Shown here in pieces: positions 1-64,000 of a stretch of 64,000 nt of DNA. A program made the position numbers and the translations under genes. The notes beneath the pieces were generated by a model that had not been told where the DNA came from, made no database searches, and saw only the letters and a list, made by a program, of their open reading frames with translations. Each line of letters starts with the position of its first letter. Positions within the stretch are counted from its first letter, which is position 1. This DNA is from Squalus acanthias (taxonomy: Eukaryota), in NCBI GenBank assembly GCA_030390025.1, contig CM059452.1, positions 9,610,001 to 9,674,000 of the forward strand. Direction: 5' to 3'.

Positions 1-99
1 AAATAATCCATTTTATAGCAATGAAAATCTGACACGATATTGTCGCAATGTCACTACCTCAGAGTAATCCGTTAACGTCAGTTTACACTCGAACTATTT

Positions 100-2220
100 G
101 CCTGTGTCTATGACTGTGTTTATGTGTCTGTGTGTCTGTGTGTTTCTCTGTCTGTGTGTCTATGTGTGTGTTTATCTGTCTGTGTGTCTATGTGTGTGTT
201 TATCTGTCTGTGTGTCTATAACTGTGTTTATCTCTCTGTGTGTCTGTGTGTTTATGTGTCTGTGTGTCTATGTGTGTGTTTATCTGTCTGTGTGTCTATG
301 TGTGTGTTTATGTGTCTGTGTGTCTCTGTTTGTGTTTATCTGTCTGTGTGTCTCTGTGTGTGTTTATGTGTCTGTGTGTCTATGTGTGTGTTTATCTGTC
401 TGTGTGTCTATGTGTGTGTTTATCTGTCTGTGTGTCTATGTGTGTGTTTATCTGTCTGTGTGTCTATGTGTGTGTTTATCTGTCTGTGTGTCTATGTGTG
501 TGTTTATGTGTCTGTGTGTCTCTGTGTGTGTTTATCTGTCTGTGTGTCTATGTGTGTGTTTATCTGTCTGTGTGTCTATGTGTGTGTTTATCTGTCTGTG
601 TGTCTATGTGTGTGTTTATCTGTCTGTGTGTCTATGTGTGTGTTTATCTGTCTGTGTGTCTATGAGTGTGTTTATCTGTCTGTGTGTCTATGTGTGTGTT
701 TATCTGTCTGTGTGTCTATGTGTGTGTTTATGTGTCTGTGTGTCTATGTGTGTGTTTATCTGTCTGTGTGTCTATGTGTGTGTTTATCTGTCTGTGTGTC
801 TATGTGTGTGTTTATCTGTCTGTGTGTCTATGTGTGTGTTTATCTGTCTGTGTGTCTATGTGTGTGTTTATCTGTCTGTGTGTCTATGTGTGTGTTTATC
901 TGTCTGTGTGTCTATGTGTGTGTTTATCTGTCTGTGTGTCTATGTGTGTGTTTATCTGTCTGTGTGTCTATGTGTGTGTTTATCTGTCTGTGTGTCTATG
1001 TGTGTGTTTATGTGTCTGTGTGTCTATGTGTGTGTTTATCTCTCTGTGTGTCTATGTGTGTGTTTATCTGTCTGTGTGTCTATGACTGTGTTTATCTGTC
1101 TGTGTGTCTATGTGTGTGTTTATCTGTCTGTGTGTCTCTGTGTGTGTTTATGTGTCTGTGTGTCTATGTGTGTGTTTATCTCTCTGTGTGTCTATGTGTG
1201 TGTTTATCTGTCTGTGTGTCTATGACTGTGTTTATCTGTCTGTGTGTCTATGTGTGTGTTTATGTCTCTGTGTGTCTATGTGTGTGTTTATCTGTCTGTG
1301 TGTCTATGACTGTGTTTATCTGTCTGTGTGTCTATGTGTGTGTTTATCTGTCTGTGTGGCTATGTGTGTGTTTATCTGTCTGTGTGTCTATGTGTGTGTT
1401 TATCTGTCTGTGTGTCTATGTGTGTGTTTATCTGTCTGTGTGTCTATGACTGTGTTTATCTATCTGTGTGTCTATGACTGTGTTTATCTGTCTGTGTGTC
1501 TATGTGTGTGTTTATCTGTCTGTGTGTCTATGTATGTGTTTATCTCTCTGTGTGTCTATGTATGTGTTTATCTCTCTGTGTGTCTATGTGTGTGTTTATC
1601 TGTCTGTGTGTCTATGTGTGTGTTTATCTGTCTGTGTGTCTATGTGTGTGTTTATCTGTCTGTGTGTCTATGTGTGTGTTTATCTGTCTGTGTGTCTATG
1701 TGTGTGTTTATCTGTCTGTGTGACTATGTGTGTGTTTGTCTGTCTGTGTGTCTATGTGTGTGTTTATCTGTCTGTGTGTCTATGTGTGTGTTTGTCTGTC
1801 TGTGTGTCTATGTGTGTGTTTATCTGTCTGTGTGTCTATGTGTGTGTTTATCTGTCTGTGTGTCTATGTGTGTGTTTATCTGTCTGTGTGTCTATGTGTG
1901 TGTTTATCTGTCTGTGTGTCTATGTGTGTTTTTATCTGTCTGTGTGTCTATGTGTGTGTTTATCTGTCTGTGTGTCTATGTGTGTTTATCTGTCTGTGTG
2001 TCTATGTGTGTTTATCTGTCTGTGTGTCTATGTGTGTGTTTATCTGTCTGTGTGTCTATGTGTGTTTATCTGTCTGTGTGTCTATGTGTGTTTATCTGTC
2101 TGTGTGTCTATGTGTGTGCCTATCTGTCTGTGTGTCTATGTGTGTGTTAATCTGGCTGTGTATCTATGTGTGTGTTAATCTGGCTGTGTGTCTATATGTG
2201 TGTTTATCTGTCTGTGTGTC
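100..2220. repeat. 28-bp tandem satellite (TATGTGTGTGTTTATCTGTCTGTGTGTC)n, decaying into TG/TA low-complexity sequence to about 2570
   Basis: The unit is directly visible, about 75 copies. The Cys/Val-rich ORFs here are artefacts of the repeat. Confidence 0.95.
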
Positions 2221-2805
2221 ACGTCTGTGTGTCGGTATACTCCACAATACAAAAACCATTGTGTGTTTCTGGGTTTATGTTGGCGTACTTATGGCTATGT
2301 TTCTGCAGGTGTGTATGTGTCTGTGAGTATATATACGTCTGTGTGCGTGTGTGTGTATATATATATGTCTGCGTGTATATATATGTCTGCGTGTATGTAT
2401 TTGTTTATCTGTGTGTATACGTATGTGTGCGTATATATGTCTGCGTGTGTATTTATGCGTGTGTATCTGTCAGTGTGTGTATATATCAGTCTGTCTGTAT
2501 ATGTCTGTGTGTGTATATGCCTGTGTGTCTACGTGTGACTGTGTCTGTGTATATGTCAGTGTACGTGCGTGTTTCCAATGCACTACGTCAAGCTTGTACT
2601 GTCCGCAGGAGGGCGCTCTCTGATCACTTTACAAAGATCCTGATCCGCATCTACAGAAAGTGACTGTTTCGAGAGGTGCAAATGAGCGGGGAGTGGAAAT
2701 CCTAGCCGATCTGATGAGATCCCTGCGCTCTTCCAGTTTCTCCAATTCCAGGCCCGGTTCAGGCAGTGATCAGAGTCTCTTGTTTCTGGAGATCAGGCTG
2801 GAACC

Positions 2806-3277
2806 ATGGAGGTGAAACTCTGCCTGACTCTGGTTATTGTCCTGATCACAGGTCGGTGATATCGGAACCATCCTATAACATTCTCCAACCCCCATCTCCA
2901 TCTCCGGGTGATTATTCTCTTTCTGTTACTCTGTATAACCCGCTGTGTGCCCGCTGTTTATTTTCAGAGATGTGTGACGGAGACGCGGTGTCCCAATCAG
3001 AACAAGGTGTCGCTTCAGAAGAGGGTTCAGATTCAGCAATAACCTGCAGTTACTCTGTATCGGATTCAGCTACAAGCTATAACCTGTTTTGGTATCGCCA
3101 GTGTCCCCACAAAACCCCTCAGTATCTGCTCAGAGTCGATAGTTATGGGAATAACGAGACAGCTCCGGGCTTTGAACACTTCAGCGGGAATCTCAACCGG
3201 ACACAAGGCACTTTTCACTTATCCATGAAAGGCTTGAAGATCACAGACAGCGCCGTGTATTACTGTGCCCTGAGAGC
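2806..3277 (+). CDS. TCR alpha/delta V segment, apparently functional
   Basis: Leader 2806-2851 (MEVKLCLTLVIVLIT, GT donor). V exon 2968-3277 with ITC, LFWYRQ, DSAVYYCALR. RSS CACAGTG(3278-3284)-23-ACAACAACA(3308-3316). Confidence 0.9.
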
Positions 3278-3794
3278 CACAGTGAATAAGGGTCCCTCGG
3301 ACCTCATACAACAACAGGTCGGCATAGGGGAAGGAGGGTGAGATGGGATGGGTTGTCGTGCTTCACCTCAGGAAAATACCAGGGATTGACTCCCCGAGAG
3401 GTTATACAGAAAATGAATGGGAAAATACAGCCTGATCCGATCGGGTTTCTCCAGTTATGTCAGTGCTGTCAGTGTTGGGATAAGAGAAATTTCTCAACCA
3501 TTTTAAGCCAGTGTGAAATTCAGACATTTCCACCACAGTGTTAGCACAGACCTGCAGATCTCTGGGTCGAATAACGGGTTAAATCTCTACAAGTAGAAGA
3601 CCTGGGTGTGGCGAAGATCCGTCAGGTCACAATTTTAAAAGCTATCTCACCGGTGCAGACGACTGTCCACTTGTCATGTCCCGCGTAGTCTTGGGGCTCC
3701 GACAAGTTAATGGAGCTCATTTGCTGTGGTGGGAAATAAGTGATACCGGGGATTGAATTGATTGAGATTATTTTTCGCTTTTCACCTTACTGAG

Positions 3795-3994
3795 AGAGAT
3801 GAAATGAGAGAGAGGGAGTGAGAAAGTCACAGAGTTAAACAAAGTAAGTGACACCGAAACAAAGACAGAGATAGTGAGATAGAGAGAGAGAGAGAAAAGG
3901 AGAGAAAAAGACACCGATTTAAATAGAGTGAGCGACAGCGAGACACAAATATAGAGAGAGGCAGAGAGCGACAGAGAGAGAGAGGTAGAGAGCG

Positions 3995-4033
<39 letters not shown>

Positions 4034-4076
4034 CAGAGAGCGACAGATAGTGAGAGAGAGAGAGGGAGCGAGAGAC
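3795..4076. repeat. GA-rich microsatellite
   Basis: (GA)n runs with interruptions. Confidence 0.85.
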
Positions 4077-4325
4077 TCACTCACAGAGCTGGGGAAGGAA
4101 GGGTTTGTAGGGAGACATCAGTAATTGTTCCACAACTAAGACTGATTGGTGCACAGCTGGTGTCAGTTCTGAGAGATCAGCCAATCCTGTCCTTGGGAAA
4201 CGTCCCTCAGTCTCCCAATAAGTGAAGACTGCCCCTGATCTGAGTTTATTCTTTAATTTCAGACTAGACGGGCCAACATATTTCAAACGATCTGCTGCTT
4301 TCTGTCTAATTCTAAACCAGACACC

Positions 4326-4757
4326 ATGTGTTCCCCGTGCTCCTTACTGATAATAATGGTCGTGCTTTCCGGTAAGTACATGCCTAAATGATCATTGTGT
4401 GTTTCACGGATTTTCCTTACTCCCAGATTTTTGACACATTCTGTGTTTTGTTACAGGAACGAATGGCAAAGACTTAGTGTCCCAGGATCCGCCTGAATTA
4501 ACGGTTCAGGAAGGACAGACCATAATATTGAACTGCAGTTATTCGGAAGCTGGATCAACTCTGTTCTGGTACATCCAGTATCCCGGGGAAGCTCCGAGAT
4601 ATTTACTGAGGATATATAGCTCGGGGACGGTTGACCGGTCTCCTGATTTCCCAGGCCTGTTCTCTGCTGTTTTGCACAGAGACAGCAAAACGGTTCCTTT
4701 AAATATCACCGCGGTTCTTGTCTCCGACAGCGCCGTGTATTTCTGTGCCATGAGCCC
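4326..4757 (+). CDS. TCR alpha-like V segment, apparently functional
   Basis: Leader 4326-4371 (MCSPCSLLIIMVVLS|gtaagt). V exon from 4457 (SQDPPELTV..LNC..LFWY..DSAVYFCAMSP). Nonamer ACAAAAACC 4789-4797, with CACACTG at 24 nt or CACTGCT at 22 nt. Confidence 0.9.
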
Positions 4758-4822
4758 CACACTGCTGCAGAGATATAGCGGATCCCGTACAAAAACCCCA
4801 CACTGAGAGTTCCAGTTAGTGC

Positions 4823-4836
4823 TCACCAGAGGGCGC
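4823..4836 (+). promoter_or_regulatory. CTCF-type motif 25 bp 3' of RSS
   Basis: TCACCAGAGGGCGC. Confidence 0.7.
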
Positions 4837-5047
4837 TCTCACATCGATAAACAGCAGCGATAATTCAGCCTCCACAGCGAGAGTCACACGGAGATTCTTA
4901 AAAGAGCGACAAGTGACAACACTCAACAAGAACAGGTCAGGTCCACTTGTGGATTTTTTTTTAGGAGATTTCAACTCGTATTTAGAATAAAAATGAACTT
5001 CACAAATCATGTCTGTGGCACCTTAACTCCCCTTTTGTCCTTTCTCT

Positions 5048-5562
5048 GTTGTGTACATTTCTGGGCACCACACGTTCGGAAGGAATGCAAGGCCCTGGAG
5101 AGGGAACAGAGGAGGTTTACCAGGATGATACCAGGGATGAGGGACTTCAGTTATGTGGAGAGATTGTAGAAGCCGGAATTGTTCTCCTAAGAGCAGAGAA
5201 GGTTAAGGGGAGACATAATAGAATTATTCAAATTTATGAGGGGTTTTGACGGAGCAAATAGGGAGAAAGTATTTCCTCTGGCAAGTGGGTTGATAACCAA
5301 AGGGAATAGATTTAAAATAATTGACAAAAGAACTAGAGGGGAAATGAGGAGACATTTCTTCACAAAGAGGGTTGTTCAGATCTGAAAGGCAATGCCTGAA
5401 AGGGTGGTGGAATCAGATTTCATGGGAACTTTCAAAGGCAATTGGACACGTACTTGAAGAGGACTAATTTGCAGGGTTCTAGAGAAAAAACTGGGATATG
5501 GGACTAAACAGGCACGACGGGCCGAAGCCCCCTTCTGTGCTGTAAGATTCTCTGAATCTATG
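5048..5562 (+). mobile_element. CR1 LINE 3' fragment, degenerate
   Basis: Remnants of the ORF2 C-terminus and a CR1-type 3' tail. Confidence 0.8.
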
Positions 5563-6555
5563 ATAGAAACATAGAAAATAGGAGCATGAATAGATCATCC
5601 GGCCCTTCGAGCCTGCTCCGCCATTCAATATGGTCATGGCTGATCATCTATCTCAATACCATATTCTCGCTCTCTCCCCAGGCCCCTTGATGCCTTTTGT
5701 GTCTAGAAATCTATCTATCTCCTTCTTAAATATATTCAGTGACTTGGCCTCCACAGCCTTCTGTGGTAGAGAATTCCACAGGTTCACCACCCTCTGAGTG
5801 AAGAAATTTCTCCTCATCTCAGTCCTAAATGTCCTACCCCGTATCCTGAGACTGTGACCCCTCGTTCTAGACCCCTCCCCCCCGCCCAGCCATGGGAATC
5901 ATCCTCCCTGCATTCAGTCTATCTAGCCCTGTCAGAATTTTATACGTTTCAATGAGATCCCCTCTCATTCTTCTAAACTCTAGTGAATACAGGCTTAGTC
6001 GACCCAATCTCTCCTCATACGACAGTCCTGCCATTCCAGGAATCAGTCTGGTGAACCTTCGCTGCACTCCCTCTATGGCAAGTATATCCTTTCTTAGGTA
6101 AGGAGACCAAAACTGCACACAGTACTCCAGGTGTGGTCTCACCAAGGCCCTGTATAACTGTAGGAAGACATCCTTGCTCCTGTACTCAAATCCTCTTGCA
6201 ATGAAGGCCAACATACCATTTGCCTTCCTAACCGCTTGCTGCACCTCCATGTTTACTTTCAGTGCCTGGTGAACAAGGACACCCAGGTCCCTTTGTACAT
6301 CAGCATTTCCCAATCTATCACCATTTAAATAATATTCTTTCTTTCTGTTTTTCCTACCAAAGTGGATAACTTCACATTTATCCACGTTATACTATCCCTG
6401 CCATGTATTTGCCCACTCACTGAACTTGTCTAACTCGCTTTGAAGCCTCTTTGCATCCTCCTCACAACTCACAGTCCCACCAAGTTTCGTGTCGTCAACA
6501 AACTTGGAAATATTACATTTGGTTCCCTCATCCAAATCATTGATATATATTGTGC
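5563..6555 (-). mobile_element. CR1 LINE 3' fragment
   Basis: ORF 5867-6385 (KCEVIHFG..RPHLEYCVQFWSP..RGDLIETYK) and TTCTATGT-type tail. Confidence 0.92.
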
Positions 6556-7099
6556 CCCTTCCGTGCCTGCCTGCAATATTGCGCAGCCCTTTTCACATCT
6601 CCCCTGTCAGAGTCCCGGACCCTTTGATCGCGGCCTGTACATAGGGTTTATTTGATCAGAGTATGTTGCTGGGTCAGAGACAGTTATACACAAGGATCAG
6701 ATTTCACAAGGTAGTGATTGTGCTTTTAAAACAGGCCCCAAGTACAGAGTTCCCCCAATGTCCATTGTCCTTCAGAATGTCTCTTTAATGCCGGAATATT
6801 TTCTGTCACCATCTGCAATCCTGAGTTTCCGGGTTCCATTAACCAGACAAAGGTTTCGTTCCGAGCCACAGTCTCTAAAAGCGGAACCATTCCCCTATAA
6901 GGACACTGACTGTAGCCCAGCTCGGGGTGTTTCCATTCACTGGCAGCCAGCTCACCACCTACCGGTCTCACAGCACCACTGGGGACACAAGGAAGTGAGG
7001 TGAGAGCATCCTGAGACACGACAGCAGATTATTGAGGGCGGGGATTAGAGCGGGTGTCTTCAAATATCCAACCCCCCTTTTACAGAGCGGACAGCGACA

Positions 7100-7574
7100 A
7101 TGCGGCTAATCAGCATCTGGGCTGTGTGGGGGGCATTTCTGACAGGTAATTGTGGACCAAACACATTTCATCTTTACTCTCATTTGTAACATGGTTTGAA
7201 TCTAAATTTTAAACACCCGCCGGTCTGATCTTTTATTGTTTGAACATGTTTTTCAGATCTGAGTCTTGGAGATTCTGTCACTCAGCCGCTGTCCCCAGGA
7301 GTTAAGACAGAAGGAGAAGCGGTGACTTTGAACTGTCGCTCTGACACTAAATGGAGCACCTTTAACTATTTATATTGGTACCGGAACCACCCAGACACAC
7401 GGCCCGAGTTTATACTGTGGAAGGATCATGATGGTGTTGATGGTGTTGAGCATAAAGCAGATTTTGGTAAAACCCGTTTCTCTGCAGAAATCCAGACCTC
7501 GACTAAATTCACCAGTTTAACCATCTCGGGGCTGCAGCTGACCGACACTGCAGTTTATTACTGCGCCCTGAGAC
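7100..7574 (+). CDS. TCR delta-like V segment, apparently functional
   Basis: Leader 7100-7145 (MRLISIWAVWGAFLT). V exon from 7257 (DSVTQ..LNC..LYWYR..EFILW..DTAVYYCALR). RSS CACACTG(7575-7581)-23-ACAGAAACT(7605-7613). Confidence 0.9.
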
Positions 7575-8362
7575 CACACTGATGGAAACCAGTTAAACCC
7601 TGGTACAGAAACTCCCGCCGCTTTGTAGATCAGAGGCCCCGCCTGCTGAAGCCGGATATAAGGCTCACTTTGTGCTGTTTGCGGTTCCGGCCATCCTGAG
7701 AACTATTCCCAAAGTCTCTCATTTGTCGGGCGGGTTCAGTCTGTGCAGTTTCCGCGTTGTTTTCCCTGTTACTCACTGGGAACTGTCTCTCCTGAATCAC
7801 TGCCACCTTCATCTTCAGACTATTGACTGTTGCTCTTTTGCCTGTTTTCCGGACAGTTTTCTCTGAGTTTGCGCACCAGCTGGGGAATGGGAGTCTCGCG
7901 GGGTCAGAGTTCAGCCGAGACTTCTTTGTTGTGAAGGGTTTTTGACTCCTCAATGGTTTATTACATCGTCACTGAATGTGTTTCCTCCGTTCAGTTCATT
8001 TCCTGCCGACTGGAGCGCCAGGTCTGAGTGCGATTCTGACACTGAACGAGAACTGGTTTATATTTGTTTCACTATTTTGAAAGTTGAGGTGCCCATTACA
8101 TGAACAGGGGACGGAAGCACCGTCCCATCGAATACCTTATTATCAAATTAGCAACACGATTATTTTTATTAATAATAAACATGATGTTTCCTGTTCTGTA
8201 CTGTTAGTTGGATAGCGATTGATTTGTCAGTTTTTACCCGGCACTCTCCTGTGAGAAGTACTGACAGTCCCCGTTTCTCCCCACACTGCCCGCTATCCAG
8301 TTGCCCCTGTCACATTCCGGCAGTGTTTTTGTACGGGGCTCCCTCTGGTTCCTGTCACTGTG

Positions 8363-8889
8363 TCTCTCAGCCGCAGTGATACACCGCGCTGTCAGACAGC
8401 CGTAGGCCGCGGATGGTGAAATTCCCCATACTTTCTGAAATGTGAAATGCGGAAAATCGAGCCCCCGTGCCCTCTGCTTTGAAAACATCTCCGTAGGAAG
8501 GACTGTAGATCAGCAATGTGGGCCCTTTGTCGCGGTCCTGACGGTACAGTTGTAAGGAATGTGAAGGAGCAGTGGTCGAATAGCTGTAATTACTGGTCAC
8601 CGAGTCTCCTTCAAACTGCATCGCTGCAAGCGGCCCCTGTGAGACCGAGTCCGCACAACTAACACCTACAGAAATATAGAAATACACAACTTTAAACTTT
8701 TATTATCATTTTATTATAACTGATAGCATCAAGGTGACGGAATATACAGGAAATAGAGGGAAAATACAGTTAAAAGGAAGATTCTCTATGGCAGTGATAC
8801 GTGCAAGAGGGAAGATTGTGTAACTTGTAAACTTTACCAGTTAAGAGAGCCGCAGCTGTGACGAATGAATTAAAAGTAACTCCTAACAT
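8363..8889 (-). pseudogene. TCR V pseudogene with intact RSS
   Basis: Leader 8889-8838, V exon from 8665. C23->Y, W41->L, stop two codons after C104. RSS CACAGTG(8362-8356)-23-ACAAAAACA(8332-8324). Confidence 0.85.
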
Positions 8890-9358
8890 GTTTGCAGAGA
8901 GTTGACAACAGATTTGAACAGAACAGGTTAAACCTGAAATAATTTAGTCAAGACTTGGGAAGGTGTTGAATGATATCCGGCGTCTCTGCCGATTGGTTCA
9001 TTCCTGACAGAGTCAACATGTGAGATCCAAGCAGCTCACAGCTCCTTTTTACTCCAATTCTTCCAATCAACTCACAGCTACTTTGTTCTCCAATTCATCC
9101 AATCAGCTCATAGCTCCTTTGTTCGTCACTTCATGACGTCTGTGTTCAAAATGGTCTTGCTCACTGAACAAGCGACTGGGAAGAAATAGAGTGAGTGCGT
9201 AATTAAGGGATTATACCGCATCAGAAATAATGAGCGGCTTTAATCAGCTATAATCTTGATCTTTGAGAGCCAATAGCTGGCAATCGTGTTTTTATACATG
9301 ACCAAAAACCTTAAATCTCCTCAATGACCTCATTCTAAGGCTTAGGTAATACAATGCG

Positions 9359-9372
9359 CCAGCAGAGGGCGC
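9359..9372 (+). promoter_or_regulatory. CTCF-type motif
   Basis: CCAGCAGAGGGCGC. Confidence 0.7.
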
Positions 9373-9530
9373 CAAACTCAAGAATGATAATTAAAAAGTC
9401 ATGTGATGTAAACGCCAAGGCCAACAGCAATCGAAGCCTGAATGAGGTCAGAATGGGGACGCCCCCTGCAGTGTGTGGGTGGAACAATGCGCTGAACAGC
9501 CCGGGTTACCGCTCTCCTACTCAATCTCTG

Positions 9531-9919
9531 CCTCATTGAAGCATACAAAATTATTACAGGGCTTGATAGGGTGGATGATGGGAGAATGTTTCCCTTGGCT
9601 GGGGAGTCTAGAACCACGGGCCACAGCCTCAGGATAAAGGTTAGGCCATTCAGGACTGAGATGAGAAGAAATTTCTTCACACAGAGGGTGGTGAATCTTT
9701 GGAATTCTCTACCCCAGAGGGCTGTGGAGGCTCAGTCATTGGGTATATTCAAAACAGAAGTCGATAGATTTCTGACTAGTAAGGGCATCAAGGGATATGG
9801 CGATAAGGCTGGTGAATGGAATTGAGGCAGAAGATCAGCCATGATCTCATTGAATGGGGGAGCAGGCTCGAAGGGCCGAATGGCCTACTCCAGCTGCTAT
9901 TGCTTATGTTCTTATGTTC
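9531..9919 (+). mobile_element. CR1 LINE 3' end
   Basis: RNFFTQRVVNLWNSLP ORF2 end and TTATGTTC tail. Confidence 0.9.
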
Positions 9920-9936
9920 ATTCAATTCCAAGTCAC

Positions 9937-10471
9937 TGTGAGAGATTCAGTCAATTTCTAATAATACTGGCGGCTGTGTTGAACAGTAAGTATTGGATTA
10001 TATTTAAAACACAGGTTAGCTGGTTGATGCAAAGAGCGTGTGCAGGGATTTAGTACAATTACCGATCAGAAATATCCACATGATGGACAGCTGTGTAGAT
10101 GGAGGGTTATCCACTCTCATACAGATAGACACAAGTTTCGATTTAATCTTCTGCTCTTCTGTTCCCCTATCTTCACAGGCGGGCTGTGTGCAGATCCAGT
10201 AACTCAGTCTCCGGTGACAATTGCCGTGTCAACAGGGGGTTCGGTGCAGTTAGATTGTGAAAATACAATCCCGGATATTGACTGCATGCAATGGTATCGG
10301 CAGAAATCGGCACAGCCACCAAGCTGGATAATTAGCAAAGTGGTAGCACTGAAGGGAGACGAAATCTCAGGACAATATCTGGCAGCTGCTAATACGTCTA
10401 GAAAGTACGGTTACCTCAATATAAGCAGCCTGAGTGTGGAGGACGGAGCGGTCTATTACTGTGCAGTGAGG
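9937..10471 (+). CDS. TCR alpha-like V segment whose leader lacks its own ATG (ORF or pseudogene)
   Basis: Hydrophobic leader remnant (..RFSQFLIILAAVLN|gtaagt at 9986). V exon 10179-10471 (VTQSP..LDC..CMQWYRQ..VYYCAVR). RSS CACAGCG(10472-10478)-22-ACAAAAACC(10501-10509). Confidence 0.8.
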
Positions 10472-10624
10472 CACAGCGTCAGAAAAAGCAAAGGCCCCGG
10501 ACAAAAACCTCAGCGAGAATTTACAGCTCCATTAAGTGTTCTTTTGTGCTGCTTTCTGTGGGGTTAATTTGATGCCAAACCCACGGAGACTAAAGACAGC
10601 CAGGTTTCTATTTCAACGAGTTGT

Positions 10625-10993
10625 ATTTGTGTCTGTGTCTTTGCCCAAATCAGCGGAGAACCGGTCTGGGAAATCTGGAGACTTGTCTCCCTGCCCCGAG
10701 CTGTATCTCCTCATTAAATATCTCGGATCTTCCCCGGGGATACTGGTTGTACCAGAAGAGGTAGGGAAATCTATCGGCCGTAGAGTAACTAGAGTTCAGT
10801 ATTAAGATCTGTCCTTCCTGAACCGTTAATTCAGGTGGATCCTGGGAAAATGAGGCTTCGCCATTGTAACAAAATACTGAATCTGTCAGAAGTCTGAGAG
10901 TAAATATAACCCATGAAATACATACGATATTTTAAACATAGACTCACCGGGCAGCACGGCTATTATTATCAGTAAGAAACATGGGGAGCGCAT
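10625..10993 (-). pseudogene. Truncated TCR V pseudogene (same family as the V at 4326)
   Basis: Leader 10993-10948 intact. Acceptor AG deleted, C23->S, frameshift after WY, ends before C104, no RSS. Confidence 0.8.
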
Positions 10994-11158
10994 GGTGTCT
11001 GGTTTAGATGGGAGTCTCCGGCTCTGATAGAAGAACAACATTAACTATTGGTCACTGGCCCCATCTCACAGACTGACGCTGCTAAAGGGCGAACATTGGC
11101 TTTAATCCTCGTCCAGTTCTGAGGAGAACAATTTCACTCCGTTCTCTGATCCCCGCTC

Positions 11159-11330
11159 TGACGTCATGAATTGGCGAACAAAGTAGCTGTGAGCTGATTG
11201 GTTGAATTGGAAAACAAAGGAGCTGCAAACTGATTGGATAAATTGGAGAACAAAGGACCGAGAGCTGATTAGATGTGATCTGCTGACTCTGTCGGGAACG
11301 GACCAAACGGCAGAGAGACCGGATATTACT
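11159..11330. promoter_or_regulatory. V promoter module: CRE plus repeated CCAAT/Y boxes
   Basis: TGACGTCA at 11159-11166 followed by several CTGATTGG/ATTGG. Homologous blocks at about 8990-9140 (inverted) and 23235-23360. Confidence 0.55.
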
Positions 11331-11409
11331 CAACATCTTCCCAATTCTTGACAAGACAATTTCAGCTTCAAACCGTTCTGTTCAAATCCACCACCAACTC
11401 TCTGCAAAC

Positions 11410-11461
11410 ATGTTGGGTGTTACTTTTTATTTATTCGTCACAGCTGCAGCTCTCTTAACTG
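11410..11461 (+). pseudogene. Orphan V leader exon, donor mutated
   Basis: MLGVTFYLFVTAAALLT, homologous to the 8889 leader. Donor reads ATAAGT and no cognate V exon follows. Confidence 0.7.
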
Positions 11462-11887
11462 ATAAGTTCACAAGTTACACAGCATTGTGTTTCACATCTG
11501 TATCATACATTATATTTAATATGTCAGTTCCCTGAACACATGAATATCAATAGGTTGATCCGAAGTGAAGAAAACCATCAGGATCCACCTTGACTCAACA
11601 CTGAACACTGTTTGGGGAAACTCGACAAACTCCCTCAGTGAATGAAAGTGGATGAGTTGAGGTGAGATTACAGGCGAATGGCAGACAGACAAGCCCGTCG
11701 GCGTCAATGACGGACATTGACAGACACACGAGTCTTAAACCCACAGACAGTTTGGAGTTTTCCCTTCACATCACAAGAGGTGAAGGTGAGGAACTGATCC
11801 CGTTGGAAGGTGCTGAAGGTTAATTAAAGGATGTTTATTCAGTCGATCCCAGCGCCATCCCGTGAGCAGCCCCTGAGCTGTGGGGAA

Positions 11888-12099
11888 ATGTATTTCTGTT
11901 TAACTGCCCTGATTTGCTTCACGGGTAAGTGTTGGGGTGACGGGCTGATTCTGGGCGGTAAACACAGTGAAGTGGCATTGTTTAATTTAATATCGCTCTG
12001 GGCTCTTGCAGGACATGGGCGAGGAGACTCCGGTTCACAAACACCGGCTGCAACCACAGTAAATGAAGGAGACGATGTTCAGTTGTATTGTAATTATAC
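11888..12099 (+). CDS. TCR V segment, 5' part, truncated by assembly gap
   Basis: Leader MYFCLTALICFT|gtaagt, then V exon GHGRGDSGSQTPAATTV..LYCNY, then Ns. Paralog of the V at 23938. Confidence 0.8.
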
Positions 12100-12393
12100 N
12101 NNNNNNNNNNNNNNNNNNNNNNNNNNNNNNNNNNNNNNNNNNNNNNNNNNNNNNNNNNNNNNNNNNNNNNNNNNNNNNNNNNNNNNNNNNNNNNNNNNNN
12201 NNNNNNNNNNNNNNNNNNNNNNNNNNNNNNNNNNNNNNNNNNNNNNNNNNNNNNNNNNNNNNNNNNNNNNNNNNNNNNNNNNNNNNNNNNNNNNNNNNNN
12301 NNNNNNNNNNNNNNNNNNNNNNNNNNNNNNNNNNNNNNNNNNNNNNNNNNNNNNNNNNNNNNNNNNNNNNNNNNNNNNNNNNNNNNNNNNNNN
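12100..12393. other. Assembly gap (294 N)
   Basis: Run of N. Confidence 1.
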
Positions 12394-12904
12394 AGTCTTT
12401 CATAGAGGTAACCAGGCTGCTGACTGACAAACAGATGGACAGCGGCCTGTCTGGGCCTCGGTCGCTTGTTTTCCCTGAGCAGGGGACCAGTTTGTATTCG
12501 GGTTCCCACAGTGCGGAGACACAGAGAAAGGAATCACTGGACACCGGGAACTGGAGGAGGAAAATCATACTGACTGTCTGGAGCCTGTGCACAAAGGTCA
12601 CGAGCATCTGGCGCCTGTAGAACTGAAAGGAAATGAAAGTCAGTTGTTGTGAATGCGGGTTGTGAGTTGTTTATTTTTCAGATCAGAAAGGGTTAAATCT
12701 GCGAGCGCAAGCTGTCAATTTCCGAGCTCGAATTCATCTGATTAATGTTTCTGTCGCTGTAAGTGTTGATGTAAAAGGCTCTACATTCGCCATCAGCATC
12801 ACCGCAACACATCTCGCTATAAATGAGCACTGGAAACTGCCCATAGACACACTGACTGTCTGTTTTCACCCAGGATCTCAAAAGTGTAAAAGTTCCCATT
12901 ATAT

Positions 12905-12918
12905 CCGCCAGAGGGCGC
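12905..12918 (+). promoter_or_regulatory. CTCF-type motif
   Basis: CCGCCAGAGGGCGC; paralog at 28546-28559. Confidence 0.7.
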
Positions 12919-14792
12919 CGTGCTCATATGTTTCTCGCTGCTTCCTTCGCACTTAGTCCCATGTTATTCATGATATGTCGAAAACCATCAACATTTCAAA
13001 CCTGTTTATATTTGTGTTGTGTTCCTGGTGTTCAGTAAAATACCTACCCTCCCTCTTGTTCTGTCTTGTTTTCACCGTCACAATCTCTCTCCACCACGCT
13101 TATGAATGATTTCCTTATATTGCAAATCTTAAAGCAACTGCTAAGTGACATTTTTGGTAGTTTTGTAAAGCTGCAGTTTGAAAAAAAAAATCTTATATAT
13201 TAAAATATGTAATGGGCGACACACTCAGAGGGACAATTTTGTAACCCGAGTGAGGAGTTTCTCCCGTGTCACTAACCACTGTTGGACAGCTTGGAGAGAT
13301 GTATGTTGGACATCTTGGGGAGTGACGGGTTAACAGTCGAACTTCTTTGTATCTTGGATTAACAAGCTTCCAGACTTTCAATATATAAACAGGATGACTT
13401 TGAAGTGTCGTAAAAAGAATGCACTGCTTGTTTTCTGAGATGTAAAGTGCTTGTGTAAGGGAATAAATGATAGTAATGACGTCACCCATGAGTGATTTAG
13501 TTTTAGGGTAATAAACATGGTAAGAAAGGAAACATTAGCTACAGAGAGCAGTTAGTACTGCTGTTACTTCAAAGATGTCAGTAACTGTTACCGTCAGGAA
13601 GTCTTGTTTAAGGGACGTAGTTATGAATTAAACAAACAACAAACTGTTTAGATGAATATTCCGTTTTCAAAGGGTCTGGGAATAGATACGTCATACAGGC
13701 TTATCTATGACATTTCCTTTGATGTAGTCAAATATGGTGTCTAAAGGATCGTGGTTTTCGACAGTATTTCAGCGTCTACTCGAAAGATACAGAAACCGAA
13801 ACAGTCACTCTCTGTATACAGTTAAAGACCGATCACCTTTACTGTGCATCAATAAGGTCTGTTCCGTGTATTCCACTACGGAGTCTCGTGCTTACTCGAA
13901 ACGTGTTGCTGTGAACCAGAGGAGAAAGGAGGTTGACTGCGAACAACCACCATTTCCCTCCCCGTGTGATTAATTTCCGCGCCTCCTGTTAGTTTCAGGC
14001 AGACTTTAATCTAACGGGTTCAGCAGATATTTAGGAAAGGGGCTCCTATTCCCCTCCCAGCTATTGCCAACACAGTCGGATGATGGCGGGAAGATATTAT
14101 CTCGAAGTGACAATATATCGGTTTGAATGTAGATGAAGATGTTCAGTTTATTTCACTCACTGTCAGTAATCAGACTGAGGTGGTTGACGGGGGTCGGGTT
14201 TGATTAACCTTCTGATGGGGACACACAAGGGGAAGATTTCCTCTGGTCTCTCTGTGGAATTCTCCTCTGAAATTGTTTTAACGAAATCGCAATCTCATTC
14301 TTTTAGAATGCGTTCATTATTTCGTTAGAAATAGCGACCAGAGGAAATCTCAACCACAGTGTGGACACCTCGGTGTAAACACGAATGTTACAGGAGAATG
14401 AAGTTAATGCTCTCGATGAGTCGTCACACACCAGCATAAAATAAACACTCAGTGTGACCGATTCGGCCCCGGTGAATATAATCCCACAATTAAGCAATGC
14501 TGAAGTTTTCCTCAGACCAAGGAATGCCCTCACTGAGTGACGGCTCCATAGGCGATACTTTATGCTGTGACTGTCAGTATCTCTGATCAAACCCGCTATC
14601 AACTGGAAATTATAGAGACAACCCTTGCGGTAACACTGCCTGCGGCAGCCCCGCCCACAGCTTCCGTTCGCTGCTCTCGCTCTGACCCGCCTTGCCAGCC
14701 CTGTGTTTTTGGAGAGATTGCTGCAGCTGTTACGGGACTGTAAACAGGAGGGAGGTTTTTGTACAGTGACTGCCGCGTTTCCTCTCAGTGTG

Positions 14793-15224
14793 CGGCTCTA
14801 TCGCACAGTAATACACCGCGGTATCCGCGCTCTCCGTGCTCTCAATGACCAATTGGCCGCGTTTGTCCGCAGTGGAAAGATCCAATTCAAATCGGTCCCT
14901 TCTCTCTTTGCCAGCCGATATTCGCTTTATTATCCACTCCAGTCCCTGACTGGGTTTCTGTTTGTACCACTGCATGGCGTCAATGCTGGACATGTCATAG
15001 CTGCAGTTTATCTGCACCGAATCCCCGCTCCGGACTGTTATCGCAGCGGGAGACTGCAGCACTCGGTCCGAGAGACATCGACCTGTAAAAACATTCAGAT
15101 AATAAAACACCGGAGCAACGTGAATAAAAAAAAACACTGCGGGTTATCGAGCTCAGCTCCTGTACCTACATGGTAGCAGCACCAAAATAACGAGTGATAC
15201 ATTCACTTGTACCGAGTAATACAT
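14793..15224 (-). CDS. TCR alpha-like V segment, apparently functional
   Basis: Leader 15224-15170 (MYYSVQVNVSLVILVLLP|gtaggt). V exon 15082-14793 (VLQSP..INC..MQWYKQ..DTAVYYCAIE). RSS CACACTG(14792-14786)-23-ACAAAAACC(14762-14754). Confidence 0.88.
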
Positions 15225-15726
15225 CCTTGTAATTACAATGTCAAGAGGAAAGCGGCAGACAGCTCGCATCAGAAGACCCTGAACCGAGTGAAGACATTGA
15301 ACAGGCGGCTGATTAAAGTCAGCGCCGCCCAGTTAAAGTCTCAGTCACGTGGGTTTGCTGCTCTTGGATTGGCGGGAAATAGACATTGTTCACCAGCGGT
15401 TCACATCCGGACATGTCAGTGGTCTAATGACCAGCAAGTTCCTCTCCTCCTTGTGGAGGGAAGTGAGGTGAACCCCATCCCTTTGTGACAGTGACTCTCT
15501 AAAGGGACATTCCTGGCGCTGGGAGTTTGGAACCAAGTCAAACACTACATAACCCTTTCCTTACAGAATGTATGGAGGCTCTGGAACTGTGCCCCACAAA
15601 GATGTCAACACATCCAGGACAGTCTGATAAACCCTTTCCTTACAGAATGTATGGGAGCTCTGGAAATGTGCCCCACAGCAGTAACAGCTGATATCCAGCC
15701 TTTCTCTTACAGAGCGGACAGCAGCA

Positions 15727-15772
15727 ATGCAGCTTCTCAGCATCTGGATTGTGTGTGGGGCATTTCTGACAG
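15727..15772 (+). pseudogene. Orphan V-delta-type leader exon at an inversion junction
   Basis: MQLLSIWIVCGAFLT, homologous to the 7100 leader. No GT donor; followed by inverted promoter-upstream sequence. Confidence 0.7.
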
Positions 15773-15897
15773 CCGAGCTGGGCTGCTGTCTGTGTCCTTA
15801 TAGGAGAATGGTCCCACATTTAGAGTCCAGGCTGGGAATGAAACCCATGTCTAGGTCTTGTAACCGGGAAGCGCAGGATTATTAATGGGTTTGGTTA

Positions 15898-16300
15898 ACA
15901 TAAGAACATAAGAATTAGGAGCCGGAGTAGGCCATACGGCCCCTCGAGCCTGCTCCACCATTCAATAAGATCATGGCTGATCTTCGACCTCAACTCCACT
16001 TTCCCGCCCGATCCCCATAACCCGTGATTCCCCTAGAGTCCAAAAATCTATCTATCTCAACCTTGAATATACTCAAAGACTCAACATTCACAGCCCTTTG
16101 GGGCAGAGAATTCCAAAGATTCACAACCCTCTGAGTGAAGAAATTCCTCCTCATCTCAGTCTTATCCTGAGACTATACTCCCAGTTCTAGACACTCCAGC
16201 CGAGGGAAACAACCTCTCAGCATCTACCCTGTCAATCCCCTTTGCAATCTTATATGTTTCAATCAGATCACCTCTCGTTCTTCTAAACTTCAGAGAGTAT
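15898..16300 (-). mobile_element. CR1 LINE 3' end
   Basis: ACATAAGAACATAAGAA tail and CR1 3' region on the minus strand. Confidence 0.88.
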
Positions 16301-17217
16301 AGATTTATTCCAGGGTCAATTCATTCTCTATAATTCCGTTAGTTTTACCGTCAGGACACTGTTAACCGTGACTCCAGTGACCTTTCCCCTCCCGGGTCAG
16401 TTCACTGGTGAAATAACAATGTTGTCGGAATGATTTATAGAGCCCTGATATTAGAATGATGACATCTGCTGTTACTGAACAAACAATAAACTCTCCCTAA
16501 ATTTAAACAGCGTTTCAAGAACTGTCCCCTTCTGTGGTTTGTATTAAAATGCTGTTTAAATTCTATCTGTTAAGTTCTGACCTTCTTTCTGTCTGTAATG
16601 ATTTATTTAAAGATCCATAATCTTCAGATGCTTGATTACCAATGAGAGAGAATGGAGGGAACAGCCTCGCGGTGCTTTTCAGGAATTTACCGCTCATCTG
16701 TATAAAGTGCCCGGGAGCAGAGCGCGGGGAGCGGGTTCTAAGCCCCCAGGGTGAGGTGCATGCTCTCGTTACCAAGAGCTCAACATCAGCAGGGCATGAA
16801 AAACTGTCCTGACAACTATCTCGCATATTAACAAATGATGAGGAGCAGAAAAAGAAACACAATACAGGCAGTTTCGATTTGTTTTTCGCCCCTTTAACAT
16901 CGATTTCCAGCATCAGTACAGTTAATGTCTTCAGAAATCAGATCTCAGGGTGTGTCTTTCATTCACATTTTACTATTCCTTTCCCCATCTTCCACATCCT
17001 TCCACTCTCTTGTCCTGCCCACTGGTTAGTATCAAAATTCAATCCTTCGATATGATGGATGTCTTTTTGTGATGATTATTGCCCGATGTACCGTCCCAGC
17101 CCATTGTGGATTTCAAACATTAATCTTCAGTTCATTCCAAAATATACAAAACTGTTGGCGAAACAGCATTTAACTCACTGCCCGGGGTCTGAGCCAAATA
17201 AAGGATATTGTGAGCTG

Positions 17218-17231
17218 ACGCCCTCTGGTGG
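17218..17231 (-). promoter_or_regulatory. CTCF-type motif
   Basis: CCACCAGAGGGCGT on minus; inverted paralog at 53480-53493. Confidence 0.65.
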
Positions 17232-17670
17232 ATATTCTGAGAAATGTTCAGATGTCGGTGGACAGGGTGTGAGGAATCCTGTGTGTATTCACTGAACTGT
17301 CTGCAATTCCTGTTTATGGGAAGCTGGGTTGGAGCGGTTCTGAATTAATATGCCGAGCAGCAGCAAACGTTTTACATCGTTCAACGACAGATTGGAAGAA
17401 GAAAGTTCATACGATTATAGGTAAAGAGTGGAGACAGGGGATGAGAAAGGACAGGCAGGCACGGAAAGTGCATAGAAAGACAAAAGGTGTGTTCAGGAAC
17501 TACAGATGGATTTGTGAATTTCATTTTTAGCATTTTGAAATCACCAACTAATGTAATTCCGCCAGTGGACTTCACCTTTTCATGTGGACTGTTGTGTTTT
17601 GTCGACATTTAGAAGGTCCCTGTGACTCTCACTGTGGAGGCTGAATTATCGCGTGTTTATCGGTGTGAGA

Positions 17671-17684
17671 GCGCCCTCTGGTGA
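17671..17684 (-). promoter_or_regulatory. CTCF-type motif 24 bp 3' of RSS
   Basis: TCACCAGAGGGCGC on minus. Confidence 0.7.
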
Positions 17685-17748
17685 GCACTAACTGCAACTC
17701 TCAGTGTGGGTTTTTGTACGGGCTCCGCTATATCTCTGCAGCAGTGTG

Positions 17749-18223
17749 GGGCTCATGGCACAGAAATACACGGCGGTGTCCGAGATCAGGGCATTACTGA
17801 TCGTTAGCTCGGTAATCTTGCTGCTTTTATTAAACGTAGAAGAGAATCGGTCAGTGAATTCAGGGTTCCTGTTTACTATCGCTCCATAGAGATAAAACAC
17901 GTACTGTGGAGGCTGCCCGGGGTGCTGACTGTACCAGTACACATAAGGGGTAGTAGCGGTTGTTTTCAAGGTGCAGTTTAGTGTGACGTTACTTTCCTCT
18001 TCAACCGTTATTTCAGAAACCGGCTGTTCCACTGTGTCTTGTTGGCTCCATTCTAATATAAAATAATAGTAACAGTCATCACCAACATCATCATCATCAG
18101 GATCATTTAACCAATTGTCATAGCTGGGTTACAGCCGTCAGGGGAGAATGGATTTTAACTGGGGAGGAAATACTTACTGAGAAGTGATATAATGATGAGG
18201 AGCTGTGCGAGGCGGTTGTACAT
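17749..18223 (-). CDS. TCR alpha-like V segment (EQPV family), apparently functional
   Basis: Leader 18223-18178 (MYNRLAQLLIIISLL|gtaagt). V exon from 18052 (LNC..VYWYSQ..DTAVYFCAMSP). Nonamer ACAAAAACC 17717-17709. Confidence 0.9.
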
Positions 18224-18466
18224 GACGCTCCCTGAGTCTGTAACTCTGCAGTCCTGGAAATCCTCTGTCGGAGCAGAAATACAGATCCCCGCCGCACTGC
18301 ACTGCTGATCCAACCAATGCCAAATACGTAAGCTCTCCGATAACAGTAGGCGGGTTAAAGCGAGAGCAGCAAACGGAAGCTGTGGGCGGGGCTGCCGCGG
18401 GCGGTGTCACTGCAAGCTTTGTCTCCGTCATTTGCAGTTGGTAACGGCCAGAAACATGTGACCACG

Positions 18467-18480
18467 GCGCCCTCTGGCGG
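18467..18480 (-). promoter_or_regulatory. CTCF-type motif upstream of V promoter
   Basis: CCGCCAGAGGGCGC on minus; paralog at 44276-44289. Confidence 0.7.
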
Positions 18481-19041
18481 TCACTCTGAGAACTTTACAC
18501 TGTTAGGATAATAGATTGAGTAAAGTGTGAGTTTATCTATGGCGAACTTTCCAGCGTCCGTGTTTTGGGAGAGGCGGTTCAGACAATTTAACTGTGAAAT
18601 AGGTGGAAGGATAATGTGAGTGAGCTTAAAGGGAAGTGAAATTTTACTTTATTTCTGAATCTCTTTCTTTATGGCTTTCTCTTAACTTTAAGATTTATGT
18701 TTCTCACTCATTATTTCTCACTTTCTTTCATTTCTTTTTCCCTCCTTTTCTAATTTGCTGTCCACTACACGTACTATTACATTGATTTTTCTCTTTCTCT
18801 CATTCTTTCTTTAGTGCCTTCGCTTTGTTTTCCTCTGTCTGTGTTTCAAAATCTCTTCATTTCAGAATTTCTTTCAATCTCTCTCTTCTATATTTCCTAT
18901 TATTTTTCTGTGCTCAGTCCCTCTGCCCTCCGATTATTATAACCGGGCCCCTCCCAATCCCGTTACTCCAAACACAGCAGAGCGGCGCTCCCCCTCGGGG
19001 CAGGTTTCTGTGCGGACTCTCCGCCTGTTTGTTACACTGTG

Positions 19042-19375
19042 GGCTCACGGCGCAGAGATAGGTGGCGCTGTCTGTCACTCGCGCGTCTCTCACAGTCAGG
19101 GCACTGAGTTTATTGCCTCCCCCGATTGAAGCAGTGATCCTCCCGTGTTGATCGGCCCCGCTTGTGGCCATCACCAGGTGCTGGGGTGTCTGATCCGGGT
19201 TCTGTCTGTACCAGTGCAGGACGTTAAACGCAGCGGTAGCAGAGCAGTTGATGGATACAATTCCCTCTTCACTAACAACCACCCGCCGAGGGAGCTGCTT
19301 CACCTCATCTTCACCGCTCACATCCGTGTAGATCAGAGTGTAAATCAGCAGGGAAACTCTGTAAATCCGCTGCAT
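19042..19375 (-). CDS. TCR alpha-like V segment with leader contiguous with V (single coding exon)
   Basis: MQRIYRVSLLIYTLIYTDVSG-EDEVKQ..INC..LHWYRQ..DSATYLCAVS. RSS CACAGTG(19041-19035)-23-ACAGAAACC(19011-19003). Confidence 0.85.
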
Positions 19376-19552
19376 TATCGGATCAGATGAAGAAGGGGCT
19401 GAAAGAATTGTACACAGAGCTCGGGTTAGAACCAGGACACAGATGTTATATTCAGGATAATTAACAAAGAGACAGACTCTCGCTTCTTGTCCAACTCAGA
19501 GGTTTTTTTCCTGTCGAACTAACGAAACAAGCTGTATCTCTGGGTTTACCCA

Positions 19553-20615
19553 CCCCGGGCCGCCCACACTCAGTGTTTCTCACTGACACCAGCTCACACT
19601 GTCTCTGAGCTCACACCGGGCCGCTCACACTCAGTGTTTCTCACTGACACCAGCTCACACTGTCTCTGAGCTCACACCGGGCCGCACACACTCAGTGTTT
19701 CTCACTGACACCAGCTCACACTGTCTCTGAGCTCACACCGGGCCGCTCACACTCAGTGTTTCTCACTGACACCAGCTCACACTGTCTCTGAGCTCACACC
19801 GGGCCGTCCACACTCAGTGTTTCTCACTGACACCAGCTCACACTGTCTCTGAGCTCACACCGGGCCGTCCACACTCAGTGTTCTCACTGACACCAGCTCA
19901 CACTGTCTCTGAGCTCACACCGGGCCGCCACACTCAGTGTTTCACTGACACCAGCTCACACTGTCTCTGAGCTCACACCGGGCCGCCCACACTCAGTGTT
20001 CTCACTGACACCAGCTCACACTGTCTCTGAGCTCACACCGGGCCGCCCACACTCAGTGTTTCTCACTGACACCAGCTCACACTGTCTCTGAGCTCACACC
20101 GGGCCGCTCACACTCAGTGTTTCTCACTGACACCAGCTCACACTGTCTCTGAGCTCACACCGGGCCGCCCACTCTCAATGTTTCTCACTGACACCAGCTC
20201 ACACTGTCTCTGAGCTCACACCGGGCCGCTCACACTCAGTGTTTCTCACTGACACCAGTTCACACTGACTCTGAGCTCACACCGGGCCGCTCACACTCAG
20301 TGTTTCTCACTGACACCAGCTCACACTGTCTCTGAGCTCACACCGGGCCGCTCACACTCAGTGTTTCTCACTGACACCAGTTCACACTGACTCTGAGCTC
20401 ACACCGGGCCGCTCACACTCAGTGTTTCTCACTGACACCAGCTCACAGTGTCTCTGAGCTCACACCGGGCCGCTCACACTCAGTGTTTCTCACTGACACC
20501 AGTTCACACTGACTCTGAGCTCACACCGGGCCGCCCACACTCAGTGTGTCACTGACACCAGCTCACACTGTCTCTGATCTCACACCGGGCCGCTCACACT
20601 CAGTGTTTCTCACTG
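19553..20615. repeat. 61-bp VNTR, about 17 copies
   Basis: Unit GCCGCTCACACTCAGTGTTTCTCACTGACACCAGCTCACACTGTCTCTGAGCTCACACCGG. Confidence 0.95.
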
Positions 20616-21151
20616 TTTCACTCTGTCCTCTGGTGGCGAGTACTGTTAATTGCGAGGTGCAATTATTGACGCCAATTCCCCATATTTTTGCAGTACACAA
20701 GATAGTTATAAGAGGGAACGGCTTCTCGCTCCTGCAAGGGATGACTCCGTCATTCAGAGAGATCCTAGCTCTCGACTTCCATTGTAGCATCCAACGATTC
20801 CAGTGCATTTTCCTCCTCCACTCTAACTGAAAGTTTACTCCACACATTGATCACTCTCTGTGTGTGAAGCGGGATTTCCTGATACCAGTCCTAGAATTTT
20901 AACCCGTGTTCTTTCCCAGAAGGATGGAGTGGGAATTTTTATGCTAATATTTACAACATATCAATAGTAATAATAACATTGATAAATTATGATGAAAACT
21001 GATAATAAGCCATATAAACACTGATATTAATTTTAAAATAATGCCTCTAGTTCCGAATCTGCTTCTTTAATCCCTTCAATAAAGTTACTGAACAATGTTC
21101 TCAGGCTGTAACTCGCCTCGATACTGAAACAACAGTGAAAACATCCTCGCA

Positions 21152-21165
21152 CTGCCCTCTGGTGG
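21152..21165 (-). promoter_or_regulatory. CTCF-type motif
   Basis: CCACCAGAGGGCAG on minus. Confidence 0.65.
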
Positions 21166-21908
21166 CGACTGCCTGTAACTACAAGGTACACGTCCTGTCC
21201 TGTTTCAGTTCACAAGATCATTCTGAATGAGGGAAGCCATTCGGCCCGTATTGTCCGATCCATCCAGAGAGATACTATCTCTTAGCCGCACTGTGGCCTC
21301 AAACTTTTCCTTAAAAGTTTCCAGGATATGTTCCGCCACCACTGTATTCGGAAACGTATTCCATACATTCACCACTTTCCATGTGTGAAGAAGATATTGT
21401 CCTATATTTACATTTTATACTTTGAACCCGTGCTTCCCTCTTCTACTTCAAACAGTACAATTTAATGTAATATTGTGGGGTATGTTTTTAATACATCAAC
21501 TGTGCGATACTTCTCTAGATGTCATTGCAGTCAGGCATTGGGATACGGTGCTGATCAAAACTCTCGCACATCCGCGAGCAGCAGGTCACAAGCGCTGGGT
21601 TTGTATCCTTGGAATTGATTATTCCAAAGAAAGAAGGCAGGGATCATTGTGAGAGAAAATTTGGACAGCGCGACAATTCCTCACAGGTGGATCCTAGGTG
21701 TGACATCACTTCCCGCGGCAGCCCCGCCCACAGCTTCCGTTTGCTGCTCTCGCTCTGACCCGCCTTGACTGCCCGGTGTTATTGGAGAGATTGCTGTCGC
21801 TGTTCCCTGTTTGGCATTGGTTGGATCAGCAGTGCAGTGGGGCGGGGATCTGTATTTCTGCTCTGACAGAGGATTTCCCAGACTGCGGAGTTACAGACTC
21901 GGAGCATC

Positions 21909-22459
21909 ATGTGGAACCATCTCGCACCGCTCCTCATCATTATATCACTTCTCAGTAAGTATTTCCTTCCCAGTAAACATCCATTATCCCCCTGACTGTT
22001 GTAACCCAGGTGTTGTTATTGGTGAAATGGTGATAATGATGGTGAACTAGACACATTTCATCTTTACTCTCATTTCCATCATGGTTTGAATCTGAATTTT
22101 AAATACCCGCCGGTCTGATCTTTTCCTGTTTGAACATGTTTTTCAGATCTGAGTCTTGGAGATTCTGTCACTCAGCCGCTGTCCTCAGGAGTTAAGACAG
22201 AAGGAGAAGCGGTGACTCTAAACTGCACCTATAATACTACATGGAGCGGCGGAGGCTATAATTTGTACTGGTACCGGCAACACCCAGAAACACCGCCCGA
22301 GTTTATACTGAAGAAATACGCGAGCGGTTCTGAAGATAAAGCACATTTTGCCCAAACCCGTTTTTCAGCACAACTCGACAGCTCCACTAAATTCACCAGT
22401 TTAACCATCTCGGGGCTGCAGCTGACCGACACTGCAGTTTATTACTGTGCCCTGGGACT
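21909..22459 (+). CDS. Chimeric TCR V segment (EQPV-family promoter/leader plus delta-like V exon), in frame
   Basis: Leader 21909-21954 MWNHLAPLLIIISLL. V exon from 22147 (DSVTQPLS..LNC..LYWYRQ..YYCALGL). RSS CACAGTG(22460-22466)-23-ACAGAAACT(22490-22498). Confidence 0.88.
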
Positions 22460-23451
22460 CACAGTGATGGAAACCAGTTAAACCCTGGTACAGAAACTCC
22501 CTCCGCTTTGTAGATCAGAGGCTCCGCCTGCTGAAGCCGGATATAACAGCGGGCAGATGTGAAGAGCGATACAAAATAATTATTCAGCAAATCTGTCATT
22601 TCCTTATTTTCTATGACAGTATCACCCGAGTGTGTCTTTAAGCGGCCCACATTACCCTGAGCCTCCCGCTTTCTCTTCTTACTTTGAAAACGTTCCCATA
22701 TAATCGCCATCAGAGCGAAGTTCGTTGTTGGTTTTAGTGTCGGGGCGAATTACAGACTAAGAACATTGTTCATTTTATATAACTAAAGAATTAGAGAAAC
22801 ACATTTTTAAATGCAGGCATTAAGTTCAATAGGAAGTCTATGTTCCAAATGGTTAACTATTAAGTTATTGTGAATGTGGTTATTGTTAACGTGAATACGT
22901 TGTAAATATTTGTAATGAGCGGCTCACCCCAGAATCAGTAAAACTATCTGTTGTCTGCACCCTCCCATTCTGCTCAAACCTGTCAGTCACTCCCCATTTC
23001 ATTCATATAAAAGGTCGCGTTTGTCTAATTTACCACATCGATGTGTTCAAATCCTCAGGATCTACTGGCCGTCTCTACCTCCCTTTATATCGGCTGTGGG
23101 TAGTTCTAATGGTCAGTGAGCAGCTCTTTTAACGGGAGCCTCCGGCACTGCTGCCAGAACAATATTAACAAATTCCTTTCACTGGCCCCACCTCACAGAC
23201 TGAAACTGTTAATAGGCCAACATTGGGTTTAATCCCCGTCCAGTTCTCTGTTGTGAGGAGAACACGTGAGCTGTGAGCTGATTGGATAAATTGGAGAACA
23301 AAGGACCCGTGAGCTGATTGGATATCTCCTGCTGACTCTGTCAGGAATGAACCAATCGGCAGAGAGGCCGGATATTCGTCAACATCTTCCTTGCTCTTGA
23401 CTAAAACAAATTCAGGTTCAACCCATCATCCGACATCAACTCTCTGCAAAC

Positions 23452-23503
23452 ATGTTGGCTGTTACATTTTATATATTCGTCACAGCTGCAGCTCTCCTAA
23501 TTG
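23452..23503 (+). other. Orphan but intact V leader exon
   Basis: MLAVTFLYIRHSCSSPN is not the frame; in the leader frame it is homologous to the 8889/11410 leaders and ends in G|GTAAGT at 23504. A possible small indel near the 5' end should be checked. Confidence 0.5.
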
Positions 23504-23937
23504 GTAAGTTCAAAAGTTACACAAAACTGTATTTCACATCTGCATCATACATTATATTTAATCGATCAGTTCCCGGAACACAAGATTATCAATAGATTGA
23601 CGTGAAGTGAAGAAAACGATCCGGATCCACCCTTATTCAACACTGAACGCGGATTGGGGAAAATCGACAAATTCCCCCAGTGAATGAAAGCGGAAGAGTT
23701 GAGGTGAGATTACAGGCGAATGGCAGACAGACCCGCTCCGCCCCGCCGGGGTCAATGACGGACTTTGACAGATAGACTAATTCTTAAACCAAAGACCGTT
23801 TGGAGTTTTTCCCTTCACATCACAAGAGGGGAAGGTGAGGAACTGAACCCGTTGGAAGGTGCTGAAGGTTCATTAAAGGAAGTTTTATTCAGTCGATCTC
23901 AGCATCTTCCCGTGAGCAGCCCCTGAGCTGTGGGGAA

Positions 23938-24366
23938 ATGTATTTCTGTTTAACTGCCCTGATTTATTTCTCAGGTAAGTGTTGGGGGTGACGAGCTGAT
24001 TCTGGGGGATAGACACAGTGAAGTGGCATTGCTTAATTTAATATCACTCTGGGCTCTTGCAGGACATTGTCGAGGAGATTCCGTTTCACAGACACCGGCT
24101 GCAACCACAGTCAGTGAGGGAGACGATGTTCAGTTGCATTGTAATTATACAGCTACAAGCACTAATTCTTACCTATACTGGTACCGTCAATATCCCAGCG
24201 GATCCATAGAGTATCTGCTGAAAAGAAACAAATACAGCGAGAACGAAGGGAGATTTCCAGGGGACCGTTTATCAGCGAAGCTCAATGATTCCAGCCGAAC
24301 CGTCCCGCTGAAAGTGTCTGAAACACAACTGACAGACTCCGCGGTGTATTACTGCGCACTGAGCCC
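23938..24366 (+). CDS. TCR alpha-like V segment, apparently functional
   Basis: Leader 23938-23974. V exon from 24063 (DSVSQTP..LHC..LYWYRQ..DSAVYYCALSP). RSS CACAGAG(24367-24373)-23-ACAAAAACT(24397-24405). Confidence 0.9.
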
Positions 24367-24927
24367 CACAGAGACACGGAGCTGGGCTGGACCTGTACAA
24401 AAACTGTCAGAGCGTCGCTCAACATATCAGCGCGTCAGGGGAGCATTGTGATCAGGGGCGAGTCTCAGCTGGTCCCTGTATTTGTGATTAGACATTGTGC
24501 TGTTAATTCTAATATATAGGTATCTTTATTCCTGCAATTTGTCTCTTTTTAAGTATTTATCCAATTCCCCTTTGAATGTTATTATTGAATCTGCTTCCAC
24601 CGCCCTTTCAAGGCAGTGAATTCCAGATCACAACAACTCACTGAGTAAAAGATCAAATCTCCTCATCTCCTGTCTGGGTCTTTTGCCAAGTATCTTCAAT
24701 GTGTTTGTCCTCTGGGTACCGACCCTCCTGCCAGTGGAAACAGTTTCTCCTTATTAACTTTATCAAAACTCTTCATATATTTCTGTGTGGATACAGTCAC
24801 TCTGGGAACTCCTATTCTGAAATGCTATCCCGCTTTTGTTGTGTGAGCGACAATCTCACCGCCTGTTGGGATTTATTACTCACAGTTATTGGAACTTTAT
24901 CTAAACGTTTCCCTCTCTGTCCTTTAG

Positions 24928-25232
24928 ACAGCGTCCTTGGATGGATCGCTCATTGGCCAATGGAAGAGGTGACCGCTCAGGAGGGAGAGATCGCGACAAT
25001 AACCTGCTCCTATACAGAGGTGACGAGAGTTTGCCTGTCCTGGTACCGGGAGGGTCGGTCCGTGGGCCCGGAGAATATCCTCATCCGCTGCACCGACCGG
25101 TTCAGTGACGATGCGAACTTTGCAAGACGGCGCTTCACCTCATCTTTGGCCAAAACTTACAGAGCCGTCAGTTTAAGGGTTTCACAGCTGACAGCTGCGG
25201 ATTCCAGGAAATACTTCTGGGTCATAACACCG
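24928..25232 (+). pseudogene. Atypical V exon (C104->W), leader disabled
   Basis: ITC..VCLSWYRE..IRC..DSRKYFW. Degenerate RSS CACACGG-23-ACAATAAAC (25233-25271). The leader-like exon upstream has a stop and no ATG. Confidence 0.75.
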
Positions 25233-25571
25233 CACACGGTTCTGTATTTAGAGCAAGAGCCGACAATAAACTACAGGTGCTCCGGCGCGGCAGACTGTGA
25301 CAGTGAACTCTCTGGTTTATTGTATCTCATGGTCCAATGTCACTGTGTAGTCTGACGGAGAAGGACAACAATTCTTCCATTCAAAATGTTTCCTCACGTG
25401 CCATAAACAGACAGACCGCTGTGTGGGCGGATGATGCTGTCGTTAATGACCACAGATTGAAAATATCTGGAAAGTCGCTGGACTCCCAAATCCCTTTGAC
25501 CCTCCACAGGAATCTGAGCCAACAACACTCTCTACAGAACATTCCACATTCTCGCTTCCCTTTGAAAGAAA

Positions 25572-26020
25572 GAAGGGCTTGCATTTCTATAGCGCCTTTC
25601 ACAACCACCGGACGTCCCAACGCGCTTTACAGCCAATGAAGTACTTTTTGAAGTGTAGTCACTGTTGTAATGTAGGAAACGCGGCAGCCAATTTGCGCAC
25701 AGCAAGCTCCCACAAACAGCAACATGATAATGACCACATAATCTATTTTACTAATGTTGCTTGAGGGATAAATATTGACCAAGATAACTCCTCTGCTCTT
25801 TTTCAAAATATTGGGATTCATTACGTCCTCCTGAGTGGTCAGACAGGGCCTCGGTTTAACATCTCATCCGAAAGACTACACCTCCGACAGTGCAGCACTC
25901 CCTCAGTACTGACATCGGGAGGGTGCGCCTAGATTTTGTGTTCAGGTCTCAGGAGTGTGACTTGAACCCACAATGTTCTGACTCAGAGGCGAGAGTGCTA
26001 CCAACTGAGCCAAGGCTGAC
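25572..26020 (-). mobile_element. tRNA-derived Deu-domain SINE (SacSINE1-like)
   Basis: tRNA-like head (GGCTCAGTTGGTAGC..GGTTCAAGTC), core GTACTGAGGGAGTGCTGCACTGTCGGAGG..CTTTCGGATGAG, and LINE-like tail. Family named from recognition, not from a search. Confidence 0.75.
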
Positions 26021-26480
26021 CCCCTAGTACTTGTAGATTAGACCTTATTCTGTTCATTATAATGCATATGTACCTTTATTAATAATAAATGTAGAATATC
26101 GATATACAAATGTAGCTGGATGAGCGAAATGCCTTTATTGAGGTAACCAGGCTGATGACTGACAGACAGATGGACAGCGGCCTCTCTGCGCCTCGCCACT
26201 TGTTCTCCCTCAGCAGGGGGGTGGGGCAGCTTGTATCAGGGTTTCCCCAGTGCAGACACAGATAAAGGAATCACTGGACACCGGGAAAAGCGGGAGGGAA
26301 ATCATACTGACTGGAGCCCGTGCACACACAAGGATCACGGGCATCCAGCATCAGTTGAACTGAAAGGAAATGAAAGTCAGTTGTTGTGAATGCGGATTGC
26401 GGGTTGTTGTTGTTTATTGTGCGGATCAGAAAGGGTCAAATCTCCCAGCGGAAACTGTGAATTTCCAAGTTCCACTTCAT

Positions 26481-28382
26481 ATACATAGAACAGATACATA
26501 GAACAGTACAGCACAGTACAGGCCCTTCGGCCCTCGATGTTGTGCCGAGCATTGTCCGAGACCAAGATCAAGCTATCACACTCCCTATCACTCTGGTGTG
26601 CTCCATGTGCTTATCCAATAACCGCTTGAAAGTTCCTAAAGTGTCCGACTCCACTATCACAGCAGGCAGTCCATTCCACACCCCAACCACTCTCTGAGTA
26701 AAGAATCTACCTCGAACATTCCTTCTATATCTCCCCCCATGCACCTTATAGTTATGCCCCCTTGTAACAGCTGCCTCTACCCGAGGAAATAGTCTCTGAA
26801 CATCCACTCTATCTATCCCCCTCATCATCTTATAAACCTCTATTAAGTCGCCTCTCATCCTCCTCCGCTCTAAAGAGAAAAGCCCCAACTCCCTCAATCT
26901 TTCCTCATAAGACCTCCCCCCCAAACCAGGCAGCATCCTGGTAAATCTCCTTTGCACTCTTTCCAATGCTTCCACGTCCTTCCTATAGTGAGGTGACCAG
27001 AACTGCACACAATATTCCAAATGTGGTCTCACCAAGGTCCTGTACAGTTGCAGCATAACCTCACGGTTCTTAAACTCAAACCCTCTGTTAATAAACGCCA
27101 ACACACCATAGGCCTTCTTTACTGCTCTATCCACTTGAGTGGCAACCTTCAGAGATCTGTGGATATGAACCCCCAGATCCCTCTGCTCCTCCACGTTCCT
27201 CAGAACCCTGCCGTTGACCCTGTAATCCTTATTCAAATTTGCCCTACCAAAATGAATCACCTCGCACTTATCAGGGTTAAATTCCATCTGCCATTTTTCG
27301 GCCCAGCTCTGCATCCTATCAATGTCTCTTTGCAGCCGACAACTGCCCTCCACCTCATCCACTACTCCACCAATCTTGGTGTCATCAGCAAATTTACTGA
27401 TCCACCCTTCAGTCCCCTCCTCCAAGTCATTGATAAAAATCACAAACAGCAGAGGACCCAGCACCGACCCCTGTGGCACACCGCTGGTAACTGGTCTCCA
27501 GTCCGAAAATGTTCCATCCACCACCACCCTCTGCCTTCTATGAGATAGCCAGTAACTTATCCAATTGGCCAAATTTCCCTCTATCCCACAACTCCTTACT
27601 TTCTTCATGAGACGACCATGGGGAACCTTATCAAACGCCTTACTAAAATCCATGTATACGACATCAACTGCTCTACCTTCATCTACACACTTAGTTACCT
27701 CCTCAAAGAATTCAATCAAATTTGTTAGGCAAGACTTACCCTTCACGAATCCGTGTTGACTATCCCTGATTAAGTTGCCCCTTTCCAAATGGTCATAAAT
27801 CCAATCCCTCAGGACCTTTTCCATTATCTTACCAACCACCGAAGTAAGACTAACCGGCCTATAATTACCAGGGTCATTCCTATTTCCTTTCGTGAAGAGA
27901 GGAACAACATTCGCCACTCTCCAGTCCTCTGGCACCATCCCCGTGGACAGTGAGGACCCAAAGATCAAAGCCAGAGGCTCAGCAATCTCCTCCCTTGCCT
28001 CCCAAAGAATCCTAGGATATATCCCATCTGGCCCAGGGGACTTATCGACCCTCAGGTTCTTCAAAATTGCTAAAACATCTTCCCTCAGAACATCTACCAC
28101 CTCCAGCCTATCCACCTTTATCACACTCTCATCCTCAAAAACATGGCCCCTCTCCTCGGTGAACACTGACGAAAAGTATTCATTCATCACCTCTCCTATC
28201 TCTTCTGACTCCATGCACAAGTTCCCACTACTGTCCTTGACCGGCCCTACCCTCACCCTGGTCATTCTTTTATTTCTCACATAAGAGTAAAAAGCCTTGG
28301 GGTTTTTCTTGATCCGACCCGCCAAGGACTTCTCATGCCCCCTCCTAGCTCTCCTAAGCTCTTTTTTTAGCTCATTCCTTAC
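26481..28382 (-). mobile_element. Young 5'-truncated CR1 LINE with uninterrupted RT ORF
   Basis: ORF 26568-28493: KSPGPDG, YRPVSLTS, DFSKAFD, GVPQGSVLGP, FADD. An empty paralogous site is at about 12737. Confidence 0.95.
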
Positions 28383-28545
28383 TAATGTTTTTGTCCCTGT
28401 TAGTGTTGATGTACAAGGTTCGACATTCGCCATCAGCACACCCGCAACACACCTCCCCATAAATGGACACTGGCAACTGCCCCATACACACATTTATTGT
28501 CTGTTTTCACCCAATAGCCGAACAATGTAAAAGGTCTCATCGTAT

Positions 28546-28559
28546 CCGCCAGAGGGCGC
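28546..28559 (+). promoter_or_regulatory. CTCF-type motif
   Basis: CCGCCAGAGGGCGC. Confidence 0.7.
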
Positions 28560-29969
28560 CGTGGTCCCATGATTCTCGCTGCTCCCTCGGGACTCGAACT
28601 ATTGTTCTTCCTGATTTGTGGAAACGCATCATAATTTCAAAGCCTACTTGTATCTGAGTTTGTGTTCGTAGGATTCAGCAAAGCTTTCCCCCCATCTCTT
28701 TTACTTTGTCAGCTATTCATCGTCACAATCTCTACCACGCTTATGAATTATTTCCTTATACTGCATATCTTAAAGCGACTGCGAGTGACATCTTTGGTAG
28801 CTGCCGTTTGAAAAAAAAATCCTTATATATTAAAATCTGGAATGAATGACACATTCAGAGATACGGGACTGTAACCCGGGTGAGGAGTATCTCCCGTGTC
28901 AATAAGCACCATTTCCCTTCCCATATGATTAATTTCAGCACAGTGGAATGGCGCCTCCTGTGAGTTTCAGGCAGACATCAATCTAACAGGTTCAGCAGAT
29001 ATTTGGGGAAGGGGCTCATATTCCCCTCCGAGCAATTACCAACACAGTCGGGTGATGACGGTCAGATATTATCTCGAGGTGACAATATATCGGTTTGAAA
29101 GTAGATGAAGCTGTTGTTTATTTCAATCACTGCCACTAATCAGACTGCGGTGGTTGACGGGGAGTCGGGTTTGATTAACCTGCTGGGGACCCATAGTGGG
29201 AAGATTTCCTCCGGTCTCTCTCTGGAAATCTCATCCACAATTTGTTTTAACGAAATCGCAAGCTTATTATTTTAGAATGTGTTCACTATTTCTTTAGAAA
29301 TAGCGACCAGAGTAAATCTACCGAACAGAGCGGATAGTTCAGTGTAAACAAAATTGTTACAGGAGAAGGAAGTTAATGCTCTCGGTGAGCCGCCACGCAC
29401 CGACATAAAATAAACAAACACTCAGTGTGACCAATTCGGGCCCATTAAATAAATCCCCAAACCTCAGCAAAATTGAAACTTTCTTCACACCATAGGCAGC
29501 GCTCACTGAGTGATTGGCTTCATCTTCAGATACTTTAAACCGTGGTTCCAAGGGTTTCAACTGAGCCATGAGCCGCACTTGAATCTCATTTCAATATATG
29601 GCGGGTGTATTGGAGAAGTTGTCATTGGAGGGGAACAATGAGAGCAGGAAGTGACTTTGGACAATAGGAGCATCTGACGAGGTCGATTCCGGTCCGGAAT
29701 TGTTCGTTTAAAGAGAGCGACAGGTTCGGGCTCGGCAGCGGCCATGCGGATATTCAGCGCCTGGGTTGTGTTTGGGGTGTTTATTGTCGGTAAGGATTAA
29801 TCCAATTGTGTCGTGTTCAAACTAAAGTGTTAATATTATTTCAGCTTTTAATATTCGGCTTTATCTTGTTAATGAACACATGTTACAGATCAGAGTGATG
29901 GAGATTCTGTTACTCAGTCCCAGACTTCAGTCAGCAGGAGAGAAGGTAAAGCGGTAACTATGAGATGTG

Positions 29970-30057
29970 CAAAAGTGAGAAGTCGCACAACACCAGGTTA
30001 TAGTCCAACAGTTTTATTTGAAATCACAAGCTTTCGGAGCTGCTGACGAAGGAGCAG
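29970..30057 (-). mobile_element. Penelope-like element terminal (pLTR) fragment, left end of composite insertion
   Basis: Reverse complement of 36864-36937, followed by CTGACGAAGGAGCAG. Confidence 0.75.
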
Positions 30058-31008
30058 AAGCAGCAGAGTGGTGGTCTCTGTGAGCAGGAAGAGGAGAAGG
30101 AGAAGGAGACCAGACAGCAGACCACCACCAACACAACCAACAACCACAACTGAGGTGCCTGGAGAGAGAGGACAGGAGAGGAGAGGAGAAAGAAAGGAAG
30201 GCCAAGGCCATCAACAACAGAGGAGAGGCCTTTCCACACTGCCTCCTCAATTGGCCTCCATTTTAGGAGAGGGAGAGAGGGGAGAAAACACCAACAACAA
30301 ACATCAACTGTTTGGAAGGAGGAAGAAGGAAAGAATATCAGCTACAGGTGGGTGTGATTCTGGTGCACTCTCCCAGCGACTTTGTTTTGTAGGTGGGGGG
30401 AGGAAAGAAGAAAAGAAGAAGGCCGGAACATCCAAGGGGTGTGTGTGTGTGGCTTCTGTAAAAGCTAGGCCGCACACACCATATTAAACACCCCTTTCCC
30501 ATTGCCTGACCTGGGACAGCTGGAGCTGTCTAGGTGAAGTCCCCAATTAATTTAATCTTATTGGGCATCGTTAAGACCTGGTGCAGGACTGAGCCTGGGC
30601 ATCTCCAGCTGTCCCAGGTGAAGACATCTTCTCCCCCCACCAGAAGACCACCACCAAAGACTTTTATTACATCGGAGAGTGCACCCCCCTGCCAACACCC
30701 ACCCACCCACATCCTGAGTGGCGACCCTGCCCTTGCGGCTTCCCTCCTTCCCACCCCCTCTCTCTCTCTCTTTGTCTCTTGTCTCTCTCTGCCTCTCTCT
30801 CTAAGAGGCACCTCATCTATTTTAATTAAGTACCTATTGAGCAGAGGGGAGAAGGCCCCTCTCCCAATTCAATCAACTAAAGGGAGAGGTGTGCCTTCAA
30901 TTTAAGAGCTCCCTCTGCTCAGGGGAAAACAGAAACAAAAAAACCGAGGCCATTAACACCTTCAGGCCTGTGACTTGGGGTGAGTGTAGCCCTTAAAGAC
31001 CCTCCATC

Positions 31009-33166
31009 ATGGCGACCACATCTTCGCCGGTGGCGGGGGCAGCGAGGACATACGCAAGCGTGGCAGCCGCGGCCACGGCCGCAGCCACGAGTCCTCCTGT
31101 TACCCCGTCACCTTTTACCCTCCTTACGAGGAAGAATGGGGTCAAGAGCTACACTCACCCCAATATGACAATAGAGGCGTGCGTAAAAGCCATGGCTGGG
31201 GTTGTCGGCCCTTCAGCCATCGTCGCCGCCTCTAAAATGTACGGCAAGGCTGTGTTCTTCCTGGGGTCGGAGCGGGCGGTGTCCCTGGCCATCGAGAAGG
31301 GGCTCACCGTGGGCGGGACCTTCCTGCCGGTGGACCCCCTTGAGGCCACCGCACAAAGGATTGTGGTTTCCAACGTCCCGCCCTTTGTTCCGGGTGAGCT
31401 CCTCCTCCCCCACCTACGTCAACTGGGGGAGGTGAGGTCGGGGATCACACCCATCCCGCTCGGCTTCCGGGAAGCCAGCCTTCGGCACGTCTTCTCCTTC
31501 CGGCGCCAGCTTTTCGTCCGGCTGGCGCGGGAGGAGGACGCGGATGGCGCGTTCACGGTGCTCCACGGGGGGACCGCCCACCGCGTCTTCTGGACCTCGG
31601 ACGGCGCGCGGTGCTACGCCTGTAAGGAGGTGGGGCACGTCCGCAAAAACTGCCCCGCCTCCAAGGCCGCCACGACACCTGGCGCGGCCAGGGCTGGCGC
31701 CACCGCCCCCCCTCCCCCTGATACTGTCCGCGCGTCGACGGCGACGGATGCGCGGTCGAAATCGGAGGCCAACACCATCACGGCCTCCGGCGGGGGGGAG
31801 GGAGAGCGTCCAGGGGGAAGGAAGGCGCGTAGAAAAAATAAACACCTAAGGGCGGATCCCCTCGTGGAGGAAACATCCGAGTTGACCGAACTCACGCCCG
31901 AGTACATCGCGGAGTTGATCGGGACGCATGAGACTGGGGGGGTCCTCGTTCCCGGGCCCGTGACCGTGACCGCAACTGCAGAGGCAGCTGAATCAAGACC
32001 TGCGGCCGGGCTCGGGCCCGAGGGGCCCAAGAAACCCAGTCATCGGAAGGGGGCAGAGAGGGAGGCCCCAGCAGACATGGAGGCCTCCCCCTCTCCGGGC
32101 CCCAATATGTTAAAAAGGAAGCTCGACCCCCAGGAGGAGGACTGCGAGGAGGAAGGTCCCTCCGCAAAAGGGGGGCAGTCGCCCGCCGCGGGTGCTGCGC
32201 CCCACCCCACCACCGTCATCGTCGCGCGCGATCGGCGGGGGTCGTCTGTCCCTCGGGAGGGTGAGACAGCCGAGTCTGTCCGACCTGTGCCTCCCGGGGA
32301 TGGGGAAGAGACCCTGCCCGTGGGGGGGGGGCGCGGAACAACCCGCGGAGGGAAATGTAGAACCTGAACCGTTGCTCCTCGCCGGGTCGGGCGTCCTGGG
32401 GACTGGGGCGGGCGAGGCCAAAGAGGCTGAAGCCGAGCCCGTCTTTTATAACCCAGATATCTCCAGGGACTGCTCGACCTGGTGGAGGAGTGTAGCAATC
32501 CCCAGCCCGCTGGGTCGGAGGTTGGTGGCGGGGAGACGGAAAGCCCCCTGACTCCGTCTCTGTTGTTGGCGCCGGACGTGCTGGAGGAATTTGGGATTAT
32601 TTTCTCCCCGGTTTCTCCGGTCGCCCCGGCGCCTGAGGCGGGGGGGGGCCCCGAACCGCCGCCGCCGCCTCCCGGCCCGGCGCCCCTGAAGGAGCCCAGG
32701 GTGGACTCCTCTGCCACCGATCCTGGGGGTGGGATCGTGACGGAGGCGGGGCCGGCCGGTGCGGCCGAGCCGTTCGCTGCACCCCTGTGCGACGGACGGG
32801 TCGGCCGCCGGTGACGACCTCCCGGAGGAGGACGGGGACTCGGTGGTGGGCATCGAGGACGATTTGGAGTCCATCGGCAGCGAGGTGATGGACGCCCTCG
32901 TGCCCTTCACCGACTCTCCCCTCATCCCCGTAGGGGAACTCCGGGATTTTATGGCCATGAGCCAGGGTCGTCACAAGAAGATCCGGCTGGCCCTCGACAA
33001 GTGGTCGGAGCTGGCGCTGCTCGTCGTGTCCGTCCGCGCCGCCGTTAAAATCATGGGCGCGGACAAGGACGTTGGCCGGCTCGAGCTGCGTCGGCTCAAG
33101 ACGTTCCACACTGGGCTGCTGAGGGAGTGGCGGTCGTCAGTGACCGCGCTCCCTCCCCTCCGTTAG
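31009..33166 (+). pseudogene. Tx1 ORF1 (gag-like), frameshifted
   Basis: IVAASKMYGKAVFFL, VSNVPPF, CYACKEVGHVRKNC. Continues through other frames to the stop at 33166. Confidence 0.85.
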
Positions 33167-33191
33167 GTAGAGGTTGCACTATGCTTCTGAG

Positions 33192-36100
33192 ATGAAGATA
33201 ACCATAGCCAGCCTCAACATCAACGGCAGCAGGGAGGCGCGCCGTAGATTCAATAACTTCTCGGTCCTTCGGGACGGGAAATATGCGGTGTGCTTCCTGC
33301 AAGAAACCCACACCGTTCCGGGAGACGAGGCCACGTGGCTCCTGGAGTGGCAAGGAGGGGTCAGCATGAGTCACCTCTCTAACAATTCCTGCGGGGTGGC
33401 TGTCTTGCTGGCCCCGCATTTTCAGCCGGAGATCTTGAGGGTCAAGGAGCACGTGCCGGGCCGCTTGCTCCAGGTCACTGTTCGCCTGGGAGGCGTGCCA
33501 CTCCATTTAGTGAACGTGTACGCCCCCCGGACCAGTGCGCAGCAAGTGCGCTTCTTCGGAGAAGTGTCCGCTCTTCTGGGCTCCATCGACGTGGGCGAGT
33601 GCGTCATCCTCGGGGGGGATTTCAATTGTACCCTCGAGGCGCGGGACCGGTCGGGTCCCCCGCGAAGCCCGGCGGCGATGGAGAAGTTGCGGGACCTGGT
33701 CGGGTCCTTCGACTTGGTGGACGTCTGGCGAAATCTCCATCCCGACTCCAGCGCCTTCACGAGCGTGAGGTCTGGAGGAGGAAGGTCCAGAATCGACCGC
33801 CTTTACATTTCCCGGGCGTACGTCTCCTGCGTTCCGGCAGCTTCCATGCGGCCGGTGCCATGCACGGACCACCACCTGGTGTGGGCGGAGCTCGCTCCGC
33901 TGCGCGCGCGGGGGGGGTCCGCGTACTGGCATTTTAACAACCTGCTGCTGGAGGACGTGCGGTTCCGGGATTCGTTTCGCCGGTTCTGGGCCGACTGGAG
34001 AAGGAAGCGGGGAGGCTTCCCCTCCTTGAGGCTATGGTGGGACGTGGGCAAGGCTCACGTCCACGTCTTCTGTCAGGAGTACGCGAAGGGGTCGACCAAG
34101 AGGCGGGAGGCCCGGGTCGGGCAATTGGAGAAAGAAGTGCTCGACCTGGAGTCCCGTCTCGGTCAAGCCGTCGAGGACCCGGCCCTGCGGAAGGTGTACG
34201 AAGAGAAGAAGGGCGCGCTGAAGGACCTGCAGCTGGTCGGGTCCCGAGGCGCGTACGTGAGGTCGCGGATCCAGTTCCTGCGGGACCTGGACCGCGGCTC
34301 CCCCTTCTTCTACTCGCTGGAAAAAAGACGGGGGGTCCGTAAACAGCTCTTGGGGCTGCTGGCCGACGACGGATCTCTGGTCTCGGATCCGGAGGGCATC
34401 AGCGCGGAGGCCCGGGCCTATTATGGGGCTCTGTTCTCTTCGGATCCGTCCAGCGAGGATGCACGCAGAGTTTTGTGGGAGGACCTGCCGAAGGTCGGCC
34501 CGGAGGACGCCGAGAATTTAGAAGCTCCGCTAAGCCTGGCGGAGCTGACCGGCGCCCTGCGCCAGCTCTCGAGGGGCAAGTCCCCGGGGCTGGACGGGCT
34601 GACCGTGGAGTTCCACAGGGCGTTCTGGGACGTCTTGGGGGACGACTACGCGCGGGTCCTGGGGGAAAGTCTGGCGACCGGGGAGATGCCCCTCTCTTGG
34701 CGCAGGGCGGTCATCGTCCTGCTGCCCAAGAAGGGCGATCTCCGCCTACTTAAGAACTGGCGCCCGGTCTCCCTCCTCAGCACGGACTACAAAATTTTCG
34801 CCAGGGCTATGTCTGCTCGCCTTGGCACCGTGCTGGCCCGCATGATCCACCCTGACCAGTCCTACACGGTCCCGGGCCGGACAATCCATGACAACATCCA
34901 TCTGGTCCGGGACCTGGTCCACCATTCCCAGAGGGCTGGTCTGTCGGTCGCCTTCCTTTCCCTAGATCAGGAGAAGGCGTTCGACAGGGTGGATCACGAG
35001 TATCTTTTCGGGACTCTGCGCGCATTCGGGTTTGGGACGCATTTCGTCGCCCGGATCCGACTTCTGTACGCCGCCGCGGAGTGTCTGATTAAAGTTAACG
35101 GGTCTTTGACGGCGCCCCTTCGCTTCGGGAGGGGGGTGCGTCAGGGATGCCCCATGTCCGGTCAGTTATACGCCGTTTGCGTGGAGCCTTTCCTGCGCCT
35201 CTTGCGGAAGAGGTTGACGGGACTGGCTCTGCAAGGGCCGGGCGTGGAGGTGGTCCTCTCGGCTTACGCCGATGACGTGCTCCTCGCGGTCACGGATCCC
35301 GTCGACTTGCGGAGGATGCGAGAATGCCAGCAGATTTACTCGGACGCATCCTCCGCCAAGATCAACTGGGAGAAATGTTCTGGACTCCTGGTGGGCCCAT
35401 GGCGGGTGGACTCCCTGCCGGAGGAGTTCGGGCCTTTCGCCTGGAGCACCACGCACCTCCTCTACCTGGGAGTCTACCTCAGCCCGGCCGAGGACGCCTG
35501 GCCGGCGAACTGGCAAGAGCTGGAGGCCAAAGTCACCGCTCGCCTAGGGCGCTGGACAGGACTGCTCCGAGTGCTGTCCTACAGGGGTCGAGCGCTGGTC
35601 ATAAACCAGCTGGTGGCCGCCATGTTGTGGTACCGGCTGGTCACTTTGATCCCTCCCCCTGCGTTTGTCGCCAAGATGCAGAAGAAGCTCGTCGACTTCT
35701 TCTGGGACAAAAGGAAGCACTGGGTCTCTGCCACGGTTTTGAGTCTCCCGCTTAGGGAGGGCGGTCAGGCGCTGGTGTGCCTTCGCACCCAGGCGGCGAC
35801 TTTCCGTCTTCAGACGCTGCAGAGATACCTGTACGTGGAGAATCCTCCTAGGTGGCATGCGCTGGCGACGTATTTCTTCCGGCAGCTGCACGGCCTCAAT
35901 TACGACACGCAGCTCCTGTTTGTGAGAGTGGGTGGCACGTGTGCCAGCCTGCGGGAGCTGCCTGTCTTCTACCAGGAACTGCTATGGGTTTGGAACAGCG
36001 TCGCCTCCGAGCGCAGTTCTCCCCCGTCAGGAGCGGCGGCCGTCCTTCGGGAGCCGCTGTTCAGGAATCCGCACCTCCACGACCTGCGGGTTCGGCTGGC

Positions 36101-36769
36101 TGGCGGAGGGCAGGGCTGTGCCCGGTAAGGTGACCAGAGTCGGGGACCTGCTCGATGGCGGAGGAGCGGGCTGGATGGCGCCGGAGGAGTTGGCGAGGCG
36201 CATGTCCTGGGTCAACGTCCGGCTCGCGGTCAAAGCCATCGAGTCGCTAAAAGTGGCACTGGGCCCCGTCTCCACTAGGTGTGTCGAGGAGGCTCAGGCA
36301 CGTGGGGCGATCCCGTCCGAACTGACCCCCGTTCGGACGGAATTCCTTATCGGCGCCCGGCCCCGAATCCTCCCTCGGGAGCCGCCGCCTCACCACTTGA
36401 GCCTTCTCGGAGAAATGCCCTCCGTGCCCTTTCAATCCGCACGGAGGCGTTTCCTGTACGGGCTGCTCCTGCACACTCTCCACTTTGCCATCTTCGTCTG
36501 CCGTCCGGACACGCCTTGGCGTACCATCCTGCCGTCCGGCGGAGGCGAAGGTCCCCATTGGAAGGCTCTCTACGCGGGAGTCTTCCCTTGTTCTATTGGG
36601 GACTTGGCCTGGAGGGTGTTGCACGGAGCAGTCCCGTGCAATAGGATTTTTAAGTAGGTTTACGGACTCCCAGGCTGCTTGCCATTTCTGCGGCCTGGCG
36701 GAGTCCGTCTATCACATTTATGTTGAGTGTGAGAGGTTGCAGCCCCTCTTTCATTATTTTAAAAAGAGG
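33192..36769 (+). pseudogene. Tx1 ORF2: APE endonuclease, reverse transcriptase and zinc-binding domain, with late frameshifts
   Basis: SLNING, LQETH, GGDFN, SRID, TDH; WRPVSLL, LDQEKAFDRV, GVRQGCPMS, YADD. Frameshifts at about 36085 and 36650. Confidence 0.92.
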
Positions 36770-36968
36770 AACACCAGGTTATAGTCCAACAGTTTTATTT
36801 GAAATCACAAGCTTTCGGAGCTGCTGCTCCTTCGTCAGGTGACCTTCACCTGACGAAGGAGCAGCAGCTGCGAAAGCTCGTGATTTCAAATAAAACTGTT
36901 GGACTATAACCTGGTGTTGTGCGACTTCTCACTTTTGTCCACCCCAGTCCAACACCGGCATCTCCGCA
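36770..36968 (+). mobile_element. Penelope-like element 3' terminus with inverted pLTR (73-bp arms)
   Basis: Arms 36770-36842 and 36846-36918 (2 mismatches), then tail ..CCCCAGTCCAACACCGGCATCTCCGCA. Confidence 0.8.
36846..36883 (+). ncRNA. Minimal hammerhead ribozyme motif (PLE-type); second copy on minus strand 36805-36842
   Basis: TCAC-CTGACGA-A-GGAGC-AGCA-GCT(C/G)C-GAAA-G-CT(C/T)-GTGA: catalytic cores CUGANGA and GAAA, helix II, helix I TCAC/GTGA, NUH site, palindromic helix III. Confidence 0.65.
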
Positions 36969-37589
36969 TATAAGATGTACCTACAGTACCACAGAAAACT
37001 ATTATAATTTATATTGGTACCAGCACCAAGCAGAGAAGGAGCCCCAGTTTGTAATCAGGAGACGTTCTTGGGACACACAGGAACGGAGAGGAAAAGGTTT
37101 CGGAATCCGTTTTTCTGCTCAGCTGCAGACCGCGACTAAATTCAAAAGTTTAACCATTTTCGGGCTGCAGCTGACTGACTCTGTCGTCTATTACTGCACC
37201 CTGGGACTCACAGTGATGGAAAGCAGTCTCACTCCCGTACAAAAATTGCCATTGGACTGTAGGGCGGATCTCCTGTCTGTTGGGGTTGTGCAGAATCGCG
37301 GGCAGATGCAGCCACAATGTGCAGCGCGCTGTCAGGCGCTCAAACACACATCGAGAGGAAACCAAATTAACCTCGGATCAAACTGTCACCCAACTGTTTC
37401 CAGGAGCGGCCGAGAAAACAAACTGCAGAATCCAATCGGCCCAAATGATCGATCACAGAATGAACCGACCGGTTAAACTGTCCTTTCTGCTTCTAATCAG
37501 CTGTTTTCCCTTTAAAATCATGGATCGATGTTCTGATTTGTTCCGAGAAAGTGGTCGCTTACACTCAAACGTCACTCAAATATCGCCGA

Positions 37590-37990
37590 AACAAGTCACC
37601 CAAACATGGCCGAAGGTACGTCACTGAAACATGGCCGACGGCACATCACTTCAACATGTCCGACAGCACGTCACACAAACATGGCCGACGTGCGTCACAC
37701 AAACTGCAGACTGACGTCACGCAAACACAAAGCGGGAGAGTCTAACGCTGACTGAAGCTCAATGTTACATTACATATTCTTCAAGATTACAGAATAGAAA
37801 TGGGAGAAATTATTAATTGTACTTCAGTCATCTTTAATGTTTTGACGCCGATGATCCCTTCTGGCTGTACACGTTAATAAGTACCGTCTACAGCAAGTGC
37901 AGATTGACGTCACAGAGACTGCAGACTGACGTCACAGCGACTGCAGACTAACGTCACAGAGACTGCAGACTGACGCCATACAGACTGCAG
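37590..37990. promoter_or_regulatory. Cluster of CRE (TGACGTCA) and AAACATGGCCGA repeats
   Basis: Three perfect and several near CREs in short tandem units; paralog at 55540-55810. Confidence 0.5.
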
Positions 37991-38754
37991 CCTGCACGAT
38001 GTCACCAGTGGACATGGGAATAGGAAAATCTGCGGTTTGTGAAGGGAATGGAGGTGATGGGGAGAAATGAGCGAGAGGACAAGCAGAAAAGATGGGGATA
38101 AATAGACGGAAAAAGCAGACGGGGAACGGAAAAACAAACAGTAGGTTCAAATTCTGAACTGGAACAATAGAAGTGATTGATTGAAAGGAATATCTGATCA
38201 ATGTACTCGTGCAGCTGAGTGAGCAACCCCTCGGTGGATCAGCCCCACCCATGTCTGCTTGCCATCTTTAAGTATCTGAGCATTGTACATATACAAGTGA
38301 ATGAGGCCCCTCACTGTGGACCAGCTCAGTGTCTGTCTGCTCTCAATGGTTAAAGATTTGAGCAATGTAGCTGTGCAGGTGAATGAAGCTACCTCCATAG
38401 ATCAGCTCTTTGCCAGTCTGTACACTTTGAGAGGGAGATAGATAAAGGTGAGAATGAGTACAGTGAGACAGAGAGACACCAACAGAGGGCGATTGAGTCA
38501 GGCGTGTATTTATAAATATAAAGTCACAAAAAGGGAACAGTTTAATAAGGGTTGTGCTGACTATTCCCCCATGAGGATAACCCCGGAAGCCGTGCAGCGG
38601 GGTAAAGGGATCGGCACTGTTCTGTGTAATACAAATGGATAATGAGAGGACTGATTAATCAAAACCTGACTGAGGCAGAGTGACTCACACGGACACTGGC
38701 AGAGAGAGTGACGCTGGCTGAACCTCAGGGACACACAAACAGACTGCAGACTTT

Positions 38755-39570
38755 TTTTTATTCGTTAATGGGATGTGGGTGGCGCTGGCAAGACCAGCAT
38801 CTATTTCCCATCTCTATTTGTCCTTGAGAAGGTGATGGTGAGCCGTCTTCTTGAACCGCTGCAGTCTGTGTGGTGAAGGTACTCCCACAGTGCTGTTAGG
38901 GAGGGAGTTCCAGGATTTTGACCCAGCGACAATGAAGGATCGGCGATATATTTCCATGTCGGGATGGTGTGTGCCTTGGAGGTGGTGGTGTTCCCATGCA
39001 CCTGTTGCCTTTGTCCTTCTAGGTGGAAGAGGTCGCGGGTTTGGGAACTGCTGCCGAAGAAGCCTTGGCGAGCTGCTGCAGTGCATCTTGTAGATAGTAC
39101 ACACTGCAGCCACGGTACGCTGGTGGTGGATGGAGTGAATGTTTAAGGTGGTGGATGGGGTGCCAATCAAGCGGGCTGCTTTGTCCTGGATGGTGTCGAG
39201 CTTCTTGACTGTTGTTGGAGCTGCACTCATCCAGGCAAGTGGAGAGTATTCTATCACACTCCTTACTTGTGCCTTGTTGATGGTGGAAAGGCTTTGGGGA
39301 GTCAGGAGGAGAGACACTCGCCGCAGAATACCTAGCCTCTGACGTGCTCTTGTTGCCACACCATGGGCCAGTTAAGTTTACATAGAACATAGAACAGTAC
39401 AGCACAGTACAGGCCCTTCGGCCCTCGATGTTGTGCCGAGCTTTGTCCGAAACCAAGATCAAGCTATCCCACTCCCTATCATTCTGGTGTGCTCCATGTG
39501 CTTATCCAATAACCGTTTCTGGTCAACGGTGACCCCCAGGATGTTGATGGTGGGGGATTCGGCGATGGTG
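38755..39570 (-). mobile_element. CR1/L2-group LINE 3' fragment with a nested short CR1 tail (about 39378-39515)
   Basis: ORF 38814-39359 (AQVRSVIEYSPLAW..LDTIQDKAARLI). The nested piece matches the tail of the 26481 element. Confidence 0.8.
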
Positions 39571-40432
39571 TGGACATTAGTGAACTAAATCGTTTTTTAC
39601 AACAATACGATAGTTTCATGGTTACCATTACTGATACTAGCTTTTTATTTCAGATTTATTTTAATTAACTGAATTTAAACTGATAGTTCAGGGAAGTGGC
39701 GTTGAGGTAGAAGATCAGCCATGATCTTATTGAATGGCGGAGGAAGCTCGAAGGGCCAAATGGCCCACTCCTGCTGCTATTTCTTATGCTCTTATGTTCT
39801 TAGTCTTTTGTATTCAGTCGGTCCTCTGACTATCTGGCACGGAGCCAAGAACACACCATGTGTGTCCTTAGAGATTATTATTCGATTAATGTTTGTTCAT
39901 CAGCTTCTTCTCTTGTCCTGAATTTGACCTTCTGGAACCTGCTTTTACTGCAGATTCTCACTTTATATAAGGGCAAGTCTCTATAATTTTGAGAAATGTT
40001 CAATAAAGTTATTAGAATTATACGGGTCTTCCCCACCCGACCTATCTCTGTCTACACTGTAGACTGATATTTTAAACCAATCATTATTTGTCCGTTTGCC
40101 GTGCGTTATATCCGAAGCAGCGGTGCACCTGTTGCAGTACCCGCAGGTGTGTTTATTCTCAATGGGACTGGCGCTTCCTAAAGATACAGAAATACACATC
40201 AACCATTTTTGATCTCATGCAGTTAATACAATAATCAGACGGAATCATTATTCGATGTGAGCGGTTTTATATGAGTTTGATGTGGATTCTGCTCGGAGTC
40301 TGCGCGCACAGGAATGTAGTCACGTGTCAGTGTCTGACCCGCTGTGATAAACAGCCCACAACAGGCAGCAGCTGTGACACAGAAACCTGCGGCAGTTATT
40401 GGACGAGGCTTTAGCTCGTTCCCATCACTGTG

Positions 40433-40736
40433 AGCCTCAGTGCGCAGTAATACACCGCGGTGTCAGTCAGCCGCAGCCCCGAGATGGTCAATCGGTACAA
40501 CTTGTCTGACTGCTGGACTGTATCAGAAAACCGGCCTTGAGCGAAATCCGCCTGATATTCAGAACCGCCGCTCGTGTACCTCCGGACTGCAAACTCGCGC
40601 TGTCTGCCTGGGTATTGGCGGTACCAGAACAAGTAATAACCATCGCCGGGATAGGTGCAGGTTAAAGTGACATCTTCTCCCTCCGTCTGTGTGAGCGAGG
40701 ACTCTCGCTGAGTAACAGAATCTCCATCGCTCAGAT
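40433..40736 (-). CDS. TCR delta-like V exon, open but no leader found
   Basis: DSVTQRES..LTC..LFWYRQ..DTAVYYCALRL, intact acceptor. RSS CACAGTG(40432-40426)-23-CCAATAACT. A CR1 tail occupies the leader position. Confidence 0.8.
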
Positions 40737-40821
40737 CTGGAACACACGGTGAAAGAAAGCGGAAATCATCGGTTAAAGGTTCAAACTGAACCAACTGACG
40801 GTGAAAATGCGCAGCGAGTTT

Positions 40822-41095
40822 TACATAAAATTAAATAGAATTTACTGCACAGAAAAAGGTAATTTGTCCCAACCAGTCTATGCCGTGTTTATGCTCCACA
40901 CGAGCCTCCACCCAGCCTTCTTCATCTCCCCCTATCAACATATCCTTCTATTCCTTTCTCCCTCGTGTACTTATCTAACTTCCCCTTCAATGAATCTATG
41001 CTGTTCGCCTCAACTATTGCTTGTGGCAGCGGATTCTGCATTCTAACCTTGGTAAAGACGTTTCTCCAGAATTCACCATTGGATTTTTTGTGATT
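40822..41095 (-). mobile_element. CR1 3' tail fragment
   Basis: Reverse complement resembles the CR1 tail at 51330-51430. Confidence 0.6.
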
Positions 41096-41820
41096 ATGTA
41101 GATGAAGATGTTCAGCGTGTTTCTCTCACTGTCAGTAATCAGGCTGAGGTGGTTGACGGGGCTCGGGTTTGATTAACCTTCTGCTGGGGACCAACAAGGG
41201 GATGATTTCCTCTGGTCACCCAAACACAGCGGAAAATCTCGTCCGATCGCTAGTTTAGTAGAATCGTCATTCATTGTTTTAGAACGCGTTCACTATGTCA
41301 CTGGAAGTAGCGACCAGGGGAAATCTGCCGCACAGAGCGGACACCTCGGTGTAGACACGAATATCACAGGAGAATGAGATTATTGCTCTCGGTGAGCCGT
41401 CACACACCGTCAGAAATTAAACCAACACTCAGAATAGGGAAGGTTTAGAACCATTTGAATATAATCCCAACTCTAAGCAAAGCTGCACACTTCTGTGCTG
41501 GTGTAAGGGTTGTGAAAATGAAACAAACACAGCGGCAGTGAAGAGGGAAACTTGAAATTGAACAGACATTACACGGTACATTGGCCTATTAAACCTGCGC
41601 GGGTTTCCTCCTGTCCATCCCTCATTATAGAGTGAATGAAATCTAAAACCATACTCCTCTATTGAGTGCTGCTGGGAGCTGTCCTGTGGGAATATTCTGT
41701 CCTGACAGTAACTGTCCTAATCAGACCATTACAGGCGGGTATTCCGGCCACACACTGTTCTATTTACACGCGGTATGCTGCAGTATTTGTACAGGACGGG
41801 CACAGAGCTGTGCAGCTGTG

Positions 41821-42264
41821 GGTCTCAGAGCGCAGTAATACACAGCGCCGTCTGACAGCTCCGCCCCAGAAACTGTCAGTCGAACCGCGCTCTCCTCTGC
41901 GCTTAGCTCTGCTGTGAAACGGTCCTTGGCGAAGTCGGCTGGGAAGGTGCCGTATTTGGTGACAAACAACACGTTCACTGGAGGCCGAGCGGGAAGTTGC
42001 CTGTACCAGAAAAGCTCAGGGTTTGTATCTGTTGTTTTAAAACTACAACTCAGCGTCACCGCTTCTCCTTCCCGCACCATCCTGGTCGAATAGTCTTGGT
42101 GCACGGAATCGCCGCCAACGCTATTGGCTGGAAGAGAAAATAATCATTTACAAATATCCGCACCACTAACCGGACCTATTGGTGTGTTTTCTACTCGGAT
42201 TCCACATGTACTTACACAGCACAGAGAGCGCCAACACCACACTGAAATAAACAGGGAAATACAT
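41821..42264 (-). CDS. TCR alpha/delta V segment, apparently functional
   Basis: Leader 42264-42216 (MYFPVYFSVVLALSVL). V exon from 42127 (DSVHQ..LSC..LFWYRQ..VYYCALRP). RSS CACAGCT(41820-41814)-23-ACAAATACT(41790-41782). Confidence 0.88.
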
Positions 42265-43432
42265 CGCTGTCCGCGGGTCACAATATGAGCATCGACCCTT
42301 TCTCTGCTGTCGCAAAAACTGCCACCAGTACAGGACCAGGCTGAACTATTGAACCCTGTGACAGGCATAGAAAAGGAAATGACCCTGCAACAATGTCACA
42401 TCCGTTTGGGATAATTTCACACCATCAGGGAGCAGGGAGTGTGTGCAGCAACATCCGAAATATTTCAATGGAGATTCCTCTGGTCGGTATTTCTGGGGAA
42501 ATCATAAAATCTTCCTTTTTGAATAACTTAATTTCACAAAAAACGTATTTAAGGTTCATTTAGAGGGAGAACAGAGGGAATCTTCGTGGAACAATGTACC
42601 ATTCCCCGCACTCAGTGAGCAGAGAAACTATCCCCCTTCCTTAGTCATTTAGGTCATTGCATGTAGCAGTGGCATTTTACATAGACAGTGTTGAGCTGCC
42701 CTTAGCGTTACCCGGGGACAAGAAATGATGTTTGATGTAGCAAATAACGTCCGAGAGACTATGGAAATTCGCTCAACGGCGCCACCACTTGGACGGAGCC
42801 GGAAACTACATGCTGACTGCTCTCCTTGGTCACTGTTACCGCCCAGTGTCTCTTTAACTCTCCTTCTGAGCTGATTTCATAGAAACAGAGTCTTACAGCA
42901 AGGAAGGTGACCTTTGCCCCGTTGTGCCTGTGCTGTTAGTACCACTGCCCTGCTCTTTCCCCATAGCCCTGAAAATGTTTCCTTTTCAAGTATATATCAA
43001 ATTCCATTTTCAAATTCCTTTTTATAGGGAAGGCAGCATCCTACACAAGAGTTGCACCAATATATAAAGAGATAATGTAGACCTTTGGTCCGCGGAGATT
43101 GCTCGGTCCGCCTGTGTGTGTGTCTCTCTCAATATCTATATAAAGATGAGAGATAATTATATAGAAAACTGAATAAAAGGAATACAGAAGGAGGATGTAA
43201 AGTTTGGTTTGTAATATTGGAAAATAATGACCGGTTCAAACTGTTCCCGGTAACCTCGCCACAAGCAGGCTGTTTAAAATCGATTCAATATACCCATGTG
43301 AGTTTGTTGTAAAGTGTTTGTGCAACAGTGCAGTAGCAGGTTATTGGTAAAGAGACGGATACAAGTTCCTCGCAGGTCTCTGTCTCTCTCACTGTGGAGG
43401 CTGAATTATCGCTTCTGGTTATCGGTGTGAGA

Positions 43433-43446
43433 GCGCCCTCTGGTGA
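43433..43446 (-). promoter_or_regulatory. CTCF-type motif 25 bp 3' of RSS
   Basis: TCACCAGAGGGCGC on minus. Confidence 0.7.
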
Positions 43447-43511
43447 GCACTAACTGGAACTCTCAGTGTGGGGTTTTTGTACGGGATCCGCTATATCTCT
43501 GCAGCAGTGTG

Positions 43512-44011
43512 GGTCTCATGGCACAGAAATACACGGCGGTGTCAGAGATCAGGACGTCGCTGATCGTTAGCTCGGTAATCTTGGTAGTTTTATTAAATGT
43601 AGAAGAGAATCGGTCTATGTCAGTGAAGTCGCGGTTCCTGTTTACTATCCCTGCAATAATATAAACCACGTACTGTGGAGGCTGCCCGGGGCGCTGACTG
43701 TACCAGAACACTGCAGGGGTAGTAGTGCTTGTTTTCACGGTGCAGGTTAGAGTGACATTACTTTCCTCTTCAATCGTCATTTCAGGAACCGGCTGTTCCA
43801 CTGTGTCTTGGCGGCTCCATTCTAAAATAACATAATAGTAATATTCACCATCATCATCACCTCAATTAACAGAACCATCATCATCACCATCATTTCACCA
43901 ATACTAACACCTAGGTTACAGCAGTCGGGAGAAGAATGCATTTTTCCTGGGAAGGAAATACTTACTGAGAAGTGATATAATGATGAGGAGCGGTGCGAGA
44001 CGGTTCCACAT
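43512..44011 (-). CDS. TCR alpha-like V segment (EQPV family), apparently functional
   Basis: Leader 44011-43966. V exon from 43821 (LTC..VFWYSQ..VYFCAMRP). Nonamer ACAAAAACC 43480-43472. Confidence 0.9.
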
Positions 44012-44275
44012 GATGCTCCCTGAGTCTGTAACTCTGCAGTCCGGGAAATTCTCTGTTGGAGCAGAAATACAGATCCCCACCCCACTGCACTGCTAATCCA
44101 ACCAATGCCAAACAAGGAACAGAGGCAGCAATCCCTCCAATAACACAGGGCAGGCAAGGCGGGTCAGAGCGAGAGCAGCAAACGGAAGCTGTGGGCGGGG
44201 TTGCCGCGGGCAGTGTCAACGCAAGATTTGTCTCTATAATTTCCAGTTGATAACGGCCAGAAACATGTGACCACG

Positions 44276-44289
44276 GCGCCCTCTGGCGG
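44276..44289 (-). promoter_or_regulatory. CTCF-type motif upstream of V promoter
   Basis: CCGCCAGAGGGCGC on minus. Confidence 0.7.
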
Positions 44290-44838
44290 TGACCCGGGAC
44301 TGTACACTGTCAGCATCATGGGCAGAGTAAAGTGTCAGTTTATCTGCGGGACAGTTGCCAGCGGCTTGATATTGGGAGTCACGTTTCAGACAATTCAACT
44401 GTGTAAATAGGGCGAAGGGAAATGTGAGTGAATTTAAAGAATTTTACATTATTTCTGAACCACTTTCTTTGTGGCTTTCTCTGACCTTTTAGCTTTGTGT
44501 TTCTCACTTGTTATTTCTCACTTTCTTTCATTTCTCTATCCCTCCTTTCCAAATTTGCTGTCCTCTACACTCTCGTTATTTCACCGCTTTTTCTCTTTCT
44601 CTCTCTCGTTCTCTGCTTTCTCTTTCTTTTCCTCTGTCTCTGTTTCCAACTCTCTTCATTTCTCACTTTCTTTAAATCATTCTCTTCAATATATCATCAT
44701 TGTTCTGTGCTCATTCCCTCTGCCCTCCGATTATTATAACCGGGCCCCTCCCAATCCCGTTACTCCAAACACAGCAGAGCGGCGCTCCCCCTCGGGGCAG
44801 GTTTCTGTGCGGACTCTCCGCCTGTTTGTAACACTGTG

Positions 44839-45172
44839 GGCTCACGGCGCAGAGATAGGTGGCGCTGTCTGTCACTCGCGCGTCTCTCACAGTCAGGGCA
44901 CTGAGTTTATTGCCTCCCCCGATTGAAGCAGTGATCCTCCCGTGTTGATCGGCCCCACTTGTGGCCATCACCAGATGCTGGAGGGTCTGATCCGGGTTCT
45001 GTCTGTACCAGTGCAGGACGGTAAAGGCAGCGGTAGCGGAGCAGTTGATGGACACGATTCCCTCTTCAGGAACAACCATTCCCCGAGGGAGCTGCTTCAC
45101 CTCATCTTCCCCGCTCACATCCGTGCAGATCAGAGTGTGAATCAGCAGGGAAACTCTGTAAATCCGGAGCAT
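44839..45172 (-). CDS. TCR alpha-like V segment with leader contiguous with V (paralog of 19375)
   Basis: MLRIYRVSLLIHTLICTDVSG-EDEVKQ..TYLCAVS. RSS CACAGTG(44838-44832)-23-ACAGAAACC(44808-44800). Confidence 0.85.
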
Positions 45173-45346
45173 TATACGATCAGATGAAAAGGAGGCTGAA
45201 AGAAATGTACACAGAGGTCGGGCTAGAACCAGGACTCTGACATTATATCCAGGAGAATTAGGAAGGAGACAAACTCCCAATCATGTCCAACTCCGAGGCT
45301 CCTTCCGGTCGCACTGACGAAACTTGCTGCGTCTCAGGCTTTACCC

Positions 45347-47135
45347 ACACCGGGCCGCTCACACTCAGTGTTTCTCACTGACACCGGCTCACACTGTCTC
45401 TGAGCTCACACCGGGCCGCTCACACTCAGTGTTTCTCACTGACACCAGCTCACACTGTCTCTGAGCTCACACCGGGCCGCTCACACTCAGTGTTTCTCAC
45501 TGACACCAGCTCACACTGTCTCTGAGCTCACACCGGGCCGCTCACACTCAGTGTTTCTCACTGACACCAGCTCACACTGTCTCTGAGCTCACACCGGGCC
45601 GCTCACACTCAGTGTTTCTCACTGACACCAGCTCACACTGTCTCTGAGCTCACACCGGGCCGCCCACACTCAGTGTTTCTCACTGACACCAGCTCACACT
45701 GTCTCTGAGCTCACACCGGGCCGCTCACACTCAGTGTCTCACTGACACCAGCTCACACTGTCTCTGAGCTCACACCGGGCCGCTCACACTCAGTGTTTCT
45801 CACTGACAGCAGCTCACACTGTCTCTGAGCTCACACCGGGCCGCTCACACTCAGTGTTTCTCACTGACACCAGCTCACACTGTCTCTGAGCTCACACCGG
45901 GCCGCTCACACTCAGTGTTTCTCACTGACACCTGCTCACACTGTCTCTGAGCTCACACTGGCCCGCCCACACTCAGTGTTTCTCACTGACACCAGCTCAC
46001 ACTGTCTCTGAGCTCACACCGGGCCGCTCACACTCAGTGTTTCTCACTGACACCAGCTCACACTGTCTCTGAGCTCACACCGGGCCGCTCACACTCAGTG
46101 TTTCTCACTGACACCAGCTCACACTGTCTCTGAGCTCACACCGGGCCGCCCACACTCAGTGTGTCTCACTGACACCAGCTCACACTGTCTCTGAGCTCAC
46201 ACCGGGCCGCTCACACTCAGTGTGTCACTGACACCAGCTCACACTGTCTCTGAGCTCACACCGGGCCGCTCACCCTCAGTGTTTCTCACTGACACCAGCT
46301 CACACTGTCTCTGAGCTCACACCGGGCCGCTCACACTCAGTGTTTCTCACTGACACCAGTTCACACTGTCTCTGAGCTCACACCGGGCCGCTCACACTCA
46401 GTGTTTCTCACTGACACCAGCTCACACTGTCTCTGAGCTCACACCGGGCCGCCCACACTCAGTGTTTCTCACTGACAGCAGCTCACACTGTCTCTGAGCT
46501 CACACCGGGCCGCTCACACTCAGTGTTTCTCACTGACACCAGCTCACACTGTCTCTGAGCTCACACCGGGCCGCTCACACTCAGTGTTTCTCACTGACAC
46601 CAGCTCACACTGTCTCTGAGCTCACACCGGGCCGCCCACACTCAGTGTTTCTCACTGACACCAGCTCACACTGTCTCTGAGCTCACACCGGGCCGCTCAC
46701 ACTCAGTGTTTCTCACTGACACCAGCTCACACTGTCTCTGAGCTCACACCGGGCCGCTCACACTCAGTGTTTCTCACTGACACCAGCTCACACTGTCTCT
46801 GAGCTCACACCGGGCCGCCCACACTCAGTGTGTCTCACTGACACCAGCTCACACTGTCTCTGAGCTCACACCGGGCCGCTCACACTCAGTGTGTCACTGA
46901 CACCAGCTCACACTGTCTCTGAGCTCACACCGGGCCGCTCACCCTCAGTGTTTTTCACTGACACCGGCTCACACTGTCTCTGAGCTCACACCGGGCCGCT
47001 CACCCTCAGTGTTTCTCACTGACACCAGTTCACACTGTCTCTGAGCTCACACCGGGCCGCTCACACTCAGTGTTTCTCACTGACACCAGCTCACAATGTC
47101 TCTGAGCTCACACCGGGCCGCCCACACTCAGTGTT
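45347..47135. repeat. 61-bp VNTR, about 29 copies
   Basis: Same unit as 19553-20615. Confidence 0.95.
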
Positions 47136-47139
47136 TCGC

Positions 47140-47670
47140 ACAAATGTATCTATCTGTCTCTGTTGCTGTCTCTGTGTAATACTGTACTCAGTCACACGTT
47201 TACCTATCCCCCTCTCGTATGACTGACTGTGCTCAGTCACACCTGTATCTATCTCCCTCTGTTGGTATCTCGCTGTGTCACTCACTGTACTCCGTCACAC
47301 CTTTATCTCTCTCCCTCTGTTGGTGTCTCTGTATCGCTGTACTCAGTCACACCTTTATCTCTCTCCCTCTGTTAGTGTCTCTCTGTATCACTGTACTCAG
47401 TCAAACATTTATCTATCACCCTCTGCTGTCTCTCTGCAGCGCTATATTCTGTCACACCTTTATCTATCTTCCTCTGTTGGTGTATCTCTGTAGCACTATA
47501 TTCTGTCACACCTTTTGCTATCTCCCTCTGTTGATGTATCTCTGTAGCACTATATTCTGTCACACCTTTATCTATCTCCCTCTGTTGGTGCATCTCTGTA
47601 GCACTATATTTTGTCACACCTTTTGCTAGCTCCCTCTGCTGGTGTTTCGCTGTATTACTGTACTCAGTGC
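47140..47670. repeat. About 54-bp degenerate tandem repeat
   Basis: TCACACCTTTATCTATCTCCCTCTGTTGGTG.. units. Confidence 0.75.
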
Positions 47671-48189
47671 TACGATCCCTACCATGAGAACGAAGGTTCT
47701 TTTTTCACTCAGAGGATTGTTGGGACATGAGATTCCCAACTAAAGCAGCGAGGAAGCCGAATCCATAATAACGTTTAAAATGTAAGTAGGTTAATATTTG
47801 AAAAAGAAACTCACGTGTACAGTGAAAGAAGAGAAGAATTGGACTAAGTGAACAGTTTGCTCAAAGAACTGTCACAGGTCCAATGTGATCCCTCTGATTA
47901 CGGGAGCCAGCTGGGCAAAGTCATCGATATATTGATGACCGATTGAGTTGCAGCTGAAGAAGATGTGAGACTGTCACTGACATTAACTTTAGCAGATCTC
48001 GTATGACTGACAACGAAACTGACGTGAGAAACCGTGGCCTTCTATCGCGATGTCTCCTGGCTCCTGGCTGCTCTACTATTGCACGGACGTTATACAGAAG
48101 CAGAGAGCGCGGTCTCATGGAGTCTGGGCTAGTTGCAGCCTCCAATAATCACCGCCAGCTTCAATACAGAATGAGACGGAGTTTGAGTA

Positions 48190-51100
48190 AACAGTACAAA
48201 TCAGCCATGGTGGATATTCACCTCTTCCTGCTTGGGAGCAGCAGAGAGAGCGGACCGACCTGTGAGGGAACAGGCGAAGGAGGAGCGAGAAGATAAAGCC
48301 CGATGCTCGAGGCCCAAACCGAGCTCTTGGGAGCAGCAGCGAGAGCGGACCTCAACAGGCAACATTCGAAAGTGACGTCAGAGATTAAAAGTGACGTCGG
48401 CACAAGGAAGGAGCTGAATGGTAAGTAGGACCTGGTGAGTATTTCTACAGTCCAGTCGTTAAAGTATAAGCAAGGTCTCTAGTTTAGAGTAAGTAGTGTT
48501 TAAAGTGAAGTAAGGTCCCTAGTGTATTTAATATTCTTTAATTTAAAGGAAGTAAAGGGAGTAAATTAAGGGTAGGACATGGCAGGGCAGCTCGGCAGTG
48601 TGGAGTGCTCCTCCTGTGCAATGTGGAAAGTCAGGGACACTTTCGGTGTCCAGGGAGAACACGTGTGCAGGAAGTATCTCCTGCTGCAGCTACTCGAAAT
48701 ACGCGTTTCGGAGCCGGAGCTGTAGCTGGAGTCACTGTGGAGCATCCGCAAAGCTGAGATCTTCGTGGATAGCACGTTTAACGAAGTGGTCACACCGCAG
48801 GTAAAGAGTGCACAGGCAGACAGGGAATGGGTGACCGCCAAACAGGGTAAAAGAACTAGGAAGGTAGTGCAGAAGTCCCCTGGGTCCATCTCCCTCTCCG
48901 ACAGATTTTGCGTTTTGGATACTGATGGGGGAGATGGTTTCTCAAAGGAATGCAGCAAGAGCCAAGTGTGGCACTAAGAGTGGCTCAGCTGCACAGGAGG
49001 GGAGGAAAAAGAGTGGGAGAGAAATGGTGATAGGAGATTCTATCGTAATGGGAGCAGATAGACGTTTCTGTGGCCGCAGACGTGACTCTAGGATGGTATG
49101 TTGCCTCCCTGGTGCCAGGGTTAAGGATGTCACTGAACTGCTGCAGGACATTCTGAAGGAGGAGGGTGAACAGCCAGAGGTCGCGGTCCATATCGGTACC
49201 AATGACATAGATAGAAAGAGGGACGAGGTCCTGCAAGCAGAATATCGGGAGCGAGGAAATAAATTAAAAACCAGGACCTCAAAGGTAGTAATCTCAGAAT
49301 TACTTCCAGTGCCACGTGTTAGCGAGAGCAGAAATAGTAGAATAGACCAGATGAATGCGTGGCTGGAGAGATGGTGTAGGAGGGAGGGATTTAAATTCCT
49401 GAGGCATTGGGACCGATTCTGGGGAAGGTGGGACCTGTACAAGCTGGACGGGTTACACCTCGGCAGAAACCGAAAAGCTTCTATAGGTATGTAAAAAGGA
49501 AAAGACTGGCGAAGATAAATGTAGGACCTTTATAGTCAGAGACGGGAGAATTTATAATGGGGAATGAGGAAATGGCAGAGAAATTAAATAAATACTTTGT
49601 TTCTGTCTTCACAAGACACAAGAAACCTCCCAGAAATACAAGAAAACCAAGGGTGTGACGAGAATGAGGAACTTAAATAAATTATTATTAGTAAAAATAC
49701 AGTACTTGCAAAATTAATGGGACTAAAAGTCGATAAATCCCAAGAACCGGATGACCTACATCCTAGGGTTTTGAAAGAGGTGGCCATTGGAATAGTGGAC
49801 GCATTGGTTGTCATCTTCCAAAATTCTATAGATTCTGGAATGGTTCCTGCAGATTGGAGGATAGCAAATGTAACCCCGCTATTTAAGAAAGGAGGGAGAG
49901 AGAAAACAGGGAATTACAGACCTGTTAGCCTCACATCAGTAATTAGGAAAATGCTGGAATCTATTATAAAGGATGCAATAACTGGGCACTTGGAAACTAA
50001 TAGTAAGATTGGGCAGAGTCAACATGGATTTATGAAAGGGAAATCCTGTTTGACAAACCTATTGGAGTTCTTTGAGGATGCAACTAGTGGAGTAGACAAA
50101 GGGGAACCGGTAGATGTGGTGTATCTGGATTTTCAGAAGGCCTTCGATAAGGTCTCACACAAGAGGTTGGTGAACAAAATTAGGGCACATGGAATTGGGG
50201 GTAATATACTAGCATAGATTGAGAATTGGTTAACAGACAGTAAAAAGCAGTAGGGATAAACGGGTCTTTTTCAGGATGCCAGGCTGTGATTAATGGGGTA
50301 CCGCAAGAATCGGTGCTTGGGTCCCAGCTATTCACAATCGATATCAATGATTTGGATGAGCGGACTAAATGTAACATTTCCAAATTTGCTGATGATACAA
50401 AACTAGGTGGCAGTGTCAGTTGCGAAGAGGATGTGAGTGGGCGAGAACATGACAGATTGAATATAATGAGGATAAATGTGAAGTTATCCACTTTGGTAGA
50501 AAAATCAGAAAGGCAGAGTATTTCCTAAATGGTGAAAGATTGGGGAATGCAGATGCTCAAAGGGATATGGGTGTCCTTGTACATGAGTCACGGAAAGTGA
50601 ATGTGCAGGTGCAGCAAGCCATTCGGAAGGCAAATGGTATGCTGGCCTTCATTACACGAGGATTTGAGTACAGGAGTAAAGAAGTCTTACTCCAATTATA
50701 TAGGGCCTTGGTGAGACCACACCAGGAGTACTGTGTACAATTTTGGTCTCCTTACCTAAGGAAGGATATACTTGCCATAGAGGGAGTGCAACAAAGGTTC
50801 ACGAGATTGCTTCCTGGGAAGGCGGGACTGTCGTATGAGAAGAAATTGAGTAAACTAGGCCTGTATTCTCTTGAATTCAGAAAAATGAGAGGGGATCTCA
50901 TTGAAGCATACAAAATGATTACAGGACTTGATAGGATGAATGCTGGGAGAATGTTTCCCTTAGCTGGGGAGTCTAGAACCAGGGGCCACAGCCTCAAGAT
51001 AAAGGGTAGGACATTCAGGGCTGAGATGAGAAAAAATGTCTTCACACAGAGGGTGATGAATCTTTGGAATTCTCTACCCCAGAGGGCTGTGGAGGCTCAG

Positions 51101-51273
51101 TCATTGGGTATATTAAAAAGAGAAGTCGATAGATTTCTGACTAGTAAGGACATCAAGGGATATGGCGATAGGGCCGGTGAATGGAGTTGAGGCAGAAGAT
51201 CAGCCATGATCTCATTGAATGGCAGAGCAGGCTCGAATGGCTGACTCCTGCTCCTATTTCTTATGTTCTTATT
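48190..51273 (+). mobile_element. Degenerate CR1 LINE with 5' UTR, ORF1 (Zn-finger/coiled-coil plus SGNH esterase) and internally deleted ORF2
   Basis: ECSSCAMW..VIGDSIV..HIGTND..DGLHL. Jumps at about 49470 into mid-ORF2 with no APE domain; RT motifs DFQKAFD, FADD; CR1 tail. Confidence 0.9.
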
Positions 51274-51435
51274 CTGTGAGTATTACCCATCTGGTTTTAA
51301 TCACTCTGCTCTATAAACTGCTGCACTTCAATGTCAATGGGGTTGGGAGGAGGCTCGTGTGCAACATAAAGACAGGTATAGACCAGTTGGGACGAATGAC
51401 CTGTTTCTGTGCTGTACATTCTGTGTAATTAGTAA

Positions 51436-51723
51436 ATTGTGACCAAAGATGCTCCGAGTTCGGCCCAGAATTCTCAACCTGCCCGAGAGTTCGCAGTGGA
51501 AGGAAACCCCGTCAGGATCCAGGGTGGGTTCAGCAACACAGACAACATCTGTTGGTACAGCCGACTGGTGAGCGAGGCCCCGAGATACATCCATTGTGGA
51601 TTCAAAGGAGAGCGCCAGCAAGTCCGGTTTAAGATCCACACCGACCGGGATCAAAGTCTGAGCGCACTCGGCATCGGCCAGGCAGAGTTGGCAGATACCG
51701 GAATCTATTACTGTGCCGTGGGC
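51436..51723 (+). pseudogene. Leaderless atypical V exon (C23->G)
   Basis: VRIQG..NICWYSR..YIHCG..DTGIYYCAVG. RSS CACAGTG(51724-51730)-23-ACAATATCT(51754-51762). CR1 tail directly upstream. Confidence 0.75.
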
Positions 51724-52378
51724 CACAGTGTGGGGGAAAGGCCCCGCTCTCCTACAATATCTCCTCTCTGACCAAAGCCTTGGTAGATTGGGTGACAGTC
51801 AAATCGGTCCCGAAATCGACCAGTTCAGGCAAAGGGCGGTGGTCAATCCGCAATTATACTTCTCAATATAAATTAAGGTGAAATTCCTTTTTATTTCACA
51901 TTTCTGCTCATTAATTTTATAATTTCCTTACAGTTGTTTTTCTATTTCCCACCACTAGTTTCAGCCCCTGGTTTTAACCCATTTCACTGTTGAAGACTTT
52001 GGCAACTATCGAATGTATAATAATTCTGCAATTCCTGTCGCCAATCTACTTGACCCGAATTTGTAACGAATGTGAAAGTGACGCAGCCCTTATATAAAGG
52101 CAGAGTTGTATAATTTCCGAAGGGGACATTATTATTGAATTCAGTTCCTCACAGGTGGATCCCACGTGTGACAACACTGCCCGCGGTAGCCCCGCCCACA
52201 GCTTCCGTTTGCTGCTCTCGCTCTGACCCGCCTTGCCTGCCCTGTGTTATTGGAGAGATTGCTGCCGCTGCTCCCTGTTTGGCATTGGTTGGATCAGCAG
52301 TGCAGTGGGGCGGGAATCTGTATTTCTGTTCCGACAGAGGATTTCTCGGACTGCAGATTTACAGATTCAAGGAACATC

Positions 52379-52847
52379 GTGCGGAACCGTCTCGCACCGC
52401 TGCTCGTCATTATATCAAATCTCAGTAAGTATTTCCTTCCCAGTTAAAATCCATTCTCCCCCTGACTGCTGTAACCCAGATATTATTATTGGTGAAATGA
52501 TGATGAAGACGATAATATGATGATGATTATTACTATTTTTTAATTTTAGAATGGAACCAACAAGACACAGTGGAACAGCCGGTTCCCGAAATGAGGGTTG
52601 AAGAGGAAAGTAATGTCACACGAACCTGCACCTTGAAAACCAGCGATCCTAACCCTTCTGTGTTCTGGTACAGTCAGCACCCCGGGCAGACTCCACAGTA
52701 CGTGCTCTATGGAGCGATAGTAAACCGGAATGCTGACTTCACTGACCGATTCTCTCCTACGTTCAATCGAACTACCAAGATTACCGAGCTAACGATCAGC
52801 AAAGCCCTGATCTCCGACACCGCCGTGTATTTCTGTGCCATGAGCCC
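52379..52847 (+). pseudogene. EQPV-family V segment with ATG->GTG leader
   Basis: Leader 52379-52424 starts with GTG. V exon 52550-52847 is open. RSS CACTGCT(52848-52854)-22-ACAAAAACC(52877-52885). Confidence 0.8.
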
Positions 52848-52909
52848 CACTGCTGCAGAGATATAGCGGCTCCCGCACAAAAACCCACACTGAGAGTTCC
52901 AAATAGTGC

Positions 52910-52923
52910 TCACCAGAGGGCGC
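52910..52923 (+). promoter_or_regulatory. CTCF-type motif 24 bp 3' of RSS
   Basis: TCACCAGAGGGCGC. Confidence 0.7.
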
Positions 52924-53318
52924 TCTCACCCCGATAAACAGAATCAACAATTCAGCCTCCACAGTGAGAGACACAGGGACCTTCTTAAAAGGGAAATAAA
53001 ATACAACTCTCAACCATAACCGGTGAGGCTCACCGGTGGAATTATATTAGTTGGTGATTTTAACTCGCATTTATAGTAAAAAATACATTGCGCAAAGGCA
53101 ACTGCGGCGCCTTTTGTCTTTCGATGCCCTTACCGTGCCCCCCTGTCCCTTCTCGTCCCCTGTCTCCACTCTTTACTTGTAATCATATGAATTTCCTTAT
53201 TCCAGTCTTTAGTTTAACGATGTAAAGCCTTTTCTGCCGCTCGGCATATTAATTCAGAACCGCTCCAACCCAGCTTCCCAAAACAGGAATTGCAGACAGG
53301 GCAGTCAGTAAACGCAGT

Positions 53319-53430
53319 GGCCTAGAGATTCGTCTCGGTCCAGGGAACTGAATATCAGGCGCTGCGTATAACCGGCGGCCGATCCGATACCGCCCGTCTT
53401 GCGCCACTGCCCGGGACGAATTTCTGGGCC
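53319..53430. mobile_element. 112-bp MITE
   Basis: Imperfect 20-bp TIRs (GGCCTAGAGATTCGTCTCGG / CCGGGACGAATTTCTGGGCC). Absent from the inverted paralog at about 17280. Confidence 0.7.
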
Positions 53431-53479
53431 GGAATTTCTCACACCCTGTGCACCGGCATCTGAACAGTTCTCCGAACAT

Positions 53480-53493
53480 CCACCAGAGGGCGT
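53480..53493 (+). promoter_or_regulatory. CTCF-type motif
   Basis: CCACCAGAGGGCGT. Confidence 0.65.
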
Positions 53494-54698
53494 CAGGTCA
53501 AAATATTCCTTTTGTGGATCAGACTCCGGGGCTTTGAGTTAAATGTGTTTTCTCTAATTGTTGTGCAAATGTTGGAATGAATTGAAGATTAACATTTGAA
53601 ATCCACTTGCCACAATGGACGTCGGGCAATAATCATCACAAAAGGCATCCATCATATCGAAGGATTTAATTCTGAAACTAACCAATGGGCAGGACAAGTG
53701 AGTGGAAAGGTGTGGAAGATGGGGAAAGGAATATTAAAATGTGAGTGAAAGACACATCCTGAGATCTGATTTCTGAAGCCATTAACTGTACCGATGGTGG
53801 AGATCGAGGTTAAAGGAGCGAAAGACAAACCGAAACCGCCTGTAGTTTGTTTCTTTTCCGGCGCCACATCCTTTTCTAATATGAGTGAAAGTTGAAAGGA
53901 CAGTTTTTCATGTCCTGCTGGTGTTGGGCTCTTGTTAACGAGATCCCGCCCGACACCTCACCCTGGGGGTTTGACCCCGGTCCCGCCGCTCTGCTCCCGG
54001 GCACTTTAAGCAGATGAGCGGTAAGTTGCTGAAAAGCGCCGCTCCCTCCATTCTCTCTCATTGCAAATCCAAAATGTGAAAACTAGGGATCCTAAAATTA
54101 ATCATTACAGGCACAAAGATGGCCCCAATTCACCAGATATAACTAAAAACATTTTGAATGCAAACCACAGAAGGGGACGGTGCTTGAAACACTGCTTAAA
54201 TTACAGGGAGAGCTTATTCTTCATGTCCCTTCAATAGTTTGTTCAGTAACGGATCTATAAATCACTCCGATAAAATACCGGGTCATTGATAGTTCACTAG
54301 TAAATGGAAGCGTGAGGGAAAGCTCACTGGAGTCACGGTTACCGGTGTCCCGACGGCAAAACTAACGGAATTCTGGAGAAAGAATTGATCTCGGAATAAA
54401 CCATAATTCATTAACAATCCCTGAGCTTCCCGGTTACAATAACCTGACCAGGGTTTCATTCCCACTCCCGGTCTCTAAAAGCGGAACCATTCCAAATAAG
54501 GACACTGACTGTGGCCCAGCTCGGTGTGTTTCCATTCACGGGCAGCCAGCCCACCACCTACCGGTCTCACAGCACCACTGGGGACACAAGGAAGTGAGGT
54601 GAGAGCATCCTGAGACACGACAGCAGATTATTGAGGGCGGGGATTAGAACGGGTGTCTTCAAATATCCAACCCCCCTTTTACAGAGCGGACGGCGACA

Positions 54699-55162
54699 AT
54701 GCGGCTACTCAGCATCTGGGCTGTGTGGGGGGCATTTCTGACAGGTAATTGTGGACCAAACTCATTTAACCTCTTCTCTCATTTCTCATATGGTTTGAAT
54801 CTGAATTTTAAACACCCGCCGGTCTGATCTTTTCCTGTTTGAACATGTTTTTCAGATCTGAGTCTTGGAGATTCTGTCACTCAGCCGCTGTCCCCGGGAG
54901 TTAAGACAGAAGGAGAAGCGGTGACTTTAAGCTGTACCTATGATACTACACTGAGCTACTATTATTTATACTGGTACAGGCAGCACCCTGACACACAGCC
55001 CGAGTTTATACTGAGGAAAGGCTCGAGCGGTGATGAATATAAAGCAGATTTTGCTAAAACCCGTTTCTCTGCTGAGCTCCAGACCTCGACTAAATTCACC
55101 AGTTTAACCATCTCGGGGCTGCAGCTGACTGACTCTGCTGTTTATTACTGCGCTCTGGGACT
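54699..55162 (+). CDS. TCR delta-like V segment, apparently functional
   Basis: Leader 54699-54744. V exon from 54856 (LSC..YLYWYRQ..DSAVYYCALGL). RSS CACAGTG(55163-55169)-23-ACAAAAACT(55193-55201). Confidence 0.9.
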
Positions 55163-55539
55163 CACAGTGATGGAAAGCAGTCTCAGCCCTGTACAAAAAC
55201 TGCCATTGGACTGTAGGGCGGAGCTCCTGTCTGTTGGGGTTGTGTGGAATCGCGGGCAGATGCAGCCACAATGAGCAGCGCGCTGTCAGGCGCTCAAACA
55301 CACACCGAGAGGAAACCAAATTAACCTCGGATCAAACTGTCACCCAACTGCTTCCAGGAGCGGCCGAGAAAACAAACTGCAGAATCCAATCGGTCCAAAA
55401 GATCGATCACAGAATGAACCGTCTTTTCTGTTTCTGATCAGCTGTTTTCCCTTAAAGTCATGGATCGATATTCAGAACAGCTCCGAGAAGGAGATTGCTG
55501 ACATTCGCTCGTCACCCAAATATCGCCGAAATCACCGAC

Positions 55540-55810
55540 ATCACATCACTCAAACATGGCCGACTATAGCTCACTCAAACATGGCCGACTGTACGGCACT
55601 CAAACAAGGCCGACTGTACGTCACTCAAATATAGCCGAACGCCACGTCACTCAAACACAGAGCGAGAGAGGCTGACACACAGAATACAGACTGACGTCAC
55701 ACACATAGAATGCAGACTGACGTCATCCAGACTGCACATGAACGTCACACAGACTGCAGACTCACGTCACACAGATTGACGTCACACACAGGCTGCAGAC
55801 TGACGTCACA
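55540..55810. promoter_or_regulatory. Cluster of CRE and AAACATGGCCGA repeats
   Basis: Four perfect TGACGTCA within 55690-55810. Confidence 0.5.
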
Positions 55811-56269
55811 CATACTGCACGGAGTTACCAAAGTACATGGGAAAGGGGGAATCTGCGTGTTTTGCAAGGAATGGTGGAAAAAGGGAGAACCGAGCATTTG
55901 GAAAAGCAGAACAGATAGGGATAAATAGAGATGTAAAACAGACAAGGAACAGAAAAACAAACAGCAGATTAAAATTAAGAAATAGAACAATGGAAGTGAT
56001 TAAATGAAAGGAAGATCTCAGCAATGTACCTGTGCAGCTCAGTGAGGCCCCCCGCGGTGTATCAGCCCTATCCCTGTCTGCTCTGGATGCTTAAAGATCT
56101 GAGCAATGTATCTGTGCAGGTGAGTGAGGACCGATACGGTAGAGAAGCTCAAGGCCTCTCTGGTCTCAAATATTAAAGATATGAGCAATGTATTTATGCA
56201 GCTGAGTGAGGCTTCCCTCGATGAATCAGCTCAGTGCCTGTCTGTACTCAATGGTTAAAGATCTGAGCA

Positions 56270-57610
56270 ATGTCTCAGTTATTATTGTACTAGACCGTGT
56301 CTCTGTTTATATTACACTAGGCCCCATCTCATTATTACTGCAATAGAAAATGCCTCTGTTCATATTACATTAGGCCCTATATTATTTATTACTGCACTAG
56401 ACCATGCCCCTGTTTATATTACACTAGACCATACCTCAGTTACACAGTGCTGGACTATGTCTGTGTTAATATTACACTCGGCCCTGTCTCAGTTATTAAT
56501 GTATTATACCATGTCTCTTTTTATATTACGCAAGGCCTAGTCTCAGTTATTACTACGCTAGATATGTTTCTATTTATATTACACAAGGCCCTGTCTCAGT
56601 TATTACTACTCTAGACATGTTGCTATTTATATTACACTGGGCCCTGACTCTGTTTATATTACACCTGACCATGTCTTAATAATACTGCATTAGACCATCT
56701 CTCTGCTTGTATTACACTAGACCCTGTCTTTTTTAAAACTGCACCATACCATGCCTCTTTTTATAGTACACCGGGCCCTGTCTCTCTTTATAATACATAG
56801 TATTTTCTATTTAGCTTTCGCATGACCCACTGATTGTGCTAGACAGAGCTTGGGACCGTGATCTCACAGCAACGCCTGATGGGCTGCTACAGGTTCCTAA
56901 TGATACCAAGTGCACAACTATCATCTGGTTACCAGGAAGACTGAAAAGAGCACATACAAAGCGTTATATATATACGTGTGTGTGTGTTTGTGTGTGTGTC
57001 TGCGTGTGTGTGCAGTGCACTTCATTCTTAATGTTAACAAGTGTATTCCACAAAGATAACACTAGGCCCTGTCGCAGTTTAATTGACGCTAGACCATGTG
57101 TTTGTTATTACAACACCACTCACTGTCTCTGTTTATATTGCACTGGGCCCTGTCTCATTTAATACTGCACTAGACCCTGTCTCTATTTATATTTCACTGG
57201 GCCCTGTCTCACTTCTTACTGCACTAGTCCCTGTCTCTATTTATATTTATATTACACTAGGCCCTGTCTCAGTTATTACTGCACTAGACCCTGTCTCTAT
57301 TTATATTACACTAGGCCCTGTCTCAGTTATTACTGCACTAGACCTTGTCTCTATTTATATTACACTAGACCCCGTCTCAGCTATTACTGCACTAGGTACT
57401 TTCCCTGTTTATATAAGACCAGGCCCCGTATGAGCTATCAATGCACTATACCTTGTCACTGTTTATTTTTCACAAGGCCCTGTCTCAGTTGCTACTGCAT
57501 TAGACAATGCCTCTGTTTATATTACACTAGGCCCTTTCTCAGTTAATACTGCACTAGATAATGTCTCTATTTATATTAAATTAAATCCTGCCTCTGTTTA
57601 TGTTACAGGA
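56270..57610. repeat. Degenerate 27/54-bp tandem repeat interrupted by unique and TG sequence
   Basis: TTATATTACACTAGGCCCTGTCTCAGTTATTACTGCACTAGACC.. units. Confidence 0.8.
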
Positions 57611-57639
57611 GACCATGTTTGAGTGATAACAGCACCACA

Positions 57640-59810
57640 CCTTATCGCCTGTTTATCCCTCTATCCACCCTATCAATTCCTTTCATCATTTTCAACGCTC
57701 AATTTTATCACACCGTAATCTTCTATATTCAAGCGAATACAAACCCAGTCTATGCGCCCTGTCCTCATAATTTAACCCTGGCGAATCGGCGCTGCACTCC
57801 CTCCGAGGTCAATGTATCTTCCTGAGGAGCGGTGCCTAGTGCTAAAAGCAGTCCTCTAAACGGAGTCTAACCAGATATGTATATTAATGTAAGATAACTT
57901 CTACCCCTTTTTTATTCCAGCCCCCTAGAGATAAAGTCCAACATTCCATTAGCCTTTTAATGAATTGCCTCCAAGTTCCCCTCCAAGTCACACACCATCC
58001 TGACTTGGAAATATATCGCCGATCCTTCATCGTCTCTGGGTCAAAATCCTGGAACTCTCTCCCTAACAGCGCTGTGGGAGAACCTTCACCACACAGGATG
58101 CAGCGGTTCAAGAAGGCGGCTCACCACCACCTTCCCAAGAACAGCTAGGGATGGTCAATAAAGATTGGCTTTGCCAGCGAAGCCCACATCCCAGGTAGGA
58201 ATAAAAACAAAACAAACCTGTTCTGTCCACTATCTTTTAGTGATTTCTGTACTCGGACACCTAAATCTCTAGGGGTTTTATTTGCCCATCCCTAGGCGCC
58301 CTGATGATATTAGGAATCAAGCACGTTAAGTGTGCAGCAGACTCCCTACAATAAATGACATTATTCAACCAATTGTGATTTTTAACAACAGTCCGACAGC
58401 TTTCATCCTCATTTCCTGGTGTCAGCTAACATATTATCAGCTGTATTCGACTTTTGTTTGACGCCATGACGAGATTAGAGCTTACGAACTCCGATTCACT
58501 GGTCTAGTACTCTAACCGCTGGGCTGGTTGGTCCACTGTAAGAGTGATGTCTGCAGTGCAACACGTCTCATTATAGGAATTTATTAAAGTTATAGAAACT
58601 TCAACAGCTTAGATTGACCGGGACGACGAATGGTAACTACAGTTATGATGGGAGACTTGAGATTTCCATTGAAGCAAAAAAGGCTAAGCGATCTAATCGA
58701 GTTTTCATGGTAAAGTGGATTTACTGGAGGGGAGATGGAAAGACTGATTCCTCTGCTTGAGGATTCAATAACGAAAGGTCATCAAATTAAAATTGAGGGT
58801 GTCATAAGTTAGCAAAAATATCTGTAAGGACGCATGGGGTGGGGGGGGGGTTGGGTGGGTGGGGGGAGTTGCTGGAGGATGGGATACTTTGCCACATGGA
58901 GTGTTTGAGGCAGAGAACATTACGTCTTATAAGTGTTGTAGATGTGTTGTCGTTATCTTACTCGATTTGTAATCCAGAGGCCTGAGCTAATAATTTGATT
59001 GCACGAGTTATTAAATTAAAATTGAGAGTGACATAAGTTAGCAAAAATATCTGTATGGACGCGGAGCTGGGGTGGGGGGAGTTGCTGGAGCATGAAAAAA
59101 ACCAACTGGTTCTCTAATGTCTGTTCAGGGAAGGAAACCTGCCGTCCTTACCCCGTCAGGCCTATATGTGACTCCAGTCCCATACTGAACGTGGTTTAAC
59201 TGACTTTAGAGGTGACCTTGCAAGTCCCTCTGTTTTATCAAACACTTGAAAGGAGCAGAACTGCAGTGGTTCGAGAAGAAGACCAACTTCTCAAGGGGCA
59301 ACCAAGGGATGGGCAATAAATGCTGGCCTTGCCAGTGAAGTCCACATCCCGAGAATTAATAACAAAGGGAAAGGTTTAAGATGCAGTTGCATTAACTTCA
59401 GATTGTTGTCCCGACAGCCCGCCGAGATTTCTCTGCTCCTCCAATTCTGGCCTCTTGTGCATTCCCTATTTTAATCGCTCTACAATTGGCGGACGTGCTT
59501 TCAGTTGCCTAGGCACCAAGCTCTCGAATTCCCGGCCTAAACATCTGTCCTAATATCTCCTTGTGTAGCTCGGTGACACATTTTGTTTGATAACGCTCCT
59601 ATGAAGCACCTTGGGACGTTTTACTACGTTAAAGGCGCAGAATAAATGCAAGTTGTTGTTGGGATTGATTGATAGTTTTCCGATTAGGAAAGGATAATAA
59701 GGAATACGGAACCAAGGCTGGTAGATGGAGTTAAGATACAGATCAGCCATGATCTAATGGAATGGCAGAAGAAGCTAGAAAGCTTGCACGGCATACGCCT
59801 ATGTTCCTAC
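57640..59810. mobile_element. Nest of old CR1/L2 LINE and SINE fragments
   Basis: For example, 57965-58205 matches the 3' end of the 38755 element; several degraded CR1 tails. Confidence 0.6.
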
Positions 59811-59923
59811 TTCTTTATTAAATTCGTATCCAGAACTAAACGAAATCGACATTTTCTTTATTAGCAAATAAAATCAATTAAATAATTTGTTCTCCTTTAA
59901 AATTACTGATCCTATTTTACAAT

Positions 59924-60661
59924 GGCCCGAAAATTAGACCTAATACGCGAGAGTACGCACTGTGTACTCTCGCGTTTTAGGTCTCCAATTGCCGGTTTCC
60001 AGCATGCACTGCGCATGCGCTGGAAACCGGCCCTTCGTGAATTCAAAAGGGGGCGGTTCCTAAGTGAACCGCGTGCGCGCTACAGGCTGCGCGCACGCAG
60101 TGCACTTAGTGCTTTGAACGCGCAGGTAAGCATAGAAGATTTTACACATAAAGGAGGCGTAAGACCCTCTTTTAACAAGGTAAGTAGTTAATTAAGTATT
60201 ATTTCAAATTTTTTTCAACAGGTTTATCTTTTTTAGAGACTTTAAAGAAAGGTAAGTTTATTTTTATAACTTTCAAAAAGATTTTAAATTTTTTAAAAAT
60301 TTAATTTTTTGTTTAAAGTGGTTAATTTATTTAACTATACTTATTTTATTAATGTGATGGCTTTTTTTAAATTTAATTGAGGTTTAGCTGTTCTTTTGGG
60401 GGGGTGTAGGATTCATAGCTTTGATAGCCCTTGCTGTTAAAACTATGAATGAAAGATGGTGTGCTGCCATTGGCTCTAACTGAATCACGTGATCCCAGAG
60501 CTCGCACGAACTAATTGCGTCTCTGGGTCACGCAAGCACTGCACAGCTGCAGCCTTGAAACTAAAGTTCGTGTGGGCCCGGAGGAAAAAGGTAGGCGCCG
60601 AGTGAGATATCACGGGGAAGCCTTACCCCCGCGTGAACACTCAGTGTTTAATTTCTGGGCC
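59924..60661. mobile_element. Non-autonomous DNA transposon (MITE-like, about 740 bp)
   Basis: TIRs GGCCCGAAAATT / AATTTCTGGGCC, AAT on both flanks, internal hairpins, AT-rich core. Confidence 0.6.
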
Positions 60662-61601
60662 AATATAGCTTGTAGGAAATTATTTTGTTATTAGTCAATA
60701 TAAACACTTGCTGTTTAAAAACATTACAGAATAAATTAATTTAATTTTCTTCCCATCCTTATTCAAAATCCTGCTGACTCCACCTACGGATTAAAACTCA
60801 GAAACAGCTCGGGCGGTGCAGAGCGCATTTAAGAGTCAGGGGTCACAGGCTGCACAAACTGGGGCTTTCCAACGCCGATCGGAGGCTGCAGACGACCGTG
60901 ACTCGCCGATCCTGAATCCATGGGAGTAACAGTCAATCACGGCGTTGTGACGGGCGGAATGGATTGTGGCGTCATCCACTGAAGCGCAAACGTGAATTTG
61001 TGTGACGTACAATCGGCCATGTTTGTGTGACACGCAGTCGACCATGTTTGTGTGACGTAACACGCTGCGCATGTCTACCGTTTATTTAAGGAAAGGTGAC
61101 TTCAGTTTCCACCAAAATAAGCGGACGATCTTAATCAATAAATCTGAAAGTTTGGCGCCCATGAGAATAAAAACGGTTTGTGAGGTGCACATGTGTGAAT
61201 AGATCTCCCAGAGTGCCAAGCGGCTCGTGTCGCAGATGGTTTTTTTTCTTTGCCGCTGTAAATTGTGGGAGTCGCAGCCCTCCATGGCCGAGTCCTTAAC
61301 TGAGTGAATCCAAACCCAACCTCCTTCCAGCCGGGTTGTTGGTCCGGACAGACTGTAGTGTCCTGTTGAGCGAAGAGAATCTCTGAGTAGATTGGACACC
61401 GAATACGGGAAATCCCAGGAGGTGGAGACCGCTCATCAACCCAATCGGTGAAAGACGGATTGACCCAAAGTAAAGGAAAGACAAAGCTCTCCTGGTCCCT
61501 GTGGAAACAGACGGGCAATACATTTAAACCCCAGGGTGAAATATGACTCGGTAAAAGATGTTTTGTGGTTATAAAACATGAGTTGCACAAATAGTGTCAC
61601 C

Positions 61602-62030
61602 CGCGGCGCAGTTGGTAGCACACTCGCCTCTGGGTTCATAATCCCACTCCAGAGACTCGAGCACAAACATCTAGGCTGACACTGCAGTGTAGTACTGAGG
61701 GAGTGCTGTATTGTCGGAGCTGCCGTCTTTCGGATGAAACGTTAAACCCAGGCGCTCTCAGTGGACATAAAAGATCCTATGGCATTATTTTGACTAAGAG
61801 GAGGGGAGTTACCCACGGTGCCCTGGCCAATATTTACCCCTCAATCAACATCACTAAAACAGATTATCTGGTCATTCTCACGATGCTGTTTCTGGGAGCT
61901 TGCTGTGCGCAAGTTTCCTGTCGCATTTCCTACATTACAACAGTGACTACACTTCAAAAAGTACTTCATTGGCTGTAAAGCGCTTTGGGACGTCCGCTGG
62001 TTGTGAAAGGCGCTATAGAAATGCAAGTCT
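61602..62030 (+). mobile_element. tRNA-derived Deu-domain SINE (SacSINE1-like)
   Basis: Same family as 25572-26020. Confidence 0.75.
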
Positions 62031-62369
62031 TTCTTTCTTTCAAAGGGAGGTGAGAATGTGAAATGTTCTGGAGAAAGTGTTGTTGGCTCAGATTCCTGTG
62101 GAGGGTCAAAGGGATTTGGGATTCCAGGGACTTGCCAGATCAATCTGTGGTCAACAATAACAACATCATCCGCCCACACAGCGGTCTGTCTGTTTATGAC
62201 ACGTTGAGGATACATTTTGAATGGAAGAATTGTTGTCCTTCTCCGTCAGGCTACACAGTGACATTGGACCATGAGATACAATGAACCAGAGAGTTCACTG
62301 TCACAGTCTGCCGTGCCGGAGCACCTGTAGTTTATCTGTCGGCTCTTGCTCTAAATACAGCAGCGTGTG

Positions 62370-62674
62370 CGGTGTTATGACCCAGAAGTATTTCCTGGAA
62401 TCCGCAGCTGTCAGCTGTGAAACCCTTAAACTGACGGCTCTGTAAGTTTTGGCCAAAGATGAGGTGAAGCGCCGTCTTGCAAAGTTCGCATCGTCACTGA
62501 ACCGTTCGGTGCAGCGGATGAGGATATTCTCAGGGCCCACGGACCGACCCCCCCGGTACCAGGACAGGCAAACCCTGGTCACCTCTGTATAGGAGCAGGT
62601 TATTGTCGCGATCTCTCCCTCCTGAGCGGTCACCTCTTCCATTGGCCAATGAGCGATCCATCCAATGACGCTGT
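62370..62674 (-). pseudogene. Atypical V exon (C104->W), inverted paralog of 24928
   Basis: Near-identical translation. Confidence 0.75.
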
Positions 62675-63235
62675 CTAAAGGACAGGGAGGGAAACGTTTA
62701 GATAAAGTTGCAATAACTGTGAGTAATAAATCCCAACAGGCGGTGAGATTGTCGCTCACACAACCAAAGCGGGATATCATTTCAGAATAGGAGTTCCCAG
62801 AGTGACTGTATCCAAACAGAAATATATGGAGAGTTTTGATAAAGTTAATAAGGAGAAACTGTTTCCACTGGCAGGAGGGTCGGTACCCAGAGGACAAACA
62901 CATTGAAGATACTGGGCAAAAGAACCAGAGAGGAGATGAGGAGATTTGGTTTTTTACTCAGTGAGTTGTTGTGATCTGGAATTCACTGCCTTGAAAGGGC
63001 GGTGGAAGCAGATTTAATAATAACTTTCAAAGGGGAATTGGATAAATACTTAAAAAGAGACAAATTGCAGGAATACAGATACCTATATATTAGAATTAAC
63101 AGCACAATGTCTAATCACAAATACAGGGACCAGCTGAGACTCGCCCCTGATCACAATGTTCCGCTGTCGCACTGATATGTTGAGCGACGCTCTGACAGTT
63201 TTTGTACAGGTCCAGCCCAGCTCCGTGTCTCTGTG

Positions 63236-63667
63236 GGGCTCAGTGCGCAGTAATACACCGCGGAGTCTGTCAGTTGTGTTTCAGACACGTTCAGCGGGAC
63301 GGTTCGGCTCGAATCATTGAGCTTCGCTGAAAAACGGACCCCTGGAAATCTCCCTTCGTTCTTGCTGTATCTTGTTCTCTGCAGCAGATACTCCATGGAT
63401 CCGCTGGGATACTGACGGTACCAGTATAGGTAAGGAGTGCTGGTGCTTGTAGCTGTATAATTACAGTGCAACTGAACATCGTCTCCTTCACTTACTGTGG
63501 TTGCAGCCGGTGTCTGTGAAACGGAGTCTCCTCGACAATGTCCTGCAAGAGCCCAGAGCGATACTAAATTAAACAATGTCACTTCACTGTGTCTATCCCC
63601 CAGAATCAGTCTGTCACCCCCAACACTTACCTGAGAAGTAAATCAGGGCAGTTAAACAGAAATACAT
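63236..63667 (-). CDS. TCR alpha-like V segment, apparently functional (paralog of 23938)
   Basis: Leader 63667-63631, V exon from 63542. RSS CACAGAG(63235-63229)-23-ACAAAAACT(63205-63197). Confidence 0.9.
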
Positions 63668-64000
63668 TTCCCCACAGCTCAGGGGCTGCTCACGGGATGG
63701 TGCTGAGATCGACTGAATAAAACTTCCTTTAATGAACCTTCAGCACCTTCCAACGGGATCAGTTCCTCACCTCCATCTCTTGTGATGTGAAGGGAAAACT
63801 TCAAACGGTCTGTGGGTTTAAGACTCGTGTATCTGTCAAAGTCCGTCATTGACTCCGGCGGGGCGGAGCGGGTCTGTCTGCCATTCGCCTGTAATCTCAC
63901 CTCAACTCTTCCGCTTTCATTCACTGGGGGAATTTGTCGATTTTCCCCAAACATTCTTCAGTGTTGAATAAGGGTGGATCCGGATGGTTTTCTTCACTTC

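Follow-up and report, generated by a model that had tools for sequence, protein, structure and literature searches.

Families of Tx1 LINE retrotransposons that aim at other transposons are already known. In Xenopus laevis, Tx1L (YTX2_XENLA) occupies a fixed site inside the non-autonomous, piggyBac-type element Tx1D (PMC4494074, PMC1919474), and the crocodilian families Tx1-Mar, Tx1-8_Crp, Tx1-4_AMi and Tx1-9_AMi show a preference for insertion in Mariner, LTR or Harbinger elements; the same account describes a target-site duplication (TSD) sandwiched between tandem SINEU-3 copies (PMC4494074). In Drosophila rDNA, R1 produces a 14-bp TSD and builds arrays when new copies enter the TSD that borders a resident element on its 5′ side, while R1 RNA of the melanogaster type carries target sequence, anneals and primes the second strand (PMC2718515). 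Long TSDs and SDSA-like joining of cDNA to the genome by homology characterize chimeric L1 insertions (PMC8087252), and a long TSD is attributed to R9 (R9Av) by a reference title in PMC12203849.

Penelope-like elements (PLEs) form inverted and tandem end structures (PMC8557442), the inverted ends being covered by PMC11167929 as well. The pLTRs of metazoan PLEs carry minimal hammerheads with palindromic positions 15.2-16.2 and without helix III, which are thought to act as dimers and for which poor activity has been reported (PMC4209133).

Here we analyze a locus of Squalus acanthias (assembly GCA_030390025.1, contig CM059452.1, positions 9,610,001-9,674,000) in which a Tx1-type element and a PLE lie together inside one V exon. 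The window is the whole 64,000-nucleotide stretch examined, and all coordinates refer to it.

A nested insertion in a V segment

The features of the locus are as follows.

29744..29789, + strand: leader exon of a TCR alpha/delta-type V segment, from ATG to GT donor; layout matches the paralogues
29889..29968, + strand: 5′ part of the V exon, ending with the left PLE TSD copy (29959-29968), which may reach 29970; the V-pLTR joint of L103 and L104 lies at the identical base
29970..29988, - strand: beginning of the antisense (inverted) pLTR arm belonging to the older PLE insertion, interrupted at its right edge by Tx1 (blastn against the sense arm; PLE-only paralogues)
29989..30064, + strand: left Tx1 TSD copy (~29989-30002) and target-derived 5′ leader, combining pLTR +1..+57 with part of a collapsed palindrome and lacking a complete hammerhead
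30065..31008, + strand: Tx1 5′ UTR proper, aligning to base 1 of the natural full-length copy L063
31009..33166, + strand: Tx1 ORF1 with zinc knuckle (Pfam zf-CCHC); frameshifts near 32322, 32463 and 32782
33192..36759, + strand: Tx1 ORF2 encoding APE endonuclease, RT and a zinc-finger motif but lacking about 110 C-terminal residues; the frame shifts near 36085 and 36647
36759..36761, + strand: joint left by a private internal loss of 392 nt that took the end of ORF2 and most of the 3′ UTR, with an extra T at 36760 and without microhomology
36761..36769, + strand: last 9 nt of the Tx1 3′ tail, AAAAAGAGG; other copies end identically
36770..36842, - strand: remaining inverted pLTR arm, which served as the Tx1 target; it contains the right TSD copy (~36770-36783) and a minus-strand minimal hammerhead motif (36805-36842)
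36846..36968, + strand: sense pLTR arm, which includes the 3′ end of the PLE; its minimal hammerhead motif (36846-36883) has a single mismatch in stem II
36969..37208, + strand: 3′ portion of the V exon, opening with the right copy of the PLE TSD; Pfam V-set, PDB matches led by TCR delta/alpha V domains
37209..37247, + strand: 23-bp-spacer recombination signal (RSS), directly after the V exon

Sequence reading places the two halves of the V exon at TATGAGATGT (29959-29968) and TATAAGATGT (36969-36978), exactly where the initial annotation had them. The 3′ half matches Pfam V-set, and its best PDB matches are mostly TCR delta/alpha V domains. The outer repeat spans 10 bp, nine of which match, and is the TSD of the older PLE insertion; this TSD possibly measures 12 bp rather than 10, its left copy having diverged. 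The earlier idea that a single TSD encloses the whole insert therefore has to be given up, since the Tx1 element possesses a second, inner duplication starting at 29989 and 36770. As a nested insertion the window locus is ordinary: one V segment has been inactivated, leaving a V pseudogene.

Pfam analysis of the insert revealed zf-CCHC, Exo_endo_phos and RVT_1 matches. ORF2 of the window family shares 54% identity with Xenopus Tx1L across 963 amino acids (98% of the query), and Tx1L ORF2 is its best functionally named match, the highest-identity partial matches coming from cartilaginous fishes. In an intact natural copy the zinc-finger motif lies at residue 1163 of ORF2, and the window ORF2 ends near residue 1190 of 1299, just past this motif, so that the original description of a Tx1-type LINE whose ORF2 stops shortly after its zinc finger holds. 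An ORF1 with a zinc knuckle, an ORF2 with APE, RT and zinc-finger order, and grouping with Tx1L by similarity place the insert in the Tx1 clade. The window copy is 98.2-98.4% identical to natural full-length copies and carries five coding frameshifts, which, like its deletion, rest on one assembly.

At both ends of the insert we recovered the exact 57-bp direct repeat reported earlier (29989-30045 and 36770-36826). At the right end, 73-bp inverted arms (36770-36842 and 36846-36918) surround a centre at 36843-36845. The first arm is identical to the arms of the PLE-only paralogues at 72/73 and 71/73 positions, and the last 83 nt of the sense pLTR arm match each of L103 and L104 at 81 positions. 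At L068, L076, L086 and L213 the terminal repeat extends into a frame with GIY-YIG features, in agreement with the pLTR origin proposed for the insert ends. This frame received an Atlas score of 0.97 in a cluster named GIY-YIG, 23% of whose members carry PF01541; a Pfam scan of the PLE frames gave no GIY-YIG match. An inverted, 5′-truncated copy beside a sense copy, together with a minimal hammerhead motif, further marks the ends as pLTRs.

The description of both termini as hammerhead-bearing stands for the right palindrome, where motif matching predicts one complete minimal core per strand, and falls for the left insert end, where it detected no complete minimal core on either strand. An Rfam scan returned no hammerhead at E<=1, its four weak matches across the window all lying outside the insert. 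The predicted motifs fit the minimal PLE hammerheads of PMC4209133 through a core match on each strand. Unlike those thought to act as dimers, however, they occur as one predicted copy per strand, leaving no same-strand dimer partner at the locus. As far as tested, the predicted hammerheads have no part in the Tx1 insertion mechanism.

Target specificity across the Tx1 family

The 3.7-Gb genome contains 938 exact copies of a 23-nt motif of the Tx1 3′ UTR and 68,779 exact occurrences of the pLTR target. Among 1,128 exact junctions of tail plus AACAC, 971 continue as the pLTR site, and reversed-pattern controls for these genome-wide counts were all 0. In a position-ordered sample, 28/30 3′ ends adjoin the pLTR site (27 with a 12/12 match and one with a variant pLTR), while the remaining two share only the target core; off-pLTR sites (L065, L089, L091) likewise keep the core CAACAC. 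The base of the antisense pLTR that borders Tx1 3′ ends is fixed. A genome-wide junction count, as proposed in the initial annotation, revealed that both window Tx1 junctions are the family-standard ones, with about 1,000 occurrences. Judged by its junctions, the family inserts site-specifically, at the antisense pLTR of a Penelope-like element. It is also young, with 8/30 tested copies intact in both ORFs. Some PLE palindromes carry Tx1 in both arms.

Tandem arrays and 5′ joining

Tx1 copies form head-to-tail stacks that repeat about every 7,180 bp. Truncated tandem units share one common 5′ breakpoint in seven of eight loci, the exception being L142/143 with different breakpoints. Tails nevertheless differ in 9/10 compared adjacent pairs with the same breakpoint, and the L086 pair exhibits 0 differences in its first 521 nt versus 18 in its last 480. 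Among 12 adjacent pairs from full-length arrays, six show identity over at least 191 nt, compared with at most 81 nt in 60 random pairs; no array pair from L095 or L099 contributed to this adjacent-pair comparison. The simplest reading is that new cDNA joins a resident copy by homology downstream of the nick, duplicating the 5′ part of the resident. Homology-guided 5′ joining of this kind is suggested to yield long duplications as well.

Later gene conversion or unequal exchange could also have generated the shared tandem breakpoints and rare shared variants, a possible though doubtful explanation that concerns the mechanism of 5′ joining and leaves the order of events untouched. Arrays are recombinogenic, and the L098 and L214 pairs are free of differences along 885 and 483 nt, respectively, as recent duplication would give. 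Most same-breakpoint pairs, however, agree at the 5′ end and differ at the 3′ end and in their tails, as in L086, a pattern unlike simple duplication.

Leader, target-site duplication and the 57-bp repeat

Both ends were paired for 107 units, drawn from 99 stretches chosen by similarity rank or position, the L102 paralogue and the window. These comprised 49 units with a long leader, 11 with a medium and 14 with a short one, 20 truncated units with a target-like 5′ flank, 12 units without recognisable 5′ target (10 truncated and two full-length) and one that was dropped. Before counting, L096 was removed as a probable haplotig duplicate, and L068 was excluded from the truncated units for having no true target. 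Full-length copies carry a target-like leader of 15, about 45 or 57+ nt. Among the 20 truncated units with a target-like flank, 19 (from 11 loci, one read by hand) retain 11-15 nt of target on the left, a length seen at off-pLTR sites too. Because truncated units carry that much target, we take the enzymatic TSD to be 11-15 bp, with a mode of 12-14 bp.

Column-wise comparison of left and right copies used 34 of 38 long-leader pairs, all with an intact right pLTR and including the window; L159, L192 and L193 (target deleted inside +57) and L182 (indel) were dropped. The two copies differ within +16..+57 in 31/34 pairs, and one motif at +49..+57 occurs in 31/34 left copies versus 4/34 targets, indicating that the target-derived leader travels with the element. 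Some left copies differ from their own target already at +11. Permutation tests, for which L176 was removed as a duplicate (n = 33 pairs), showed discordance at +16..+30 in 16/33 pairs against 22.7 in permuted data (P=0.003), while beyond +31 the values were 15 and 16.0, without excess concordance. At +24, concordance was in excess in 19/33 pairs (P=0.008), falling to 16/30 (P=0.12) once three pairs sharing rare variants were removed. The excess concordance at +16..+30 shows that the leader is not purely element-borne, and the point of switching from target to element appears to vary among copies. In the window, where leader and target have no distinguishing base, this point may lie anywhere from about +12 to +57.

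These results bear on the second of two scenarios in the initial annotation, in which a target-specific Tx1 entered an existing PLE palindrome with an unusually long duplication of 57-94 bp. Its order of events stands, whereas the one-off long staggered cut does not: the 57-bp repeat is a family-wide feature, likely consisting of a usual TSD of 11-15 bp and, for the rest, mostly an element-borne copy of the target. The 94-bp version fails outright, the collapsed palindrome centre being part of the leader in many copies. It is improbable that the top strand at this locus was cut or copied at least 57 bp downstream, making the whole repeat a fresh target duplication. The identity of 57/57 positions would be expected from such an event, left-right runs of 57 nt are found in 3/33 pairs against 0.8 expected (P=0.014), rare target variants past +15 are shared in L170, L181 and L182, and L1 TSDs of 119 bp and up to 323 bp have been described (PMC8087252). 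The modal TSD of 12-14 bp nonetheless argues otherwise, and the window 57-mer recurs in 7/33 other leaders (and in 2/33 other targets) with the bases after it also matching other leaders, so that new copying is unneeded.

We lean, with modest confidence, towards a family that carries up to about 70 nt of its Penelope target as a leader and routinely joins its 5′ end by homology downstream of the nick. Such joining would give duplications ranging from 12 bp to hundreds, let new copies inherit the 5′ end of a resident and allow chimeric arrays to grow in place.

An internal deletion near the 3′ terminus

In the closest copies, sequence continues for about 400 nt beyond 36759, and a short A-rich terminus then borders AACACC directly. 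The window keeps the final 9 nt of this family terminus (36761-36769), while the preceding 392 nt are absent and one T has been added at the joint. An element described as 3′-truncated and tailless has therefore retained its own 3′ terminus and suffered an internal deletion. Recombination of two PLE copies across the Tx1 3′ end was considered and rejected, the tail having been kept.

In a genome-wide search the deletion joint proved single-copy. A relaxed pattern for recurrent tail-keeping deletions gave three matches genome-wide, the other two being point changes in intact tails, and no master locus with the Tx1-pLTR junction of the window was found in the genome. Since the joint is unique and the other relaxed matches are point variants of intact tails, we consider the deletion a private accident, caused by end-joining after insertion, by an early RT jump or, less likely, by an assembly error. 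That the deletion, or even the whole composite, is an artefact of assembly is very improbable. A single-copy joint would suit such an artefact, and three of the five coding indels fall within or beside homopolymer runs, pointing to consensus error; yet consensus errors usually involve 1-2 nt, comparable internal deletions are present in L068, L085 and L099, and independent paralogues corroborate the V halves, both PLE arms and the outer TSD.

In Logan contigs from four runs covering 36550-37300, the family runs on past 36759 in its usual form, and none of the listed pieces spans the stretch, making them uninformative on the window allele. For the V flank, none of the 21 public runs listed contained half of the flank words, and no RNA run was listed among those with matches.

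Order of events from the V paralogues

Of 19 other V loci examined, 16 are empty at the insertion place and three carry the identical pLTR end. L103 and L104 contain the PLE palindrome alone, as a 182-nt insert joined to V at the same bases as in the window, so that both of the informative states sought by the initial annotation, a palindrome without cargo and an empty V, are present among the paralogues. In L102, a three-unit Tx1 array occupies the opposite PLE arm in the opposite strand and orientation. The identical PLE insertion is thus common to four V duplicates, whose right V flanks are 96.6-97.5% identical among the paralogues. Because of the PLE-only paralogues and the independent array in L102, we conclude that the PLE came first, followed by V duplication and then by separate Tx1 arrivals. 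The L102 array terminates in a different PLE, an example of how ectopic recombination or misjoins can scramble paired ends.

The other scenario of the initial annotation has a Penelope RT priming at the V exon, snapping back, switching to a Tx1 mRNA as template and then returning, so that 6.7 kb of cargo is mobilized in trans in one event. It is extremely improbable: although pLTR sequence lies at both ends inside one outer TSD and inverted and tandem end structures are known from PLEs (PMC8557442), the PLE stands free of cargo in two paralogues and holds a different Tx1 array in its other arm in a third, both Tx1 junctions are family-standard, and the Tx1 tail is retained.

Proposed mechanism

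Collectively, these observations make it very probable that a short PLE palindrome entered the V exon first and that a site-specific Tx1 with a target-derived 5′ leader later entered its inverted arm and lost 392 nt just inside the tail. The series begins with the PLE palindrome and its 10-12-bp TSD, common to the four V duplicates. The Tx1 APE endonuclease would then nick the antisense pLTR at the fixed base and prime TPRT, after which the top-strand overhang may anneal to the cDNA copy of the leader. The switch point could lie further downstream wherever cDNA and flank are homologous, allowing target to be re-captured and arrays to be built. The observed 392-nt loss may have arisen by end-joining after insertion or by an early RT jump.

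The V paralogue series dates these events relative to one another, from the PLE through V duplication to independent Tx1 insertions. The interest lies in the family and its 5′-joining behaviour more than in the window locus. Second-strand priming is, to our knowledge, a still-open TPRT step that can be tested on genome data through the leader and the chimeric tandems; if the reading is correct, about 1,000 natural copies next to a polymorphic target would reveal the positions at which second-strand synthesis begins. The leader and the tandems also suggest a precise vertebrate APE-type integrase.

Comparison with known systems

Among the titles and abstract openings searched, we found no Tx1 element targeting a Penelope pLTR; Repbase, subscription journals and the supplements of PMC4494074 lay outside this search and may contain one. 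Within that scope, the Penelope pLTR is new as a target class.

Like Tx1L, the window family has two ORFs, the APE-RT-zinc finger arrangement and, at 54% ORF2 identity, a fixed site in another transposon. It departs from Tx1L in its target, which is the antisense pLTR of a Penelope-like retroelement, in its 11-15-bp TSD and in a target-derived leader of three lengths. The target preference of crocodilian Tx1 families is looser, being defined by a criterion of over 20%, compared with 28/30 in the window family, and no PLE target is named for them in the text consulted (PMC4494074).

R1 belongs to a different clade and has a different target. It carries upstream target sequence and is associated with a 9-bp deletion (PMC2718515), whereas the window family appears to carry the TSD together with downstream target, resulting in an apparent long duplication. 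Long duplications are rare in L1 (PMC8087252), whereas in the window family they are seemingly routine, because every insertion lands beside homologous DNA.

Leader sequences and 5′ UTR of the Tx1 family

The 5′ ends of the window's Tx1 family fall into at least three classes, carrying leaders of about 15, 45 and 57 or more nucleotides of target (antisense pLTR) sequence. These classes differ in the joint between leader and UTR, indicating several independent captures of target sequence. Within the 5′ UTR of the window copy, a 34-nt inverted repeat (30509-30542 and 30586-30619; 82% identity) may form an RNA hairpin. At three other loci (L064, L094 and L095), more distant Tx1 relatives (78–93% identity) lie reversed within the CA-rich stretch of the family's 5′ UTR, near position 370.

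Occupation of both palindrome arms

At loci L067, L088 and L096, both arms of a single PLE palindrome are occupied by Tx1 copies arranged tail to tail, and a further case was identified at G000:C4:152277722 and 152277819. The paired copies are spaced about 100–870 bp apart. Near-identical Tx1-PLE arrangements recur at two places each, namely L088/L175 versus L176/L177 (C2:164.56 and 164.78 Mb) and L096 (C3806) versus L067/L201 (C4:43.98 Mb), reflecting either segmental duplication or haplotig duplicates.

V paralogues sharing the PLE insertion

The palindrome centre is complete in the window, unlike in the PLE-only paralogues L103 and L104, where it is missing between two GTGA copies and the sense-arm hammerhead is gone with it. 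In paralogue L102 (region G000:C29:10322300-10352299, L122/L123/L213), the three-unit Tx1 array ends at a different, ORF-bearing PLE copy, and the V 5′ half is absent from the 8 kb beyond. This array end represents either ectopic recombination between Tx1 copies within the V locus or a misjoin.

Additional features of the window

Additional V segments occur within the window in both orientations, alongside other frames and repeats.

Additional V segments, RSSs, frames and repeats (window coordinates)
68-2663: long frames without stop codons that overlap one another, the longest of 457 aa
8362 (-): RSS
24645-25352 (+): V segment
26571-28493 (-): additional RT frame (RVT_1; Pfam)
37596-37999: short tandem repeats, 22- and 25-bp, downstream of the RSS at 37209
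48868-49491 (+): GDSL-lipase-like frame (Pfam)
55163 (+): RSS
62304-62957 (-): V segment

A Pfam scan of two of the stop-free frames in 68-2663 returned no match. GDSL-lipase-like frames are typical of some LINE ORF1s.
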